Shown piece by piece: positions 1 to 64,000 of a DNA stretch of 64,000 nucleotides (positions are counted from its first letter, which is position 1; every line of letters begins with the position of its first letter). The notes beneath the pieces are model-generated. The model had not been told where the DNA came from. It ran no database searches and was given only the letters and a program-made list of their open reading frames with translations. Location: sequence record PV593634.1, one strand, 5' to 3'. Both the position numbers and the translations under genes were made by a program.

Positions 1-20
1 AAGTTTATGACCGCCTGGTT

Positions 21-527
21 ATGAAAGTGGGTAAAGCTAAAGCTGATGTGATCATGCATGCCGACATCTTATCCCTGGTCGATTGGTCTCGTTATGTCGA
101 GTATGGTGACACATACGTTCCATTCGAGATGTGCCGTTATGAACAATCCTGGTATTTCCATTCCATCAAACGTGAAGGGGTTGAATCAGTATCGGCTCTG
201 ATGGATGCTCAACGCTTCTGTAAGTTGGTACAAATGGAACCCGCTAAGGAATGTATCCTGGCCGGTGGTTTGTATCACGAACATGAAGGTAAATGCGTAA
301 CACTGTTTGCCACTATTGATCCAGTTCGTGAGATCGTAGCTATCGATGTAATGATCAGTACGGATCACTTTGATTCTCGTACCCGATTCACTAACAATAT
401 ACGGGGCGAATGGAACAACTCCATTTATGATCATCTCCTGTTCTCCGATCATGTCTCCGTGGAGACTCACGAGCAAGCTCTCGAAATGATCAACCGTATC
501 AAAACTAACTTAATCATTTACTCTTAA
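21..527 (+). CDS. hypothetical protein (probably 5'-truncated by window edge)
   Basis: 168-aa ORF; frame stays open upstream of 21 to the window start. Confidence 0.7.
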   Translation: MKVGKAKADVIMHADILSLVDWSRYVEYGDTYVPFEMCRYEQSWYFHSIKREGVESVSALMDAQRFCKLVQMEPAKECILAGGLYHEHEGKCVTLFATIDPVREIVAIDVMISTDHFDSRTRFTNNIRGEWNNSIYDHLLFSDHVSVETHEQALEMINRIKTNLIIYS

Positions 528-544
528 TTAGAAGGAAGTACAAA

Positions 545-1000
545 GTGGAGCTTAAATTTTTATTCGGTACTGTTCGTGTCATCAAAAAGAATGACGAAGA
601 TACGATAGAAAATGCCACGCTGAAAGACTGCATCCTGATGACTCGTAAAACGGATTTGATTCAGCATTCTGAAATGGCATCTGCTACATCGTTATTTCCA
701 CTAACGGGTGGGTTTATTAAGAGCATCCGTGACCGTAGAAAAATGCATTGGTTTGGTGAATCTGTATCTTGCAGAGTTCGGACCGATGAAAGTATGGAAC
801 CGTTGTACACTAAGTTGGTTACAACCGAGAACTACTGGAAAGCTGAACTGATTCGTCTGGGCAGAACTTACACCATCTTCATGGTATGTCCTGTGGATTA
901 TGAACCAAGTTGTCAGTTATCAGAACTCAAATGGCAACCATGTTCACACCTTGATCTTAAAGACATTGTAGAAGCTGAGCAGAAGACCAACGTTTACTAA
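545..1000 (+). CDS. hypothetical protein
   Basis: 151-aa ORF, GTG start with GAAGGA Shine-Dalgarno, followed by hairpin. Confidence 0.75.
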   Translation: MELKFLFGTVRVIKKNDEDTIENATLKDCILMTRKTDLIQHSEMASATSLFPLTGGFIKSIRDRRKMHWFGESVSCRVRTDESMEPLYTKLVTTENYWKAELIRLGRTYTIFMVCPVDYEPSCQLSELKWQPCSHLDLKDIVEAEQKTNVY

Positions 1001-1003
1001 ACA

Positions 1004-1047
1004 AACATAATCCCCTACCCCTCCTTTATGGAGTGGGTAGGGTTATG
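1004..1047. terminator. conserved bidirectional hairpin, copy 1 of CCCTACCC-CTCC-loop-GGAG-T-GGGTAGGG family
   Basis: inverted repeat between convergent ORFs ending 1000(+) and 1065(-). Confidence 0.85.
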
Positions 1048-1064
1048 AATTACTTTAATTATTT

Positions 1065-1670
1065 TTAGACGATTGCTTTAAGGTCTTCAATGAAGTAAAG
1101 GTTACCAGTGAACTTATCGATGTTGATAGAAGTGATGGTAAACTCACCAGAAGCTTTGGTTGTAGGATCCATAGCTGGCGCTGTGGTTACACCAATCTGA
1201 TCCCAATAGATGTCGTTCATCAAACGCATAACTACATCTGGATTAGCATCAGCTGAGTTCAGAACAATGGCATGCTTACCAACCATGTTCACATACACTA
1301 CACCTGGACCTTGTGTTCCGTTCTTAACTGCAAGAGTTAATTCTTCAACCGTACCGTAGGTGGTTACAACCACACCGAATTCGTTAAAGATAGGAACAAT
1401 GGTGATCTTCTCTACTTCAATATCAGCACGGAAGAAACCGGTTTTACGAGATAAGAAACAGCAGAGGACAATTCCACTACCTAAAGTAACTGGAGGTTCG
1501 ATCATCACATCTTCGTGACGTAAACCATCGTAACGCTGTTTAGCGAGTGTCAATTCGTCGCTTGGTCCTTCCGCTTCTAGTTTGGCGATACGATCAACCA
1601 TAAACTTTCGGGCAGATAAGAACACCGGATCATTTATCTTTTTACTGTTAACGCCTGAGACTGTGATCAT
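1065..1670 (-). CDS. hypothetical protein
   Basis: 201-aa ORF with normal codon usage, converging on hairpin. Confidence 0.8.
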   Translation of the reverse strand: MITVSGVNSKKINDPVFLSARKFMVDRIAKLEAEGPSDELTLAKQRYDGLRHEDVMIEPPVTLGSGIVLCCFLSRKTGFFRADIEVEKITIVPIFNEFGVVVTTYGTVEELTLAVKNGTQGPGVVYVNMVGKHAIVLNSADANPDVVMRLMNDIYWDQIGVTTAPAMDPTTKASGEFTITSINIDKFTGNLYFIEDLKAIV

Positions 1671-1760
1671 AATGGGCTACCTGTTAATAAAACTATTAGA
1701 GTATTTTGACTCGTTCCAAAAGATTCAAATGACTTATTACCCGTGTGTATAAAAATACAG

Positions 1761-1780
1761 ACAGATATTATTAAAGTGTA
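1761..1780 (+). promoter_or_regulatory. putative early promoter motif ACAGATATTATTAAAGTGTA
   Basis: motif recurs at several intergenic operon starts (8899, 14052, 29018, 53020 and others). Confidence 0.6.
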
Positions 1781-1788
1781 CAGTTAAT

Positions 1789-2175
1789 GTGTATCTTAAT
1801 GAGGAAATAAAGATGGATAGTAAACCTAAACTGATTGTACACGCCATGGCCGAGGAACGTGTAAAGTATCTGAATCGGCATCTGGTTAATCTAGATACTT
1901 GTGTATTAACGATGAAGGAGGTACCTTGGTGGAAACTTTATAAGTTCCTGAAGTACCGTTTAGCCATCTTGTCGGTAACCATGTGCATACGACCCAAGCT
2001 ACAAAAACTTATTCTGGATTACACTATCTATACGGCCAATCCTCCAGACTTCACCATCGGGTATATTAATATGCGATTCACTGAATTTCTGGAAACGCAT
2101 AAAAAATTCCTAATCAATCTAAATAAACTTTATTTAGTAAAGGAAGATAAGTTTTTAGAAAAACTGAATAAGTAA
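1789..2175 (+). CDS. hypothetical helical protein (start may be ATG 1813)
   Basis: 128-aa ORF; GAGG precedes ATG at 1813. Confidence 0.7.
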   Translation: MYLNEEIKMDSKPKLIVHAMAEERVKYLNRHLVNLDTCVLTMKEVPWWKLYKFLKYRLAILSVTMCIRPKLQKLILDYTIYTANPPDFTIGYINMRFTEFLETHKKFLINLNKLYLVKEDKFLEKLNK

Positions 2176-2202
2176 TGTTCTGTTCTAAATTGGAGAAATG
2201 AA

Positions 2203-2601
2203 ATGAAAGAAACCGAAGCTCAATATCTAGCAAGACTCGCTTATCATTCAGCTCACGATCTGTTAGACTGTATCGATGATGCGGTTAAACAAATGATCGA
2301 AAGTCGTAATTGGAAAACCTATCTGACCACGTTGGATCTGTTTACTGTATTACATCTGAAAGCTCGAATGAATACTTTTAAGAAAGCTGTTGGTAACAAC
2401 TTCGAGTTGTATATCTACAACGGTGATAAATACAACGACCGTGTTCTAGAGTACATCGTTAATTTCTATAACGATCTTATTCGTGAATTCCGTAAGGACA
2501 TTATTAATCTATTCAACTTCTGTCGTAAAGACGTACCGCACCTTACCGGTAACGGTGAGGAATCTTTCTTAGCATTAACATACGGTGGTTATATCAGATA
2601 A
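2203..2601 (+). CDS. hypothetical protein
   Basis: 132-aa ORF with GGAG SD. Confidence 0.8.
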   Translation: MKETEAQYLARLAYHSAHDLLDCIDDAVKQMIESRNWKTYLTTLDLFTVLHLKARMNTFKKAVGNNFELYIYNGDKYNDRVLEYIVNFYNDLIREFRKDIINLFNFCRKDVPHLTGNGEESFLALTYGGYIR

Positions 2602-2615
2602 CCCAGGAGCCCGCC

Positions 2616-3155
2616 ATGAATACAGTTTTCTGTGCAGACGGACATGTGGATCACTTAGCTTCTTGCAAAAGAAGGGGATTTGAAACAGTAGAAAAATTCC
2701 AAGAGTATTACGCTGATACTTGGTGTTCTAAAGTTGGTAAGAATACTTTAGTGTATTGTGTCGGGGATATGGCTTTGTACCATTCCGGCTTGGTGTTCAT
2801 GAAGAAACTTCCTGGGCGCAAGATCCTGGTGATGGGTAACCACGATCCCGAACGTGAAAACAATACACGCGATTTAATTGAAGTGTATGATGAACTGTAC
2901 GGTGTATGGAAGCACAAAGGCTCTCCTTTATATATCGCACACGTTCCTTCCCATCCGTCACAACTTCGTGGTCGTTTAATGGTGCACGGGCATTTACATG
3001 GAGATGTCATTCAGGATGAACGTTATATCAACGTATCTTGGGAACAACTTCCTGGTCATGCTCCAGTATCGATCGAAGATATTGTATCGGGTAAATTCAG
3101 AACCTGGAGAAAACCTGAACATGGAACAATCCATTTACCGTCTAAGCAAGTATAG
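2616..3155 (+). CDS. calcineurin-like metallophosphoesterase
   Basis: motifs ADGHVDH, VGDM, MGNHD, AHVP, VHGHLH. Confidence 0.9.
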   Translation: MNTVFCADGHVDHLASCKRRGFETVEKFQEYYADTWCSKVGKNTLVYCVGDMALYHSGLVFMKKLPGRKILVMGNHDPERENNTRDLIEVYDELYGVWKHKGSPLYIAHVPSHPSQLRGRLMVHGHLHGDVIQDERYINVSWEQLPGHAPVSIEDIVSGKFRTWRKPEHGTIHLPSKQV

Positions 3156-3348
3156 TAATTACGCATTTGTAATTGCTTTCACAGTTTTAGCCATGCTGCT
3201 TGGGTTCGATTATTTCAAACCCATCGAAATGACTAAGTTTATTGTTGTTGCCCTATTCCCTTTCCAGGTGGCGCTGGTAATCTTCGACATCATACTTTAC
3301 TTTGTACGTCGACAAATAGAAAGGAAACGTCGTGACTCCGTCTCATAA
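3121..3348 (+). CDS. small two-TM membrane protein (track ORF begins 2998; start uncertain)
   Basis: two hydrophobic segments, basic C-terminus. Confidence 0.6.
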   Translation: MEQSIYRLSKYSNYAFVIAFTVLAMLLGFDYFKPIEMTKFIVVALFPFQVALVIFDIILYFVRRQIERKRRDSVS

Positions 3349-3547
3349 CCTTATCGTGTTCTTTTGCATTATGGTTGTTCTTTATCTTATCTACGTTGGG
3401 TCGAAGCTAGTCGACTGTTACATGCCGAGATATCGTAAAGAACAGGTCGTCAAAATTATTAAGGTCAACGGTACCATTATTCTGACCGCTTCTATCTTTA
3501 CCCTCGTTATCAATGGCTGTGTTGCAATCTATAAGGTATTCTCATGA
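3332..3547 (+). CDS. small two-TM membrane protein
   Basis: two hydrophobic segments; ATGA overlap with thyA. Confidence 0.7.
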   Translation: MTPSHNLIVFFCIMVVLYLIYVGSKLVDCYMPRYRKEQVVKIIKVNGTIILTASIFTLVINGCVAIYKVFS

Positions 3548-4734
3548 AAAAGTTAAATAAGTATGAACACTGGTATATGGAACAGATGAATAACATCATC
3601 GAGAACGGTCAACGTCGTGGCGACCGTACCGGTACTGGTGTTATCTCTCTACCTGATCTGGAGTATCGTCATGACCTGCGTGAATCTTACCCAGTTCTGT
3701 GGTCTCGCTTCTTTAACCTTCATATGCCTATCATCGAGATTTTGTGGATGATGTCGGGTAGCTCCAATATCCTGGAACTGAAAGAGAAAGGTTGTCCGTT
3801 CTGGAATGGCTTTGCGGTTAAAGGTGACAAGATTGTAGCGACTCAGTTGTCTTTAACTGAACGTCTTAAATTGTTAGCCGCTAAACAGGGTGTTCCTTAC
3901 GGTAAGGTTCTCCAGGTATTCGGTAGTGAGAAACCTGAAGATATTAAACTGGAACTGGATCTGAAAGAGATCCCCGATACCCAAGATATGCTGGTTGCTA
4001 AAGACGGTGACCTAGGTCCAGTATACGGTCACCAGTGGCGTTATTGGCCAAACCCTGATGGATCTACCTTCGACCAGTTAACGTACGCTCTGGAAGCTTT
4101 ACGTAGCGATCCTAACAACCGTCGCATCGTAGTCAACTGTTGGAACCCAAGTTACCTGCCGGATCCTAAGAAATCCCCAGCAGAGAACGCTGCTAACGGT
4201 AAGATGGCTTTGACTCCGTGCCACTTCAGCTTTGGTTTCTATACCTGGGAAATTCCTTTCCATGAACGTGCTGAAATGTTGAAAGGTCTGTGTGCTCCAG
4301 AAGAATGGCGTAGCATCTATCCCATCACAAGTGGATCTGAAGCAATTGCTAAGATCGAAGCACTGTGTGGTAAGTACGATATCCCTCGCTACTTCCTGGA
4401 CCTGAAATACGTGATGCGTTCAAACGACTGGATCCTAGGTCAGCCAGCCAATATGAACATGTACTCTGCCATGTTAATGGTGTTTGCGAAAGAACTGAAC
4501 ATGGTTCCTCGCTACGTCAAATACACTGGCTGGGATTGTCATGTTTACGCCAACCATCTGGAAGGTGCCGAAGAACTAAACCGTCGTTGGGCTACTGGTG
4601 AACATAAGTACTCTAATGTGCATGTTAACCTGGATACCGAAGCACTTGGTCTGTTTAACTACAGACATGATGACTTCCACGTTCCTGAAGCTTATAAGCC
4701 GCTGGACAAAATCAAATTCCCTATCGCTATCTAA
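3544..4734 (+). CDS. thyA: thymidylate synthase
   Basis: DRTGTG, LGPVYGHQWR, NRRIVVNCWNP, ALTPCH (catalytic Cys), RSNDWILGQPAN, DCHVYANH; two internal insertions. Confidence 0.97.
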   Translation: MKKLNKYEHWYMEQMNNIIENGQRRGDRTGTGVISLPDLEYRHDLRESYPVLWSRFFNLHMPIIEILWMMSGSSNILELKEKGCPFWNGFAVKGDKIVATQLSLTERLKLLAAKQGVPYGKVLQVFGSEKPEDIKLELDLKEIPDTQDMLVAKDGDLGPVYGHQWRYWPNPDGSTFDQLTYALEALRSDPNNRRIVVNCWNPSYLPDPKKSPAENAANGKMALTPCHFSFGFYTWEIPFHERAEMLKGLCAPEEWRSIYPITSGSEAIAKIEALCGKYDIPRYFLDLKYVMRSNDWILGQPANMNMYSAMLMVFAKELNMVPRYVKYTGWDCHVYANHLEGAEELNRRWATGEHKYSNVHVNLDTEALGLFNYRHDDFHVPEAYKPLDKIKFPIAI

Positions 4735-4742
4735 CTTAAATA

Positions 4743-4768
4743 ACTAGGGGTCCGAAAGGGTCCCTAGT
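4743..4768 (+). terminator. GNRA-loop hairpin after thyA
   Basis: ACTAGGGGTCC-GAAA-GGGTCCCTAGT. Confidence 0.7.
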
Positions 4769-4782
4769 AAAGGAGCTTTTAA

Positions 4783-5607
4783 ATGACTAAGCAAGAACGT
4801 GATAACATCGTAGGCGTAACTTCATTTCAAACCTTACTTCGTGGCGTTGAGGTTTTTATTGAACAGGATGGGTTAAAACCAATTGAAATCAATGGGTTGG
4901 TTACCCAACCTTTATATGACGTATTAAACATGATGACCAGAATTACGTTTGGCGTACCTTATATTGGTAAGGATCCTCGTTTCGGTCAACAAGATTCTTT
5001 AACAGGTTTGCAGGATTGGTATAACCATGTGCGTTCTTTCGTAAATCAGGGGACTCAGTATTATCTCCACCCAATGGAGATTACTGGCGAGTGGGATATG
5101 GAAAGCTATCGTGGATTCCAATCCATCGTCGAATGCTACCGTCAACATACTCTAAAGAAAGAAGGGATAATCCATTCCGATATCTCTCGCATCAATTATC
5201 GTATTTCCGGTATTGATACAATCATATTCTCTAGCGAAACCCAGTTAGATGATTTCCATAAGTGTGCTACCTTAGCTACAGGTGTTCAGAACATCGAACA
5301 ATACCTGCCGTACATGAGAACCACTGGTTGGAAGTTTAGTGTTGGATGTACTGACGAAGGCTTCCCAGTTGGCGTTATCGCGTACAGTTTACCTAACCCG
5401 ATGATGGGTAATCAAGATACAGTTATTGCCGGTATCTATGTTGCTCCCGAACATCGTGGACGAGGTATCGGTAAAGCTTTGGTTAACGATGTGTTGACTG
5501 CATCCCAACCATATGACTATACAGTGGTGGCTAATAAGTCGGTAGGTCATGTACCAGGATGGTCGGATGTGATTAGTTTCCTTTCTCAGTTCAACGTCAA
5601 AATGTAA
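4783..5607 (+). CDS. protein with C-terminal GNAT acetyltransferase domain
   Basis: IAGIYVAPEHRGRGIGKALV acetyl-CoA binding motif A; N-terminal half unassigned. Confidence 0.85.
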   Translation: MTKQERDNIVGVTSFQTLLRGVEVFIEQDGLKPIEINGLVTQPLYDVLNMMTRITFGVPYIGKDPRFGQQDSLTGLQDWYNHVRSFVNQGTQYYLHPMEITGEWDMESYRGFQSIVECYRQHTLKKEGIIHSDISRINYRISGIDTIIFSSETQLDDFHKCATLATGVQNIEQYLPYMRTTGWKFSVGCTDEGFPVGVIAYSLPNPMMGNQDTVIAGIYVAPEHRGRGIGKALVNDVLTASQPYDYTVVANKSVGHVPGWSDVISFLSQFNVKM

Positions 5608-5612
5608 TACAT

Positions 5613-5638
5613 CCTCCTTTACCCGAAGGTAAAGGAGG
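5613..5638. terminator. hairpin terminator
   Basis: CCTCCTTTACC-CGAA-GGTAAAGGAGG. Confidence 0.8.
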
Positions 5639-5663
5639 GTTCAGTTTCAGTTGTATTCTTTTT

Positions 5664-5691
5664 CAGACACATATAATTTAAGTGTAAATAC
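5664..5691 (+). promoter_or_regulatory. putative early promoter
   Basis: CAGACACATATAATTTAAGTGTAAATAC, near-identical to 12620..12647. Confidence 0.65.
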
Positions 5692-5745
5692 AATAATGTA
5701 TTACAACCACCTGCAACTATTAAATTTTAGAGAAGGAATATTACC

Positions 5746-6096
5746 ATGGCTAACAACTTCGCTGCTGTAGAACACATGAACGATCGTAACGTAGAAGGCG
5801 TTTCTTATATGAAAACCGTTCTGGCTAACGTTATGGGCGTAAACACTGAATCCGAAAAAGATAACGAGATGGGTTCAGTAGCAATGGCTGCTATCAAATC
5901 TATGGCTCGTACTGCTTTCGGTCGTCTGCCTCTGTTCCGTACTGCACAGATGGATAACGGCGTAATGACTTTCCAGGCTTTCTTCAACGACTTCGCTGAA
6001 GCTAATGACCTGAACGCACACCTGCGTGTAACTGGTGTTTGGAACGAAGCAACCCAGAACGCATTCGACATGATCGTAACTAAATTCAACGCATAA
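5746..6096 (+). CDS. hypothetical protein, probably highly expressed
   Basis: 116-aa ORF, strong codon bias, GAAGGA SD. Confidence 0.85.
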   Translation: MANNFAAVEHMNDRNVEGVSYMKTVLANVMGVNTESEKDNEMGSVAMAAIKSMARTAFGRLPLFRTAQMDNGVMTFQAFFNDFAEANDLNAHLRVTGVWNEATQNAFDMIVTKFNA

Positions 6097-6107
6097 GGAA
6101 TACTAAC

Positions 6108-6365
6108 ATGAACCATTTTAAATTAGCTCGTGCTGCTGCAAAGAACCAAAAACTGGCTGCTCTGTTCACTGCTGTATTCCTGGCATTCGGTCTGGTATTC
6201 TGGCTGCTTGCAAAACTGGAAATCGCAACTGAGTTCTCCCAGTTCATCGCCACCATTATGGGTAACGTATCTTTCGGATTCCTGATTGCATATGTTATCT
6301 GCAATGTTATCCGTTACAACTCGGAAACAAAAACCCATAAAGGGTTACCTAAACGTATGCATTAA
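6108..6365 (+). CDS. small two-TM membrane protein
   Basis: AAGGA SD, two hydrophobic helices. Confidence 0.8.
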   Translation: MNHFKLARAAAKNQKLAALFTAVFLAFGLVFWLLAKLEIATEFSQFIATIMGNVSFGFLIAYVICNVIRYNSETKTHKGLPKRMH

Positions 6366-6367
6366 TT

Positions 6368-6400
6368 CCCACCTGCCCCTAGTTTTATACTAGGGGTGGG
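6368..6400. terminator. hairpin
   Basis: CCCCTAG...CTAGGGG stem after ORF ending 6365. Confidence 0.6.
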
Positions 6401-6433
6401 ATCTTAAGCTCTATAATAATTTTTGGTATCCAT

Positions 6434-6679
6434 ATGAAAAACAAAACAACTAAGTTACTGTTTGGGTTGTTTGAGCTTATGGTAGTCGGATTAGCTATTA
6501 TGTTCGTGATAATCGCTTCCGCTACTATAGCTTGGTGGTTCAAAGCCATACCTGAAGAAATGAGCGCATATATTCAACCCGCCCTGATAATAGTAGGATG
6601 CTGGGCTGGTGCTGTAGTAATGATAGGGATGTCGGCTTTGGACAGTAAACTTCCCTACGACCCTAATAACCGTCATTAA
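6434..6679 (+). CDS. small two-TM membrane protein
   Basis: two hydrophobic helices. Confidence 0.75.
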   Translation: MKNKTTKLLFGLFELMVVGLAIMFVIIASATIAWWFKAIPEEMSAYIQPALIIVGCWAGAVVMIGMSALDSKLPYDPNNRH

Positions 6680-6680
6680 T

Positions 6681-7361
6681 TTGGATAAAAGAATGAATCA
6701 TTTTAACCCTAAAGGCTTCCCGCTTGTTTTCGCAGTAGACATGGATGATACCCTGAACGATACTCACGGTTTTATCTACAACGGAATGTTGAGACACTAT
6801 ACCGAACGCGGTATGAAAGCTAAAGCCGAATACATCCAGGAAGAACATCGTAAAGGAACAAGTTCTTTAGTATGGCGTGAAGATGTTCGTCGTGACATTA
6901 ACGACGTCATTATCGATACCAACGCTTATATCAAGAATGCTTATGGTTCTAACTTGATGGATAATGGTTTCATTAATTTGATGCGTGAAATCAAACTAGA
7001 GTACCCTGATCAGTTCTTCCCTGTGGTTGTTACTCACCGTGGGTTCGATCCAGAAGCTGGAACGTTAACTGAGGTCTGGTTGTACGAGAACGGAATTAAC
7101 GATCTTTTCCAGGTTGTACATGCTTTAGATCCTCGCGTTAAGCCTAACAAGGTTGAGTTCCTTAAAGAGACTTACCCCAGTCATGCAATCCGTCTTCTGG
7201 ATGACAACCCATTAGCTCGTACCGATAAGGTTTACGACCATGTTCCTGAACTGATTGTGTACGACAAGATCTCTAAGCTCCCTGCTTATCAGAATCAACG
7301 TAAGTATACCAGCAACTTAAACCTGGTTTATGATATCGTGAGAACCATTGAGGGTAACTAA
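6681..7361 (+). CDS. HAD-superfamily hydrolase, 5'(3')-deoxyribonucleotidase-like
   Basis: FAVDMDDTL (motif I), VVTHRG (II), K, LLDDNP (IV). Confidence 0.85.
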   Translation: MDKRMNHFNPKGFPLVFAVDMDDTLNDTHGFIYNGMLRHYTERGMKAKAEYIQEEHRKGTSSLVWREDVRRDINDVIIDTNAYIKNAYGSNLMDNGFINLMREIKLEYPDQFFPVVVTHRGFDPEAGTLTEVWLYENGINDLFQVVHALDPRVKPNKVEFLKETYPSHAIRLLDDNPLARTDKVYDHVPELIVYDKISKLPAYQNQRKYTSNLNLVYDIVRTIEGN

Positions 7362-7847
7362 ATGGAATATCAGATTGCTCAATTAACTAACGAATCTTTG
7401 AAGACTTTAACTCCTAGCGAGAATAAAGAAATCTTAGATATGTTTCGTGCTATGGCTAAGACGGATGAACGTTTCCATATTTATAAGTCAGAAAGCCATA
7501 TCTCCAATCCGGAACTGAAGAGTCTGAAACAGTTGGTTGTTGGTGGTGGGAGTTTAATCATCGTAGCCGATAAGGAAACTCATGAACTGGTAGGTGGTTG
7601 TGGATTCCGTGTAACTGATTTCGGTATTCTTAAACAGGGTGCCGTATCATTCGTTTACACCATGCCTAAGTACAGAAAGCAAGGTGCGGCAACTGCGATG
7701 TTTAACAAGGTAAACGAGATCGCTAAAGCCGCTGGTTGTACCGAGTTGTATATCACTGTTGCCTCGGCTAATACTGAAGCGATTAATCTCTATGAACGCG
7801 TGGGATTCGAACCACGCATCATCCAAATGTTAAAAGGCGTTAAATAA
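7362..7847 (+). CDS. GNAT family N-acetyltransferase
   Basis: VYTMPKYRKQGAATAM motif A; VASANTEAINLYERVGF motif B. Confidence 0.92.
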   Translation: MEYQIAQLTNESLKTLTPSENKEILDMFRAMAKTDERFHIYKSESHISNPELKSLKQLVVGGGSLIIVADKETHELVGGCGFRVTDFGILKQGAVSFVYTMPKYRKQGAATAMFNKVNEIAKAAGCTELYITVASANTEAINLYERVGFEPRIIQMLKGVK

Positions 7848-8500
7848 TGAACAGTACTGCATACCTGAAAAACGATATTAAGTTCGTCCAGGCTACCACA
7901 TACTCCATGATTATGGCGTGCGATTCTAATGGCGGGATCGGTTATAAGAACGGCTTGCCGTGGGGTCGTTGTGATGTTGATATGAAGTGGTTCCGTGCCA
8001 GTACGCTGGGTAAAATCATCGTCATGGGTCGTAGTACATTTGAATCTCTGGATTCTAAACCGCTACCTGGTCGTATCAATATTGTTCTGTCCACTACTCT
8101 GGATCCTCAGATCGGTAAAGACTGGAACAAAGAAAATGAAAACGACATTAAGAAAGGCTATCTGCTTATTCTTAAAGATGTCGGTGCAGTCCGTAAATTT
8201 ATCGAAGACTCCCTTGGTATCTTACATAACGGTGGTGAGGTAATGGTAATCGGTGGAGCGCTGGTTTATTCCGCATTCTGGGATATTTGCTCTCGTCTAT
8301 ATCTTACTACCTTTGACGGTACTTTCGATTCTGATGTCCAGGTTCAGATTCCGATGGAAAACTTTGAATTAATCTATCTGGATAAACGTAGTCGTTTAAA
8401 TCCGCAGTTCGCTATTTACGATTGTGTCAAAGATGACAGTCGCCCATTAATCATTACTCGCGAGGAGTTGCAATCATGTTTAAAATCCCTGACCATTTAG
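7847..8500 (+). CDS. folA: dihydrofolate reductase
   Basis: GGIGYKNGLPW, VMGRSTFES, PLPGRINIVLS, VIGGALVY. Confidence 0.96.
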   Translation: MNSTAYLKNDIKFVQATTYSMIMACDSNGGIGYKNGLPWGRCDVDMKWFRASTLGKIIVMGRSTFESLDSKPLPGRINIVLSTTLDPQIGKDWNKENENDIKKGYLLILKDVGAVRKFIEDSLGILHNGGEVMVIGGALVYSAFWDICSRLYLTTFDGTFDSDVQVQIPMENFELIYLDKRSRLNPQFAIYDCVKDDSRPLIITREELQSCLKSLTI

Positions 8501-8733
8501 TAACTGAAGTTAAAGCTGGTGAAACTTTCCACGTCTGCAAGATGGGACACGGTAAAGCATCACTGGGTGGTCAGAAAGTTGTTATCGAAGTTCCGTCTAA
8601 CGGTTTAAAGTTGGGTGACCGTTTCTTCGCTACAGGTACTAACCGTTTAGTACGTAGACTGACGCTTGGCAACATGGTTGCTGTCCCGGATAAGAATACG
8701 ACTATCCAATATAAAGGTCGTCCTATCGTTTAA
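8476..8733 (+). CDS. small hypothetical beta-rich protein
   Basis: 85-aa ORF, GAGGAG SD inside folA 3' end. Confidence 0.75.
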   Translation: MFKIPDHLVTEVKAGETFHVCKMGHGKASLGGQKVVIEVPSNGLKLGDRFFATGTNRLVRRLTLGNMVAVPDKNTTIQYKGRPIV

Positions 8734-8740
8734 CCCAAAT

Positions 8741-8766
8741 GGGGAGTCGGGTAACACCGGCTCTCC
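8741..8766 (+). terminator. hairpin
   Basis: GGGGAGTCGG-GTAACA-CCGGCTCTCC. Confidence 0.6.
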
Positions 8767-8778
8767 TTAGGAGTTATC

Positions 8779-8898
8779 ATGGATTTATTTTCGCAATTTG
8801 CATTGTGGTGTTTAGGCGCTATTGCTACTGGTTTTGTTTGTACTCTCTTTACACGTGGTTTAACCTATTTGAAAAACAAACTGTTTAAAAAATCTTAA
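8779..8898 (+). CDS. 39-aa single-TM microprotein absent from ORF track
   Basis: TAGGAG SD; MDLFSQFALWCLGAIATGFVCTLFTRGLTYLKNKLFKKS. Confidence 0.75.
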   Translation: MDLFSQFALWCLGAIATGFVCTLFTRGLTYLKNKLFKKS

Positions 8899-8917
8899 AC
8901 AGATATTATTAAAGTGT
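8899..8917 (+). promoter_or_regulatory. putative early promoter motif
   Basis: ACAGATATTATTAAAGTGT, 19-nt identity with 1761. Confidence 0.65.
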
Positions 8918-8948
8918 TAAGGTTATCAAGTTTAATAAGGAGACTTGA

Positions 8949-9611
8949 ATGTCAGAAGTTAATGAAGTAAAGGAAGCGATCAAACCACCTACCGTATACG
9001 AAATGTTTCTATGTGGTTCGATAGATGCTGACAGCGCTACTGAGTTCTGTAAGTTAGCAGGACAGAATTATAATCGTGACCCGTTCGTGATCAACGTCAA
9101 TAGTACTGGCGGTGACGTGAATGCTGGGTTGGTTATTAATGATGTACTGGATACATTCATGACTAACGTTGCGTTTGTGGTGGGTTGTTTCTCAGGTTCG
9201 ATGGCTGTAACGCTAATGCAGAACCCGGAGTACTTCCGACTGGCATATAAAAGTTCACGTTTATTATGTCATGGTCTGAAGGTCACAGTTGTCGGTGGCA
9301 TGGATGAAGTTGCTAACCAATGTAATAACGTCAATGCGGTACGAGAGAACATCATCGATCGTTACTCAAGAGCGTGCGGGTTAGAAGGCGACGAACTGAT
9401 TGAGAAAGTATTCAATAAAGATCGTCTCTATTCAGCCCAGGATGCTTTAGAACTCGGAACTCGTGGACTGATCGATGCGATCATCCTACGCGACTTCGGT
9501 GCTCATAAGTATCTCTGTCGAACTCGTGGTGGGTTGAAGGTCATCGACATCATCAAACATACTCCTCACGACATTCCTGATTTACCAGTATGGGAGCCGC
9601 CAAAGAAATGA
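8949..9611 (+). CDS. clpP: ClpP-like serine protease
   Basis: INVNSTGGDV, SGSMAV (Ser), SRLLCHG (His), DRLYSAQDALELG (Asp), LIDAI. Confidence 0.9.
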   Translation: MSEVNEVKEAIKPPTVYEMFLCGSIDADSATEFCKLAGQNYNRDPFVINVNSTGGDVNAGLVINDVLDTFMTNVAFVVGCFSGSMAVTLMQNPEYFRLAYKSSRLLCHGLKVTVVGGMDEVANQCNNVNAVRENIIDRYSRACGLEGDELIEKVFNKDRLYSAQDALELGTRGLIDAIILRDFGAHKYLCRTRGGLKVIDIIKHTPHDIPDLPVWEPPKK

Positions 9612-10033
9612 CATTCTCATTCATGTGGTTCTTAATCGGTATTGCTATTGCAGCATATATCGCAATGGGACTTAAAACTGCAGGTATGTTCTTCTGGTGT
9701 CTTGGAACTTCTCATGGAAGTAACAGACCTAAGTGGTATCTCCCGATGGAGATAGGTTACCTGATCGGCATGATTCTGGTCTGGCCTTTCTTCTATCTGT
9801 GGTTGTACGCACAGTCGTTTATATCGACTCGCGAACCTAAACATGTAAAGGAACATAAGGGACCGATCTATGTCCATCGTTACATCCCGGAAGCCCAATA
9901 CGCTTGTTACGGAGTGGCGCACAGTTATCACGACGAGAACCCACTGGTCATCTACCAGGACATCAAAACAAAGAAGTTATATCACTGTACGGAAACCTAT
10001 TTTGAGAACAACATGAAGTTGATCTCCAAGTAA
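9608..10033 (+). CDS. membrane protein with C-terminal DUF1653-like domain
   Basis: two TM helices, then YVHRY...YGVAHS...ENPLVIYQD; ATGA overlap with clpP. Confidence 0.7.
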   Translation: MTFSFMWFLIGIAIAAYIAMGLKTAGMFFWCLGTSHGSNRPKWYLPMEIGYLIGMILVWPFFYLWLYAQSFISTREPKHVKEHKGPIYVHRYIPEAQYACYGVAHSYHDENPLVIYQDIKTKKLYHCTETYFENNMKLISK

Positions 10034-10080
10034 GTTGTATTAAAGACAATCCCAATTTAATTAGATATAGGAATAAAGAA

Positions 10081-11646
10081 ATGGCTGAGCACATCGATTC
10101 AATGTTTACCGAAGTTACTTTCACCAACAAAACAGACACTCGTGAAATCGTTAACGAAGTCGTTGAACATGCATTTGAATCTGTATGTTCTACAATGGGT
10201 CCGAATGGTTCTTATGTGGTTATCAACCAGATGAACCGTCCTCGTGTAACCAAAGATGGTGTAAGCGTTGCGAAGGCATTGGACTTCAATGAACCGCGTC
10301 GTAATCTGATTGCTAACATCATTATGGAACCATCGATCAAGACCGATGCTGAAGTGGGTGATGGTACAACTACCACGGTATTTATGACCTATCATTTATA
10401 TCAAGCATTTGGTAGTGATATGACTTTCAAGAATACTCGTTATCTTGATGGCCTGATTCGCGAAGTCGAGAAATTCCTGGGTGGGTTGGTTATTCCTGGT
10501 GATATCAACAGCGATGAATTCCGTAACATGTTGATGACATCTTCGAACTATGAAGAAGAAATCGTTGACAAAGTTCTGGAAATCTATAAGACCCACGCAT
10601 TCCCGAATATCCGTCTGATCAACAGTCCAAGTCTGCCAGCAGATAAGATCGACTATACTTCCGAAATCAAATTCGAAGGTCAGTTCGGTGCACCTAACTT
10701 TATCCCGAAAGGTGATATCCTGAATGTAGGTCGTGGTCAGGCTAAAATCATTCTGATCGATGGTCGTATTGATCGTCTGTCTCAGAAACAGATTACCGAA
10801 ATCAATAGCCTGGGTTTGGTGTTCATCATTGCTCGTAACTTTGAGCCTGGTGTAATCAACGCAATCAACGCAGAGAACCAACGTATCGGTCGCACAACGA
10901 TCCTGCCGTACAAAATCAATGCAGCGGGCACTTTGGGAACTGATACAATTGCTGACCTGGGTAAACTGATTGGTGTCCAACCTCTGTTTGGGATTGACAA
11001 CCTGGATGTTGAACTGGTTAAAGATCCTATTACCGATGTGTATTTCCACACCACAGGCATTCTGCTAGATAAGGATAACCAAACTGTTAAAGATATCTCT
11101 GAAGATATCCTGACTGATCTGGATCCTCGTTATGAAGCAATGTCTGTAATCGATCGTCAAGCTGCAATTGGTTTGGATCTGTTCCGTCGTATCTCTCGAC
11201 TGCGTGCAAATAACGTGATCATTAATGTCTCTGGCATAACACCTTCGGATGCAACCGAACGTTATTATCGTTATGAAGACGTAATGAAAGCTGCACGTAC
11301 GGGTCAACAGTTCGGCGTAATTCCAGGTATCGGTTACGGCTACCTGAAAGCGTCTGACTTCGTCCTGGGCCTTCCTGCGCAATCTGATGAGGGACTTGAG
11401 CATTGTCGCAAGGTATTAGCGGAAGTACTGTGTGCTCAGTATGAACATTTAACCGGTTTCGAATATAACAATGATGGCGATGCGATCTTTGTTGATCTGG
11501 TAACTGGTGAAGAGTCTCGTACTCCGATGAATGTTTATGATAACGCAGCGGCTACCATGACAGCACTGAAAGGTGCATGGCAAACTGCTAAGACTCTCGG
11601 CAAGATTAGTAACGTAATGGGCCGTAGTAATAAAACCTATTCATAA
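10081..11646 (+). CDS. groEL: GroEL-like (group I) phage chaperonin
   Basis: TMGPNG, VTKDGVSVAKAL, EVGDGTTTT, YEDVMKAA, GVIPGIG; no GGM tail. Confidence 0.95.
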   Translation: MAEHIDSMFTEVTFTNKTDTREIVNEVVEHAFESVCSTMGPNGSYVVINQMNRPRVTKDGVSVAKALDFNEPRRNLIANIIMEPSIKTDAEVGDGTTTTVFMTYHLYQAFGSDMTFKNTRYLDGLIREVEKFLGGLVIPGDINSDEFRNMLMTSSNYEEEIVDKVLEIYKTHAFPNIRLINSPSLPADKIDYTSEIKFEGQFGAPNFIPKGDILNVGRGQAKIILIDGRIDRLSQKQITEINSLGLVFIIARNFEPGVINAINAENQRIGRTTILPYKINAAGTLGTDTIADLGKLIGVQPLFGIDNLDVELVKDPITDVYFHTTGILLDKDNQTVKDISEDILTDLDPRYEAMSVIDRQAAIGLDLFRRISRLRANNVIINVSGITPSDATERYYRYEDVMKAARTGQQFGVIPGIGYGYLKASDFVLGLPAQSDEGLEHCRKVLAEVLCAQYEHLTGFEYNNDGDAIFVDLVTGEESRTPMNVYDNAAATMTALKGAWQTAKTLGKISNVMGRSNKTYS

Positions 11647-11652
11647 CTAGTA

Positions 11653-11680
11653 TCGGGCCGAGGGTAATTCCTCGGCTCGA
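11653..11680 (+). terminator. hairpin after groEL
   Basis: TCGGGCCGAGG-GTAATT-CCTCGGCTCGA. Confidence 0.75.
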
Positions 11681-11727
11681 ACTCATGTCCTCTTATTCTT
11701 TTTGGTTTCCAACTAGAGGGCTCAGTT

Positions 11728-12009
11728 GTGTTATTAAAAAAGATAGCGGCAGCAAAAGGAGCTGGGCGTAAACAGATAGCAGAGTTGGACAATGTTGTTG
11801 GCTGTTTGTTTATGGCTGTGGTATTTAGTTTGGCTGTCATTGAGGGCTACTTCGTTTTTGGTTATTTCGGTATGGGTGTTTTAGTGACTCGCATTGGTGG
11901 AATAATTTTTGAAGTGAGACGCAATTTATTTGATAGACCTTTCTTTCACTACCTGTTACTCATCGCTATACCCGGTGAGATCTTTTATGACTTATTTTTG
12001 AGTAAGTAA
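11728..12009 (+). CDS. membrane protein (start uncertain)
   Basis: hydrophobic ORF filling the gap before tdk. Confidence 0.55.
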   Translation: MLLKKIAAAKGAGRKQIAELDNVVGCLFMAVVFSLAVIEGYFVFGYFGMGVLVTRIGGIIFEVRRNLFDRPFFHYLLLIAIPGEIFYDLFLSK

Positions 12010-12020
12010 GGAAATGAACA

Positions 12021-12605
12021 ATGGCCAGTTTATATTTCTATTATAGTTCCATGAATGCTGGGAAATCTATTGATCTGCTGCGTTCTAACTATAACTATCT
12101 TGAACGTGGGATGAAGACACTAGTCCTCAAACCCGCAATCGACACTCGTGAAGAAACGGCAGTCGTTCGCTCACGTATTGGGTTAGAGGTTGAGTGCGAC
12201 CTCTTCAAACCTGACGATAACCTATGGTGGGTTGTTAATCGCGCGCTGGGTATCACTAACCAGATCCATTGTATTTTCATAGATGAAGCACAGTTCTTAA
12301 CACCAGAACAAGTTAATCAATTAGGTCGCATCACTAACGAGCTTGATATTCCGGTTCTGTGTTATGGGTTACGGACTGACTTCCAGGGTAATCTTTTCCC
12401 AGGTTCTGCCAAGTTACTTGGTATTGCTGATAAGCTTACGGAATTGAAAACGATCTGTTGGTGTGGATCTAAAGCGACAATGGTTCTTCGTATGGACGAG
12501 GATGGTAATGTCGTTCGCGATGGTGCACAGGTCCAGGTTGGTGGTAACGACACTTATGTTTCTGTGTGTCGTAAACATCATGCTGATGGGCGTGGTCACT
12601 GTTAA
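12021..12605 (+). CDS. tdk: thymidine kinase
   Basis: SSMNAGKS, FIDEAQFL, YGLRTDFQGNLFPGS, CWCG, YVSVCRKH. Confidence 0.97.
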   Translation: MASLYFYYSSMNAGKSIDLLRSNYNYLERGMKTLVLKPAIDTREETAVVRSRIGLEVECDLFKPDDNLWWVVNRALGITNQIHCIFIDEAQFLTPEQVNQLGRITNELDIPVLCYGLRTDFQGNLFPGSAKLLGIADKLTELKTICWCGSKATMVLRMDEDGNVVRDGAQVQVGGNDTYVSVCRKHHADGRGHC

Positions 12606-12619
12606 GTTGGAAACTATTT

Positions 12620-12647
12620 CAGACCTATATCATCTAAGTGTAAATAC
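12620..12647 (+). promoter_or_regulatory. putative early promoter
   Basis: CAGACCTATATCATCTAAGTGTAAATAC, near-identical to 5664. Confidence 0.65.
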
Positions 12648-12679
12648 ATTAACGTATTAAACCTACTGGAGATATAGAT

Positions 12680-13033
12680 ATGACTAATTTCATCGAAGAC
12701 ATGATCGAAGAAGGCTTCATCGGTAACAAAACTAAACCATCTGGTCTGATGGCTACAGTTGAAAACATTGTTGGCGAAGGTCGTGGTAACATGGCTGCAG
12801 CAATCGCTGGTGTAGCTGGTGCTGTTGCATTGGAACTGGTAAGTCCTACTGGTTCTAAAACTTCTGCTGTAGTTGCAGCAGTAGCTGGTGGTGCTGCAGT
12901 TTATGCTGCTCGCGATCTGATCAATGCAGCTCCTACCAATACACCTCTGGCTACTGGTATCGGTGTGACTTCTGCATACATCGGTATGCTCGGCGGTCGT
13001 GTTGCAGCTGATTACTTCCCAGGCAACGTGTAA
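12680..13033 (+). CDS. Gly/Ala-rich hydrophobic (glycine-zipper-like) protein
   Basis: three small-residue helices, GGAG SD, own hairpin downstream. Confidence 0.8.
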   Translation: MTNFIEDMIEEGFIGNKTKPSGLMATVENIVGEGRGNMAAAIAGVAGAVALELVSPTGSKTSAVVAAVAGGAAVYAARDLINAAPTNTPLATGIGVTSAYIGMLGGRVAADYFPGNV

Positions 13034-13038
13034 CATAA

Positions 13039-13059
13039 AGGCTACCCTTAGGGTAGCCT
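13039..13059. terminator. hairpin
   Basis: AGGCTACCC-TTA-GGGTAGCCT. Confidence 0.75.
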
Positions 13060-13141
13060 AAACTCTTTATCATTCTTATTTTTTTCGATATCCTATGGGG
13101 ACTATCCTGTCTCTTACTTTTAAACAGAATGGAATACCATT

Positions 13142-13996
13142 ATGAACAAACTCCCTACTTGTAATCAGTACCTGCTGGATATCTTTACTTCGGCTAAGCT
13201 TAAAGCAGCTGCTAATATTAAAGATCCTGCACAGCGTGCTAAACAAGAGAAGTTCTACACCGACGTTAAAGAAGATGAATGCACCTTCTCTCGTCCTGTA
13301 ATGAAAGATGGTAAATGGTCTGTTGACATTACCTGTGTAGCGCGTGGCTGGAAATATGAAGGTCTGCGTTATAACACTGGTAGCTTACCTGCTCTCGTTG
13401 CTCCTAAATCAAACTACACCATCGCTGTTGAGAAACTGCGCAGTCAGACCATCACTGGTTTGTATTTTGCTGTGGATAAAGAAACTCTGCATCTGGTACT
13501 GCAACCGCATTCCAACATCTGGGAAGCACTGCGTATGACTGGTTATGAATTCTCTCCTAACGAGTTCTCTGTAACCAACTATAACAGTCGTGATGAAGTT
13601 AAAGTTGCTGATGGTCATATCGACATTCGTAACACCGTTGTTGCTGGTCGCATCTACATCACTAACGTAGCTCGTTATCAGACGTCAGCTCCTATTCCTG
13701 AAGAGTCCCCGGTTACTTCTGCTAAGATCGAATTTGAAGGTAAAGTAGAAGAAATGGTTGGTACTCCTGCTGAAGGTGTGCAGCTGGAACCAGCTGATCA
13801 TCCTGAAGCGGTAATTGCTCCGGTGGAAGAAGAGAAACCTTTCGTGGACTTTAAAGCTCTGGGTGATGGTGCTCTGGAAGCTGTAGCTAAAGCTCAAACT
13901 GAGGAAGAAGAAATTCAGGCTCTGTTGGATGCTGAAGCTAAAGAAGAAGTTGTTGAAGAGAAACCTGTTCAGCAGCAGAAGTCTAAGCGTAAATAA
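13142..13996 (+). CDS. hypothetical protein with acidic C-terminal tail
   Basis: 284-aa ORF, strong codon bias. Confidence 0.85.
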   Translation: MNKLPTCNQYLLDIFTSAKLKAAANIKDPAQRAKQEKFYTDVKEDECTFSRPVMKDGKWSVDITCVARGWKYEGLRYNTGSLPALVAPKSNYTIAVEKLRSQTITGLYFAVDKETLHLVLQPHSNIWEALRMTGYEFSPNEFSVTNYNSRDEVKVADGHIDIRNTVVAGRIYITNVARYQTSAPIPEESPVTSAKIEFEGKVEEMVGTPAEGVQLEPADHPEAVIAPVEEEKPFVDFKALGDGALEAVAKAQTEEEEIQALLDAEAKEEVVEEKPVQQQKSKRK

Positions 13997-14001
13997 TACC
14001 A

Positions 14002-14037
14002 CTAGAGCGGGGGAAACCTCGCTCTAGATTATGTTTG
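14002..14037 (+). terminator. hairpin with TTATGTTTG tail
   Basis: CTAGAGCGGGGG-AAA-CCTCGCTCTAG. Confidence 0.8.
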
Positions 14038-14051
14038 CCATTTGAAAATGG

Positions 14052-14071
14052 ATAGATATTATCTATGTGTA
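14052..14071 (+). promoter_or_regulatory. putative early promoter motif
   Basis: ATAGATATTATCTATGTGTA. Confidence 0.55.
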
Positions 14072-14101
14072 TGGCTTGAACAATTTAACTAAGGAGTTAA
14101 C

Positions 14102-14587
14102 ATGAATTTGATTAATACGTTTCCCGATGACATCTCCCATCTGAAACACGTTATTCAGAAAGTCGTTGAAGCTGGGATGGAACATAAGAAAGAACATTCT
14201 GGTAAAAACGTCAGTGCTTCCGTTAAGCTTAATCACGAATACATGCGAAACCGTTCGCCTAAGTTCGTGGCTAAGTTAATCTATAGTGTAAGCACTAAAA
14301 ACCACGATACCACTTCTGTTAGTAATAATGAAGTGAAACTGGAAGAAGGTGAGAACTATACCTATGACGCTCTGAACGAGTTGATCAATGGAGTGCTCGA
14401 TGCTTCTGCTCAGGAAACCAGTACCAACTTAGCTTATGGGATTAACCCCACAGCTGATGACATTAAAGACTACGCAATGAATGTCTTTAACTCCGCCCTT
14501 CAATCTGTCGGTATCCGCTGGGATGTAACAGCCGTTATTGTGGTTGAAGGAATAAATATATCGAAATTCACCGTAGTAATTGGTTAA
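14102..14587 (+). CDS. hypothetical protein
   Basis: 161-aa ORF, AAGGAG SD. Confidence 0.85.
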   Translation: MNLINTFPDDISHLKHVIQKVVEAGMEHKKEHSGKNVSASVKLNHEYMRNRSPKFVAKLIYSVSTKNHDTTSVSNNEVKLEEGENYTYDALNELINGVLDASAQETSTNLAYGINPTADDIKDYAMNVFNSALQSVGIRWDVTAVIVVEGINISKFTVVIG

Positions 14588-14606
14588 CTTTAGAAAGGAA
14601 TAAAAC

Positions 14607-15380
14607 ATGTTGAATCAAATCGCCGCTGCGCTCAAGATCTCTTTGGCAGAATGTAAAGATATTCAAGATCCAACCGAATACGCCAATGCGATCGTAGCGA
14701 CTTTGACTCGTTACAAAACCAACATCTTTAAGATGATCTGTAAGGAAATGATAGTTCATCAGGACCCTAAAGAAATTATTCAGTTCCGTATTGGTGGTAG
14801 TTTCCGTAGTGTGCAAGGTTTCAACAAACGCGCTTCTATCCATTCGTCGGATATTGTTGTACTGTATATCGGTGTGATCTTCCCCAATCCAGAAGGTCGT
14901 ATGAACCGTGAGAAAATCGCCAGTCTGTCCGTAGACATTACCGACATCATTGATCAGGAGAAAATCTTAGGGTTAACGCCCAACTGTCATATGAACTGTG
15001 CAGATGCTCAGAAAGCCGGTATCAAAGATGAGATCGAAGTCCCAGGTTTGTATCACTCCATGGAACGTGGTGCTGATGACATTAATAGTTTCATTTTCCA
15101 GTTTAACAGTCGTGTAGCCGAGGAAATGGAAATGGAGATCTATCTGGCTAAGGCTGTTAATATGCCGAACGATCCTCGTAAATCTATCAACGAACTGAAT
15201 GGTATCAAAGATCGTTATCCTGAGAACTTCCCGCCTAAGTCAGCGCTGGATATTCCCATGGAAGAAACCATCCGCGATAAACAGATCCGTTTGTTGAAAG
15301 ATCGTATCGGTGAGAAAGTTCCTGGTAGTCGTCCTATCAAGAAGAAACGTAAACAATCACCGCGGCCAGTTAAGGCGTAA
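14607..15380 (+). CDS. hypothetical protein
   Basis: 257-aa ORF, AAAGGA SD, basic C-terminus. Confidence 0.85.
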   Translation: MLNQIAAALKISLAECKDIQDPTEYANAIVATLTRYKTNIFKMICKEMIVHQDPKEIIQFRIGGSFRSVQGFNKRASIHSSDIVVLYIGVIFPNPEGRMNREKIASLSVDITDIIDQEKILGLTPNCHMNCADAQKAGIKDEIEVPGLYHSMERGADDINSFIFQFNSRVAEEMEMEIYLAKAVNMPNDPRKSINELNGIKDRYPENFPPKSALDIPMEETIRDKQIRLLKDRIGEKVPGSRPIKKKRKQSPRPVKA

Positions 15381-15382
15381 AC

Positions 15383-15426
15383 AACATAAGACCCCTACCC
15401 CTCCTTGCGGAGTGGGTAGGGTTATC
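15383..15426. terminator. conserved bidirectional hairpin, copy 2
   Basis: CCCTACCCCTCC-TTGC-GGAGTGGGTAGGG between convergent ORFs. Confidence 0.85.
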
Positions 15427-15443
15427 TTAATCATTATTTTTAT

Positions 15444-16082
15444 TTACGGGTTTGTGGCTTTGAGTCTTTCTTCGAGTTCATTGATGTACGCGTAGAGTTG
15501 TTGGTTCTCGGTAACGAGTTTCTCATTGCGTGCTAAATCTGAAGGATTCTCAGTGATGGCCTGCTGTCTTGTTTTCTCCCAAGCATCTGATTGCTCTTTA
15601 GAGATATAAGCACGAGTAGGTACGACACCGATAGTCGTTCTTGGATTCTGAATCCCGATAGAAGTTTTAATGTAGTTATTGATATGTTCAACAGCCGCAT
15701 TAATACGATCTTTAAAACCTGGAGGACAAGCACCTAAGTCAGCAATGATACAGATGTGTTCTAAGATAACACCATCAACCAACGGGAATGACTTCATGTA
15801 TGTAGAAAGAACATACACGGGTTTGTTTCCACGACTGGTTAATGCAATCACAACAGCTTCGTCAGTGATGGCCTGATCGATATATGTTTGTGCTTGATCT
15901 TGAGCAATGCCAACTGGTTCTAAAACCAGCTTCCAAATATCTACCTTCTCTGCCAGTAACATTTGTACTGTATCGACAGACTCAACAGTATAGAAGACCG
16001 CAGGATCGACTATAGTGTTAAAAGGACTATTCGCTTCAAACGAACCTTCAGCCCAAACCGCTGGTATCAGGTTTTGACTCAT
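15444..16082 (-). CDS. putative virion structural protein (phiKZ-like core block)
   Basis: 212-aa ORF coupled to upstream gene; C-terminal coiled coil; context. Confidence 0.6.
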   Translation of the reverse strand: MSQNLIPAVWAEGSFEANSPFNTIVDPAVFYTVESVDTVQMLLAEKVDIWKLVLEPVGIAQDQAQTYIDQAITDEAVVIALTSRGNKPVYVLSTYMKSFPLVDGVILEHICIIADLGACPPGFKDRINAAVEHINNYIKTSIGIQNPRTTIGVVPTRAYISKEQSDAWEKTRQQAITENPSDLARNEKLVTENQQLYAYINELEERLKATNP

Positions 16083-17410
16083 TCGACGATAACTCCATCT
16101 TGAACGAATTGATAACGAGTTGCCATGGTTAATTTAACCTTGGAACTACGACGCGTAATATAGAGCTTACCGTCCTTCATTACACGCTGAATACCTTTAG
16201 GCGGCATGCCATCAGGAGTAACGATTTCACCCGCCGCTAACATCTCCTCCACATCCATAATGAACTTGGTTGTGTCTTTAGACATCATACCAGCCTGGGA
16301 GTCAGTAGAAGGAATTAACTGGTAGTCAGGGAAGATATCGATAATCTGATCACGACCACCATGGTTCTTAGGCTTACCGACAAATGCCATGTGGATGGAC
16401 TTATACAGATGTGGTAGGATCTGCGTTGATTCTATGACGCTGTCATCTCCCCAGAAACCACCGTACTGCTTGGGAAGTACCAGTCCATCTTTCACTGTAT
16501 AGATAGGCGTATAGGTAGAACCCCGCGGTGTTTCGTTGATCAGACCCAATTGGTTCCAGAATGGAACTACTGCGAATTCCAGTGGGTTGAAGAGATCAGG
16601 GATAATGTCAGCCCAATCGTCCTCAGGATACTTGGAATGATCAAGAATACATTTCTTAATCGTTTCGTAGGTTTCCTCTTCTGCGTCGTTAGGGTTACCG
16701 TAATAAATGACAGTCCAATCCCCACGGTTGTAGTTGGGTTTGTTCAGACGGTCATAAATGTCGAACGACATTACGATACGTGCGGTGTATGGGTTGGTGT
16801 TATCACCAACAAGTTTCTGTACACGTTCTTCGATCTTGGCGGTAGTTTCCTCTTGCAGACGAAGTGCTACTTGTTTGTAGTTCTTCTCAGCGAGGTAATC
16901 GATATCGTCAATCGGAATAGGATGTACGACGTAAATTTCGCGGTATGGGAATTCTACACGGAAGTATTCATTAGCGAACCAGATCTTGAATTCGTTAACA
17001 ACGCCTCCAACGTCCAACGTGAAAGAAATGCTAGACGGTAGCCAAATCGCATTATTGGTAATCATCTTGCCAACATCGTTCCACACCCACCCGGTAGTAT
17101 AGGTTGCTTTGAGAAGTTGTAAACAACTCTGTGAACTTTCAGTTGTTTTGTTCTCTGTTGCTTGGGTGTACAGCCAACCGCACATTTGAAGTACGGGCGC
17201 TGCGAATTCGGCAGGGATCTTCTCATACATAGAGGTAGCGGAAACGCCACGGAAGACGAACAAGTCAACTGGGTTAGTATCTGCTCCGAAGTAGATGTCA
17301 GGTTCCTTCGAATACGTCTTGGTGCTATTGGTTAGCTCACCAATAGGAGAAGTTGATCCATTGATCACAAGGTCATGGATTACGGCAAAGCAACTATAGA
17401 GTGTTGACAT
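16079..17410 (-). CDS. putative virion structural protein (phiKZ-like core block)
   Basis: 443-aa ORF; position next to RNase H-like gene as in phiKZ-like phages. Confidence 0.6.
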   Translation of the reverse strand: MSTLYSCFAVIHDLVINGSTSPIGELTNSTKTYSKEPDIYFGADTNPVDLFVFRGVSATSMYEKIPAEFAAPVLQMCGWLYTQATENKTTESSQSCLQLLKATYTTGWVWNDVGKMITNNAIWLPSSISFTLDVGGVVNEFKIWFANEYFRVEFPYREIYVVHPIPIDDIDYLAEKNYKQVALRLQEETTAKIEERVQKLVGDNTNPYTARIVMSFDIYDRLNKPNYNRGDWTVIYYGNPNDAEEETYETIKKCILDHSKYPEDDWADIIPDLFNPLEFAVVPFWNQLGLINETPRGSTYTPIYTVKDGLVLPKQYGGFWGDDSVIESTQILPHLYKSIHMAFVGKPKNHGGRDQIIDIFPDYQLIPSTDSQAGMMSKDTTKFIMDVEEMLAAGEIVTPDGMPPKGIQRVMKDGKLYITRRSSKVKLTMATRYQFVQDGVIVE

Positions 17411-17459
17411 ATTGTAACCTTTTAGCTATAATAAATTATTTCAAGTGGTGGAATAGAAA

Positions 17460-17864
17460 ATGAACATCTTTCTAAGGGAACTCGTTAATAGGATAATCAG
17501 TTATCTTATCCGTGTCTCAAAGGGGGCTACTTACGAGGAGAAGATTGAACACCTTCTGCGCAAGTCTTTGCTCTTTACATTCATGTCATTGATCTTCGCT
17601 GCTACCATGACTTCCAAATACCTTGTTGCAAACTGGTATATGGACGACTTGGAAAAAAGCTTGACCAAGGTTGACACCTTTATGGGTGAACAGCAAAACA
17701 ACATGAATAACTTGTTCCGTATAAATGGAGATCAGTACGCAGAAATCAATGATCTCAGTAAAGAGAACGTTGAGCTGAAAAATGATATCCAAATCCTTCT
17801 CCGCACTAACGCTACATTGGAAAAGGAAATTTTAGAATTAAAGAACAAGCGAGACCGCAAATAG
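17460..17864 (+). CDS. single-TM protein with C-terminal coiled coil
   Basis: TM at about aa 36-56, heptad pattern after. Confidence 0.75.
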   Translation: MNIFLRELVNRIISYLIRVSKGATYEEKIEHLLRKSLLFTFMSLIFAATMTSKYLVANWYMDDLEKSLTKVDTFMGEQQNNMNNLFRINGDQYAEINDLSKENVELKNDIQILLRTNATLEKEILELKNKRDRK

Positions 17865-17924
17865 TATTTTTCGACAGGGATGTCCATTCATTGTTACATA
17901 ACAAACTGGCAGGTATAAAAACCA

Positions 17925-19343
17925 ATGAACATTGTCTACTATATCGTAAGTCAATCGAACAAAGAAAAGAACGTAGGTCTTTCCGGCGGTCATGGCTACT
18001 CTTACGATCCGACTAATGAAAGCAAGCGTAAGTTGCAAAAAGACGTACCCTCTGTTTACGGTTATTTCGTAAATGGTAACTATCAAAGTATCGCAGTGGA
18101 TCAAGTCGATATTTATAATGGTCGCGTCTTAAATCAGCGTAACGATGTTGAAGCTTATCTGCTTAACTTGGAAATGATCATTGAAGAATGGATCAAGACC
18201 AAGAAGGAAGGTAGCAAGCTGTTAGTAATCGGGAACAACGTTAAAGTCCACAAGATGCTTGAAAAGAACAAGTGTCCTGAAGCCTATGACGCTGAACTCT
18301 TTGAACGTGTTTATAAGTTGTATGAAGAACATAAAGCAGGTATCATCCACGATGTAGAGTATTATGCCAAAGGTGGTGAAGGTCCTAAGACCGCACACAA
18401 ACAGGTAGAGCTTGCAGCAGCAATATCTGAACTGGCATGTCCCGATCCTCTTACTCTGGACAAGTTAAATGTTAAAGACTACAAGAACCCAGAGATCGAC
18501 TTTAATAAGTTGGTTACTGCTTCTCGCTGGTATTTCAATACTGGTGACAAGTCTGATTTCTTTGAGTTGGTAGAAGGTTATCGCAAGTACACCTTCGGTC
18601 GAGTTGACCCGGATAAAAACTATTACGGGAAAGCTACACCTGACGTTTACTATTCTAGTTTATATACCAAGACACCAATCTCCGTATTGGACAAGTTGTA
18701 TACGTTCTGTCAGAAAAATAGACCGAACCCTTACAACATCATGGCAGCAGGTAACTTGAACCATATCAAATCTAAAGAGGTTGCTCGAGTAATCGATACA
18801 ATCCCTGGAACATTTGGTAAACGTGAGTTGCTGGCTCCTATGACTCTGGGTAATAACGAAGAAGCTGCGCTGGTTGAGTTCATCGATCCACCAGGTCTGA
18901 GCTACCGTATTCGTGACTTCCACATCAAGCTAGATTACATCATGAAGTTCTGGCGCCAACGTGATGAGAACGGATGCTATCAGAAACACAAGTTTGTTGA
19001 CATCACCGATAAGTTCTTCGTTCGTGATGATAAAGGTAAAGTTAAGATTCACCCTGACTTCACCAACAACACACTAAAGGTTCCTGTTGATATTGAAGCA
19101 CCTGGTTGTGTTAAACCTGTTACGATTAACCTGAGCGTCAAATACGATACTCCTGAACGTAACGCTCTGAACAGCATGATTGTAAACAAGGTAGACCAAA
19201 TCAAAGTCTATCTAGCTCTGGATTTCACTGACGAGTCCGGTGTGAGTTATTGCACCATCGTCAATACTCCTGAGTATGATTACATTCATTCAAACAGCAT
19301 CAGTAATCTGCGTGTTTATAGCTTAAAAGAATTAGGCAAATAA
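17925..19343 (+). CDS. RNase H-like protein (phiKZ gp155-like), catalytic residues apparently degenerate
   Basis: N-terminal GGHGYSY strand pattern, C-terminal WYFNT and YSSL motifs recalled for this family; YTDG-type motif absent. Confidence 0.6.
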   Translation: MNIVYYIVSQSNKEKNVGLSGGHGYSYDPTNESKRKLQKDVPSVYGYFVNGNYQSIAVDQVDIYNGRVLNQRNDVEAYLLNLEMIIEEWIKTKKEGSKLLVIGNNVKVHKMLEKNKCPEAYDAELFERVYKLYEEHKAGIIHDVEYYAKGGEGPKTAHKQVELAAAISELACPDPLTLDKLNVKDYKNPEIDFNKLVTASRWYFNTGDKSDFFELVEGYRKYTFGRVDPDKNYYGKATPDVYYSSLYTKTPISVLDKLYTFCQKNRPNPYNIMAAGNLNHIKSKEVARVIDTIPGTFGKRELLAPMTLGNNEEAALVEFIDPPGLSYRIRDFHIKLDYIMKFWRQRDENGCYQKHKFVDITDKFFVRDDKGKVKIHPDFTNNTLKVPVDIEAPGCVKPVTINLSVKYDTPERNALNSMIVNKVDQIKVYLALDFTDESGVSYCTIVNTPEYDYIHSNSISNLRVYSLKELGK

Positions 19344-19386
19344 CATAGTTCCCTACCCCTCCGTAAGGAAGGGTAGGGGGTTATGT
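19342..19386. terminator. conserved bidirectional hairpin, copy 3
   Basis: CCCTACCCCTCC-GTAA-GGAAGGGTAGGG between convergent ORFs. Confidence 0.85.
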
Positions 19387-19393
19387 CTGTTTA

Positions 19394-20464
19394 TTACATT
19401 CCGAGTTCGTCCATAGCTCGCTGAAGATACTCAGCGCTACGTTCAGATACATCTCCCATAGCCCCAACAATAGCATTACGGATACCGGCATCCACTATCT
19501 TAGCTGCTGCAATAAGAGAAGCTGAATCCATAGTGATAACCAGATCACGGTAACGAGCTGCAATCTCGGTAACGACTTTCATTACCGATACAGCGCGAGC
19601 CAGTTTAGATTGAACTTCTGAATCAGGATTGCCTTTAGCTTTCTCGTTCATGCGTTCTACCGTCACTGCTGCTTGGGCCGAAGCTTTCTGTGCGTTTTCA
19701 GATGCCAATACAAGAGACTTGGAAACCGCTTCCAAATCTTTAACAGCATTATCACCGGCTCTCCAGTTTTTCATGCTATCGAACATCAGCCAGTCGGCAT
19801 TGAAGTCAACAGATAAACCCAGGAGTTTCTGAGTTTCCGCAGTCCCATCGATACGCTTTAGTTCATCGATCTGATTGGCAATTTGATTAACGCCATTGGA
19901 TAGTTTGGAAATGATAGCTGCATAGGCTTCATCAGCTGCGTTAGAAATTGCGCCTGAATCTTCTTTAGCGGTCATCTCTTCTTTGAACTTGGCCACGACC
20001 GTTTTAACATCAGTGGCATCAAGGCGACGCATAATCGGGGCAGTTTTGGGAATGACCGACGTTTTCGGTACGTTAACCGAAGGACTCTGCATAACAAATG
20101 CTCTAGCCAGTTCCACGACTTTGTCTTCAATGTCAACACCGTCTTTGGAAAGGTTTTTCTTAGCATCTTCGTACTCACGCTTAGACTTACCGTTAAACCA
20201 ATCACGGAACGTTCTGATCAACTGTTTGATCCATTCGTACACTTTGGCAGTACCTTTCTTAACACCGTCCCAGAATGACTCCTGTCCAGCCATAGAAGGT
20301 AAGTCAACATCGTTCAGTACAAGTACCGTGTTGGCGAAACAAGCATCGGGAGTAAGTTCGGTTTCCTTCTCGATACTTTCTACCAATTCAACCATGCCAG
20401 TAGTAATGGCGCAAGTGTGGTCGAACTCGCTGTTAAGTTCGGTATAGTTTTCAATGATTTCCAT
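19394..20464 (-). CDS. putative internal head (ejection) protein
   Basis: acidic N-terminal pro-region, then AGQE-SFWDGVKK...EWIKQLI amphipathic helix typical of phiKZ-like head paralog families. Confidence 0.7.
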   Translation of the reverse strand: MEIIENYTELNSEFDHTCAITTGMVELVESIEKETELTPDACFANTVLVLNDVDLPSMAGQESFWDGVKKGTAKVYEWIKQLIRTFRDWFNGKSKREYEDAKKNLSKDGVDIEDKVVELARAFVMQSPSVNVPKTSVIPKTAPIMRRLDATDVKTVVAKFKEEMTAKEDSGAISNAADEAYAAIISKLSNGVNQIANQIDELKRIDGTAETQKLLGLSVDFNADWLMFDSMKNWRAGDNAVKDLEAVSKSLVLASENAQKASAQAAVTVERMNEKAKGNPDSEVQSKLARAVSVMKVVTEIAARYRDLVITMDSASLIAAAKIVDAGIRNAIVGAMGDVSERSAEYLQRAMDELGM

Positions 20465-20478
20465 TTATATATCCTAAA

Positions 20479-20494
20479 GGGGAGTTTCCTCCCC
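20479..20494 (-). terminator. short GNRA hairpin after helicase
   Basis: GGGGAG-TTTC-CTCCCC (GAAA loop on minus strand). Confidence 0.55.
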
Positions 20495-20501
20495 GCGTTA
20501 A

Positions 20502-22607
20502 TTAAAAGAGATCGGACATCTTACTTAATTTGAAATTCACATGATGATCGAAGTGTTCGGTATCCAAAGCATAGCCTTCGAAGCCAATCAGTTCTTTAAG
20601 GTTAGTTGGCATGCCAGCAGCTCTTAGGTTAGCACCACCCACGTACTTAGGTAACTTACCGCCACCCAGCAGGATATCAACTTGTTCCTTAGACCATTCC
20701 ATAATGTCGATAGAACGGGAAGTGATGTTCTCGGCAGAACCTGTGTCAAGGTCGAGCAGGTAAACGTAGCACTTGGCATCCTGTCCTTTACGATAGATAC
20801 GAGCGATGGTCTGCTTAGTCTCGTAAGAACGGAATGGGGAGTTCATCATTATGATCTGGTTACACATCAGTAAAGGATAACCTTCACGTAAGGTGTTAAA
20901 GGTTGTGATCAGTGGGTTAGTACCAGGGTCGTTTGCTACCTGGGAAATTACCTTATCGACTTCTGATGAGTTCTCACCACTTACAGAGATAGAGTTAATA
21001 CCCTCAGCTGTGAAGTAAGTTTCCAGCTCCTTAATAACGTCAATGTAAGACGTGTAGATCGCTGTCTTCTTCTCAACTGCTGATATCATACTCGGTAAGT
21101 TAGCGTGCTTGATAATGTCGCGTACAGCTTCCATACGAGCACGAGAGAGAATGCGACCTAATGCTTCACCACGAATCTTCAGACCCACATACTTAACCGC
21201 AGATTTAATATGACGGAAGTATTTAAGGTCATCACCTTTCAGCTCGTTCTCAATGTTCTTCTCAACGGAGTGAGCGAATTTGGACATCTCAGCATCAGTG
21301 AAGTTGTTGTATCCATTCTTCTGGAAGTAATGAACAATTTCAATGTAGCGATTTAAACGAGCCAGTTCTTTCTCATCAGTAGCAATCCATGAACGATAGG
21401 CGTTAACGAACTGATTCCAATCATCGACATAACCAGGCATCTTCTTATTATAGAAGTCTACTCGTTCTTCAATGAAGTCCAGCATTACACTACGGATATT
21501 CTCCAGCGTGTATTTCTCTGCACCATCGAACTTAATAGGAACGATAATGGGTTCAGGTGGTTTATCCATACCGTCAACTTTGGTAATTGTAAACTTGATA
21601 CGACCCAAACGGTGTGCGAGCATCTGGTTAAGGAAGTCGTTATCACGACCATACATTTTCAGGAAGTCGGTCTGTACTTCTTTATCAAAGAACTTATCGA
21701 TAACGGTGAACAGAGCAAAGGTTTCACGACCTTGAGCCTTGATAGGTGTACCGGATTGGAACAGTACATCAGAGACATACTTGTTGGTACAGATATCAAT
21801 CAGACCCTGAGTCTGTTGTGATTTGTGCTCATTATAGTTGTGAGATTCATCAACGATAACTTTAAGAGGTTCTTTACCTTGTTTAGACAACACTGTTAAC
21901 AACCCGTCATATTCACGACCACGCAGTGTGTCTTTGTGAATGATGAAGTACTGTGCATCGGTGTGGTTCATTGGGTCAGTGCCATCAAGGGACGTCCAAC
22001 ACTTACGACCTTTCTTGAAGTACTCGTTCTCAATGGCATTCTTCCACGGGTTATTCACCAGGTGTTTAGGTACGACGATAATAGTCTTGCCCGTTGAGAT
22101 CATCTCAGCCCATACCAAAGAGGTATAGGTCTTACCGCTACCTGGCTCAGCATCAAGTAAACAACCACGTAACTGATAACCGTATTTTATACGAGAGTAA
22201 TCTTCTAAGAACTCACGTTGATCAGGGAATGGTTTAAAGTTAAATGCGGCTAAAGCTTTATCGACGTTGTATGGAGGATATTGTTGGAACGTTGACTCGA
22301 TCCACGTTTTCTGTTTGATCTCTCCATAAAGCTGGTTGTACTTATACATACCAACACGATAACGGTCTACTTGGCGCTTATTCTTGTTGGACGTAAAGTG
22401 ATCGAGAATCCAAGCTAATTCAACCATAAAGAACTGGTGGATCTTGAATCGTCTGTTATTCAGTTTAATTATCATGCGGTTAAAGATAACCGATGTTCCG
22501 AAATTAGATCTTAAGTCTAATTCGAACGCGTTTAAATTTATACCGGTGATGACATAGTAAGAACCGACCTTCTCCACAGTAGGCGAAAAGTTAAAAAATT
22601 CCATCAT
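20502..22607 (-). CDS. SNF2-like DExH helicase/ATPase
   Basis: LLDAEPGSGKT (Walker A), VIVDESHN (DExH), QSGTP, LREGY, QTIARIYRKGQ. Confidence 0.92.
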   Translation of the reverse strand: MMEFFNFSPTVEKVGSYYVITGINLNAFELDLRSNFGTSVIFNRMIIKLNNRRFKIHQFFMVELAWILDHFTSNKNKRQVDRYRVGMYKYNQLYGEIKQKTWIESTFQQYPPYNVDKALAAFNFKPFPDQREFLEDYSRIKYGYQLRGCLLDAEPGSGKTYTSLVWAEMISTGKTIIVVPKHLVNNPWKNAIENEYFKKGRKCWTSLDGTDPMNHTDAQYFIIHKDTLRGREYDGLLTVLSKQGKEPLKVIVDESHNYNEHKSQQTQGLIDICTNKYVSDVLFQSGTPIKAQGRETFALFTVIDKFFDKEVQTDFLKMYGRDNDFLNQMLAHRLGRIKFTITKVDGMDKPPEPIIVPIKFDGAEKYTLENIRSVMLDFIEERVDFYNKKMPGYVDDWNQFVNAYRSWIATDEKELARLNRYIEIVHYFQKNGYNNFTDAEMSKFAHSVEKNIENELKGDDLKYFRHIKSAVKYVGLKIRGEALGRILSRARMEAVRDIIKHANLPSMISAVEKKTAIYTSYIDVIKELETYFTAEGINSISVSGENSSEVDKVISQVANDPGTNPLITTFNTLREGYPLLMCNQIIMMNSPFRSYETKQTIARIYRKGQDAKCYVYLLDLDTGSAENITSRSIDIMEWSKEQVDILLGGGKLPKYVGGANLRAAGMPTNLKELIGFEGYALDTEHFDHHVNFKLSKMSDLF

Positions 22608-22624
22608 AGTTAAGGACCTTAGAA

Positions 22625-23734
22625 ATGAGTGATAAATTAGAATTCATTAACGACAATCATTACAACCTGTTCGCTTTCGCTACACTGAATCAGTTAGCGG
22701 TATCACCGGCATCAAAATTTGAAGTCGAACATCAGGAATATCGTGATCGTTACAAAGTATCGTTGGGTGGGTATGCCTGGCTGGTCAAAGCTGACTTCAT
22801 TGGTAAGTTCTGGTTAGCTCTGGATAAATTCGATGCGGAATGCGATGCCTTCATCGATCATGGTAATGGTTGTGCTAATGAAAACGTTAAGATGACAGCA
22901 ACAGGTCCTGTCAATGAACTCACCTATAGTTATACCGATGTTCCATTTGGTCAACTGACTGGTGAAGACTTCATCAACATCGATGACCGTATGCAAGGTC
23001 TGTTAACTGCAGCCGCTCAGGTAGTCCGTGAGTCTGCCGAAATCATTAACCGTGAACAAGCACTGGTAATGAAAGATACCAATGTAGTTAAAGACTTCGA
23101 TGGTATTCTGACGTTTGATACCAAGTTGGGTAAAGACTTCGGTGTCCAGCTGTGCTTTGACAAAATCAGCCCGATCAAAGAAGGTAACGATGACGTTTGG
23201 ATTGAACGTACTCCAATTACTCAGGGTGACGGTAACAAATACTTACGTGGATCTTTCTCCAAAGTACAGAACCGTCTGAAACATCTGAACGGTATCGTCC
23301 AGGACTTCTTCCAAGCTAAAGCTGTACAGAAGAACGAATACCTGGTTGAGTATGCAGAGATGTTGGTTAACAACACCCTGGTACACATGTACTTGAACCA
23401 GAACATCATCTACATCTCTTTCGGTGGTGAAGACAAGTGGGGGACCTTCTCCAAAGATACACCTAACAACGTTGAGTGTATGAAGTATCTGGATGCTGAA
23501 ATCGAAAACATCATTAAGATGCTTGAAGGTATTGAGAAAACCGAAGGTGTAGATGTCTACTCTATGGATATCGATACGTTCGCCGTGTTCGGTCGTGACT
23601 TCGACAACCGTGTGGTAACTCCTGCTCTGCAAGGTTACGTTCAACCGCTGCTGGATAAATACTCCAAAGGCTTTGAACAAACACTGTCAACTCGAATGTC
23701 CATGATTGACAACCAGCATTTCTTTAAAGCATAA
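22625..23734 (+). CDS. hypothetical protein
   Basis: 369-aa ORF, strong codon bias. Confidence 0.85.
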   Translation: MSDKLEFINDNHYNLFAFATLNQLAVSPASKFEVEHQEYRDRYKVSLGGYAWLVKADFIGKFWLALDKFDAECDAFIDHGNGCANENVKMTATGPVNELTYSYTDVPFGQLTGEDFINIDDRMQGLLTAAAQVVRESAEIINREQALVMKDTNVVKDFDGILTFDTKLGKDFGVQLCFDKISPIKEGNDDVWIERTPITQGDGNKYLRGSFSKVQNRLKHLNGIVQDFFQAKAVQKNEYLVEYAEMLVNNTLVHMYLNQNIIYISFGGEDKWGTFSKDTPNNVECMKYLDAEIENIIKMLEGIEKTEGVDVYSMDIDTFAVFGRDFDNRVVTPALQGYVQPLLDKYSKGFEQTLSTRMSMIDNQHFFKA

Positions 23735-23776
23735 CAAAGTCCCTACCCCTCCGTTAGGAAGGGTAGGGGTTTATGT
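23733..23776. terminator. conserved bidirectional hairpin, copy 4
   Basis: CCCTACCCCTCC-GTTA-GGAAGGGTAGGG between convergent ORFs. Confidence 0.85.
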
Positions 23777-23780
23777 TTGT

Positions 23781-24566
23781 TTATTTTAATTTCGGCAATT
23801 CGTCGATCTGAAGTTGCAGTACACGGTTAAGGTCAGCCAACTGCCCCAACATAACACCAGCGAAGCTAGCATTGCGTACAAGCTCGTCAACAGCCATATT
23901 AAGACTCTCGACTTCTTTAGGCTGTAAGATTACCTCAGAGGCATCTAACTTCGTCTTGAGCAGTTTGATGATTCCTACGACGGCATCCATACGTTTAGAT
24001 ACGATCTCAACATCACGAGCACCCAGAGACTTAACGATACTGTTAAAGTTAAGAGCAATATCGCTGGCCTGACCAAAGTTAGGATACATCTCGTTAAGAG
24101 CACGAGTAGTAACACCGGTATCAGTCAGTTGGGTTTTGAAGATCTCACGAGACTTAGAGATCAATACTAAATCGTTTACATTACGAATGCTGAAAGGAAC
24201 CTGTCCTTTAGCGGCAGCTTGTTTAATGCCACGGTAAACCATGTCAGCTTGCGAATCAACCATCTTAATGATCGGGACTGCGTGAAGGATGAATTCAACG
24301 TAATCTTTAAATGACCATTTGTTTGGGTCAAAATAAACTGGAGCAGGGATATGTTTGATAGCAGCAGAAAAGTAAATTCCTTCGGCTGCAGCTTTCTTCC
24401 ACTCCTCGATACCTTTAAGGGTATGAATTGAACTGTTAAAGTTTTTAGCATTAAAGGCATCAAACCCAAGACTCATCTCTTTAAAGAAAGAAGTCAATCG
24501 CTCACCAACGCTTAGGGCTTCACTACCCGCAACGTGATTTAATAATTCGGTAGACATATTAGGCAA
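23781..24566 (-). CDS. putative head protein
   Basis: short pro-peptide ending AGSE; divergent from RecA-like gene as in phiKZ-like core. Confidence 0.6.
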   Translation of the reverse strand: MPNMSTELLNHVAGSEALSVGERLTSFFKEMSLGFDAFNAKNFNSSIHTLKGIEEWKKAAAEGIYFSAAIKHIPAPVYFDPNKWSFKDYVEFILHAVPIIKMVDSQADMVYRGIKQAAAKGQVPFSIRNVNDLVLISKSREIFKTQLTDTGVTTRALNEMYPNFGQASDIALNFNSIVKSLGARDVEIVSKRMDAVVGIIKLLKTKLDASEVILQPKEVESLNMAVDELVRNASFAGVMLGQLADLNRVLQLQIDELPKLK

Positions 24567-24622
24567 ACTCCATTATGTGTTTATTGAAACGTTTCATAAC
24601 ATTTAAATAAGGAACTATATCA

Positions 24623-26086
24623 ATGCTGACCGCATTTAACTTTCTGAAAGACTACGGCGCCGAATCTAACCTGCAAATTGGTTTGAACGTATCTCCAATC
24701 TTTGACCTGCTGACTACCAGCATGATTAAAGGTAAAGATGGCGTTTGGTACATGAACGGTGGACTGATGCCGATCAATGGTCTTGCAGGTGGTAACAACA
24801 CTCAGAAAACTGGTAAGACTGTAAAAGACGTAGCTAAGCTGTTGCATCGTTTCCAACACTCTATCATTCTTTATGGTGATACCGAATCTACTCTGGACGT
24901 ATCTCGTCTGGCAGAAGAAGTTGATCGTCTGTTTGGTGTTGAAGGTTACTTCGCCGATAACATCGAAGACGTTCGTTTCCACTACATGCCCAACTCTGCT
25001 GGTATTGATGGCACTGAACTTCATAACAAAGTCATCGAGATCTATAAGACAATTACGGCACTGTCTGAATCAAAAGACAAAGCTGAACAAGAAGCTTATA
25101 AAGCTCTGTTCCTGAATACACCGTTCTGGTCTCAGAAACATAACAAATATATACAGGTCATGCAGCCTATTCTGTTCATCTGTGACTCTATCTCTGAAGT
25201 TCTGTTTGACAACCTGATGTTCAAACAGTTCGACGAAGGTGAAATGGATGAAGGCGGTAAGAAACGTACTCGTGATATGGAGATCGGTAACCTGCGTCGT
25301 ATCCTGATGACCGATACCTGTATCCTGGGACCTCGTGTTGGTTTACGTTCGTACTGGATTGCTCAGTCTGCTGACGTTATCAACATGGATGGTAAGCCTA
25401 AAGAGAAAGACTCTACCTTCTTGCGCCACAACAAGAAACTGGCTGCACCTAAAGCGATGTTGAAATTACCGCACATCGGTATCGAGATCATTAAAGGTAC
25501 GGTTCTGAAACAACCTGACCACTCTGTGATGTATCCTCGTAGTAAAGATTCCACCATCTCCAGTAACGCGAAGTCGAACCCTGAACTCGTTCAGTACTTC
25601 ACTACAATCTTCCGTAACAAGTCTGGTAGCTCCGGTGGTGATCTGGCATTCGTAGCCGGGCAGGCTGAAGGTATTCTTGAATACCTGTCAATGTACGATT
25701 CCCTGAAAGACAACAAGTACTTTGGTCTGGAAGGTTCGGCGATCCGTCATGCTTGTGCGTTGATGCCTGATGAAAGCATTATGCGTACCACTGTTCGTGA
25801 GATGATAGAAGGCCCTGAAGCGAATAAGAAACTTCAGCGTGCTATCGAGATCTGTTGGCAGATGTGGTACATGCAAACGTTCTGGGACAACTTCCCGGAA
25901 GAATGGAAACTTACTCCAAGCGAACTGTACGCTAAAGGTAAAGAACAAGGATTGGATTGGGACGACATTCTGGAGAACACTGTTTACTTCTGGCACGACC
26001 AGCCACTCATTCAAAAACATACACTGACTGTCTACGAACTGATGGAAATCGTTGTAGGTGGTAAGAAACCATATTGGAAGAAATAA
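24623..26086 (+). CDS. RecA/UvsX-like ATPase (phiKZ gp152-like)
   Basis: variant Walker A GGNNTQKTG, YGDTESTL, Walker B ILFICDSISE; conserved context next to vRNAP beta-C. Confidence 0.8.
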   Translation: MLTAFNFLKDYGAESNLQIGLNVSPIFDLLTTSMIKGKDGVWYMNGGLMPINGLAGGNNTQKTGKTVKDVAKLLHRFQHSIILYGDTESTLDVSRLAEEVDRLFGVEGYFADNIEDVRFHYMPNSAGIDGTELHNKVIEIYKTITALSESKDKAEQEAYKALFLNTPFWSQKHNKYIQVMQPILFICDSISEVLFDNLMFKQFDEGEMDEGGKKRTRDMEIGNLRRILMTDTCILGPRVGLRSYWIAQSADVINMDGKPKEKDSTFLRHNKKLAAPKAMLKLPHIGIEIIKGTVLKQPDHSVMYPRSKDSTISSNAKSNPELVQYFTTIFRNKSGSSGGDLAFVAGQAEGILEYLSMYDSLKDNKYFGLEGSAIRHACALMPDESIMRTTVREMIEGPEANKKLQRAIEICWQMWYMQTFWDNFPEEWKLTPSELYAKGKEQGLDWDDILENTVYFWHDQPLIQKHTLTVYELMEIVVGGKKPYWKK

Positions 26087-26087
26087 A

Positions 26088-26450
26088 ATGTCCGACTTTA
26101 GTTACGATTATTCTGTACTCGTTGTCGCCGAGCCTGATTTCCTTGTTAAAGGGGAAGATTGTGAAGCGTACAAAAACAAGTTGTTAAGTTTCTTAGAAAC
26201 GCGTTCTGGGGATAGTGAACTGCGAGTAATCAGTATTACTGGTAACTATGGTATTCCGTTAGAAAAACGTCTGGAAGTTGACGACCGTAATAAGACCGCA
26301 TTTGTTAAATCTCTGGACGAGCATCTGCTTCAATTTAATGAGGTCGTGATTATCACGAACTATGAGAAAGACTCATATATTGAAGCATTGGGTGTACGCG
26401 CCAATGAGCTTTCAAAGACTTTAACTATTTATGGTTACAAGGTTAAGTAA
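26088..26450 (+). CDS. hypothetical protein (track start 26058)
   Basis: ATG two nt after upstream stop. Confidence 0.75.
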   Translation: MSDFSYDYSVLVVAEPDFLVKGEDCEAYKNKLLSFLETRSGDSELRVISITGNYGIPLEKRLEVDDRNKTAFVKSLDEHLLQFNEVVIITNYEKDSYIEALGVRANELSKTLTIYGYKVK

Positions 26451-27128
26451 ATGAAAAACCGGAAAGAGATCGAACGTGACATTCTTGACATAGCCAAGAA
26501 GTTCACAGTTGGTGGTGGAAACCACAAGATCTATTCCGAACTGTTCGGGCATCTTGATGATGCCCAATTCGCTAAGTTCTGGAATACGATTTGTGACAGC
26601 AAGTTCATTCCAATGTTCGTGGATAACTTTAATCAGAAAGAAGGCATTAGTTATGACCATATCGTCAAGCTTGCCGTCGAGTACGATATTCCGCTAGAAC
26701 AGCAACTTGTTCTTACTGACCCAGATACTGGGTTACAATTCACAACTCCTGATACAGCTTTGGTCGGTTGTGCTGAAGCTCGTAAACAACGTCAGTTGCA
26801 AGCTAAGAAGTTTGGTGCATCTAAGCACGACTATGAAACGGAAGACTTGACTGGGCAACCTACGGGTGGTTCTAAAGCAGGTGGTATCTCTAACCCTGAG
26901 ATTCAAGTTCTTCTGTCCCTGGGTCTACCCACACTGGCTAAGGAATTAGCTGACGTTCGTGGTGGTGACTCTGGTGCATACCGCGCTTATAAGAATGACA
27001 TCCTTTCTTCTGGACGTGCTACAACTGAATCGGCTCTGGCTCGTGGTACGGGTGTTAAGTCTCTACAGACAGCGCACTACTTACTGATGGGTCAGCATAT
27101 CGATAACAACTTGAATGCGAGAGATTAA
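26451..27128 (+). CDS. rpoB: virion RNA polymerase beta C-terminal subunit (phiKZ gp149-like)
   Basis: LTGQPTGGSKAGGISNPEIQVLLSLG...ELADVRGGD matches RpoB C-terminal TQQPLGGKAQ.GGQRFGEME..L...G...QE...VKSDD. Confidence 0.85.
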   Translation: MKNRKEIERDILDIAKKFTVGGGNHKIYSELFGHLDDAQFAKFWNTICDSKFIPMFVDNFNQKEGISYDHIVKLAVEYDIPLEQQLVLTDPDTGLQFTTPDTALVGCAEARKQRQLQAKKFGASKHDYETEDLTGQPTGGSKAGGISNPEIQVLLSLGLPTLAKELADVRGGDSGAYRAYKNDILSSGRATTESALARGTGVKSLQTAHYLLMGQHIDNNLNARD

Positions 27129-27592
27129 TGGAACTCAAAGATCCTATTAACTCCTTGATCGAGTTTCTGTCAAAAGAACTTCATCAGGAGATCGTTTATA
27201 ACGACGATAGCTCGCAGTTCTGGAAGAAAGCACAGATACACATCTTCGATAACAGTATTGCTTCCATTCGCGAAAGCATTAACTCGTTAAGTGAAGCTAT
27301 AGGTGAAGACCCGGATTTGTTTAACTACTTCTCCTCCTTTACCTTCCGTGTATTCTCCCAGCCATTTGCACGACCAGCTATCAAGAACTTCTCTGAAGGC
27401 TTTGATGAGATTGGTATGGACGTCTTCTTCCGTGAAGCTCTATCAATTACGTCTAAAGACCTGACCTTAGTCGAACAGTTCCTTCTGTTCTTATCTGTAC
27501 ATCGTAATCAAATTCAATTGATGATGATTGAAGCAGAAGAGTTCAAAGCGGACATGGCTAAGAAAGCAGCAAGAGAAGCTAAGCGGAGATAA
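27128..27592 (+). CDS. hypothetical protein
   Basis: TAATG-coupled to vRNAP beta-C. Confidence 0.8.
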   Translation: MELKDPINSLIEFLSKELHQEIVYNDDSSQFWKKAQIHIFDNSIASIRESINSLSEAIGEDPDLFNYFSSFTFRVFSQPFARPAIKNFSEGFDEIGMDVFFREALSITSKDLTLVEQFLLFLSVHRNQIQLMMIEAEEFKADMAKKAAREAKRR

Positions 27593-27598
27593 TGAATA

Positions 27599-28327
27599 AT
27601 GGATATTACTATCTACACAGAGATGGATTCATTATTCGATGTGAGGCGAGGAATTATTACCAAGGTTGCTCGTGAGTCTGGCAATAACAAGTTTGAGTGG
27701 GATAAGAACTTCAAAGAGATTTATGCTCGACGTCGTTTCGATTACTTCCACCAACCTGAGCTGGGGATTACGGACGAAGCTTATCAAGCTCGTTACGCTA
27801 AGCGCTCCCTGGCTGACTTCGCTGATCATCAAGAAGTATTCGTCTACCCAAGTAAACTGATTCACAACATCTTCAAGATCGTTCGTGAGATAGAGTTTGG
27901 TGTTGGACAGATTATCTCGGCATCAACTTTCGAATTAACAGTTAACCTATATCCTTATGTTCTGGAACAAGAACACATCGATGAGTTGAATTCTGTTATT
28001 CGTGGAGCTGTTCCGTTTAACATCAGTCTATCATTTGTAAACATTCCGTATGATAAAATTACTCCGGTGATTTTACATGCCTATCAGTACTGCTTCATTT
28101 ACGACTTCCTGACTTCTAAAGACCGGAAGACGTACTGGGAAAATTATATCCCAGCGGGAAACACGAACACACGTTTCATTGTCCCGGATGTGCTACTGAA
28201 CAAAGAACTACCCGATGAAATGAGAACCGAAGAGGCGATCACTTTAATTGGAAAACTGAATGTAACTCAAGGTGGTAAAATAACCTGGGTCCCATATCCC
28301 AAAACCATATTCGATTATAAAGAATAA
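27599..28327 (+). CDS. conserved hypothetical protein, degenerate HAD-like N-terminus
   Basis: IYTEMDSLFDVRRG resembles HAD motif I. Confidence 0.6.
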   Translation: MDITIYTEMDSLFDVRRGIITKVARESGNNKFEWDKNFKEIYARRRFDYFHQPELGITDEAYQARYAKRSLADFADHQEVFVYPSKLIHNIFKIVREIEFGVGQIISASTFELTVNLYPYVLEQEHIDELNSVIRGAVPFNISLSFVNIPYDKITPVILHAYQYCFIYDFLTSKDRKTYWENYIPAGNTNTRFIVPDVLLNKELPDEMRTEEAITLIGKLNVTQGGKITWVPYPKTIFDYKE

Positions 28328-28330
28328 GGT

Positions 28331-28364
28331 CAGCCTAGGAGCCCCGCAAGGGCTCCTAGGACTG
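28331..28364. terminator. bidirectional hairpin
   Basis: CCTAGGAGCCC-CGCAA-GGGCTCCTAGG between convergent ORFs. Confidence 0.85.
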
Positions 28365-28375
28365 TTTGCTGTCTG

Positions 28376-28978
28376 TTAGGATTCTGGATCCCAATCGGTG
28401 TCTTCATCTGGATCAGGTGCTTCGGAAGTATTAATGTCATGTTCGTCGTCGTCACCGAAGCTTGCTTCGATTTCTTTGGTGTCAACAACTTGGTGACCTT
28501 GCATAATCTCTTCAGGTCTGATCTCGTCGTCTGGATCTTCTATATGGATAATAGGAGCCAGTGGATCAAGTACGAAAGAGCTGGAACCGTAAGTAGGCAT
28601 GATGATCTTGCCGTTTGATACTTCTGTTAATGCGTTAACAAAGGTAGCAAAGTTAGCTCGGTTGTCTTCCAATTCTCTGTCCTTGAGTCTCTCTTTACGA
28701 TCGTCACGGATAGTCTTTTCAATCTGAGCTAAGATGGTATTAATGGAATCCATCAGCTTCGGGTTGTTAGGTTTGTTAATGATCGTCTGCATCGCAATAT
28801 CAAGTAACAGGTTACGTTGACGTTGAACAGTATTGATCAGGGTGCTTTCAGCTTCCTTGTCTTGAGGACCTTTAAGTAACTTATTTATCTCTGCAATCAA
28901 GGCGTCCTTATCTTGCACCGTTTTCAATTTATCATCAGACGGTGGGGCTGGATGAATCTCATCAGCGTGATCGAACAT
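28376..28978 (-). CDS. helical protein; candidate T4 gp16-like small terminase subunit
   Basis: 200-aa ORF; central helix pair resembles T4 gp16 (see findings); acidic tail. Confidence 0.45.
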   Translation of the reverse strand: MFDHADEIHPAPPSDDKLKTVQDKDALIAEINKLLKGPQDKEAESTLINTVQRQRNLLLDIAMQTIINKPNNPKLMDSINTILAQIEKTIRDDRKERLKDRELEDNRANFATFVNALTEVSNGKIIMPTYGSSSFVLDPLAPIIHIEDPDDEIRPEEIMQGHQVVDTKEIEASFGDDDEHDINTSEAPDPDEDTDWDPES

Positions 28979-29017
28979 AACTGGCTTCCTTATTCTTTAG
29001 TAACTATTAAATTATAG

Positions 29018-29037
29018 ACAGATATTATCAAAGTAGA
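29018..29037 (+). promoter_or_regulatory. putative early promoter motif
   Basis: ACAGATATTATCAAAGTAGA. Confidence 0.55.
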
Positions 29038-29089
29038 TACGGTGGAAATCTAATTTAATAATATCCGTTATTAAATCAGGACTGAGGTA

Positions 29090-29647
29090 ATGAAAATGTT
29101 TTTAGACAAACTGTTGAACAAGATTCCTTTCTTCCGTAATCGTCGAATCAAGAAGATAAAGGAACAGCTTGTTGCCATTAAAAATGATTTTAAAGAGGGA
29201 CACTTTAATGACGTATATATCAGTAGTCTTCACAATATCCTAAATAACCCGCTTGTAAGCTTCTCAGAGGAGCTAATCCGGTTATCATTGGGAAGTGTGG
29301 AGATGTATTCTAAGTCTTCTTCTGGAGCTTCTAAGCTCGTTAGTAAACCTATAATCTCGAGACCCACTCTTGAGAAATCGACAATCATTAGTTTAGAGGT
29401 GAAGAATAAATATGTATCAGAATGGTATTCGAATGAACAGACTTTATTAGAGTTTGTGGAAACTATGAAACTGTACTTACTGATTCAGTGTAAGATGTTT
29501 CAACCGGTGGATGCAAGGACTCACGAAGAACTTAACCAGCTCGGAGCAGGAACTGACCCAGACTTTTTAGACTCGGTATTGTATAGGTTACTGTTGTCCG
29601 ATCTCGTGAATATAACAACCTTCTACGTAGAGAGCAAATATGATTGA
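29090..29647 (+). CDS. hypothetical protein
   Basis: 185-aa ORF, GAGG SD. Confidence 0.8.
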   Translation: MKMFLDKLLNKIPFFRNRRIKKIKEQLVAIKNDFKEGHFNDVYISSLHNILNNPLVSFSEELIRLSLGSVEMYSKSSSGASKLVSKPIISRPTLEKSTIISLEVKNKYVSEWYSNEQTLLEFVETMKLYLLIQCKMFQPVDARTHEELNQLGAGTDPDFLDSVLYRLLLSDLVNITTFYVESKYD

Positions 29648-30050
29648 TAAGAACAAGACCGTTTCGTTTAGTAAGAATAAGAACTTTATTCCTTATGAAC
29701 AGTTGACGGACACACCCAGTCGTCTTTTCAGAAAGATCATTGATGTGTTGGAAATCAACAACGCGAAATGGAAAACGTATCTAGATGACTATTTACGTTG
29801 GCAACATCCAGAAGACTCTGGCACTCCCGCTGAAGTAAAACGCAACCGGAGCACAGCCTTAGGTAATCTGCAGAGTACCTTGTTTTATTCAAAGAACCTA
29901 ACATGGAACAAATTGTTGGTGGCTTTAAAAATCTGTCGCATTACCAAGATCAAGATTAGCTTGGAGATAGAAACAGAATCTGGTGAGCAACACACCATCT
30001 CTGAAACCACTTTACTGCGCAAGTCTCCGAAAGGAACCGTGGACGAGTAA
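29640..30050 (+). CDS. conserved phiKZ-like hypothetical protein
   Basis: LFRKI...W..YL..Y...R....GNL...L....LTW pattern recalled from phiKZ-like phages. Confidence 0.7.
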   Translation: MIDKNKTVSFSKNKNFIPYEQLTDTPSRLFRKIIDVLEINNAKWKTYLDDYLRWQHPEDSGTPAEVKRNRSTALGNLQSTLFYSKNLTWNKLLVALKICRITKIKISLEIETESGEQHTISETTLLRKSPKGTVDE

Positions 30051-30058
30051 TCAGATTA

Positions 30059-30084
30059 GTTACCTTACCCGAAGGTAAGGTAAC
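30059..30084. terminator. hairpin
   Basis: GTTACCTTACC-CGAA-GGTAAGGTAAC. Confidence 0.8.
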
Positions 30085-30117
30085 GATCTTAATCCTTCTT
30101 TTATTTTTGGTGTTTAT

Positions 30118-31236
30118 ATGTCAACCCTAATTCAAAAACGTAGTATGTTCGAAGGTGTGGACCTGAATAACAAAATCCAAGAAGCTAGTCGTTCCATGAA
30201 CGAAACAGTTTCAGGATTAACCACACAACTTATCAACCCGTTTAAGTCAGTTACAGATACAGTACAGTCTGGTGTCGCTTTGATATCAGAAGGGCAGTCT
30301 GTCATTGCAAACAACATTAGTAACTATAAATCTAAAGCACTGACTCACATTAGTGATACGATGAAGAACCTTACCGGTGGGATGTTGAACATCGGTGACA
30401 TAGGACGTCTGGTAACGTATCAGGACGGCTTTAAAGTTAATACTGATGAGTTACTACGCCTTGGTTCTAAAGGGCTAGGATTCAACGTACACTCAATGCA
30501 GGACCTTAAGACACAGATAGGTGATGGGTTCTTAAATCAGTTAAGTCAAATGTCAGGTGGGTTGTCGGATGGTCTGGTGTTCTTTGATGGAACGAAGTTA
30601 AGGATTGCCGATGACTGGAAAATGAACATGGGACAGGACATCATTGCCTTCTTAGGTAAAGATGATCCAGAAGGTTTCGGTAGCGTGTTTAACCTTGCCG
30701 CTACGAACTCCATTCTTAATGCGATGCTTGGTCAAACTGTTCAATACGGTATGTACCAGGGCTTTAAGAACTATGGAGACATGTACATCTATGCTTCCGA
30801 CTTCCATGACCAGTTAATCGATTCACTTACCTTCGCTATTGCTCGTGGTGATGCTAAGTCTATTGAAACGATTCTAGAATTGATCAACACGGAAGGGGTG
30901 AGTAAAGTTAAAGCCAAGTACCCTCTTTTAATAGAGGACATGCTGAAGAACTTTAACTTTAGTTCTGGCGAAACCTCTGCTGACTATCCTGCCATTAAAG
31001 CTTCTTTACTTAAAGTAATTAACTTAGTGGGTGGTACTAACTGGTATCTGTATCCTACCCAGTTTGGTTTAGCGATTAATACTGGGTTGACATCTAGCAT
31101 CTCTGAAGACGCTAAAGTTCTGTTAAGCAGTGAGCCTGATTTGATCCCTTTATTGGCTACGGCTGGCGTGTTCTTAGATCAAAGCGCTAAAGACGTATTC
31201 ATTTCAGATTTCCCTAAAGCTGTTGTATTCAAATAA
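30118..31236 (+). CDS. putative virion structural protein
   Basis: 372-aa ORF converging on tail hub gene, as in phiKZ-like tail block. Confidence 0.55.
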   Translation: MSTLIQKRSMFEGVDLNNKIQEASRSMNETVSGLTTQLINPFKSVTDTVQSGVALISEGQSVIANNISNYKSKALTHISDTMKNLTGGMLNIGDIGRLVTYQDGFKVNTDELLRLGSKGLGFNVHSMQDLKTQIGDGFLNQLSQMSGGLSDGLVFFDGTKLRIADDWKMNMGQDIIAFLGKDDPEGFGSVFNLAATNSILNAMLGQTVQYGMYQGFKNYGDMYIYASDFHDQLIDSLTFAIARGDAKSIETILELINTEGVSKVKAKYPLLIEDMLKNFNFSSGETSADYPAIKASLLKVINLVGGTNWYLYPTQFGLAINTGLTSSISEDAKVLLSSEPDLIPLLATAGVFLDQSAKDVFISDFPKAVVFK

Positions 31237-31278
31237 ACATAACCCTACCCACTCCGAAAGGAGGGGTAGGGGGTTATG
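31236..31278. terminator. conserved bidirectional hairpin, copy 5 (inverted orientation)
   Basis: CCCTACCC-A-CTCC-GAAA-GGAG-GGGTAGGG between convergent ORFs. Confidence 0.85.
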
Positions 31279-31293
31279 CTTGTTTGTTTCTTT

Positions 31294-33519
31294 TTACCTG
31301 TTGAGAGGTCTTCCGGTAAAGATACGTGCAACGTCACCAACGATAGAGTCGTTGACAACACCCGCGATGGTCTGCGGTTTAAACATGTTCATTGCATCCG
31401 TAGTAAAACGAGTCAAACGTTTGTTCAAGTCGTTATAACGAAGAACGGTATCCATGTAATCAACACCTGCGATACGGTTAACCCAATCGTTGTACTTACC
31501 GATGTCACCTAAGTAACGGGAGGAAGCACCAGCGATGTCAACAAGAGCCAGAGGGTTAGTTACACGGGCAATCGGAACTGACAGTACCTTATCCAGGTCA
31601 GCGATCGTTAAATCGATGCGTAAGTTACGCGGCTTCATATCTGTCGTCCAACCTAATGGACCTGTACCGAATGTGAAGGATGCGTTCTGTACGATACCTG
31701 TACGGATAATGGACTTACCACGGCTGAAACACTTAACCAGGAATGGAGCGGTATATGTAGCACCGCCGGTGGAGAACGGTACAACGAAAGGCATGATCAA
31801 AGACAACGGTAGGAAAATGTTCGTTGCAATTGAATACGGATGCGCATACGGAGCTTCAAGATAAATCGAGAAAGACTCTGAGTGCAAGTTAGTTGTAGAA
31901 TCAGACCAGTGATCTGGTATATCAACTTTAGCGTTACCGAGTAATGCAAGTGGTACGTTACCAATTACAGAACCTGCTGCCAAACCTGCTGCTGCATCTT
32001 TGATCGTTCCTACGAAATCATCAATAACACCTACACCGGTATTACCACCTGCCACGTTGAACTTAAAGTCCTGTACAGCTTGAACTGTGTTGTTAAAGGT
32101 AGATGCAATGGAAGAACTGGTTGTCTGGTTCCCTAAGGAGTCAGATACTGAACCGGTTCCTTCGGTACGGAACGTAACGGCATCCATACCACCATAGAAC
32201 CCGTCCATCAACAACTGACCGATCTGACCTAACCAACTTGATTCGTCAAGATCAGGAGGAGACTCGATAGAAGGAGGAACAGTTCCTTGCATGTCTGGAC
32301 CGGTAGTTCCTGTTTGTGTGCTACGAACAGGTTCACCAGCACCAGCTACGCCATAACTACCAGACTCTGCACGAGCAGCTGCAGCTAACTGCATTTGATC
32401 AGCAGCGATCTTAGACATCATGTCTGAACTACCTGTACTGGTATCACCAACAGGTTTAATGTTGACACCTGCTTGAACACTAGTATAGGCGGATGCTACT
32501 TCAGGATACGAGATCTCATCTGGACCACGGTCTTTAGCAACTGTCTTCATTTCTTCTTTCAACCATTGACTGGTTGTCATACCTGCGGTGTAACCACCGT
32601 TGGCATTAACGAATGAAGAGTCCTTAATCAAACTGTCGATAGTAGACTGGATCGCTTTGTCTTTCTGTTCAACAGAACGAATCGCAACGTTATTATCCAG
32701 ATCCTTAATCTTCTTCATGAAGTAGCGGAACTTACGAACCCCACGAGTAGAGAGTTTAAGGATATCAATCGTACCGTCTGAGTTAATCGCATCAGGGAAC
32801 AAACTGTTTAAGTAAGCAACGTTGTTCTTAGCAGACTGTGTATCTGTTTCCCAACCTTTCTCACCACCACCGTTGAAGTCACGATCAGCACGCTTAGCGT
32901 TACCTTGGTCCTGTGTCTTCTTAGGCAATACGGTTAATGCATAACCTGCTGCAATCATCAAGTCGTTAAAGATGCCCTGAGCTGCCGTGAAGTACATCCC
33001 CATGGCTGGCTTACAGTAATACCATTTGTTCTTAGGTGTCTGAGTCAGATACTCAAAGAAGTTAAACGACGTAGCAACAATCTGTGCAGGCCAGAAGGCA
33101 ATAGCACCAGCTGCTTGACCAATGTAGAATGCCCAAGAAGGAGCACGACCTTTGTTAGCCATTATAGCTGCTGAGTAATCGAACATCCCAATGATGAACG
33201 AAAGCATGCCTGTAAATTCTGCAGTACCTGCGGTGAGAGTTACTGATAGTGCGTTATCGTTGTGAATACGTTTATAATAACGACCCATGTTACCTAAACG
33301 GTTTTCCATAATAGGTTTCGGGTGTGGATCAGTATTTCTACCAAAGCCTGGTAACGGGTTAACGAATTTGTTATCACCAATCGCAGTGGAGAAATAACTC
33401 GTATAAAGGTCGTAATCGGATTTGATTAAAACCTGTTCTGGATCTTTCAATCCATCTGACATAATTCGGAAAGAACGACTAACTAGGTTAGCGTCCTTGT
33501 AAGGAACACTTACACTCAT
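31294..33519 (-). CDS. tail/baseplate hub-associated protein (phiKZ gp182-like)
   Basis: 741 aa, directly downstream of tape measure; C-terminal APY.HP.S and PFLVKCFSRG...GIV...SFTFG...WT....P pattern. Confidence 0.7.
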   Translation of the reverse strand: MSVSVPYKDANLVSRSFRIMSDGLKDPEQVLIKSDYDLYTSYFSTAIGDNKFVNPLPGFGRNTDPHPKPIMENRLGNMGRYYKRIHNDNALSVTLTAGTAEFTGMLSFIIGMFDYSAAIMANKGRAPSWAFYIGQAAGAIAFWPAQIVATSFNFFEYLTQTPKNKWYYCKPAMGMYFTAAQGIFNDLMIAAGYALTVLPKKTQDQGNAKRADRDFNGGGEKGWETDTQSAKNNVAYLNSLFPDAINSDGTIDILKLSTRGVRKFRYFMKKIKDLDNNVAIRSVEQKDKAIQSTIDSLIKDSSFVNANGGYTAGMTTSQWLKEEMKTVAKDRGPDEISYPEVASAYTSVQAGVNIKPVGDTSTGSSDMMSKIAADQMQLAAAARAESGSYGVAGAGEPVRSTQTGTTGPDMQGTVPPSIESPPDLDESSWLGQIGQLLMDGFYGGMDAVTFRTEGTGSVSDSLGNQTTSSSIASTFNNTVQAVQDFKFNVAGGNTGVGVIDDFVGTIKDAAAGLAAGSVIGNVPLALLGNAKVDIPDHWSDSTTNLHSESFSIYLEAPYAHPYSIATNIFLPLSLIMPFVVPFSTGGATYTAPFLVKCFSRGKSIIRTGIVQNASFTFGTGPLGWTTDMKPRNLRIDLTIADLDKVLSVPIARVTNPLALVDIAGASSRYLGDIGKYNDWVNRIAGVDYMDTVLRYNDLNKRLTRFTTDAMNMFKPQTIAGVVNDSIVGDVARIFTGRPLNR

Positions 33520-33535
33520 AACTACCTCTGAGTAA

Positions 33536-33553
33536 AGGGGACCGAAGTCCCCT
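33536..33553 (-). terminator. UUCG hairpin after tape measure gene
   Basis: AGGGGAC-CGAA-GTCCCCT. Confidence 0.7.
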
Positions 33554-33558
33554 CATCA

Positions 33559-36500
33559 TTATACACTGACCGTAGGTGTTTTCTGGCTGCCTTGAAGCAA
33601 CTGAGCAATACGGGCAAGCGTCTGGTTAGCTCTCTGCAATTCTCTAACTGCATCCACATCAGTAGATTGAATGTGTTCTGCTTTACCTTTCTCAGGAACA
33701 GCAGCCGGTGCTTGAGGAGCCACAGGTGCTTTCTGAGGAATTGCCGGAGCAGGTGTCGTAGCCATTGACGGTGTAGAAGCACTGGTTGCGTTGACAGGTC
33801 CAGTAGGTGCCGCTGGTTTAGACTCAGGCGTAGACGTATTGACAGGTGCGGTAGGACCGTCATTACTAACTGCGTTGACAGGATCAAGAGTAGATGCTGT
33901 TGCCTGTGGAGGCGGAGTACCAGCATTAGAAGGAGCCGTAGCTTTCTCTGACTCATTGATCAACTTGGTAAGATCTGATTCGCTACTTCCTTTAGGAGCA
34001 GATGGGCCACCAGGTTGTACTGCCGTCGCGTCAGGTGGAACGTTCTGGTCTGCGGCCGCAGGTGGTTCAGGTGTAGCCGCTGGGGTAGCAGCCGCTTCTG
34101 CCGCAGCAGAGTCCATGCTGATATCGCCGTTACGAAGCTTGTTGAGATACTCCTGATAATACTTACGACGTTCATCAGTAGCAGGAACCGCGTTACCGCC
34201 GTTAATCCCACGTACCGCTGTTTCAAAGTCACCCGTCTTAGCAATAGACATCATCGCTGGGGAGTTCTTAAGGAAACGTACAGCTGATTCAGCCATTACG
34301 TTTGGATCCTCAGAAACTAACTTAGGATTACTTACAACGTCAATACCGGTTTCTTTCTTGAAGCGTTCATAGTTAGCTTTACCAGTCAACTGGAAGAAGC
34401 CACGTCCACGGTAGTCCCAACCATCTTCAGGCTTGGTGTTACCTAAGCCTTTAGCTTTCGGGTTTCGACCGTATACCCACATTGCACGTTCAGGTGGAGA
34501 CATCGCTGCAACCTTCTGAGCCGTAGCTTCATCAGGTATGTTCTTGAAGTACTTCAGAAGGGTAGGAGCAGACCAACGTGTATCTTCAACGGTGTTCTGA
34601 TAGTTCCCTGTTTCCTTCTTAGTCATCGCAAGAGCGAGCGCGATAGTTTTGATATCAGTAATGCCTGCTTTGAGTAGGTGGTTAAGCATGAGCTTCTCAC
34701 CTTGCTCAGGAGACATCTTAATACCTTTGTCATCACCTTGCTTTTTCAAGTACTCTGGGTTGAAGTTAGTATCGGCCTGACCAGTAAACTGACCAGCAGA
34801 ACCTGCTCCACCGCCAGGTAAAGACATCGTAGCATTTGGATATGCGCCAGCAGGAGAACCTGAACCGACACCAGCTCCCACACCAACACCTGTAGCAAAG
34901 TTACTTGTGTTAGTATTACCAGCAAGCTGTTTGTCCATAGCGACTTTAGTCAACTGTTGCATACGCTGAGCGTTAGCGGTTTGACTTTGGTCATCACCTT
35001 GTTTACCTCTTGACTTCTCTGCTTCTAACTCTGGATCTTTCAATCTAGCTTCAGACGCTTTGGAATCAAGGATAGTAATGTACTTGTCAGCACGATCGTT
35101 AAATGTACCGGACTTAGAGTTAGGGAACGGACCTGCTTCGATTTCCCAGATAGACTTAACCTGGTTATCTACAGTCACCATTTGATCTACTAACAGTCTA
35201 GCGATATCAAACTTGTTGGTAGCTGATAATGCACGCCATCCTTTCTCAGGAGTAGTTCCACGATACTTCTTAACCTGTACACAATAAAGCATGACGGTTG
35301 GAAGGAAACGATCTCGGAACCACGTTAACCAGTTCATCTCTTCGTGTGGTTTAGCAATACGGAACGCTGGACGGAAGATCTCAAGCATTTGGCCTGACTT
35401 ACCAGTAAAGCGAGCCTGTTCACCGATAACCATGATGTACGACTGGATGTACGTTTCTAAACGCAGGACAGCCTCACAACGCCAAGGCATGTTATCAATG
35501 TTACCATAGACAGCAAGACGAGTCATCGTAAATGGATCAATCGCATCACCGTTAGAAGGAATCATATCGGTAATGTCAATTGTCTTAACTTGTTCTGGTT
35601 GCGTGAAACGACGTTCAATGTCTTCACGGCTAGCACGAGCTGCTTCTGCACCCATCTTATCAGAAGCCATGTTCTCAGCGGTCATACCTAAGGTCTGGGA
35701 ACTGATCTCTTTCTTAGCTACCTGTTGAGGTGTTTCAGCTTTGAGAGTATCAACAACACCTTCAGATGGACTTGGGTATTCCTTCCTCAGTTTATCCATC
35801 AATGCGTTAACTACTTCTGATGTTTTCATTTCATCCATCAGAGGGATACGCGCATCTATGCGGGTGTCAACTTTATACGGATAAGGTTGGATAGTACCAA
35901 TGCCCTGCTGTACACGTTCAAGAGTCTGAACCACGATGTAACCAGAAGCTCTATCAAACTCTTCGAGGTCACCCATGTTAGCTACGGATACTGTTGCGTT
36001 AAAGGTCAGGAAGATTGGTTTGAAACGACCAACGAACCATGCCTTAGCAGATTCAGCATCGACAGCAGTACCGCCTGCGGTACGAACGAAGTCAGTAAGG
36101 ATCTTGTCAAGTGGAACGTTATCTTTGAAGGAAGCACGGTTATTACGAATCTGTACATATGGATAGAGAACTTGTTCCAACCATCCAACACGACGACCCA
36201 GACCAGACTTCTGATCTCTAACACCATACATGGCTAAACGTACAGCACGCTGAGGTGTTTCGGAAACTTCCTTAAGCTCACCATACCCTTCAGGAGTACG
36301 ATCGATACCTTGCAGTTTATCCTCGTATTCTTCGACTTCATCACGACGGTAGAAGAACTTACCATCAGAAGCCCAGAACATCCCGTAGTTTTCCAGAGTA
36401 GAACGTTTGTCACCTGCGACAGCATCACCGGCAGCTTTGGCCAACATACCAGAAGGAAGGTATGAAGTGAGTGCGTCAACAGCAGCATCTCCACCAGTAC

Positions 36501-39500
36501 GATAGTGTCCGGTAACTGGATCGCGTTCACCCATGCTGACGTCGCTAGACTGAGTCAAGCTTGCATCAGGAGCGTCTTCGTCAAATCCACCCAACAGGTA
36601 AGCACCGCCCATAGAAGCAGCCATACCCCAAGGACTACCGACTAACCCACGTCCTAACTTACCGACTTTACCCAGACGTCCACCAGTTTTAGGATTAGCT
36701 GGTTTCCCACCTTTTGTTCCAGCAGTCTTACCACGACCTTTACGTCCACGCTTAGTAGACTGTCCACGTTGTTCAGGACCGTCAAGTCCATCAAGCATAT
36801 CCATACCGGCTTTAGCACCACGTCCCATCATGAATGCTTGTGCAAGTTTAGTGAATCCCATCTTGAGTAATCCGAAGATAGGAGAAGCAACACCCAACAC
36901 ACCAGAGAACAACGCTGTACCGATTTTAGCTAAACGTCCTAAAGACGCAGCACCCGAACCAAGTACCATCTTACCAGCACTAAAGAGAAGTCCACCGATA
37001 GCGCCAAGTGGGTTCTTCAGAAGGTTCATCGCAAAACTACCGGCACCCATTGCGAGTCCTTTGATTTTGTCGAACCATCCTTCTTTCTTCTCACCAGGAC
37101 CTTCGTCTTTACCACCGTCCATACTCTCAGAGATTTTGATGATAGCTTCGTTTACTTTGTGCTTTTCATCTTTCTCTTTCTGCTTTTCTTTCCAAGCCAG
37201 AGAGTTGAGACGTAAACCAGACTTAACCTTTTCACCAGCGAAAGCATTCTCTCCGTCCAAGCCTTCTGGAGGAATATCGAACTGTTGGCAGAGTAAGTTA
37301 TAGATACGGTCTAAACGACGTTCCACACCACCCTTACCAAAAGAGATACCTGAGCTTGCGTTCTTATTTACATTACCAGCTTGACCAGGTTCTTCACGGT
37401 TGTAACCAAACTTTGATAGTAAGGCATTGACTCCAGATTTAGCCAACCCTGCTGCTCCGCCAACAAAGTTAGCAGCACCAGTGCCCACATTACGTACAGC
37501 AGCACCTGTGGAAGTGACCAGACCGGAGTGGTATTCATCTTCGCTAACCAGTTGATTACCTTGTTCATCATAAACAGCTCCGTTGATTTCGTTCCAACCT
37601 TTAATCGGGGTGAAGTTACCAGACTCGTCTCTGACGAAGTAATCACCTGTCTTGAACTTACTTGCTCTCAGCACAGGGTTCTTCAAATCAGTTTTCAGAT
37701 AAACGTCTTGCTGATAAACAAGTTCTTTACCTGCATCGAGTACAGACCTCATACGACCTAATGGGTCAGCTAAGTTGTAAGCACTCAGCGCTGCATCACG
37801 AACAGCCGTTAAACCTTTCAGTGCAACGGCGCGACCATCTGGCCCAAAGATCTTACCAGCCAGGTCACGCACACCAATAACAGCTTTAGTCGCAGTATCC
37901 ATAATAGGACCGCGAATATCTCCCCAGGTCTTGATAACCCGTTTAGAAGCCATATCAATGTAGTCACCCATATTCAGCTTAGAAGCCTTCAGGATCGGTT
38001 CGCCGGTTTCGTCAAGGATATCTTCATCATCACTTGGTTCAGCGCCTTGTGATGCTTCTGAGCCACCTTTATTACCACGAGCGCGCCACTGCATGTACGC
38101 ACCACCCATTAAACCTAAGCCAGCTATAGAAGCAGCCATTATTGGGTTAGTAGCGAAACCAGAAGCAACACCACCTAACAGACCGCCCAAGATAAGAGGG
38201 TTGTTCTTCATTAAGAACTCCATCCCTTTACCCATCATGTCAGCAGGAACTAAGCCACGGAATTTCTCCATTACGGATTTCTTAGCTTGTTCTTCTTCAC
38301 GAGCCTGAGATGGAGTAGCTGGCGCACCAGAGACCAACTGTCCTTTCTTAGCGAGTTCAATGAACTCAGTAAGTAAAGTAGTCATGTCTGTAGCTTTAGC
38401 CAGGATACCTTCGTTGCTGGTTTTGATATCTGTGAAGATACCGGTTGCAGCATCCCAGTTCATGTCTGTTGAGGTTTTGTTCTGTGCAGGATGATCTAAG
38501 TTGGTCAGACGTTCACTCAGCGTAGTTAAGGTAGAGTTCAGTTCAGCATACGGATCTTGAGCTGGGGCTCGATCGCCAATGACCGGGGAAGGCATTCCAC
38601 CTTTGGTTGGAGATGCTGAGGATTTACCTTGTTTAGTAACGCCTTTCAGTATAGGGTTGTCCGGGTTGTCCATATACTGACCGATACGATCGTGATAAGC
38701 TTGGATGTTGATTTTGTCAACACCTCCATCGGTATAGATCACACCGATATCACGAAGCATCTGTTCGTTACCCGTAGTACGTAACAGGTTAATACGTTCT
38801 TGAATGTTTGGAATGTTTTCTTTCAAGTCCTGTGCTTTAGAACTTGCTTCATTCAAACGTTCACGCCCTTCAACGGTATTCAGTTTACCGAGCATTTTAG
38901 CACGAGTGAATCCATCACCCTTGTTGTATGTCTGTACATCGTCATCGGTAATACCAAAGTGACGTTTCATCGCTGCATGGATTTCGTCAAGGTCACCTTT
39001 ACTTACATTAGGAATATCACCCATGTAGTAGAGGGGTTGGAAACCATAACCTTTATCGATGTCAATGATGATTTGTTTTGCTAATGCTTTACGAGCGGGT
39101 TGTCCCATCAGACCTCCTGGGTCGATAGATTCAACCATGTTCATAGCAGCTTTGGTAAAGCTACGGAACTCAGCGTGAGGCATCAAGTCAGTTGCTACAG
39201 AGATACGACGATCGGAGTCAGATTGGAATTCACCACGAGTGTAGTTGTATCCTACTTTCTCAACGTCGTCTTTACCTGTACGCATTTGGTTCAGGATTTG
39301 GTTAGTCTGAGAGATCAACCCTGGTAACACTTCGTTCAACGTGATGTTGTTCATCTCTTTCCAAATACCTGGCTTGTCCAGATCTTTGGGGTTACGACGA
39401 GAGATGGTGTACTGCGTACCGCGAGAGCGAGAGTTCTCACCCATCAAACGGTTCAGTGATTGACGACCACGGTTCTCAGCTGCGTTCTTAGCAACCCAGA

Positions 39501-40833
39501 TGGCTTTAGGAATAGGTTTCTTACCAGGAGGAAGTGAGTCGAGATATTCCTCATAGTCGTAGAACGGTTCTTCGTTAACCATCTGCCAGTTATCGGCCAT
39601 GTAGTTAGCAATCCCGCCACCAGACATACTGATGTGAGAAACCACGTTACCAACGTCAGCCAGTTCGTCTACTTTCTGTTTGATGTACTTACCTTGATCT
39701 GGATACTTCTTCATCAAGGAGTCGATCATTCTTTTACCAGGACCACGGGTAAAGAAGTAAGGCATTTCGTCAACAGCAACGCCCGCTACCATTTTACCCA
39801 AGATGTTACCAATCAACCCACGGCTGAATGATACATCCCCGCCCATCTCTAAGCCATCTGCAAGTCCACCGAACAGATCACCGAAAGCACCATAAGCTTC
39901 CTTACGGTTACCTTCACCAAAACGTTCTCTGAGTCCTTCCGTTAAACCACCAATACGTTTACCAACTGCACCGAAGGCACGAGTACGCAGATACTCTTTG
40001 GTAGCCGTGTAGGTCGTTGTCTTTTGGAAGTCAGACATCTTAGTAAAATGAAGGATGGATTTAAGTTCTTTGATTTCCTGGTGGACACCAGCTTCCATGA
40101 ACTTGTAAAACTTAGCATCTTGAACATAAGAACGAGCTGTTAAGTTTAACTGAGCTTGATCCAGCTTAGCTTGTACGTTACGTTGGTAAGACAGAAGGTC
40201 ACGAATACCTCCTTCTATATTTACCAACTGTCGGTTACCTGCACCGATCTGAGCAATGACTGCACCACTAGCAGCAGCGGTCATGCTGTTTAAAGATTCA
40301 CCCAGTGAAGCGAACATGCTCGATTGAGAACTTTCTGCAGTTCCCATAATCTGTTCAACATCACTTTCGTCAACACGCCCCATCTTGTCTTTGAATCTTG
40401 GGTTAGCGTCAGTGTCCAGTTTCTCCCAATCGGAGAAGTCTTTGGAACTGAAGTTACCCAGAGAGTTAGACATAAATCCAGGGAGTTTATCCCCCATCTT
40501 GGAATTAAGATGAGCGGCAATGGTTTGTAGGGATTTAACCGATTCGCTATTTTCTTCCTTAAACTCCTGTGCCAGTTTATCCAACCGGTCAGATATAAAG
40601 GAAACTTTATCTAGCGCATTCGACCATGTCCCAGGGAGTGTAGTACGGAGTGTACGCATACGAGCGTCACCGGTACCTACCGTTTCGTCCACTAACCCGG
40701 ATAAGAATCCAGTAGTGAAACTACGGACGAAGCCTTTACCTTTGAATGGATCCATATCGAAATCCATATCGAAATCGATGTCTCCACCAAAGGGATCGTC
40801 TCCCCATTCCATATCAAAATTATCACTTGCCAT
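33559..40833 (-). CDS. tail tape-measure / virion-associated peptidoglycan hydrolase with C-terminal GH19 domain (phiKZ gp181/OBP gp276-like)
   Basis: 2424 aa; helical/Gly-rich body; KETGNY, DGWDYRGRGFFQLTGKANY, VRGINGG; Pro/Ala-rich tail. Confidence 0.9.
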   Translation of the reverse strand: MASDNFDMEWGDDPFGGDIDFDMDFDMDPFKGKGFVRSFTTGFLSGLVDETVGTGDARMRTLRTTLPGTWSNALDKVSFISDRLDKLAQEFKEENSESVKSLQTIAAHLNSKMGDKLPGFMSNSLGNFSSKDFSDWEKLDTDANPRFKDKMGRVDESDVEQIMGTAESSQSSMFASLGESLNSMTAAASGAVIAQIGAGNRQLVNIEGGIRDLLSYQRNVQAKLDQAQLNLTARSYVQDAKFYKFMEAGVHQEIKELKSILHFTKMSDFQKTTTYTATKEYLRTRAFGAVGKRIGGLTEGLRERFGEGNRKEAYGAFGDLFGGLADGLEMGGDVSFSRGLIGNILGKMVAGVAVDEMPYFFTRGPGKRMIDSLMKKYPDQGKYIKQKVDELADVGNVVSHISMSGGGIANYMADNWQMVNEEPFYDYEEYLDSLPPGKKPIPKAIWVAKNAAENRGRQSLNRLMGENSRSRGTQYTISRRNPKDLDKPGIWKEMNNITLNEVLPGLISQTNQILNQMRTGKDDVEKVGYNYTRGEFQSDSDRRISVATDLMPHAEFRSFTKAAMNMVESIDPGGLMGQPARKALAKQIIIDIDKGYGFQPLYYMGDIPNVSKGDLDEIHAAMKRHFGITDDDVQTYNKGDGFTRAKMLGKLNTVEGRERLNEASSKAQDLKENIPNIQERINLLRTTGNEQMLRDIGVIYTDGGVDKINIQAYHDRIGQYMDNPDNPILKGVTKQGKSSASPTKGGMPSPVIGDRAPAQDPYAELNSTLTTLSERLTNLDHPAQNKTSTDMNWDAATGIFTDIKTSNEGILAKATDMTTLLTEFIELAKKGQLVSGAPATPSQAREEEQAKKSVMEKFRGLVPADMMGKGMEFLMKNNPLILGGLLGGVASGFATNPIMAASIAGLGLMGGAYMQWRARGNKGGSEASQGAEPSDDEDILDETGEPILKASKLNMGDYIDMASKRVIKTWGDIRGPIMDTATKAVIGVRDLAGKIFGPDGRAVALKGLTAVRDAALSAYNLADPLGRMRSVLDAGKELVYQQDVYLKTDLKNPVLRASKFKTGDYFVRDESGNFTPIKGWNEINGAVYDEQGNQLVSEDEYHSGLVTSTGAAVRNVGTGAANFVGGAAGLAKSGVNALLSKFGYNREEPGQAGNVNKNASSGISFGKGGVERRLDRIYNLLCQQFDIPPEGLDGENAFAGEKVKSGLRLNSLAWKEKQKEKDEKHKVNEAIIKISESMDGGKDEGPGEKKEGWFDKIKGLAMGAGSFAMNLLKNPLGAIGGLLFSAGKMVLGSGAASLGRLAKIGTALFSGVLGVASPIFGLLKMGFTKLAQAFMMGRGAKAGMDMLDGLDGPEQRGQSTKRGRKGRGKTAGTKGGKPANPKTGGRLGKVGKLGRGLVGSPWGMAASMGGAYLLGGFDEDAPDASLTQSSDVSMGERDPVTGHYRTGGDAAVDALTSYLPSGMLAKAAGDAVAGDKRSTLENYGMFWASDGKFFYRRDEVEEYEDKLQGIDRTPEGYGELKEVSETPQRAVRLAMYGVRDQKSGLGRRVGWLEQVLYPYVQIRNNRASFKDNVPLDKILTDFVRTAGGTAVDAESAKAWFVGRFKPIFLTFNATVSVANMGDLEEFDRASGYIVVQTLERVQQGIGTIQPYPYKVDTRIDARIPLMDEMKTSEVVNALMDKLRKEYPSPSEGVVDTLKAETPQQVAKKEISSQTLGMTAENMASDKMGAEAARASREDIERRFTQPEQVKTIDITDMIPSNGDAIDPFTMTRLAVYGNIDNMPWRCEAVLRLETYIQSYIMVIGEQARFTGKSGQMLEIFRPAFRIAKPHEEMNWLTWFRDRFLPTVMLYCVQVKKYRGTTPEKGWRALSATNKFDIARLLVDQMVTVDNQVKSIWEIEAGPFPNSKSGTFNDRADKYITILDSKASEARLKDPELEAEKSRGKQGDDQSQTANAQRMQQLTKVAMDKQLAGNTNTSNFATGVGVGAGVGSGSPAGAYPNATMSLPGGGAGSAGQFTGQADTNFNPEYLKKQGDDKGIKMSPEQGEKLMLNHLLKAGITDIKTIALALAMTKKETGNYQNTVEDTRWSAPTLLKYFKNIPDEATAQKVAAMSPPERAMWVYGRNPKAKGLGNTKPEDGWDYRGRGFFQLTGKANYERFKKETGIDVVSNPKLVSEDPNVMAESAVRFLKNSPAMMSIAKTGDFETAVRGINGGNAVPATDERRKYYQEYLNKLRNGDISMDSAAAEAAATPAATPEPPAAADQNVPPDATAVQPGGPSAPKGSSESDLTKLINESEKATAPSNAGTPPPQATASTLDPVNAVSNDGPTAPVNTSTPESKPAAPTGPVNATSASTPSMATTPAPAIPQKAPVAPQAPAAVPEKGKAEHIQSTDVDAVRELQRANQTLARIAQLLQGSQKTPTVSV

Positions 40834-40862
40834 TAATACACCTCGTTTAGGATACCTCAGTA

Positions 40863-42482
40863 ATGAGCAGAAAACCCACTAACTTTACCTTGCTTGATAC
40901 TAACAAGGTTCTTTGGGGTACAATGCGACCGGTTACGGTCGCTGACACCTTTGAAGGCCAAACTAGTAACTTGAACGATGACGGTCTTTACTCCACAGAA
41001 ATCTTTGGCCGAGTAGGCACAGATGAACGTGACAAGTCGTTATCATACATTGATGTTACCCTCCCAATATTCAACCCCACGTATTTTAAAGCTCTGGTAC
41101 AATTAAAGGCTTTATACGGTGAGATCATTAAAGGTCGAGCATATGCCGTTTGGGATGAAGCTGAGAAGGACTTCATAAAATCCAACATTTTAGAAGGCGA
41201 CACTGGTTACGCTTTCTTTATGTCTCACTTCCATGAACTCGATCCAAAACAGAACGAGTCGTTCAAACGTAAACAGAAGATCGACCTTGTAGAACAATTT
41301 AAAGACAGAGCCCTGTCTAGCAAGGTGATTGTAATCCCTGCCGGTGTTCGTGATGTCGAGATTCGTGACGGTGTTGTTTCCGAAAACGAGATTAACGATC
41401 TTTATCGTAAACTTATCTTCCGAAGCAAATCACTGAACGTTCGTAACATCGATTCTACCGATCCAGTCTATGACAACATTCGCTGGGGTTTACAAGAATC
41501 ATTCAACAACATCGCTGACTTCTTGTTTAACATGCAAGAAGGTAAACGCGGCTTTATGCAGCGTCGTATGTCTCGTCGTAGTATCTTTGGTGCAACCCGT
41601 AATGTTATTACCTCTCGTAAGGTTTCTGTCGAGAACTGTGATGATAACGTAACTGGGGATCCGAACTCTACGATCATTGGTCTGTATCAGGCTCTGCTTG
41701 GTTTCAACCTTATTGCCATCCATGATCTGATTAACGGCTTCTTAAGTGAAGTGTTTACTCCGGGTATGGGTGTTGCACGTCTGGTCGATCCAAAGACGCT
41801 GAATGCGACCTATGTAGATGTCGACAGTTTGGTTGTTGATAAGTTTACTTCCTCTGATGGTTTAACGTCACTGTTTAATGGATATGGTTCTCCTAACCTC
41901 CGTAACCGTGATATAAAGGTAGCGGGTCATTACCTCGGATTAGTTTATGACGATGGTAAGAATGTCATGTTAATTCATGATATCGATGACTTACCACCTC
42001 AGTTTGATAAGAAGTTGGTACGTCCAGTTACCTATACTCAGTTCTTCTATATGCAATGTGTGAAAACCATTGAGAAGAAAATGATGCAGGTTACACGTTA
42101 TCCAATTACAGGTATCGGTTCTATTTACCCAAGCCGTGTATTTGTAATGCCGACTAACTCAACATCTAGCCAGCGTACTTTGCTTGACCTAGATGGCGAG
42201 ACAGTTATTACAACGTATAACTACTTCCCTATGTGGACGAAGAACCCAAGCTATTTTGACGGTATGTCTATTGCGAACATTCGCTTAGGCTTAGCCGGTG
42301 GTGACTTCGATGGTGACGCCTTGTCAGCTAACTCCATTATGGCGGAAGACTCAATCGCTGAGATTGAAGCGTTGTTTGGTAAACGTGACTTCTATATATC
42401 TGGCTCTGGTGATTTCCTGTATGACCCAGTTCAAGAACCTCATGAATTCCTTTTACGCTCACTCACCAATGGATTATCATAA
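40863..42482 (+). CDS. rpoC: virion RNA polymerase beta-prime N-terminal subunit (phiKZ gp180-like)
   Basis: GLYSTEIFG, VIPAGVRD, catalytic GGDFDGD motif. Confidence 0.93.
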   Translation: MSRKPTNFTLLDTNKVLWGTMRPVTVADTFEGQTSNLNDDGLYSTEIFGRVGTDERDKSLSYIDVTLPIFNPTYFKALVQLKALYGEIIKGRAYAVWDEAEKDFIKSNILEGDTGYAFFMSHFHELDPKQNESFKRKQKIDLVEQFKDRALSSKVIVIPAGVRDVEIRDGVVSENEINDLYRKLIFRSKSLNVRNIDSTDPVYDNIRWGLQESFNNIADFLFNMQEGKRGFMQRRMSRRSIFGATRNVITSRKVSVENCDDNVTGDPNSTIIGLYQALLGFNLIAIHDLINGFLSEVFTPGMGVARLVDPKTLNATYVDVDSLVVDKFTSSDGLTSLFNGYGSPNLRNRDIKVAGHYLGLVYDDGKNVMLIHDIDDLPPQFDKKLVRPVTYTQFFYMQCVKTIEKKMMQVTRYPITGIGSIYPSRVFVMPTNSTSSQRTLLDLDGETVITTYNYFPMWTKNPSYFDGMSIANIRLGLAGGDFDGDALSANSIMAEDSIAEIEALFGKRDFYISGSGDFLYDPVQEPHEFLLRSLTNGLS

Positions 42483-45400
42483 TGTTTAAAGACGTCGACT
42501 ACCAAGTTGATGGGAATGAAGCGATGCTGTACAGTATGTTCGTTAAACTGTACGGCACTCGTGAGAAAGTGAATGATGTAACATCTCCCCGATATACTCC
42601 TGTCGGGGACATCATGCTCCCTCGTAATTCCCTGATTCACTATCAGCAACAGACTCCAGGTGAAATAGGTCCGAGCAACACTGCTCCGTTTATTAGTAAC
42701 TTCGATAAACGTATCAACATCTATTTCAACCCGACATACGAAACTGTGCTGGGCGTAACTAAGATATTGAATACTCAACTGAGTTCAATCATTAAAGGTT
42801 ACGAAGGTTCTCACTTTAATTACGTACGTACTCGTAACTTCCAATCCGTTATCGGTAAAGAAGGCGAGCTGTTGGTAAACGACTTGGCAATTGGACAGGT
42901 TCCAGTTGTCTATAAACGTCGTACTGTGTTTACTCCTTTCCAACACTCGTACAACAACCTTTATACACTGATTGATTCTGTTAACGATTTTGCTAAGTAC
43001 AATCGCCATCAGTTCATTCAGATTGATTTACCACGTACCTTCCCTACGTTCAAAACGTTACAGATTAACTTCGAGAAATATAAGAAGTTCTTTAACGAAG
43101 AACATGAAGTGGTACGTTACGACAAGATCCCTCTCCAACCTTTCCAGGCTGGACAGAGCTTTTGGTTGTTCGATTTGTTTGGTATACTGATGGGGTACGA
43201 AGATGCTAAGTACAGTCAATTCAACCGACTGTCTGAAGCTGCTCGTCGCCAATTAGAAATCATCTTTGTATACAACGGAAAATGCTGGATTGTAAATCTC
43301 CAGAATATAATTAACCTGCTGAGCTATTCGGATAAGCCGAAAGATACTTCTGCTAGTGCTTTACGTATTAACTACTTTAAGCGCTTTTATTTATCTCTGA
43401 TTAGTCTAGTGACACCTATTAGTGAAGCTGTTGGGACAGTTGCAAATGAGGAAGATAGTAGCAGCAAGAAAGATACCGAAGCTCAAGATCGGATTGACGA
43501 TTATGAAGAATCGCAAGAAGAAGGGATTCCTGGGCAAAGTACCACTGTGGACACTAATACTGGGCCTAGTTCTTTGGCTGATCTTTACGCCAGCTCTAAG
43601 GGAAGTGATAATGTACAAGTGGACCCCGTACGAAACGAGGGAACGCAAAATGATAATCAAGTACATGACGTACCTGCCGAAGCCGACGTTACCGACGATG
43701 TAACTGTTGACAGTTGGGGAGAGGAAGTTCCAGATGAACTATTTGAAAGGACCACAGTTGAAGATGCTACTATTAGTGCTAGCGCTTCTGCTTCTCCAAC
43801 ATCTACAATCGAGCGGCAAATTAACGACCTTAGTCGAGCTGGTCAATTAACGAGTAAAGAGAAGGACTTCTTTGAACGTGTAGCAAACATGTATAAGGAT
43901 ATTGAAGTTGGTGGTCGTACTCTTGAAGAGATCGCTAACATCACTCCTGAAGACATGGCGCTCAAGGATACTCCGATTGCTCCTGACTCGATTGTCATCA
44001 CGGATAAGTCTGCTCTGAAGTCTCGTACTGAATTGCTTGGTACCGAGTACATCAAGAATATCCTACAACGCAACATTCTGGAAATGATCCTTCATGGGAC
44101 GCAGAATGGCGGCACGGCTCTGATGGATCTGGAGATGGACAGTGAAATCACTGCTGACTCCAAGTACACGACGTACAAGATCAAAACTCAGCGTATTAAA
44201 GGCGGGCAGTCTACAAGAACCTTCCGCATGCCGCTGGTTGAGGAAGATGGCACATTCACCATTAATGGCGTTAAGTCTTACGCCCAGTTAATGCGTATGG
44301 AATTGCCGATTCGTAAGATCTCTCCTACTAAGGTAGCTTTGACGTCGTATTACGATAAGAAGCTAATGGTCGAGCGCTCAACCAAGAAAGTAGATGACTA
44401 TGCTCGTTGGTTACGCGCTAGTATTATCGAACGTTCTTATGAAGACAAATCCTTGCAGGTTAGTCTTGGTGGATTCAAACCACCTAAAGATGAAGTGTGT
44501 TATTACTACTCCATCTTAGCATCACGTTTTAAAGCCATCGTTACTCCTGAGTACTCATTCAACTTTGATACGGTTGCCCTGGTGGATGGTAAGAAGGAAC
44601 TGGCTAAGCTTTGTAACGCTAACAGCTGGGTCCTGGGTTTCAAAGGCGATCACCCCATCTTAATCGATGGAACAGGTCTTGTAACTGTAGACGGTGCTGA
44701 ACAGGGATATATAGAAGAGTTACTGGGCTTGAACATTGCTCGTGCTCCTATTCCTACAGCTACGGTCAACATTAACGGTTATCACTTCCCAGCGGTTGTT
44801 GTGCTTTCTTATTGGATTGGCTTTAACAAGTTACTCCGTATCCTGAAAGCTGAATACCGTACGGTTGAACCTGATCAACGTCCTAACTTAGGTTCGGATG
44901 AATACATGATTCAGTTCGCTGATGAACGTTTGATCTTTAACCGTCGTGACGAGTTAACCACTCTGATCATCTCTGGTTTGAGGAAGCTGAACAACCTTGC
45001 TCACTTCTCACGTTCCAACTTAGACGACCCTAACATTTGGTTTGGTCTGATTGGTGACCCACGCGTTAAGCCGAGTCACTTTAAAGAAATGACATTGTTG
45101 TATGACATGTTCATTGATCCAATCACCATGCGACTGCTGAAGCGTATGAAGTATCCATTCATTATGGATAAACTGATTATCGAAGCGGTTAAGTTAATGT
45201 TGTCTAATGAGTCCAAGCACGAAATAGAAATCACAGAGCAACGCTTTGTTGGTTATGAAAGATTTGCCGGTCACGTTTATCGTGAATTGGTTAAGTCTAA
45301 CCGTGCTGCTCGTGCTAAGCCGAACAACGGTAAAGTTACTCTCGACTTAAACCCTGAAGCAATCATGATGAATATCATCACTGACTCCAGTTGCCAAGCT

Positions 45401-46819
45401 TCGGAAGAAGTTAACCCGGTTCACCAGGTTAAGCAGCAAGAGGAAGTTACCTTCGGTGGTACTTTGGGTCGTAGTGATCGTGCAATGGTTCGTCGTACTC
45501 GTGGTCAGTTGCCTAACTATGAGGGTGTAATCTCAGAAGCAGGTAAGGACTCCGGTAAAGTTGGCTTCATCAGTTATCTGACTTCTGATGCTAAACTCGT
45601 TGACCTTTATGGTAACATTGACGTTAAAGAGAAAACCACTAATGCTGGTCGTGGTTCTGTCGTCATGAACTTACTGTACGGCACAACGAAGGACGATACC
45701 AAACGTACTCTGTTCTCCGGTGTACAGCAATCCCAGGTAATGATTGCAGATAACTACGTAGTCAACCCGTTGCGTACTTCTTACGATACAGTTCTTGCTT
45801 ATCGTACATCTGACCTTTATAGCTCCGTAGCTCGTGAAGACGGTGAAGTTACCGAAGTCAACCAGTTCGGCATGAAGGTTAAATATAAAGATGGTTCTGA
45901 AGGTCTATTCAACTTAGGTTACGAAATCGGTAAAGGCGCTGGTGAGTATCACAAGCACTTGAAAGTTACGGACTGTAAAGTTGGGGACAAAGTAACGAAG
46001 GGGATGGTTGTAGCATGGGACGAGGGATTCTTCGGTCGTGATAACGTTGACCCAACTCGTGTTGTTTGGAAGGCTGGTGCAATGGCACGTATTGCATTGA
46101 TTGAAGACCAGTTTACCTTTGAGGACTCCATCGGTATAGTTAAGAGTTTTGCTGATGCGTCAACCTCTCCTTTCTTGAAACCTAATGACTTCAAAGTAGA
46201 TAGCACTCAATCTATTAAGATGCATATCAAGGTCGGTGATGAAGTTGAATATGACCAGATCCTATGTGACATCCAGAACCCGGAGTCTGCTGGATTCGAG
46301 TTCGATACGACTGAGTTTGATGGTCTTGACCGTCTGGGTATCAAACAGGTTAAAGCCAAGCAGTCTGGTGTGATTACCAAGATCGAAGTTGTCTATAATG
46401 GTGACATCGAAACGTGGGATCCAACACTGCAAGACTTTATTAAGAAACAGAACTCCATTCGTGGTAAGTCTGCAGCTTATAAAGTGAACACCGCTAAGAC
46501 CGGTAACGTTGGTGGGAACACAAACGTTGGTAAAAGCAAGGTGTACTTCAATACCGCTGTTGTCTATATCTATATTGACAACAAAATCAAAACTACTACT
46601 GCGGATAAATTCGTAGTTGGTAACCAGATGAAAGGTACTGTTGGCTTTATCTATGAACACCCGATCTATACTACAGACGGACGTCCTGTTGACATCACCT
46701 TCTCCCTTAAGTCACTGCTGAACCGAATGGTACTTAGCTTACGTGACAAGTTAGTGGCGAACGAAGTTAACAACGTCTACACTGAACGCATGATCGAGAA
46801 ATATGGGAAATACGAGTAA
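42482..46819 (+). CDS. rpoB: virion RNA polymerase beta N-terminal subunit (phiKZ gp178-like)
   Basis: 1445 aa; FTINGVK, DSGKVG, FEDSI, DKFVVGNQMKG, DGRPVDITFS. Confidence 0.93.
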   Translation: MFKDVDYQVDGNEAMLYSMFVKLYGTREKVNDVTSPRYTPVGDIMLPRNSLIHYQQQTPGEIGPSNTAPFISNFDKRINIYFNPTYETVLGVTKILNTQLSSIIKGYEGSHFNYVRTRNFQSVIGKEGELLVNDLAIGQVPVVYKRRTVFTPFQHSYNNLYTLIDSVNDFAKYNRHQFIQIDLPRTFPTFKTLQINFEKYKKFFNEEHEVVRYDKIPLQPFQAGQSFWLFDLFGILMGYEDAKYSQFNRLSEAARRQLEIIFVYNGKCWIVNLQNIINLLSYSDKPKDTSASALRINYFKRFYLSLISLVTPISEAVGTVANEEDSSSKKDTEAQDRIDDYEESQEEGIPGQSTTVDTNTGPSSLADLYASSKGSDNVQVDPVRNEGTQNDNQVHDVPAEADVTDDVTVDSWGEEVPDELFERTTVEDATISASASASPTSTIERQINDLSRAGQLTSKEKDFFERVANMYKDIEVGGRTLEEIANITPEDMALKDTPIAPDSIVITDKSALKSRTELLGTEYIKNILQRNILEMILHGTQNGGTALMDLEMDSEITADSKYTTYKIKTQRIKGGQSTRTFRMPLVEEDGTFTINGVKSYAQLMRMELPIRKISPTKVALTSYYDKKLMVERSTKKVDDYARWLRASIIERSYEDKSLQVSLGGFKPPKDEVCYYYSILASRFKAIVTPEYSFNFDTVALVDGKKELAKLCNANSWVLGFKGDHPILIDGTGLVTVDGAEQGYIEELLGLNIARAPIPTATVNINGYHFPAVVVLSYWIGFNKLLRILKAEYRTVEPDQRPNLGSDEYMIQFADERLIFNRRDELTTLIISGLRKLNNLAHFSRSNLDDPNIWFGLIGDPRVKPSHFKEMTLLYDMFIDPITMRLLKRMKYPFIMDKLIIEAVKLMLSNESKHEIEITEQRFVGYERFAGHVYRELVKSNRAARAKPNNGKVTLDLNPEAIMMNIITDSSCQASEEVNPVHQVKQQEEVTFGGTLGRSDRAMVRRTRGQLPNYEGVISEAGKDSGKVGFISYLTSDAKLVDLYGNIDVKEKTTNAGRGSVVMNLLYGTTKDDTKRTLFSGVQQSQVMIADNYVVNPLRTSYDTVLAYRTSDLYSSVAREDGEVTEVNQFGMKVKYKDGSEGLFNLGYEIGKGAGEYHKHLKVTDCKVGDKVTKGMVVAWDEGFFGRDNVDPTRVVWKAGAMARIALIEDQFTFEDSIGIVKSFADASTSPFLKPNDFKVDSTQSIKMHIKVGDEVEYDQILCDIQNPESAGFEFDTTEFDGLDRLGIKQVKAKQSGVITKIEVVYNGDIETWDPTLQDFIKKQNSIRGKSAAYKVNTAKTGNVGGNTNVGKSKVYFNTAVVYIYIDNKIKTTTADKFVVGNQMKGTVGFIYEHPIYTTDGRPVDITFSLKSLLNRMVLSLRDKLVANEVNNVYTERMIEKYGKYE

Positions 46820-47805
46820 TGGAAAATAGCGAGTATGAAGTAGGGATTTTAATGTCCTTACAGGAAACGCTCGCTTCACTATCTCTCTATGGAGGCCGCA
46901 TCGACGGCCTCTTTGGAGACAAGTGTCGCGGAGCATTCATCCAAATGTTAAACAAGGCTTATCCTTCCTTTGATACGGGTAAGCTCCCTGGGAACACATT
47001 CGATGCGTATTCTGTCTTCTATTTTATTCAGACTGCTTTGGCTGGCGTTAATCTTTATACCGTGTATGTTGATGGTAAATGGGGCGATGGCTCTATCAAG
47101 GCTTTTGATGACCTCGTCGAAGATTACCTTGAAGCTATCAAACCGGTCACCACTGGGTCGACGTTACCGTTAGCACCTGCTACTGTTTCGTACAGACACA
47201 TTACGGTTGAACAACTCCAGGAAATGTTACCCGACTCCACTGATGCATTAGCTGAGGTTTATGTCGATCCACTGAATGAGTGCATGGAGATCTTTGAGAT
47301 CAATACCCCATTGCGTAAAGCTCATTTCATGGCACAGGTTCTTCATGAGACAGCGTTCTTTAAATACACTCAAGAAATCGCTAGCGGAAAAGCTTATGAA
47401 GGCCGTAAAGATTTAGGTAATACGCAACCCGGTGATGGCCCGTTGTTTAAAGGGCGTGGGCTCTTACAAATTACTGGCCGTGGGAATTATGTGAAATGTC
47501 AAGCGTATTTAAGAGAGAAGTTAGCGGAACCTAATTTGGACATCACGTCCTCTGTTTCTGCTGCTGGTAAACTTGCTACCAACCCTCTCCTGGCTGCTTT
47601 GGCATCTGGTTACTTCTGGAAGTTCATCAAACCTAAACTTAATACGTCAGCTGATAAAGATGACATCTATTGGGTTTCTGTTTATGTGAACGGTTGGGCT
47701 AAACAAGCTAAGCCGTACTATCCGGCTCGTGAATACGAACCGAATCACATGAAGGAACGAGTACAGATGCTGGCCGTAACAAAGAAAGCGTTTGGCTTAG
47801 TTTAA
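46819..47805 (+). CDS. modular endolysin: two PG-binding repeats plus GH19 muramidase (OBPgp279-like)
   Basis: IDGLFG and VDGKWG repeats; AHFMAQVLHET, YEGRKDLGN, FKGRGLLQITGRGNY. Confidence 0.95.
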   Translation: MENSEYEVGILMSLQETLASLSLYGGRIDGLFGDKCRGAFIQMLNKAYPSFDTGKLPGNTFDAYSVFYFIQTALAGVNLYTVYVDGKWGDGSIKAFDDLVEDYLEAIKPVTTGSTLPLAPATVSYRHITVEQLQEMLPDSTDALAEVYVDPLNECMEIFEINTPLRKAHFMAQVLHETAFFKYTQEIASGKAYEGRKDLGNTQPGDGPLFKGRGLLQITGRGNYVKCQAYLREKLAEPNLDITSSVSAAGKLATNPLLAALASGYFWKFIKPKLNTSADKDDIYWVSVYVNGWAKQAKPYYPAREYEPNHMKERVQMLAVTKKAFGLV

Positions 47806-47830
47806 TCACCTGTTAATAAAAGGAATCGTC

Positions 47831-47998
47831 ATGTCTGCTGTTGACAATATCATCACAGTCAGTAACCTCTTTGAGGTTGTGGCTAAAGTAAAAGAAAAGA
47901 TCGGGTACGAATTCCAGGCCCCTCTGGATGCTGATACTCAAAACGAGATCACTTCCAAAACGATCAAGGCTAAAATCCTGGGAGACGACAAGAAATGA
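47831..47998 (+). CDS. 55-aa protein absent from ORF track
   Basis: AAAGGA SD; ATGA overlap with next gene; MSAVDNIITV...GDDKK. Confidence 0.75.
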   Translation: MSAVDNIITVSNLFEVVAKVKEKIGYEFQAPLDADTQNEITSKTIKAKILGDDKK

Positions 47999-49512
47999 TT
48001 ACCCAACAAACCGTATTGATGGCAACGCCAATTGCCCTGCTTGCCACTGAGAAAGGTATCGATCTTCACGAACACGTTTCCGACGTTATCAAAGGTCTTA
48101 ACGAATGTACTTCTAACATCCGTGGCTTTACTGAAGATAACATCGCTGTTGATCTGCCTGACTATACTAAAGACGTTGGTGAACACACAGAAGTGATGGA
48201 AGATGTCACTACCATCATCGCTGACCGTATTCGTCAAGCTCTGGGCATTATCTCCAAAACTGTTAAACCGATTCTGAAGAAAGTTGAAACCCAACTTCGC
48301 TCTGAAATCGATCCAGGTAACGTATCTGAACAAGTATTCAACTACGTAAACGTTGAGATGGTTAACATTGAACCGTCTTTCCTGAACAGTCCTTTCTACC
48401 CTTCAGAAATCCCGGCTAACTTTGCTGGTGTTCCTTCTGTTAAACTTGACCAACTGTTGATGGGTAGTTATCCTGACATGTCGGCGCAAGACCTGGTTGA
48501 ATTGATTGCTGTTAAGGTTGATGACCTGGCTACGTTCTTTGCCAACCCTGAAGAAGTTAAACGTGTTTACGACACCTTCTTCGTTGAGAAGCAATGGTTC
48601 GAACTGTTTAGCGGTAGTAGCGTTTCTAATGGTTCCGTTAACCTTAACGATTACTCCAACTATCCGTTTAAATCTTTCCGCTCTCTGGTTATCGGTTCTT
48701 TAATCCTTAACCGTCTGGTCGCTAACGATGATCCTATCGATGGCGTTACCGGTGTTAGCCTGGAAGACTACCGTACCTCTCTGCGTCTGACTCGCGACTT
48801 GTTCTCTACCATGCTGGTTAAGTTCAAGAACATCTGGGAAGATCGTGCAGCAGCTGGTGTGGTTATCATCTCTGACGGAGTTAAGCTGGAGAACGCACAT
48901 TGGGGTAACCTGAATGGTGTTAACGTTCTTTCTGGTAAACTGCTGATTGGTTATAACAACGCTGTTCTGGATATGTTTGCTGACCGTGAAGAGATGTCTC
49001 TGTCTGAATTCGCTGTTGGTTATGTGTTCGCTAAACTGCGTGGCAACCAGGTTCGTGATATTATCACTGACCGTGAAACTGTTATTGCAGGTTGGTTGGA
49101 ATATACCAGCGATCTGCGTGCAGCACTGATCACTCGTAAATCAGAAATCGCACGTCGTGTATTCGTACAGGTTCTGGAAGGTTTGCATGCTGATGAAGCA
49201 TACTCTACTTTCATTGACACCATTGACGAAGCAATCACTCCGTCACAGCGCATCCTGGGTCGTGTACAACAGCAGATGGAGCTGTCTGCATTCTTCGCTA
49301 ACACCAAGCTGATTGACGCCGTGGTTGAAGGTGAGAACAGTCTGATGAACACCGTACTTGCTGCGGTACTGGCTGACGTATTCGAATCTCCGATTGCGAA
49401 AGAAATCCTGGTAGTCAATGCTACAGCACCTGCTGGTACGATTGAACAGCAGCGCAAGCATCTGTCTGCTGCTATCGATAGTGTAATTCTTAACAGGCTG
49501 ATTACTCTGTAA
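47995..49512 (+). CDS. putative head protein (phiKZ gp177-like position)
   Basis: 505 aa, strong codon bias, synteny upstream of vRNAP small subunit and protease. Confidence 0.7.
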   Translation: MITQQTVLMATPIALLATEKGIDLHEHVSDVIKGLNECTSNIRGFTEDNIAVDLPDYTKDVGEHTEVMEDVTTIIADRIRQALGIISKTVKPILKKVETQLRSEIDPGNVSEQVFNYVNVEMVNIEPSFLNSPFYPSEIPANFAGVPSVKLDQLLMGSYPDMSAQDLVELIAVKVDDLATFFANPEEVKRVYDTFFVEKQWFELFSGSSVSNGSVNLNDYSNYPFKSFRSLVIGSLILNRLVANDDPIDGVTGVSLEDYRTSLRLTRDLFSTMLVKFKNIWEDRAAAGVVIISDGVKLENAHWGNLNGVNVLSGKLLIGYNNAVLDMFADREEMSLSEFAVGYVFAKLRGNQVRDIITDRETVIAGWLEYTSDLRAALITRKSEIARRVFVQVLEGLHADEAYSTFIDTIDEAITPSQRILGRVQQQMELSAFFANTKLIDAVVEGENSLMNTVLAAVLADVFESPIAKEILVVNATAPAGTIEQQRKHLSAAIDSVILNRLITL

Positions 49513-50252
49513 TGGAAATCGAAAAGCTTAAGAAAGATCTTGGGGTCGTGAAGACGGCCCTTAAGGTAATGCCAGATGGTAGCGTAGTTGCATTGAAGAA
49601 ACTTACCATTTGCTTCCCTAAACGTTTCGAACAAAGTAACTTAGCAGAAATCTCTGACACTGTAACTTGCATTCTGATGCTTGGTGTAATTGTTGGTGAT
49701 AGCTATGGCTTCTTTGGCGGGATGGTTAAGGTCAATCTCAAGCCCGGCGATATATACGAAGAGACGGTCGGAAACGACCGTTACTTTATGCTGGAGTTTG
49801 AACCAGGTGATGTGGTGATCGAATCGTTAACAGTTCCAATGGACTCTAACATCGGTTACTATTACTATCTGGAGTTTACCAAGTACGCTCGTGTTCCTTG
49901 GTACTTCGATGAAGCAGATCTGTTAAGTATCTACGATGAAGCTAAGTTCTATACTGGTAAATCGATGGGGACTTGTAACCAAGCTATCCGCGTTCTTTAT
50001 TCACTGACTTGTCGTGACCCTAAAGACTTGGGTATTCCTTTCCGTTACTCCCCGAATCTTAAAGACCCAGCAGTGAAACCTAAAATCATTGGCATCAACA
50101 ACCCTGGTCAATTGCTCAACTCAACCTTTAGCCGTTTGGCTTCTGGTTATATGTCGGACAACATCATTTCTGGTATTTTGAATCCAGATACCAAGGTCAC
50201 TCATTTGGAAGAGGTTATCCGTGGTCTTCCTGCTGCGGGTGGAGAATCATAA
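49512..50252 (+). CDS. putative fifth virion RNAP subunit (phiKZ gp176/SPN3US gp244-like)
   Basis: 246 aa immediately upstream of prohead protease; synteny-based. Confidence 0.65.
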   Translation: MEIEKLKKDLGVVKTALKVMPDGSVVALKKLTICFPKRFEQSNLAEISDTVTCILMLGVIVGDSYGFFGGMVKVNLKPGDIYEETVGNDRYFMLEFEPGDVVIESLTVPMDSNIGYYYYLEFTKYARVPWYFDEADLLSIYDEAKFYTGKSMGTCNQAIRVLYSLTCRDPKDLGIPFRYSPNLKDPAVKPKIIGINNPGQLLNSTFSRLASGYMSDNIISGILNPDTKVTHLEEVIRGLPAAGGES

Positions 50253-51106
50253 TGTCCGAAATTAGCTTAGGTAACATCATCCTTGCCAGTTCTGGTAAGA
50301 AAGGAATTCTGCGTCCTAACGATGAAGGTGTTTACCGTTTAAACGCAGGTGGGTTTAATATCCCAAACCACGCTGGGATTACATATCCGGCAAACGAATA
50401 TATCCAATCTCAAATAGAAGAGAACAGTGACCTTAACCGTCGTGTTAAAATGGGTTACTGCAAAATGGAAGTTGAACATCCAGAACCCTTCGTTTACATC
50501 ATTGAGAATGGTGTTCGTTACAAAGCTCCGATGACTGATGTAATTCAGTGGATCAACCGTTTACGTTCTTTCGATCCAGATCGCATCTGTGGCTTAATCA
50601 GTAAAGTTATTTGGAAACCTGAGAATCCGAATGACCTGTCCAAACCTATCTGGAACCTGATTGACTGTGAACCATTCGGCCCTCGTGCTGAAGAGTTCAA
50701 ACAGTCTCTGGAAAACCCACGTCACAATACCGCAGTGAGTATTCGTACTCAGATCTCTCCGTTCCGTCCTGGGGAAACTCAGAAGAACGTTGAGTATTGG
50801 ACTGGTTATGACTGGGTATCTGAACCTGGTATGATTCATGCTAACAAACACATGACTGCCGGTTTGGAATCTTTCATGTCGGACTTCGGTCTGAACGATA
50901 ACATGAAGAAGTTCAAAGTCTCTGAAGTGATTGAGAAACTTGATGCAGCATTATCTACGGCTCAGAACTCTGACGCTGACGCACTGGCCCGCGTTGGTGG
51001 ATTAGAAGCTCTGGATCACTTCCGTGATATGTTGGCACACATCAAGCACAACTATCGCTCTGGTGACACTGCACGCCTCCAAGTTGGGTTCACAGATATC
51101 TTCTAA
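50252..51106 (+). CDS. prohead protease (phiKZ gp175-like)
   Basis: EVEHP (His), AVSIRT (Ser), YDWVSEPG (Asp); C-terminal AGLE/GGLE possible autocleavage sites. Confidence 0.88.
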   Translation: MSEISLGNIILASSGKKGILRPNDEGVYRLNAGGFNIPNHAGITYPANEYIQSQIEENSDLNRRVKMGYCKMEVEHPEPFVYIIENGVRYKAPMTDVIQWINRLRSFDPDRICGLISKVIWKPENPNDLSKPIWNLIDCEPFGPRAEEFKQSLENPRHNTAVSIRTQISPFRPGETQKNVEYWTGYDWVSEPGMIHANKHMTAGLESFMSDFGLNDNMKKFKVSEVIEKLDAALSTAQNSDADALARVGGLEALDHFRDMLAHIKHNYRSGDTARLQVGFTDIF

Positions 51107-51111
51107 TATAA

Positions 51112-51143
51112 AGGGAGGGCTTCGGCCCTCCCTCTCTATGTTT
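51112..51143 (+). terminator. UUCG hairpin with TATGTTTG tail
   Basis: AGGGAGGGC-TTCG-GCCCTCCCT. Confidence 0.85.
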
Positions 51144-51157
51144 GTCTAGAGGTAATT

Positions 51158-51724
51158 ATGTTCGGTGGAATGTTTAAAACGTACGGAATCAAAATGCTCG
51201 ACCCCTCAACTATTGATTGGAAGATGGTTGACTACTACCTATCTAACAGAAAGATAATTGACACTTTGGATCACTGGATTTTAATTCCTGATTATGATAA
51301 TCTCCCCACCCTGTTAAAGGTAAGGGATTTGATTAATAATGCTCAACCTTTAAAGACGTATAACAATGAAATATATCGTGGGTTCTCTTTTAAAGCCGCG
51401 ATGCAAAATAGCATGGGCATTGTTCACGACGCAAGGCTCACTAACCAGAACCATCGATTTGATATCAAGTTAGACGTACCTATTAGTTTCACTACCGATT
51501 TAGAAATAGCTGAGAGTTTTGGTAGTACTGTATTGGGGATTGTTCCTGGTACGGACGTCACTAAGTTCTTAAGAATAACAAATGAAATGGCTGCTGCAAT
51601 TTGCAAGCTTAGGAATATAGACCTTCAAACCCAACATGAATGGATATTCCTACCAGATACCCCTATAACGGCAAAGGCCAGAATGTTGAAGTATAAGAAA
51701 CCTAAAGCTTGGGAATTATTTTAA
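51158..51724 (+). CDS. putative ADP-ribosyltransferase (R-S-E type)
   Basis: IYRG, ISFTTDLEIAESF, QHEWIFL. Confidence 0.65.
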   Translation: MFGGMFKTYGIKMLDPSTIDWKMVDYYLSNRKIIDTLDHWILIPDYDNLPTLLKVRDLINNAQPLKTYNNEIYRGFSFKAAMQNSMGIVHDARLTNQNHRFDIKLDVPISFTTDLEIAESFGSTVLGIVPGTDVTKFLRITNEMAAAICKLRNIDLQTQHEWIFLPDTPITAKARMLKYKKPKAWELF

Positions 51725-51789
51725 TTATTATTAGCGGCTCTATTATACGTTAAGGTAATTCTCTCTCACTAAACTATAAGGTATTAATC

Positions 51790-52458
51790 ATGTCCGAAGT
51801 TAATATGGCTGTTGCTCACGACCTGTTGAAAGAAGATGCTGTTGTTCCGGCTGCGTGGGAAAGCAGCGTTACACAGATCGATCTGCGCGCCATTCGTATT
51901 GCTACCCAAGCTCGTGAACTGGTACTCCAAGGCACCACTTTAAAGAACACTTTAAAAGAAATGAACGAAGTGTGGCTGTCTCTGTTTACTGAAGATAAAC
52001 GTTGCCTGATTACCGATATGCAAGCAACTAAAGTTCGTGCGCAACTTATCACCCTGTACGGCGTTAAACTGATCAAGTACATCAACAGCATCGTTGGTCT
52101 TGACCTGGTTCCTCTGGCTCAGGATGCTTCTCCTGAAAACCTGAACTACGGTGAACGTGATCCGGCTGATCGTAACTGGAAGATAGACTCCGTTATGTTG
52201 AACATCGGCTCTAACAAAATCACCAGTCATGAACATCTGTTCAAACTGATGATGATCAACATCTTCGGTGTATCTGAACTGGTAGTTGACTTTGCGCTGG
52301 AACCAACTTACGGCAAGCTTCGTTCTTACCTGACCAAGACTTATGACTGGCATCCGGTTGATGAACCATGCGCTCCAGATGAAGCAGTACCTACTTTGGA
52401 AGCTCTCGATGCAACAGTTATCGTTGCAGTTACACAAGGTAAACTGACCATCGGTTAA
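51790..52458 (+). CDS. hypothetical protein
   Basis: 222-aa ORF, strong codon bias. Confidence 0.85.
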   Translation: MSEVNMAVAHDLLKEDAVVPAAWESSVTQIDLRAIRIATQARELVLQGTTLKNTLKEMNEVWLSLFTEDKRCLITDMQATKVRAQLITLYGVKLIKYINSIVGLDLVPLAQDASPENLNYGERDPADRNWKIDSVMLNIGSNKITSHEHLFKLMMINIFGVSELVVDFALEPTYGKLRSYLTKTYDWHPVDEPCAPDEAVPTLEALDATVIVAVTQGKLTIG

Positions 52459-52466
52459 CAACAAGC

Positions 52467-52486
52467 GAGGGGTCGAAAGACCTCTC
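52467..52486 (+). terminator. GNRA hairpin
   Basis: GAGGGGTC-GAAA-GACCTCTC. Confidence 0.7.
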
Positions 52487-52504
52487 CCTTATAAGGTATG
52501 TTAA

Positions 52505-53014
52505 ATGCAACAGAACTTAAAAGAACGTCATATCACTAAACTGGCCAATGGTAACTTGTATGGTCTCGCTCTGGTCTTAAGTGATGACAAACGTAATGTC
52601 AACGGTCGTATTATCAAAGTCACTCGTAAAGGTCTTGCTAATATGAGCGGGAAACTCGGAGCGCTGTTAGGTTATCCTTGTGGCGAGATCGATCCTGTTT
52701 ATAAATCTGCCGAACCCAGTATTAACATCACAAACGTAATCGGTACTCTGGAAGGTTATGCCGTTAAACGTGTTGGTAACGATGTTCACGTTTATGTTGA
52801 AATCAAACCTAGCCCCTTTATGGCTTCTCTGAGTCCAACTTGTAATTACATGTTTACCAGTTACTGCTCTCTTATTAGCGAAGGTGTTGAAGATTCGTTT
52901 ATCATGGAAAACATCCTGACCATTAATGCTGTTCCTATTTTGGGATATGATTTCAAAATGGATAAAGTCGAAGCGACGTCTCTTGGTAACATCGAGAAAA
53001 TCACCCCGCTATAA
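52505..53014 (+). CDS. degenerate prohead-protease-fold protein
   Basis: NGRI, GEIDP, INITNV, VYVEIKP, ILTINAVP follow the order of T4 gp21/phiKZ gp175 motifs. Confidence 0.45.
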   Translation: MQQNLKERHITKLANGNLYGLALVLSDDKRNVNGRIIKVTRKGLANMSGKLGALLGYPCGEIDPVYKSAEPSINITNVIGTLEGYAVKRVGNDVHVYVEIKPSPFMASLSPTCNYMFTSYCSLISEGVEDSFIMENILTINAVPILGYDFKMDKVEATSLGNIEKITPL

Positions 53015-53019
53015 ATTGT

Positions 53020-53047
53020 CAGAACGATATTATTAGGGTGTAAATAC
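53020..53047 (+). promoter_or_regulatory. putative early promoter motif
   Basis: CAGAACGATATTATTAGGGTGTAAATAC. Confidence 0.6.
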
Positions 53048-53082
53048 TTTAAGTAATTTTAACCCTATTGAGGAATATCGAA

Positions 53083-53454
53083 ATGGCTACGAAAGAATTG
53101 AAAGAATACGAAATGAAAATGGAAGATCTGTTCAAAGAGCTGAAACCGAAGAAGGTTTTCATCGCTGTTGAATTTGCAGGTCTGGATGATACTGAAGCAA
53201 GTACTGAACGTGTTAAGCTTGCTTTGGCTAAAGTGTGTGGTGATCGTACCGACATTAAAGTCACAGCTTGTGGTGTTATCTCTGTACCTGTGGAAGAAGG
53301 TCACGCACAGATTCTTCCTAAATTCTCATTCGTAGATAAGAAAGTGACATGGGCTAAAACCAAGAAGTCCGATCTTTCTTTGGTCTTCAGACTCAATGGC
53401 GATTTATTAGTCATTGAAGCTAAAGGTGTCCAACCGTACACTGTACTTGTATAA
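53083..53454 (+). CDS. hypothetical protein (track start 53068)
   Basis: GAGGA SD before ATG 53083. Confidence 0.8.
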   Translation: MATKELKEYEMKMEDLFKELKPKKVFIAVEFAGLDDTEASTERVKLALAKVCGDRTDIKVTACGVISVPVEEGHAQILPKFSFVDKKVTWAKTKKSDLSLVFRLNGDLLVIEAKGVQPYTVLV

Positions 53455-53540
53455 AAACGGTTAAAGGCTAACAGTCTAATCGACTAAGCTAAACGATCTA
53501 ATCGATCAATCTAAATGTTCAAACATAAAGGAACAAATAA

Positions 53541-54521
53541 ATGTTAAAATCTAAAGAGCACTACGCAAACCCAAACATGTACATCCGTGCTTTCTTCACC
53601 CATAAAGGTATCTGTACAGATTTCCCTATCGATCCGGTATATGGTTCTTACATCCGTCTGGTAACCCCGTCTCCAGATCAACCGAAATCTGAGCACTCCA
53701 TTTATAACCGTCCGCAGTTCTTCTTCGGTAGTGTGAGTGGATGCTCTCGCATGTTCGAAGTTAAGGACTATGTCAAAGCTCTGAAAGTTGTTGACATGCT
53801 GATCTCAGCGTTGGAATCAAGTACTCGTGAAGAGGCTGAATCTAAAACTGTGGGAATCAATACGGACTTTGGTTTGAGTCTGAATGCTTACGGTGACATC
53901 AACTTTAAACTGCTGTCTGGTGATCATTTTGAATACATCAGTGGTCGCGTGAGCGGGGTTAGACCAGATCCATTTGAAAACAGAAGTCGTGTGATCAAGT
54001 GTCTTATCAGACTGAGAACAGCGATCGAGTCAATTGGGATGGGACGTGGTCCTGAATCCGATATCATTGAGGTTGATGGATATCACATGACGATGCTGCA
54101 TCGTTCTGACAAAGGTATCCGTCATCCGATCATTATTCGTGGCAGGGCGTTTAATAAAGTTGTTGAAGGCGTGAGTATGTACTTCACCATGAACTCCAGA
54201 GATCAGCGCTTTGTATTTATGCAAGGCAAAGAGATCAAAGCCATCGATACGGTGAATGCATTCATGGGCCTGGCTGGGGTATTGGCTGAGCAAGTTATTG
54301 AGGATGACGTTGATCGTGTGGCACCATTGACAGCTTACGATTCCAATATGGAATACGTTAACGCCAAGATGGTAAATTGGGAAAGCGGTCCTCGGACCCA
54401 TATCACTTTAAACAGTGATCGTTTCCCGGCTAACACTAAGTTCCAGTATGTCTACGATCGCGTAGAACATGCTAAGCTTCATCGTCGTCTGCAGCAATTC
54501 GTTCAGGCATTCACTGCGTAA
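53541..54521 (+). CDS. hypothetical protein with repeated beta-beta-beta-alpha units
   Basis: 326-aa ORF, AAAGGA SD. Confidence 0.8.
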   Translation: MLKSKEHYANPNMYIRAFFTHKGICTDFPIDPVYGSYIRLVTPSPDQPKSEHSIYNRPQFFFGSVSGCSRMFEVKDYVKALKVVDMLISALESSTREEAESKTVGINTDFGLSLNAYGDINFKLLSGDHFEYISGRVSGVRPDPFENRSRVIKCLIRLRTAIESIGMGRGPESDIIEVDGYHMTMLHRSDKGIRHPIIIRGRAFNKVVEGVSMYFTMNSRDQRFVFMQGKEIKAIDTVNAFMGLAGVLAEQVIEDDVDRVAPLTAYDSNMEYVNAKMVNWESGPRTHITLNSDRFPANTKFQYVYDRVEHAKLHRRLQQFVQAFTA

Positions 54522-54540
54522 CTCTTTAACTTAACTATTG

Positions 54541-54566
54541 GCTAGGGAGGCGAAAGCTTCCCTAGC
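54541..54566 (+). terminator. GNRA hairpin
   Basis: GCTAGGGAGGC-GAAA-GCTTCCCTAGC. Confidence 0.75.
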
Positions 54567-54579
54567 TGAGGACTTTAAT

Positions 54580-55071
54580 ATGAATTTGGTTTCTAACCTT
54601 ATTAAGAAAGTAGTAGTTGAGAAACAAACTCACCTCATGGATCATGACGAACTGAAAAAGTTCCTCGATAAACCAGGTGATAAGTATTTTGAAGATCTGC
54701 TGTTAATCGCTAAACCAAGGTTTGTATTCTGCGTCTTACCTTTAGCAGAAGCTTCTCAGTACAAAGATCTTGATTATCTTGATGAACGATTCATCCAATT
54801 TGATAACATGGTTAAATGTGTACGTCAACGCGCTAGTTCTTTAACCAAGTTCAAACCTCGTTTTGCCATTCCTGAGCGTAACGCTATTGAAGGTGGACGT
54901 GGATTAACAATAATGCCAGAGCATCCTGATGAGAAAGCATCGGACGTTATGTTCGCTGACATCACTGTGTTGCTAATGGGTGATGAAATCCGTATTGCTC
55001 GTTGGCAACAAGGTCCTTCTGGATTATCTCTGAAATGGGGTAAAGGTTTGAACTTCGAGGAAGCAAAATGA
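54580..55071 (+). CDS. hypothetical protein (track start 54538 lies at the hairpin)
   Basis: GAGGA SD before ATG 54580. Confidence 0.8.
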   Translation: MNLVSNLIKKVVVEKQTHLMDHDELKKFLDKPGDKYFEDLLLIAKPRFVFCVLPLAEASQYKDLDYLDERFIQFDNMVKCVRQRASSLTKFKPRFAIPERNAIEGGRGLTIMPEHPDEKASDVMFADITVLLMGDEIRIARWQQGPSGLSLKWGKGLNFEEAK

Positions 55072-55154
55072 GCGAACCGATGGTTGGTGTAATCATTTTC
55101 TTTGTGGGGTTCTTCGGAACTGGTTTAATGTTTAAGTTATTGGGGTTGGTATGA
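55068..55154 (+). CDS. 28-aa hydrophobic microprotein absent from ORF track
   Basis: ATGA overlaps at both ends; MSEPMVGVIIFFVGFFGTGLMFKLLGLV. Confidence 0.7.
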   Translation: MSEPMVGVIIFFVGFFGTGLMFKLLGLV

Positions 55155-55408
55155 AAGCAATAATCTTAGTTGTTCTGTTGGCCATTGGTATTAGTCTCTC
55201 GTTCACTACCGATGCAGCTTCTAATCCATCAACGTGGGGAGACAGTCCGTATGTCGAAACAGGTCGCTTTGAAACAACAAAGATGACTGGGGTAATCGAC
55301 AACATCGTTACAGATACAAAAACAGGTTGCCAGTACATGGTCATCTATCAATCTTCAATAGCTCCATTGGGATGTTTCCCAGAATACAAAAAGCCTGAGT
55401 CTAAGTAG
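55151..55408 (+). CDS. small exported protein, DUF6440-like
   Basis: signal peptide; IVTDTKTGCQYMV motif. Confidence 0.7.
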   Translation: MKAIILVVLLAIGISLSFTTDAASNPSTWGDSPYVETGRFETTKMTGVIDNIVTDTKTGCQYMVIYQSSIAPLGCFPEYKKPESK

Positions 55409-55411
55409 TCT

Positions 55412-55438
55412 CAGGAATATATTATCGTAGTGTGAAAC
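55412..55438 (+). promoter_or_regulatory. putative early promoter motif
   Basis: CAGGAATATATTATCGTAGTGTGAAAC. Confidence 0.5.
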
Positions 55439-55466
55439 TATCATAAATTAAATAGAGGGTATTACA

Positions 55467-56342
55467 ATGTCTGCCATGGTGCAAAACTTAATCACTCTGA
55501 TCGAACTGGATATGGAAACCTCTGCTGAGGAAAAACAATATCTTCCTCTGGAATCTCTGTTCGAATACAAACCACCGTTCGTAACACTGGTCATCAGCAA
55601 CACTCTAATTCATCAAGAACGTGGTGAAGAAAAAGCAGCCGAGATGGAAGTGCGTCTCAAAGAGCTGGGTATCGAAACGCGTAAACACTGTGGGGATCTG
55701 TATCAGGAGTATGTAAACCATCAACACGTGGTTTTGGTTGCAACTCTGTCAGGTTGGTATATCTATAAAGCACGTGGTAGCATGGGCGCATCCGGTAACC
55801 TGGTTCATTACCATGAACCTGACAAAGGTCTGAGTTACGAACAGTGTCTCAAAATCAATGTCAACAAGCAAACCGAAGTATTCACCCAGGTTCCTATGAG
55901 TGAAGCTGAAAAGGAAACTCTGGTTAAAAAGATCAATGACCAGGTCGAGGAATTGAAAAGCATGGTCGCTAACTCGGTCCATCTTAAAGAAGTTCTGGAT
56001 AACGTTGAAGGTCGGAGTATTTTGATTCAACGTATCAATGACGATCGTTACTCAACAAAGATTACCGGTCGCGTACTTGATCTGATGCGTAACATTTTTG
56101 ATCGTAAAGAGGGGCATAAAGTAACTGTGATTCAGCTGGATGAACAACAGAAAAGTCCGGTATCCGATTACCTGACTAACTGTATTGTACTGACGGTTTA
56201 TCCCGAGTGCGTGATTGTCGACAAAGCTCGTGGCACCACTTGCGAGTTCGAAGGTAAATCCGTTATTCTGCAACCACATATTGTAATGACTGCCTCTCAG
56301 TATAAACTACTGACCGGTAAAGACATCCACGAAGAACTGTAA
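55467..56342 (+). CDS. hypothetical protein
   Basis: 291-aa ORF, GAGGG SD. Confidence 0.85.
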   Translation: MSAMVQNLITLIELDMETSAEEKQYLPLESLFEYKPPFVTLVISNTLIHQERGEEKAAEMEVRLKELGIETRKHCGDLYQEYVNHQHVVLVATLSGWYIYKARGSMGASGNLVHYHEPDKGLSYEQCLKINVNKQTEVFTQVPMSEAEKETLVKKINDQVEELKSMVANSVHLKEVLDNVEGRSILIQRINDDRYSTKITGRVLDLMRNIFDRKEGHKVTVIQLDEQQKSPVSDYLTNCIVLTVYPECVIVDKARGTTCEFEGKSVILQPHIVMTASQYKLLTGKDIHEEL

Positions 56343-56356
56343 TAAGGAATAAGTAA

Positions 56357-56737
56357 ATGACAACCGTATCCACCCCTCGTATTCAAACCACCCGCATAAC
56401 TCTGCTGGGTGATGGTAATCTGCGTTTCAACGATTCCAAACATATAACCATTATCAAGGTTACTTCTGAAAAGCACGACCTAACCGAGATGGTTGGTAAA
56501 GATCGTACCGTAACCCCAGTAACCGGAAATATCCAGCGTTCGGCTGAGATGCGCATTGCGGGCACTACCGTATTCCGTTTTACATACAACTCTCGTACCG
56601 GTAACTTTGCTTGGGAAGTTGGTCAGAACTGTGAAGTCACCATTGAGTTCCAATCAGATCGCGCTAGCTTTCTAGCTGATCCAGCTCGTACGCCAGGTCA
56701 GATTGATCCTATATCTGAAATGATCGGTAATCAGTAA
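56357..56737 (+). CDS. hypothetical beta-rich protein
   Basis: 126-aa ORF, TAAGGA SD. Confidence 0.8.
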   Translation: MTTVSTPRIQTTRITLLGDGNLRFNDSKHITIIKVTSEKHDLTEMVGKDRTVTPVTGNIQRSAEMRIAGTTVFRFTYNSRTGNFAWEVGQNCEVTIEFQSDRASFLADPARTPGQIDPISEMIGNQ

Positions 56738-56785
56738 TCTTTAGTAGTTAACACAAACCCAATTTAATATAAGGAATAAAGAACA

Positions 56786-57223
56786 ATGTCTACCAACAAA
56801 ACTTTCGGTAAAGTAATCGACGCTCAAATCGCAGAACTGGTGAAGGGTGCTGAGATCCATAAAGAAACTCACCACATCGCGTTTAAAGAGTTCAGTACCG
56901 ATGAGGGTATTACCAAAGAAACTCTGAAAACTCATATCGACTTTATTAACCGTACTGGCATGGCTGTTGAAGCAGCGACCTTCCAGATCGCCAAAGAACA
57001 ATTCCCGGAAACCAAAGTGGAAGCCTGGGATGGTCGTCTGGAACTGTTCGAAGGTCTGACTGTAAGTTCTGATGTGCATCTGCGTGAAGTGGTTGGGGAA
57101 GATACCATCTATGGTACAACTCAAACCTTCATCGATCACCCTCACTCTCAGGAAATGGTTGATTGGTATTCTGCGTTCCGTGACCGTAACGTAGAGCTGG
57201 CGACAAATCTGTTTAAAGACTAA
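56786..57223 (+). CDS. hypothetical protein, probably highly expressed
   Basis: 145-aa ORF, TAAGGA SD, strong codon bias. Confidence 0.85.
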   Translation: MSTNKTFGKVIDAQIAELVKGAEIHKETHHIAFKEFSTDEGITKETLKTHIDFINRTGMAVEAATFQIAKEQFPETKVEAWDGRLELFEGLTVSSDVHLREVVGEDTIYGTTQTFIDHPHSQEMVDWYSAFRDRNVELATNLFKD

Positions 57224-57231
57224 TCCCAGTG

Positions 57232-57257
57232 CCTCTCTTGGGAATTCCCAAGAGAGG
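57232..57257. terminator. perfect 26-bp palindrome
   Basis: CCTCTCTTGGGAATTCCCAAGAGAGG. Confidence 0.75.
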
Positions 57258-57290
57258 TTTACCGTTCATCATTTTTAATTTGGTTAGGGA

Positions 57291-57821
57291 ATGAATAGAA
57301 AAGCAGAACGCATTATGCTAGGCGGTGAAAATAGTGCTGATTGTATTCTTTTCAATCACACTTGGATATCTGTGGGAAGTCCCGATGGAGAAGGGGATTA
57401 TCAACAAATACCAGATTGCGAATTGCGCTTTCACTTAGGGACACGTCCTGTGATACTTCATAACAACACTTCTGATTGTGAAGTGGATTTGTCATTGAAG
57501 GAGTACGTCGATAAGCTTGAACTAATTGCAAAGATGGTTAAACAATTACTTAAACACTTTGAAGAGAAACCTGAAGAGAATTTCCTCATTAGAGATTTCT
57601 TAAATCCGTACAAAACTGAAGGTCGTTTATTCGGTGGTACGATGTTGCTACATTACAACCATAAATATAAATCCGTTACCTTTGATATTTGCGACTGTTC
57701 TGTTAAGAATCGTAAAGCATTTAGCAAAGAGTCGTTCGGGTTCTTCGCTGATAAGCTCCTCTATCTGATAGAGCAAGCTGTTCATCACGTAGCTGAAATT
57801 AGAAAGGAATTAAAACTGTGA
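57291..57821 (+). CDS. paralog family member A
   Basis: shares F.LG..I.LH, Y..KL.LI, FLN and I.DC..K.R motifs with 57818 and 59174. Confidence 0.85.
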   Translation: MNRKAERIMLGGENSADCILFNHTWISVGSPDGEGDYQQIPDCELRFHLGTRPVILHNNTSDCEVDLSLKEYVDKLELIAKMVKQLLKHFEEKPEENFLIRDFLNPYKTEGRLFGGTMLLHYNHKYKSVTFDICDCSVKNRKAFSKESFGFFADKLLYLIEQAVHHVAEIRKELKL

Positions 57822-58378
57822 AGAAAGAAATCCATAAGAAAGCACGGCGCTTAATGTTATCTCCCGCTCCAGATATGCGTGGCTTCGTATCCCTGGTTAA
57901 AATCTTTAATGTATATGACGATAACCGTATAGGGTCGATTACTAAACGCGAGATCTTTGCTCAGGTTGGATTCAACTTGGGTAACGGTTTAATCAGCATA
58001 CATAATGAACCGTCATGGGGTGGGCGTAATGGGGAACGTAAGTTTGATCAGTATATGTCCAAGATTCGTTTACTTCGCGGTATGGTAACAGATGCAATCA
58101 TCCATATCAAAACCAAAGACCCTACCCGTTGGCATGAACGTGAATGGTTAAACGACATGGGTGATGGAAACAACTATGGTTCCTCATTCGCCATCGATAT
58201 CCCGGCTACTGATTCACCAACTGCTGGGTTCTGTGTTCTGGAGATCTCGGACTGCAATAAGAAAGTCCGTATCCAACCTGGTCGTAAAGAACTGATGCGT
58301 ATTCTGAAGAAAATGGATAGGCATCTTGAGCAACATTATGAAGATTGCAAAGAAGGGGAGAAGAAATGGAAATGGTAA
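57818..58378 (+). CDS. paralog family member B
   Basis: same motifs; GTGA overlap with upstream gene. Confidence 0.85.
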   Translation: MKKEIHKKARRLMLSPAPDMRGFVSLVKIFNVYDDNRIGSITKREIFAQVGFNLGNGLISIHNEPSWGGRNGERKFDQYMSKIRLLRGMVTDAIIHIKTKDPTRWHEREWLNDMGDGNNYGSSFAIDIPATDSPTAGFCVLEISDCNKKVRIQPGRKELMRILKKMDRHLEQHYEDCKEGEKKWKW

Positions 58379-58815
58379 ATGTAAAAGAAGCGACTGGGTT
58401 TACTTCAACTATCGATCCTGATCATCCGTATGCGTTATATAAACACTTCTCACAGTTTCGTGTTCACGTACACGGTACAATCAAATCTAAGCGTGCTCCT
58501 GAGCTTGTTTATCGCGACATCGATAGAACGTTAGCTCGAATCGCTAAATCGATTACAAGAGGTTACACGCTGTCTAATGAGGCACGTTTATTTGAAACCG
58601 AATATCGTCCTTATCCGTATTTCGAAATAACCTGGTCTGAAATTAATAACCCACGGAATATGCACGTTGAGATATCTCGTGGTGATATGAAACTGGTCAT
58701 TACTCAGGAGAACTTTCAGAAGTTCTTTATCTGGGCTTGTAAGTGGAATATCGAGAAACCTTTTAACTTGCTTGAGTGTGAAGACTTCGAGCGTTTCTAT
58801 ATGAGATGGTGGTAA
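58345..58815 (+). CDS. hypothetical protein (start may be 58366-58372)
   Basis: 156-aa ORF in coupled operon. Confidence 0.75.
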   Translation: MQRRGEEMEMVNVKEATGFTSTIDPDHPYALYKHFSQFRVHVHGTIKSKRAPELVYRDIDRTLARIAKSITRGYTLSNEARLFETEYRPYPYFEITWSEINNPRNMHVEISRGDMKLVITQENFQKFFIWACKWNIEKPFNLLECEDFERFYMRWW

Positions 58816-58816
58816 C

Positions 58817-59170
58817 ATGACCGAGCAAGAACAAAAGACCTTTAATGAAAACCTGAACACTTTACGTCATCGTGTTCATATACTAGCTAAAGCTAAACGT
58901 CCTTTGGAAAATCTGTGGCCGAAGATTGATGACGAGTTTAAACGACTGGCTAATGCATTGGAGAACGAGAAAGGTTCTTCTAAGTCATATCGTTTACTGT
59001 TGGTCAACTTTGATACCATGAAAAATGGTTGGGTGACAGTATCGGCTAAAGACGGGTTTACTATCCGTCTGTGGATGATGAAGAAAGCAGCGTTCCGTTC
59101 TTGGGTTAACCTGGATCCGGAATCTAAAAATCATCGGACCCGTACATTTACCCGTAACCAAAAAGGTTAA
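58817..59170 (+). CDS. hypothetical protein
   Basis: 117-aa ORF in coupled operon. Confidence 0.8.
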   Translation: MTEQEQKTFNENLNTLRHRVHILAKAKRPLENLWPKIDDEFKRLANALENEKGSSKSYRLLLVNFDTMKNGWVTVSAKDGFTIRLWMMKKAAFRSWVNLDPESKNHRTRTFTRNQKG

Positions 59171-59173
59171 TCA

Positions 59174-59776
59174 ATGGCGTGGCTAAAACGCACACATAAA
59201 AGGGATTGGTTACAACGCACTCCCTATTTAAATGCCGTAGGGTTTACTCACGAGCTAAGTAACCAGACTCGTTGGGAAGTTAAACCTGAGTCCATGGACA
59301 AAGATCCAAACAAGATGACTTGGGCTGACGACTATTATCCTTACGAAGAGATAGTCGCTACGTTTGAGTTATTCTTTTCGATTGGATCTGAAATGATTAA
59401 GCTGCATGCTAATGACTTTATCGGTCCTAACGATGCGCTTAAGGACTATGTTCGTAAACTTGTTTTAATCCGCGATAACATACAAGCGTTTATACGCGAT
59501 TATAAGCCGTTCTTTGAAAAGGACAAGCCATTTATCATCAAGGAGTTCTTGAACGGCTCTGAGGGGCCCTCAGCGATCTATACGAGCACTGTGGCTATCT
59601 CTTGTTCTACAACTCATAACTTCTTCTTTGAAATTGCTTCTTGTGATGATAAAGCAAGAATGTACTTCGATAAGGAGAAAGACTTCTTAGAGATGTTGAT
59701 CAAGCTTCAGAAGTTCATGACATCGGCAATCACTGACGCCAAGACTACCATGGATACTTATAAGGGTAGGCTTTAG
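59174..59776 (+). CDS. paralog family member C
   Basis: FFSIGSEMIKLH, DYVRKLVLI, IKEFLN, FEIASCDDKAR. Confidence 0.85.
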   Translation: MAWLKRTHKRDWLQRTPYLNAVGFTHELSNQTRWEVKPESMDKDPNKMTWADDYYPYEEIVATFELFFSIGSEMIKLHANDFIGPNDALKDYVRKLVLIRDNIQAFIRDYKPFFEKDKPFIIKEFLNGSEGPSAIYTSTVAISCSTTHNFFFEIASCDDKARMYFDKEKDFLEMLIKLQKFMTSAITDAKTTMDTYKGRL

Positions 59777-59788
59777 TTGGATGAAATC

Positions 59789-59819
59789 TTAGGTATACAT
59801 TATCTACATGTATACCTAA
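59789..59819. promoter_or_regulatory. 11-bp inverted repeat overlapping promoter-like motif
   Basis: TTAGGTATACA-TTATCTACA-TGTATACCTAA. Confidence 0.55.
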
Positions 59820-59843
59820 ACACTTTTAATTAGAGGATTTACC

Positions 59844-60338
59844 ATGAATCGTTTTATCGTTAAAGTTCTGTTAGCTGTAGCCCTGGTTGGTTTCGCATTT
59901 ACTGTTGAAGCTAAAGGCTGGGTTCTGGATGCAGATACCCCAGAATACATGTCGATCTCCAACAAAGGAGATCTGGGCGGTGTGTTAGTATTGGCCTGTG
60001 AAAAGAAAACCGGTGAAGCTAACTTGTACTACGCCAAAGGCGGAACAGCTCTGGATTTCTTTATGGTGCGTAATTTCGGTGACACAACTGAAAACCATCG
60101 TACTAAGCTGATTATCGGTTCTGGTCTGAATAGCCAACAGGATATTTATTATCAGATCCTCCGTAACAACGAAGGGTTCACCGTTCATGGTTATGAACTG
60201 GGATCACAAAAAGAATGGCAAGATGCCGTAGCACATGGTCGCGAGCCAAATCTTAAAATGGTGATCACCGAATCTTTCCTGGCTAGTGAGACTGTTCAAA
60301 TTCTCATTACTCAAATGTCTCGTAGCTGCAAATTCTAA
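59844..60338 (+). CDS. exported two-Cys protein 1
   Basis: Sec signal peptide (..TVEA-K); LVLAC and C-terminal SRSCKF. Confidence 0.85.
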   Translation: MNRFIVKVLLAVALVGFAFTVEAKGWVLDADTPEYMSISNKGDLGGVLVLACEKKTGEANLYYAKGGTALDFFMVRNFGDTTENHRTKLIIGSGLNSQQDIYYQILRNNEGFTVHGYELGSQKEWQDAVAHGREPNLKMVITESFLASETVQILITQMSRSCKF

Positions 60339-60364
60339 TTCAACTTTAAAGAGAGAACTTAATC

Positions 60365-60985
60365 ATGACTCTGTCACCTTTCACTATCTTCATCTGGTTG
60401 TTCCTGGTATTCGGTGGACTGTTCGGTCTGAGCAATGCTGATGCTGCGTCTTACGACATCAAAGAGATTCCAGAGCCTAGCTTTGTAATCGCTGAGCGTA
60501 TCAGTGTTGGTACGGATAAAGTAATGAACGATATTACTGACGTAACCATTTCCACTAATGCGGGTGGTAATACACAACGCTTTATATTCCAGTGTGATAA
60601 GACTACTGAGTCTTTGAACATCTTTTACAACATCAAAGACACTACGGGCTACAAGGCTCGTGGTGCGACTGGAATGGCTATTACTGTATATCGCGGTAAC
60701 GAAACCAATTACAAACAAAACGGTATTGGATCCATATTCCAAACCGAAGAACAAGGACGCAATTTCTTAACCGCTTTACAAAGCGCAGCAGAAGCAGCAG
60801 GCAAAGGCATTATCGTATTTGAGTTCTACGAGTTATTGACCGATGGGACACGTTCAACTATCGCATACTCTCAGGGTATCAAGACTGAAGAGTTTGTTCG
60901 TATTGTTAACGCTATCGATAAAGTGCAAGGCAAAGAAGTCTGCAACATCGATAGTGGTTTCGCTCATTTAGCAACTTTGAAATAA
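60365..60985 (+). CDS. exported two-Cys protein 2
   Basis: signal peptide (..NADA-A); FIFQC and KEVC. Confidence 0.85.
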   Translation: MTLSPFTIFIWLFLVFGGLFGLSNADAASYDIKEIPEPSFVIAERISVGTDKVMNDITDVTISTNAGGNTQRFIFQCDKTTESLNIFYNIKDTTGYKARGATGMAITVYRGNETNYKQNGIGSIFQTEEQGRNFLTALQSAAEAAGKGIIVFEFYELLTDGTRSTIAYSQGIKTEEFVRIVNAIDKVQGKEVCNIDSGFAHLATLK

Positions 60986-60995
60986 GGACTTAGAA

Positions 60996-61472
60996 ATGAA
61001 AGCTTTTATCATCGCAGTACTGTTAGTTATCGCAATGCCTCTGCAAGCTAAGATCAATCCGAAGGATGACGTGGTTCAGTTCATGCCTATGGCTAATGGT
61101 AGTTATGCGTTCTCACTGCGTTGTGTAGCTCCAGGTAAGAGCAAAGCTTACGGTTGGGAGATTCTTCCTGGGTCTGGTAATAAAGATTCCCTTTCTGAAA
61201 TGAAACTGTTCTTTGGTGTCTACTTCAAAGGACAGGGTTTCCCTCAGGTATGGCAAGAAGTTAAACCAGCTATGAAGCATATGACCAGTCTGGTTAATAA
61301 TGCCGATATCTTAGTTGGCCCTAAAGCTAAAGGTAACATGATGGTATTCGGTATTGGTCGCAATGCTGAAGAAGCCAAGAAGAATCATGTTACAATCAAA
61401 CCAGGTAGTGATCTTAGTCGTTATCGTGATGTAGTATTTGGATATCATGATTGTTCTAAGATCGTTAAGTAA
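60996..61472 (+). CDS. exported two-Cys protein 3
   Basis: signal peptide (..PLQA-K); FSLRC and YHDC. Confidence 0.85.
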   Translation: MKAFIIAVLLVIAMPLQAKINPKDDVVQFMPMANGSYAFSLRCVAPGKSKAYGWEILPGSGNKDSLSEMKLFFGVYFKGQGFPQVWQEVKPAMKHMTSLVNNADILVGPKAKGNMMVFGIGRNAEEAKKNHVTIKPGSDLSRYRDVVFGYHDCSKIVK

Positions 61473-61517
61473 TTTATTTAAATTAGCCTAATCGGCTGAA
61501 CCCCCTACCCCCAATAT

Positions 61518-62270
61518 ATGAAGGAAATAGTAATGAAAAACATTATCGCTAAAGCAATGGCTGTTGTAGTTATGTCTCTGGCTCTGGTAGCTTGTAAAGA
61601 AGATAAGAACACTATCGACATGACCGATCCGAAGTACGGTGTGAACGTGGCTGAAGTGAAAGAAGAGATGTACGGTCCTGTTATCTCTCAGCCAGGCGTA
61701 GCTGTTAAACCTAAGATCGCTCGTGGTACTATGGGCGATGGTATCAGCATGGTCATGATTGCTTCCCGCAATCCTAAACCTCAGGTTATCACGGTTATGT
61801 GTGAAGCTCGTACCAAACTGTGGGGCATCGGTCATACAGTGGATAACATGAACGGCATGGGTGGTGTCGGTTCTTACGATAAGAACGAAGATCCTACCTA
61901 TGCTGAAATGAGTATCTATAACTTCCGTAAAGGCACCACAGAGATCCGTGAGCAGGATGAATTCATCGAACCTATTATGTCCACGGCTAATGGTAACGGT
62001 GATATCTACGGCACTCTGAAGGCTCTGGATAAACTTGATCGTGAATCCGTTATTGCTTTCGCGTTCGAACTCCCGGATGCAGAAGGTAAAGCCTATGTTC
62101 ACGGTTGGTCTCAGTTATACAAAGTTGGTGATCTCGTAGACGGTCTGAAGAAACTGGATCTGTCCGACTGTGCGGGTACTCGTATGGAATCCGAAGTTCC
62201 TGAAATTCATTATACTCCGGTATCTGAAATGATGGAAGCGGCTCGTGCTATGCAAGAACGTACTAAATAA
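61518..62270 (+). CDS. lipoprotein, two-Cys family member 4
   Basis: lipobox LVA-C; ITVMC and LSDC. Confidence 0.85.
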   Translation: MKEIVMKNIIAKAMAVVVMSLALVACKEDKNTIDMTDPKYGVNVAEVKEEMYGPVISQPGVAVKPKIARGTMGDGISMVMIASRNPKPQVITVMCEARTKLWGIGHTVDNMNGMGGVGSYDKNEDPTYAEMSIYNFRKGTTEIREQDEFIEPIMSTANGNGDIYGTLKALDKLDRESVIAFAFELPDAEGKAYVHGWSQLYKVGDLVDGLKKLDLSDCAGTRMESEVPEIHYTPVSEMMEAARAMQERTK

Positions 62271-62275
62271 CTAAG

Positions 62276-62294
62276 TGGGGACTTTTGGTCCCCA
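62276..62294 (+). terminator. hairpin
   Basis: TGGGGAC-TTTTG-GTCCCCA. Confidence 0.6.
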
Positions 62295-62373
62295 TTCATT
62301 TATACTAATATTTTTTGTCATCAAGACAGCTATTATTAGTATAAACGAAAACAACACGCAAGAGGATGAGTAT

Positions 62374-63081
62374 ATGAAATGCGAAGCTTTGACTGAAGAG
62401 GAAGCCAAAGTTCAGGCAGACAAGGATTGGGCTCAGTTGTTCGGATACAAAATGCAGAAAGATCTGCTGCGTTATTGTGTTTGGTCTATCTCCCTTAACG
62501 ACGTCGCTCATAACCTGGGCCATGTTTGGGATGTTTGTAAGCTGGGCATTAGCATGGCTGAACAACTGGAACTAAACGAACGAGATACGATGCTGGTAAA
62601 CCTAGGTTGTTTACTCCACGACATAGGTTGTCGCTATGAACGTAAGCATCATCATTTGATAGGATATGGGCTAGTCTATGAACTCATTGGGCGTTACTGT
62701 CCAGGGATGTTTACGGATGAAGAACTATTGACTGTCGCGACCGCGGTACTCGAACACCGTAGTAGTAATCCGAATAAGCCTACAAATTTAATCAGTAGCA
62801 TTGTCAGTGTTGCTGATTCGGGAACACCAGATTTCGATAAGTATATCCGACGTGCTGTTCAGTTCCGTATGAAGAACAACCATCCACCGGAAACCTTAGT
62901 CGAAGATACCTACAAGCACCTATTGGAAAAGTTTGGTGTTGAAGGTTATCACTGGAAGAGTTATCCTGATGTTGGTATGACTTTATTTAAGTTCGAGTGG
63001 GAACTGTTTACCGAATTACTCTACGATGACAAACATACACTGTCTCGTATAAAGGAGACATACGTTTCACTTGGAGGTTAG
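62374..63081 (+). CDS. HD-domain phosphohydrolase (track start 62275)
   Basis: AHNLGH, LLHDIG, HHLIG, VLEHRS, VADS; GAGGA SD before ATG 62374. Confidence 0.88.
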   Translation: MKCEALTEEEAKVQADKDWAQLFGYKMQKDLLRYCVWSISLNDVAHNLGHVWDVCKLGISMAEQLELNERDTMLVNLGCLLHDIGCRYERKHHHLIGYGLVYELIGRYCPGMFTDEELLTVATAVLEHRSSNPNKPTNLISSIVSVADSGTPDFDKYIRRAVQFRMKNNHPPETLVEDTYKHLLEKFGVEGYHWKSYPDVGMTLFKFEWELFTELLYDDKHTLSRIKETYVSLGG

Positions 63082-63541
63082 GGTGGACATTACGTTATTC
63101 AATGTCGTACTAACTGGCGGGTTAATGTGTGTTATATTCCTTATTATGTTTGGCGGGATATGGTGGCTTATTCACGATCAACCAATTAACGAGGAACGAT
63201 TTAGTTGGCATCAACTGGTTAAGAATAGTTTCCATGTCTCGATCATTGATAAGGACGGTAAATCTCACACCGCTGACATACACTATAACGTTAAAACCAA
63301 CAAAGCCACATGCCGTACTAAGAAAGAAAGAAGGTTACAAATCTATCTACCGGAAGGGTTCACCAGAAAAGAGTTCTTTGACTTTGCTGGTGGGCTTAAC
63401 GATATAGACGGAACTCTTAGGGCGGTTATTCGAAGCGTTAAAGAGGAAAAGCTTATTGAGGAATTTGGTTTCTCTAAAGCTGATGTTTCTACTTATCGAG
63501 AGTTTAAACGTTACCTCTTATTAAAGGCTCTTAGATCATGA
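63071..63541 (+). CDS. N-terminally anchored membrane protein
   Basis: single N-terminal TM. Confidence 0.7.
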   Translation: MEVRVDITLFNVVLTGGLMCVIFLIMFGGIWWLIHDQPINEERFSWHQLVKNSFHVSIIDKDGKSHTADIHYNVKTNKATCRTKKERRLQIYLPEGFTRKEFFDFAGGLNDIDGTLRAVIRSVKEEKLIEEFGFSKADVSTYREFKRYLLLKALRS

Positions 63542-63933
63542 ACTTTGCTATGTTCGTCGTTATCTTTATTCTTGCTATCTACTTAGGTATGATGATCTTG
63601 AATGTTGATACCGGCAAAATAACGTCTGAGTTTGTTGCAGGTAGTTTGGTGATTAAATATCGTGGAGAGCGCATAATCTTTACTAAGCACTTTGATCTTG
63701 AAGAGATCATGTTCTTTGATGATGGTTATGTTGAGAAAGTCTCGTTACCTAGAAAGGGTGTTAAGGAAGACGTTTACAAATACTTCAAGGATAATGAGAA
63801 AGCCTCCGATACACTACAACTACTCACTAACTGGAAAGCTGGCGATTGCGCATTTGTGAGATTCGACCCACTATGTGCTAAAGGTCTGATAGCAGCTCAG
63901 ATCAAGTTATCCGTGTTCTGTGAAAAAGATTAA
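63538..63933 (+). CDS. N-terminally anchored membrane protein
   Basis: single N-terminal TM; ATGA overlap. Confidence 0.75.
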   Translation: MNFAMFVVIFILAIYLGMMILNVDTGKITSEFVAGSLVIKYRGERIIFTKHFDLEEIMFFDDGYVEKVSLPRKGVKEDVYKYFKDNEKASDTLQLLTNWKAGDCAFVRFDPLCAKGLIAAQIKLSVFCEKD

Positions 63934-63936
63934 GCA

Positions 63937-63979
63937 AACATAAACCCCTACCCCTCCTTTCGGAGTGGGTAGGGTTATG
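63937..63979. terminator. conserved hairpin, copy 6
   Basis: CCCTACCCCTCC-TTTC-GGAGTGGGTAGGG-TTATG. Confidence 0.85.
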
Positions 63980-64000
63980 CTTATGCACTATTTTATTTTA

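Follow-up and report, generated by a model that had tools for sequence, protein, structure and literature searches.

The DNA analyzed here, referred to as the window, is a 64,000 nt stretch comprising positions 205,940-269,939 of Shewanella phage SXP01 (PV593634.1, 269,939 bp), i.e., the final 64 kb of the record. SXP01 is a phiKZ-like jumbo phage with virion RNA polymerase subunits, a gp181-like structural lysozyme, and the relatives OBP and EL. The phiKZ-like markers within the window are two genes for virion RNA polymerase beta-prime subunits and a UvsX-like gene, and a 2,424 aa structural lysozyme of the phiKZ gp181 type is also encoded there. The region is most closely related to that of N1M2, Yubaba/Sureiya, OBP, pEt-SU, and EL. 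The gene under study (target gene, Table 1) is deposited as XTB82814.1 with the annotation "hypothetical protein". It is a single minus-strand gene with plus-strand genes on both sides. Its GC content of 0.40 is not unusual compared with the values of 0.40-0.47 over the window. A first-pass annotation had quoted a peptide from this gene as evidence for a small terminase subunit similar to gp16 of phage T4, and the translation of the open reading frame does contain this peptide.

Table 1. Features of the target locus. Positions refer to the window and residues to the translated target gene.
Feature	Position	Strand	Description
Target CDS	28376..28978	minus	ATG-to-stop ORF, 200 codons; stop codon 28376-28378
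Peptide quoted in the first-pass annotation	28679..28819	minus	Residues 54-100 of the target translation
GC-rich hairpin	28334..28360		11-bp stem, 8 G-C pairs
Divergent intergenic region	28979..29095		117 bp; holds the presumed target promoter
Core promoter-like motif	29011..29031	minus	33-53 nt upstream of the start codon
Predicted helical core	28616..28936	minus	Residues 15-121; AlphaFold2 model, pLDDT ~80 in helices
Short gp16-like stretch	28718..28774	minus	Residues 69-87; hhalign; turn and start of H3, aligned with T4 gp16 76-94
Conserved C-terminal region	28454..28615	minus	Residues 122-175; alignments and AlphaFold2; mostly non-helical
Predicted disordered acidic tail	28379..28453	minus	Residues 176-200; alignment and model; variable, net charge -13

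The 48-bp gap between the target gene and a convergent gene for a 242 aa protein harbors a GC-rich hairpin, which by its sequence is likely to act as a bidirectional terminator. Upstream of the target gene, a block of about 60 nt of the divergent intergenic region showed strong conservation in OBP, and a part of the block's core could also be aligned in EL. The window contained four related copies of the core motif, compared with an expectation of 0.02. The minus strand carried all of them, and one was located upstream of a second lone minus-strand gene (1065..1670). A scan for sigma-70-type promoters gave no result above chance; promoters of this type are not relevant to these phages. The target gene lies between the candidate promoter and the terminator-like hairpin, and a single-gene unit has been mapped experimentally for the phiKZ orthologue alone: PHIKZ169 forms the unit TU123, which has a start and a terminator of its own, as determined by ONT-cappable-seq (10.1101/2023.10.13.562163).

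A large protein database contained 70 homologues of the target protein with 46-95% identity, and tblastn detected the gene in 68 phage records, which were from jumbo phages without exception. Among the tblastn matches listed, all 60 of the 60 annotated rows carried the label "hypothetical protein". An alignment of 26 sequences of this family (family A) showed 18 invariant columns. Homologues, phage records, and invariant columns together confirmed at the level of sequence comparison that the target is a real gene. Searching 1.84 billion representative proteins with a profile of the family returned 25 clusters only, all with E<1e-10, and no relatives outside these clusters; by this search family A is sharply bounded. 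The target falls into phrog_14363, which is listed in PHROGs with function unknown. Searches of Pfam, PHROGs, and PDB with the single sequence assigned no function, and the family profiles retrieved chance-level helical matches alone from PDB sequences and Pfam, e.g., TINF2_N and alpha-catenin.

The target protein has a mass of 22.6 kDa and is very acidic (pI 4.34). We modeled its structure by AlphaFold2 from an alignment of 29 sequences; the alignment for the structure and search steps had been rebuilt without the EL and OBP gene translations. The model reached a mean pLDDT of 68.6, with values of about 80 in the helices, and a pTM of 0.31. Three helices were predicted, H1 (residues 15-36), H2 (41-68), and H3 (73-121), and a turn containing proline at residues 69-72 joins H2 to the long H3. 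The helices are charge-balanced. H3 is the best-conserved segment of the protein (the commonest residue has an average share of 0.85), and the near-invariant residues Q52, R55, and P70 are also located in the helical core. The following segment (residues 122-175) is predicted to be largely non-helical with two short helices. Within family A, P128 and D138 of this segment are invariant and P139, E157, and G161 are invariant or nearly so; E157 is near-invariant over the whole superfamily described below. The segment probably binds a partner. Several members of the family lack the acidic tail, and a long tail is confined to a part of family A. The first-pass annotation had described a layout of helical hairpin, short beta segment, and acidic tail as in T4 gp16. 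The helical core and the acidic tail were recovered, whereas the model predicted no beta segment and consists of three helices, the conserved coil, and the tail. Pfam scans of the family revealed no DNA-binding domain, the model contains no helix-turn-helix (H1 and H2 span 22 and 28 residues), and the calculation of charge by segment revealed no net-basic segment in the target protein.

The neighborhood of the target gene is conserved in EL, where the counterpart is ORF178, and in OBP (gp271). The gene order is a UvsX-like gene, a small ORF, a gene for a 225 aa protein that is annotated as RNA polymerase beta-type subunit in relatives, one or two small ORFs, a gene for a protein of about 240 aa, the lone gene on the opposite strand, two small ORFs, and a gene for a structural protein of about 360 aa. 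In phage PCH45 five flanking genes matched those of the window at 23-33% identity, and the equivalent place is occupied by a 174 aa gene, which is also alone on the opposite strand. The same lone-gene arrangement was found in EL, OBP, PCH45, phiKZ, 2050HW, PhiEaH1, FBKp24, Noxifer, 201phi2-1, PhiPA3, Totoro, Goslar, SPN3US, and Simmy50, so that the gene was present in 15 of 15 genomes examined, SXP01 included.

BLAST and pairwise comparison of the target protein with PCH45 gp77 or phiKZ gp169 gave no similarity above noise. These two proteins belong to a second family (family B), which also includes 201phi2-1 gp255, PhiPA3 gp198, 2050HW_00084, FBKp24_337, Noxifer_185, and the proteins of PhiEaH1 and Totoro. 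Family B corresponds to PHROG 5894 with 86 records, and family A (PHROG 14363), to which EL ORF178 and OBP gp271 belong, stands as a separate PHROG. A first comparison of small profiles of the target and PCH45 gp77 revealed no link; the link between the families surfaced only once family B had been enlarged and bridging sequences had been added. The comparison of family A (29 sequences) with family B (17 sequences) by hhalign resulted in a score of 30.8 (E 4.7e-4) over 126 colinear columns, whereas 120 column- or block-shuffled profiles did not exceed 22.9 and reversed profiles scored 13-14. Three further lineages, in which BLAST matched neither family, also carry the lone gene: Goslar (gp199), SPN3US (ACQ60_gp046), and Simmy50 (gp160). 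The SPN3US and Simmy50 proteins are the bridging sequences and matched the HMMs of both families, with E-values of 8e-7 and 5e-6 for family A and of 1e-21 and 3e-8 for family B, respectively.

In the merged alignment of 57 sequences Q52, R55, P70, and E157 were each conserved in at least 90% of the sequences. A model of the gp169 family (pLDDT 62, pTM about 0.3) showed the same order of structural elements as the target model, in the register of the hhalign alignment. Synteny, profiles, bridging sequences, shared residues, and models identify the target as the divergent SXP01 orthologue of phiKZ gp169, and both PHROG families and several orphan genes form one fast-evolving superfamily that is found in every chimallivirus lineage examined. 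PCH45 gp77 has no assignment to the published core genome (10.64898/2025.12.19.695335), likely because sequences of the family diverge too rapidly to be grouped by routine clustering.

Published transposon data from phages other than SXP01 show that the orthologues are fitness-essential in two relatives, phiKZ and PCH45. The PCH45 Tn-seq preprint lists "the small terminase (gp77)" as essential (10.64898/2025.12.19.695335). The gp numbers in this preprint are ordinal, as Gp72 (UvsX), gp81 (head protease), and gp87/88 (vRNAP) agreed with our own counts and BLAST results, and gp77 is therefore the orthologue of the target. In the phiKZ Tn-seq data PHIKZ169 had 3 reads and 1 insertion after trimming, compared to 18,186 reads and 16 insertions for PHIKZ168 and 5,011 reads and 10 insertions for PHIKZ172; the large terminase gene PHIKZ025 had 0 reads and 0 insertions (PMC12676376). 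Since the threshold of that study was >4 reads per insertion (PMC12676376), PHIKZ169 is among the genes without disruptive insertions. PHIKZ169 is monocistronic and convergent with its neighbor, and a polar artefact is therefore unlikely. The orthologue has no structural label in the records of phiKZ, 201phi2-1, OBP, 2050HW, PhiEaH1, FBKp24, and Totoro, while its neighbors carry one; virion status was judged here by these labels.

The first-pass annotation had stated that no small terminase is established for phiKZ-like phages. This agrees with reviews and the core-genome study, in which the large terminase is the sole terminase entry, and the phiKZ Tn-seq paper also names the large terminase (gp25) alone (PMC12676376). 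The exception is PCH45 gp77, the label of which is attributed to unspecified BLAST, HHpred, AlphaFold-database, and Foldseek searches, the basis not being presented (10.64898/2025.12.19.695335). Our searches did not reproduce this label. The literature searched for a small terminase of phiKZ, SPN3US, chimallin phages, or jumbo phages yielded the PCH45 preprint label alone, and no report of a member of the family binding the large terminase was found there.

We compared the target with the true T4 gp16 (taken from OL964735.1) and with a gp16-family profile of 30 sequences from T4-like, Aeromonas, Vibrio, cyanophage, and Pseudoalteromonas phages. BLASTP of the target against T4 gp16 gave no match. 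The target-family profile scored at noise level against T4 gp16 alone (hhalign score 16.4, probability 0.6%), and the best local alignment (target 54-94 with gp16 59-101, 25% identity) covered the stretch that had been flagged in the first-pass annotation. Against the gp16 family, family A reached a score of 16.1, which is within the range of block shuffles (13.8 +/- 1.8, maximum 18.6), and family B reached 12.8. The superfamily of 57 sequences scored higher, with 21.2 (21.8 reciprocally), an E-value of 0.018, and a probability of 2.6% over 19 columns. This score was reached by none of 399 shuffles of 12-column blocks, none of 150 shuffles of 30-column blocks, and neither of two reversed profiles. 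Of the pattern that the first-pass annotation had seen as shared with gp16, this much stood: the same stretch gave the best alignments, and 19 columns outscored the shuffled profiles, although the probability was never above 2.6%. As far as sequence profiles can tell, the likeness over 19 columns is reproducible, yet far too short to establish homology.

Other searches gave no support for membership in the T4 gp16 family. A Pfam scan of 26 family members returned no terminase family at E<=1, and no terminase was matched in PHROGs, in sequence-profile searches of PDB, or in the profile search of 1.84 billion proteins. When the target and gp169 models were compared with PDB by Foldseek, nothing was retrieved at E<=0.001 and no terminase was among the best 50 matches; the best E-values were 0.57 and 2.4, and the matches were generic helical bundles and coiled coils. 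For models with pLDDT values of 69 and 62, it has to be considered that simple helical folds discriminate poorly in this type of search. Among viral predicted structures one member of the target's own family was significant, and no terminase was found. The comparison with PF11053/gp16 by profile and by structure, as suggested in the first-pass annotation, gave no significant match, and the assignment to this family was not upheld. Genomic position was also different. In T4, RB43, and Vibrio phage R10Z, gene 16 directly adjoins gene 17 or overlaps with it, and a single small ORF separates the two genes in Aeromonas phage AS-zj. The 64-kb window has no terminase annotation, and the target gene does not neighbor a large terminase gene.

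We infer from these data that the target protein may be an oligomerizing adaptor that acts inside the infected cell. Its likeliest specific role would be that of a small-terminase-like partner of the large terminase, which would help to start or regulate genome packaging. The subunits would oligomerize through the H2-turn-H3 hairpin as the core and would make contact with the large terminase by the conserved C-terminal segment. We put forward this role for the target family as a leading guess and hold it tentatively. Several points led us to give it this weight: tailed phages with headful packaging are expected to have a small terminase subunit, none is known here, few small, essential, and conserved non-virion proteins are left unassigned, one group has independently given this label to an orthologue, and the sole outside resemblance is to gp16. 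We also lean to this role because the protein is similar to the gp16 family in size, charge, and helical core. The missing terminase match, the missing DNA-binding domain, the lack of a nearby large terminase gene, and the moderate confidence of the models argue against it and keep it tentative. Essentiality and the lack of a virion label fit many other roles equally well.

One such role, possible and only slightly less likely than the leading one, is that of an essential morphogenesis factor outside the virion, i.e., a scaffold- or chaperone-like helical protein that would assist in head, tail, or inner-body assembly and would then be released. As modeled, a small, acidic, elongated, helical protein with a disordered acidic tail would suit this function. 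The target gene is located among genes annotated as virion structural, with the head protease gene close by in phiKZ and PCH45, and the orthologues are essential yet without a structural label. Foldseek, moreover, retrieved only generic helical bundles and coiled coils. On the other hand, Pfam, PHROGs, PDB, and Foldseek revealed no similarity to known scaffold or chaperone families, and H3 and the polar residues Q52, R55, and E157 are very highly conserved, which points to an interface with a specific partner rather than to a loose scaffold.

It is unlikely that the target protein is a nucleic-acid or gene-expression factor of the phage nucleus, such as one that assists the phage RNA polymerases, replication, or the neighboring UvsX-like recombinase. 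The conserved block that the gene shares with the UvsX-like gene and the putative RNA polymerase beta-type subunit, a promoter class different from that of the neighbors, and the essential orthologues are consistent with such a function. However, the protein is strongly acidic and has neither a basic patch nor a DNA- or RNA-binding domain, the studies of phiKZ and PCH45 do not name it among the polymerase subunits and import factors that they describe, and UvsX itself is non-essential in PCH45 (10.64898/2025.12.19.695335).

We consider it quite improbable that the target is an extremely diverged true member of the T4 gp16 family (PF11053), which would be a special case of the small-terminase-like role. 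Three independent comparisons placed the best local profile alignment on the same stretch, the superfamily score of 21.2/21.8 was above all 549 shuffled and both reversed controls, and length and pI are alike. Against this stand the mere 19 aligned columns with their low hhalign probability, family A alone at noise level and family B alone with a score of 12.8, the lack of support from Pfam, PHROGs, PDB, and Foldseek, and the lack of synteny with the large terminase. It is equally improbable that the gp169 superfamily is the missing small terminase, forms rings, and shares a common ancestor with T4 gp16 of which the hairpin-turn motif is the sole trace. In this reading, the adaptor would link the replicated genome in the phage nucleus to shell-docked capsids, and the unusual, universally conserved opposite-strand unit would time its synthesis apart from that of the structural-gene neighbors. 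Any relation to T4 gp16 is too remote to be demonstrated; the target protein is better regarded as a possible functional analogue than as a family member. A transcriptome paper had suggested that PHIKZ169 is "moron-like" as a single-gene unit on the opposite strand. A promoter and a terminator of its own and the location within an opposite-strand cluster would fit a horizontally acquired, dispensable gene. Such a gene is nevertheless extremely improbable and this reading was rejected, since every lineage examined (15 of 15 genomes) has the gene at one conserved place and in one orientation instead of a sporadic distribution, the orthologues are essential in two phages, and the GC content is not unusual.

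The small terminase idea was already known for this locus as a bare label in one preprint (10.64898/2025.12.19.695335). The unified superfamily, the conserved transcription architecture, and the calibrated negative test of gp16 kinship are new, and distribution and essentiality correct the published "moron-like" reading of PHIKZ169. The results bear on the question of how nucleus-forming jumbo phages recognize their DNA and how this DNA leaves the protein-shelled nucleus for the docked capsids. They yield one well-defined candidate, which is essential, has no structural label, is transcribed separately (as mapped in phiKZ), and is present in every lineage examined. Should the protein turn out to have no part in the terminase, it would remain an essential factor in each of these lineages.

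Small terminases fall into several classes besides the T4 gp16 type, namely those of lambda (Nu1), P22 (gp3), SPP1/SF6 (G1P), HK97, and thermophilic phages, and they usually carry an N-terminal helix-turn-helix. None of these classes was returned by the sequence or fold searches, and the target protein has no predicted N-terminal helix-turn-helix domain; a functional analogy, with the target protein as a small oligomer that partners the large terminase, is possible. Proteins of the T4 gp16 type (PF11053) form rings of 11 or 12 subunits through a helical hairpin, as solved for a T4 relative, and they bind the large terminase and modulate its ATPase and nuclease. The modeled H2-turn-H3 of the target would be compatible with rings of this type but is generic. 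The target and the gp16 family (143-191 aa, pI 4.3-5.4 among the 30 sequences) are both small and acidic, and the core of the target is helical by model, which is an unspecific likeness. The local likeness over 19 columns affects the turn and the start of the long helix, while a significant profile or fold match and the adjacency to the large terminase gene are absent. With the gp169 superfamily, in contrast, the target shares the genomic position, the orientation, the size (150-210 aa), the acidic pI, and the order of helices.

The small genes across the divergent promoter region from our target, the SXP01 orthologue of phiKZ gp169, correspond to two small phiKZ genes, gp170 and gp171, with the counterparts in the window listed in the table below. 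The second of these counterparts, the 136-aa ORF, also has counterparts by synteny in the phiKZ-like phages OBP and EL. Transposon insertions in gp170 and gp171 were zero in the phiKZ data set (PMC12676376). Both are likewise essential and functionally uncharacterised genes, and we therefore concluded that the divergent region governs several essential uncharacterised genes.

Four copies of a 17-nt motif, one of them upstream of the target, occurred in the window, compared to 0.02 occurrences expected, and all four were on the minus strand. One copy was located about 85 nt upstream of a second lone minus-strand gene. Two others lay in gaps between plus-strand genes, and no obvious minus-strand ORF was seen downstream of either; for this reason, they may represent antisense or regulatory sites. 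The motif possibly defines a distinct phage promoter class.

Features of the SXP01 window (window positions)
Feature	Position	Strand	Remark
17-nt motif	1755..1771	-	motif recurrence
17-nt motif	5661..5677	-	motif recurrence
17-nt motif	12617..12633	-	motif recurrence
17-nt motif	29012..29028	-	motif recurrence
Second lone gene	1065..1670	-	
274-aa ORF	4783..5607	+	falls within annotation gap of deposited record
Thymidine kinase	12021..12605	+	53-58% identity to T4-like (Straboviridae) phage thymidine kinases
225-aa protein	26451..27128	+	record label 'putative virion structural protein'
242-aa protein	27599..28327	+	upstream neighbour; PHROG 3328; homologue of PCH45 gp76
gp170/gp171 counterpart	29096..29647		
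136-aa ORF (gp170/gp171 counterpart)	29640..30050	+	not annotated in record; strong PHROG match (phrog_7801, 2e-40)

The deposited SXP01 record, with 193 CDSs over 270 kb, is under-annotated. Three neighbouring genes have a recorded start codon that disagrees with the first in-frame start of the ORF scan (29090/29096, 30118/30145, and 26058/26088), but these discrepancies are minor. PHROG 3233 and the annotations of relatives name the 225-aa protein RNA polymerase beta subunit. It was found in 294 phage records, covering all chimallivirus lineages, and additionally in one Bacillus jumbo phage. In phiKZ, 201phi2-1, and PhiPA3, about 20 kb separate its gene from the gp169 orthologue, which indicates that the gene block is rearranged in these phages.

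PCH45 gp76, the homologue of the 242-aa neighbour, is listed as a non-essential, chimallin-specific core gene with unassigned function in a Tn-seq preprint (10.64898/2025.12.19.695335). Many insertions were tolerated as well in phiKZ gp168, which occupies the equivalent position (PMC12676376). Among the matches listed, the SXP01 thymidine kinase was nearer to the T4-like versions than to those of most other jumbo phages. This likeness at the sequence level suggests that genes were exchanged between the T4-like and jumbo phage groups.

Follow-up and report, generated by a model that had tools for sequence, protein, structure and literature searches.

What does a nucleus-forming jumbo phage do at the surface of its host? 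Research on these phages has centered on the cytoplasm (shell, protein import, and RNA polymerases). The question is raised by a locus of Shewanella phage SXP01 (PV593634.1), a nucleus-forming, phiKZ-like phage with a genome of 270 kb. Within the 64,000-nucleotide stretch of this record that was analyzed (the window), the ORF list and inspection revealed four genes at 59844-62270, all on one strand and all specifying N-terminal export signals. The array is conserved and evolves fast, is probably expressed early as an operon, and specifies products predicted to be envelope-bound; it offers a tractable entry to jumbo-phage activity at the cell surface.

Four Genes Encode Proteins with Predicted Export Signals

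The four ORFs were found as originally described (Table 1), and they are separated by gaps of 26, 10, and 60 nt. An alternative start for p4 at 61518 would yield a protein of 250 residues; the start at 61533 is preferred because it is preceded by an AAGGA ribosome-binding site and agrees with GenBank and with the orthologues. No feature is annotated under 60996-61472 in PV593634.1, and p3 is thus absent from the GenBank annotation. Relatives of p3 comprise the orthologue OBP_304 and 15 more proteins, and the substitutions listed for p3 in related strains lie at codon position 3 in nine of nine cases. Overall, substitutions in related strains are mostly at codon position 3, indicative of purifying selection. 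On this evidence, p3 is a real gene, though unannotated. Orthologues of p1 were present in 29 phage records, and an ASYDIKE motif is conserved at the mature N terminus of p2. The p3 and p4 genes lie in a common reading frame, and the genome gave no sign of an alternative genetic code.

Table 1. Genes and putative control sites of the SXP01 array (window positions)
Feature	Position	Strand	Description
Promoter-type motif TAGGTATACATTATCTACATG	59790..59810	+	OBP/N1M2 type; 33 nt 5' of p1 start codon
p1 (subfamily G1)	59844..60338	+	164 aa; Sec signal peptide, predicted cleavage after VEA23; Cys52/Cys162
p2 (subfamily G2)	60365..60985	+	206 aa; predicted cleavage after ADA27; Cys77/Cys193
p3 (subfamily G3)	60996..61472	+	158 aa; predicted cleavage after LQA18; Cys43/Cys153
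p4 (subfamily G4)	61533..62270	+	245 aa; lipobox LVAC21, +2 Lys; Cys90/Cys213; C-terminal helical extension
Terminator-like hairpin	62274..62296	+	10 pairs, 5 G-C, T-rich tail; directly 3' of p4 stop

Signal peptides were assigned by eye and with a Kyte-Doolittle hydropathy scan. Each of the four proteins was found to have either an n-h-c organization with an A-X-A-type site or a lipobox of the form [LVI][ASTVI][GAS]C, and all are on this basis predicted to be Sec-exported or lipidated. The n-, h-, and c-regions end in VEA/K (p1), ADA/A (p2), and LQA/K (p3), and the p4 lipobox reads L-V-A-C21; the n-region of p2 is without positive charge. The 12-residue Kyte-Doolittle maximum within the first 35 residues was 2.6-3.3 for p1-p4. 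Only 9 of the 67 window ORFs of at least 90 residues have a hydrophobic N terminus; four of these are p1-p4, and two more lie just downstream. The expectation of three Sec-signal proteins and one lipoprotein was thus borne out by sequence inspection and the hydropathy scan.

The export signals are kept across orthologues. Among 57 non-identical members of the p4 subfamily, 34 contain a lipobox, with Asp at position +2 in 14, Lys in 9, and Asn in 6; the rest carry an N-terminal anchor that appears to be uncleaved. The frequency of a +2 Asp or of a simple membrane anchor among p4 counterparts indicates that these proteins may reside at the inner membrane, on its periplasmic face.

The Array Has the Layout of a Single, Probably Early, Transcription Unit

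Operon status had been proposed for the four genes and stood up to closer inspection, being indicated by the promoter-type motif 5' of p1, the short intergenic gaps, the hairpin 3' of p4, and the absence of terminator-like sites within 59844-62270. These features support one discrete transcription unit consisting of the motif, four genes, and the hairpin.

The motif differs at one position from the OBP/N1M2 consensus, which has been predicted to be an early promoter (PMC7058600, Table 2). Eight matches to the motif were observed in the window, with 1.04 expected, and this number was reached in none of 100 shuffles. All matches are on the plus strand. For seven of them the distance to the following ORF start is 32-61 nt, and the remaining match (1758-1778) precedes an ORF with a GTG start by 10 nt. 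The motif is also conserved 5' of p1 orthologues in 11 phages, and Supplementary Table 4 of the N1M2 paper places it before ORF 239, the p1 orthologue. Taken with the published promoter prediction, this suggests that the p1-p4 unit is probably expressed early; some structural and lytic genes of N1M2 likewise have this motif in front of them (PMC7058600).

Two other candidate signals were dropped. A MACTTTNAA motif 5' of p1, p2, and p3 was unenriched (14 matches against 8.8 expected), and sigma-70 sites were fewer than in shuffled sequence and are irrelevant to a phage with its own polymerases. In two RNA libraries, short contigs covered p1 and the p2/p3 junction (one at 60871-61035), for which contaminating DNA is a possible source.

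The Array Occupies a Fixed Locus and Diverges Rapidly

Arrays of three to five such genes are a fixed feature of jumbo phages of the OBP/pEt-SU/N1M2/AH04/D3 type. The array is flanked by a gene for a conserved protein of 200 residues and by an HD phosphohydrolase gene, and genes for a phiKZ-type tail tube and sheath adjoin. An array is present at this position in 10 isolated phages and at 12 metagenomic loci, always before the HD-domain gene, and the host genera of array-bearing phages include Klebsiella, Serratia, Edwardsiella, Erwinia, Kosakonia, and Pantoea. Not every subfamily is represented throughout: p1 is missing from the closest metagenomic relative, and no clear p2 is present in phage Survivor. 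The members may thus act independently of one another. In SXP01, two small proteins with N-terminal membrane anchors are encoded downstream of the HD gene (63071-63541 and 63538-63933).

Identity to the enterobacterial and Pseudomonas phage relatives was 24-42% for array proteins, compared with 60-84% for the upstream gene product and 62-82% for the HD protein. By this comparison of sequences, divergence of the array proceeds at two to three times the rate of its flanking genes.

Profile searches retrieved 75 representatives among 1.84 billion at E values of 0.001 or better. The signal peptide is retained in the ∼60 short matches, as is the cysteine pair in those of full length. Another ∼15 giant matches (857-5949 residues, several short stretches each) were rejected as repeat artifacts, being Ig-repeat surface proteins (DUF7933, Cadherin_5, or Big_9). 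The array thus defines a small unannotated superfamily of ∼60 clusters among those 1.84 billion representatives, at a fixed locus. All relatives are annotated as hypothetical, a scan of IMG/VR with p1 yielded no relatives, and a search of p1-p4 against PHROGs gave no match with an annotated function at E < 0.05. A 2026 review of jumbo phages makes no mention of periplasm, signal peptides, lipoproteins, spanins, or superinfection. Together with the lack of a Pfam or PDB sequence match, these observations agree with the original suggestion that the family is plausibly undescribed.

Locus and timing bear on a possible role in lysis, in which the array would sense or regulate the holin or endolysin, in the manner of the T4 RI antiholin, or would replace the spanins. 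Export of the proteins, the presence of one lipoprotein, and the two small membrane-anchored proteins downstream of the HD gene are all compatible with a module for the timing or execution of lysis, and the literature searched contains no description of lysis genes for these phages. However, the unit is headed by a predicted early-promoter motif, whereas lysis genes are usually late; no endolysin was seen beside the array at any locus; and no PHROG lysis or spanin family was matched. The structural models of p1 and p4 described below are globular and β-rich, resembling neither a coiled-coil inner-membrane spanin nor a short, proline-rich outer-membrane spanin, the lipoprotein p4 being 245 residues long, and three to five diversified copies would not be expected of spanins. 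A function in lysis is accordingly considered decidedly unlikely, and the predicted early promoter and fast divergence fit better with an early role at the host interface.

A Conserved Cysteine Pair Is Common to Five Subfamilies

The cysteine-containing peptides originally quoted for the four proteins were all found, both those in a hydrophobic strand (LVLACEKKT, FIFQCDKTT, FSLRCVAPG, and ITVMCEART) and those near the C terminus (RSCKF, EVCN, HDCS, and SDCA). Mature p1-p4 contain exactly two cysteines each, spaced by 110, 116, 110, and 123 residues, respectively. Exactly two mature cysteines were counted in 34 of 34, 37 of 38, 26 of 26, 53 of 59, and 9 of 9 members of five subfamilies, with median spacings of 112-116 residues. 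Both positions are invariant alignment columns at 17-35% identity and are essentially invariant across ∼160 relatives. The chains of p1-p3 end 2-14 residues past the second cysteine, and p4 adds just one strand and one helix. Two cysteines alone are not rare in proteins, but the common spacing and the conservation go beyond chance. The pair presumably forms a disulfide made by the DsbA system of the host. The proposed architecture, that of a diversified module of exported proteins with two conserved cysteines, was judged to be right.

Profile and Structure Comparisons Unite p1, p2, and p4

Whether the four proteins are paralogs, as had been claimed, was less uniform in outcome. Pairwise BLAST among p1-p4 detected no similarity. 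By profile comparison, p2 and p4 are homologous (hhalign probability of 98.5%, E value of 3e-15, 189 columns), the G4 HMM matches p2 with an E value of 4e-17, and p2, p4, and the G5 subfamily are mutually linked at hhalign probabilities of 94-98.5%. For p1, hhalign probabilities against the other subfamilies were only 15-29%, and weak reciprocal HMM links tie its subfamily to p2, p4, and G5 (for example, the G4 HMM against OBP gp302, 8e-5 in a set of 116 sequences). A search of BFVD with the p1 structural model retrieved members of G2, G4, G5, and G6 at probabilities of 0.84-1.0, and p1 is counted as a paralog on structural grounds because of these matches to p2, p4, and related subfamilies. 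On this evidence, a single domain has diverged into p1, p2, and p4.

The claim of kinship did not extend in the same way to p3, for which neither hhalign nor HMM searches gave a significant profile link to other subfamilies. The list of BFVD matches for the p1 model contained no obvious p3-type protein, and an Atlas search with p3 returned only noise-level scores (0.81). Such results would be expected if the four proteins did not form a single functional family and p3, perhaps with others, were an unrelated secreted ORFan in which the cysteine pair is convergent, a reading to which the lack of BLAST similarity among p1-p4 also lends itself. Against it stand the homology of p2 and p4 and the common fold of p1 and p4, and p3 itself matches the others in size, cysteine spacing (110 residues), and locus, with its first cysteine in a hydrophobic strand and its second near the C terminus. 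Profile alignments, moreover, put both cysteines in register, and a Chou-Fasman-type profile of the p3 family gave an order of elements after the first cysteine like that in p1, a crude measure with a Q3 of just 0.60-0.68 on two controls. Convergence of unrelated proteins is therefore considered unlikely, and p3 is probably a copy of the p1/p2/p4 domain as well.

The Predicted Domain Bears a Weak Structural Resemblance to MotY and IalB

Confident AlphaFold2 models were obtained for p1 (pLDDT of 90.2, pTM of 0.83) and p4 (pLDDT of 90.3, pTM of 0.85). Both are globular and rich in β-strands, and the order of secondary structure elements differs in detail between them. The top three solved structures were identical and in the same order for the two models, which were searched independently: MotY twice, followed by IalB. 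The p1 model matched MotY with Z scores of 7.4 (120 residues, root mean square deviation of 4.4) and 6.9 (123 residues), the next unrelated entry scoring 3.9; for p4 the corresponding values were 5.1 (129 residues) and 4.7 (132 residues), followed by 2.7. IalB (3dtd) gave Z scores of 6.4-6.7 over 113-114 residues with p1 and of 3.1-3.4 with p4. All of these scores lie below 8, a range in which, according to the warning of the comparison tool, a match may mean merely a common arrangement. The MotY matches span the whole domain (p1 residues 1-140 against MotY 13-149; p4 residues 29-194 against MotY 1-150) and are weak, with deviations of 4.4-5.4 Å, identities of 7-9%, and Foldseek E values of 0.012 or worse. 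The IalB-like character that had been suggested from the cysteine pattern was thus recovered as a real but weak structural signal (Z of 6.7 for p1 and 3.4 for p4), with the N-terminal domain of MotY giving the better match.

Searches at the level of sequence did not retrieve either protein. No Pfam family, MotY_N (PF18393) and IalB (PF06776) included, was matched by p1-p4 at E values up to 1, and neither of these two was matched by 25 family members (set A5) at E values up to 10. The MotY_N HMM found nothing in six frames of the whole SXP01 record at E values up to 10, and a profile search of the PDB with A5 retrieved neither 3dtd nor MotY. Taken together, the models lend modest support to a distant structural kinship of the p1/p4 domain, which stands alone in the phage proteins, with the MotY N-terminal domain and with IalB; the biochemistry of these two folds is itself poorly understood.

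The MotY N-terminal domain (PF18393; 2zf8 and 8z5n) belongs to the T ring of the Vibrio polar flagellum and, as predicted for the array proteins, is periplasmic and Sec-exported. Its disulfide joins Cys25 to Cys147 and closes the domain, as the presumed disulfide would in the phage proteins. Whereas MotY also has a C-terminal OmpA-like peptidoglycan-binding domain, no OmpA-type Pfam domain was found in p1-p4; MotY further differs from the array in the lack of sequence or HMM similarity and in that the phage genes occur as three to five tandem paralogs, including in phages of enterobacterial hosts. IalB (invasion-associated locus B of Bartonella; PF06776/COG5342) and RgsG are small exported envelope proteins, as the array proteins are predicted to be. 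There is no sequence match between IalB and the array, and IalB is alphaproteobacterial and cellular rather than phage-borne, with no tandem arrays described.

The same predicted fold was found in BFVD in proteins of Vibrio phage VP4B (V9LZ94), Serratia phage Yaphecito (A0A7T3NC48, “putative adhesin”), and Escherichia phage RB16 (D9IC73), with Foldseek probabilities of 0.96-1.0 and TM-scores of 0.45-0.57 against the p1 model. These proteins, from T4-like and other large myoviruses, are phage-encoded and similar in size to those of the array, with ∼10% identity.

The MotY N-terminal domain is a non-enzymatic protein-binding domain and mediates the attachment of MotY to MotX and to the basal body (PMC9093738). 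Because this is the solved structure that best matches both models, along the entire domain, the array proteins could be decoys that attach to MotX or the flagellar basal body and put the motor out of action or remodel it, for instance stopping motility or blocking flagellum-dependent phages. An intramolecular disulfide in MotY, reported in the title of Yagasaki et al. (2006), is in keeping with such mimicry, as is the occurrence of MotX/MotY in Shewanella and Pseudomonas (PMC11546298) and in the polar-flagellum motor of Aeromonas (PMC4960245). Set against this are Z scores of just 4.7-7.4 at 7-9% identity, the lack of a MotY_N match in SXP01 or in the family members tested, and a fit of IalB to p1 that is almost as good as that of MotY. 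The array is also carried by phages of Klebsiella and the other enterobacterial genera listed above, hosts that are not known to have MotX/MotY. In E. coli and Salmonella, the T ring is absent, as are homologues of MotX and MotY (PMC2885626). Mimicry of MotY is consequently regarded as very improbable.

A Proposed Role at the Host Envelope

The candidate functions put forward originally were superinfection exclusion, masking of receptors, inhibition of lysozyme or of lysis, and blocking of envelope-sensing defenses. The following course of events is envisaged. The array products would exit the cytoplasm via the Sec pathway, with p1, p2, and p3 becoming soluble periplasmic proteins and p4 being lipid-anchored. 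The mature proteins would adopt a compact domain of β-sheet plus helices, with one cysteine in a core strand and the other just after the last core helix. The MotY N-terminal domain and IalB are both regarded as non-enzymatic periplasmic protein-binding domains. The lack of catalytic-looking conserved residues, the fast divergence, and the copy number of three to five suggest that the array provides binding modules tuned to host-specific components of the envelope. Produced early in infection, these proteins would occupy envelope parts or modify them. The likeliest outcome would be a block to the entry of competing phages (superinfection exclusion); alternatively, the envelope may otherwise be held in a state suited to the long jumbo-phage cycle. 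The account we favor, if tentatively and at somewhat less than an even chance, is that the array supplies periplasmic binding modules that are made early and change the host envelope, for instance to bring about superinfection exclusion.

The same localization, predicted early timing, and fast, host-correlated divergence would also suit a function in envelope maintenance or anti-defense rather than in exclusion of phages. Here, the modules would bind Tol-Pal-type complexes, lytic enzymes, or sensors of envelope stress or abortive infection, such that the infected cell is kept intact and silent through a long infection. RgsG, a periplasmic IalB-domain protein, belongs to an essential polar-growth set in Sinorhizobium that interacts with Tol-Pal (PMC7327166), although the similarity of p4 to IalB is weak (Z of 3.4). 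Such a function is possible but rather unlikely.

A more specific form of the favored role as early envelope-binding modules can also be put forward, with a similarly low degree of belief. The array proteins could be diversified, DsbA-dependent decoys of the MotY-N/IalB fold, each for a different host envelope machine, that guard infected cells against rival phages or envelope-triggered defense. Their targets would then be the entry route, the base of a flagellum or pilus, or an envelope sensor, with the array as a counterpart, at the envelope, to the phage nucleus that shields the DNA.

The literature searched describes no superinfection-exclusion system of nucleus-forming jumbo phages, and PHROGs revealed no homology of p1-p4 to known exclusion families (Imm, Sp, Llp, Cor, and SieA). 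The likeness of the array to T4 Imm/Sp, T5 Llp, and phi80 Cor is by analogy only: these proteins are phage-encoded, exported or lipid-anchored, early, envelope-acting, and fast-evolving. They are specified by single genes, whereas the array consists of paralogs.

Four Predicted Periplasmic Proteins of Phage SXP01

The four-gene array (p1-p4) belongs to Shewanella phage SXP01 (PV593634.1, 269,939 bp; host S. xiamenensis), to which its 2427 bases matched at 100% identity. Related loci encode a tail sheath, a tail tube, and a prohead protease of the phiKZ type (Pfam phiKZ_gp29PR, Phage_TTP_14, and Peptidase_S80), and SXP01 was therefore placed in the phiKZ-like, nucleus-forming group. The original prediction of four exported two-cysteine proteins was borne out by hydrophobic N-terminal segments followed by A-X-A-type sites or a lipobox and by exactly two cysteines in each mature part. 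A hydrophobic N terminus was present in 9 of the 67 window ORFs of at least 90 residues, four being the array and two the small anchored proteins just downstream. p1-p4 are predicted periplasmic proteins, with p4 membrane-tethered.

The p4 start at 61533 was preferred over 61518 on the basis of its ribosome-binding site and agreement with GenBank and orthologues; 26 of 31 listed p4 substitutions in related strains fell at third codon positions. The GenBank record carries no feature at p3, its annotation passing from the p2 gene straight to the p4 gene. Because orthologues were found in related phages and all listed substitutions in related strains (9/9) were at third codon positions, sequence comparison indicates that p3 is a real conserved gene under purifying selection.

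Features of the array and promoter motifs in the window
Feature	Position	Strand	Remarks
Promoter motif	1758-1778	+	10 nt before GTG-start ORF
Promoter motif	5664-5684	+	window scan
Promoter motif	8896-8916	+	window scan
Promoter motif	12620-12640	+	window scan
Promoter motif	14049-14069	+	window scan
Promoter motif	29015-29035	+	window scan
Promoter motif	55412-55432	+	window scan
200-residue protein gene	59174-59776	+	just upstream of array; 60-84% identity to OBP-, N1M2-, and pEt-SU-type phages
Promoter motif	59790-59810	+	33 nt upstream of p1
p1	59844-60338	+	ORF, hydrophobic N terminus, A-X-A-type site; mature Cys pair 110 residues apart
p2	60365-60985	+	ORF, hydrophobic N terminus, A-X-A-type site; mature Cys pair 116 residues apart
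p3	60996-61472	+	ORF, hydrophobic N terminus, A-X-A-type site; mature Cys pair 110 residues apart
p4	61518/61533-62270	+	ORF, hydrophobic N terminus, lipobox LVAC; mature Cys pair 123 residues apart
Terminator-like hairpin	62274-62296	+	ten pairs; after p4 stop
Small anchored protein, 156 aa	63071-63541	+	N-terminal membrane anchor; 3' of HD gene
Small anchored protein, 131 aa	63538-63933	+	N-terminal membrane anchor; 3' of HD gene

Transcription Unit

The spacer before p1 was strongly conserved in eleven phages and fits the published phage-specific promoter consensus of the related phages OBP and N1M2. According to the N1M2 paper, the motif was deemed early by the OBP authors, and its supplementary table places the motif before ORFs 239 and 240 (p1 and p2 orthologues) and ORF 242, the HD phosphohydrolase gene (PMC7058600). 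A scan of the window for the motif YARRYAKAYATTATYWWADTG with up to 3 mismatches returned eight sites against 1.04 expected, a count reached in none of 100 shuffles. All eight lay on the + strand, seven of them 32-61 nt before an ORF start, and their positions map the likely phage-polymerase transcription units of the window. With a promoter motif before p1, a hairpin after the p4 stop, and no terminator-like site inside the array, the proposed operon was supported. Short contigs from two RNA libraries covered p1 (59927-60149) and the p2/p3 junction (60871-61035), possibly through DNA carry-over.

The SXP01 promoter motif was located inside a perfect 9-base inverted repeat at 59792-59816 (GGTATACAT ... 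ATGTATACC), and matching repeats made of other bases were present in N1M2 (GGTCTATA/TATAGACC) and OBP (GGGTATACA/TGTATACCC); the promoter may be overlapped by a hairpin or dimeric binding site.

Conservation of the Locus

Searches with tblastn identified 29 phage records with p1 and 21 with p4, exclusively from jumbo phages (hosts: Pseudomonas, Klebsiella, Serratia, Edwardsiella, Erwinia, Kosakonia, Pantoea, and Aeromonas). The same arrangement was observed in ten isolates and twelve metagenomic loci. Three to five genes for exported two-cysteine proteins, the final one usually a lipoprotein or membrane-anchored, precede an HD phosphohydrolase gene and are themselves preceded, in most of these loci, by a conserved gene for a ∼200-residue protein; the opposite strand carries the tail tube and sheath genes. 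Pooling of ∼160 array proteins gave five main subfamilies (G1-G5), p1-p4 representing G1-G4. G5 is absent from SXP01, and a group of two members, G6, occurred in a single metagenomic locus and in Aeromonas phage D3.

Exactly two mature cysteines were present in 34/34 (G1), 37/38 (G2), 26/26 (G3), 53/59 (G4), and 9/9 (G5) members, at median spacings of 112-116, and both formed invariant alignment columns despite 17-35% identity. In an oxidising compartment, such an invariant pair is predicted to form a structural disulfide. The other invariant residues were Gly, Trp, Tyr, Pro, and Phe and a single Asp or Glu, and the array alignments contained no conserved catalytic-looking residue set.

When 1.84 billion representatives were searched exhaustively using a profile of the G2/G4/G5 alignment, 75 matches in all and no cellular homologue were obtained. 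Approximately 15 were set aside as artefacts (giant Ig-repeat proteins); the ∼60 short matches all had a signal peptide, the full-length ones among them also the Cys pair, and the three divergent matches that were traced all lay at the same array locus.

Paralogy and Predicted Fold

No pairwise BLAST similarity was detected among p1, p2, p3, and p4. Profile comparison with hhalign showed clear homology among G2, G4, and G5, at 94-98.5% and with E values as low as 3e-15. G1 gave only weak reciprocal HMM signals with these three (best E 8e-5, 116 sequences searched), and G3 gave no significant profile signal with any other subfamily. Profile alignments set the p3 Cys pair in register with the others, a placement imposed in part by how heavily invariant Cys are weighted.

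Confident models were obtained for p1 (pLDDT 90.2, pTM 0.83) and p4 (pLDDT 90.3, pTM 0.85). In both, an N-terminal β-meander carries the first Cys at the end of its third strand, and the second Cys comes after the final core helix. Foldseek of the two models against the PDB gave nothing significant. Structural alignment with 48,161 representative chains ranked MotY (8z5n) first (Z 6.5 with p1, 5.1 with p4); IalB (3dtd) took second place with p1, at Z 6.4, and third place with p4, at Z 3.1. A second-look run returned an identical top three in identical order for both models, MotY 8z5n, MotY 2zf8, and IalB 3dtd, with Z of 7.4, 6.9, and 6.7 for p1 (next row, 3.9) and 5.1, 4.7, and 3.4 for p4 (next row, 2.7). 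The matches cover the entire MotY N-terminal domain. Scores of this modest size would not by themselves establish kinship; the informative point, at the level of models, is that two families with no significant sequence similarity select the same rare fold from the entire PDB.

The IalB-like pattern initially noted was retained as a weak structural resemblance (3dtd among the top three, at modest Z) and not as membership, p1-p4 failing every sequence-based test for MotY_N and IalB. MotY also possesses an OmpA-like domain, whereas the array proteins do not. They are therefore placed in neither family and described, from the models, as a stand-alone, phage-specific variant of the MotY-N/IalB-like fold. 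Both of these nearest folds are those of envelope proteins with no enzymatic role. MotX and the basal body are the binding partners of MotY-N (PMC9093738), and mimicry of MotY was ranked fourth among candidate roles of the array.

Among predicted viral structures (BFVD), the p1 model matched G1 orthologues at TM of about 0.8 and proteins fitting G5, G2, G6, and G4 by length and source (probability 0.84-1.0), with no obvious G3 protein. On the combined evidence, p1, p2, and p4 have a common fold, which p3 probably shares as well, given its size, Cys geometry, locus, and crude secondary-structure profile. The suggested paralogy holds for p2 and p4 (hhalign) and p1 (structure), p3 having neither a significant profile signal nor an obvious BFVD match.

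Further BFVD matches were small uncharacterised proteins from T4-like and other large myoviruses (probability 0.51-1.0, TM 0.45-0.57), including V9LZ94 (Vibrio phage VP4B), A0A7T3NC48 (Serratia phage Yaphecito), D9IC73 (Escherichia phage RB16), and D5JF58 (Klebsiella phage KP15); the modelled fold may be common in large phages, where different sequence families would carry it.

Divergence and Proposed Role

Array proteins showed 24-42% identity to their relatives (53-69% to the closest metagenomic relative); for the enterobacterial and Pseudomonas phages among the same relatives, values were 60-84% for the upstream ∼200-residue protein and 62-82% for the HD protein. Subfamily content and copy number of the array differ from phage to phage. 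Together, fast divergence, variable copy number, and the predicted early promoter suggest host-specific binding modules that would come into play at the envelope early in infection. Superinfection exclusion or entry blocking was ranked first as candidate role, by analogy with T4 Imm, T4 Sp, and T5 Llp, ahead of envelope maintenance or anti-defence (second) and lysis (third). A lipobox was present in 34 of 57 G4 members, 14 with Asp at +2, which under the enterobacterial sorting rule would signal inner-membrane retention; the rest had a plain N-terminal anchor.

Neighbouring Genes

The HD phosphohydrolase start was assigned to the ATG at 62374, matching GenBank. The GTG of the longest ORF (62275-63081, +) was rejected: it falls within the terminator hairpin, and the hydrophobic N terminus gained from it is spurious. 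The 156- and 131-aa anchored proteins had no Pfam or PHROG match, and most relatives have similar-sized counterparts at this position; with the array, they concentrate the envelope-directed proteins of the window in 4 kb. The unusually conserved upstream protein, with no family assigned and only a weak match to phrog_25192 (E 0.0012), is encoded by 600-609 nt (mostly 600 or 603) in most loci examined. In two related strains (public runs), 35 bases at 59137-59173, covering the last part of the 58817-59170 gene and the intergenic spacer up to the following gene, were replaced by 82 others.
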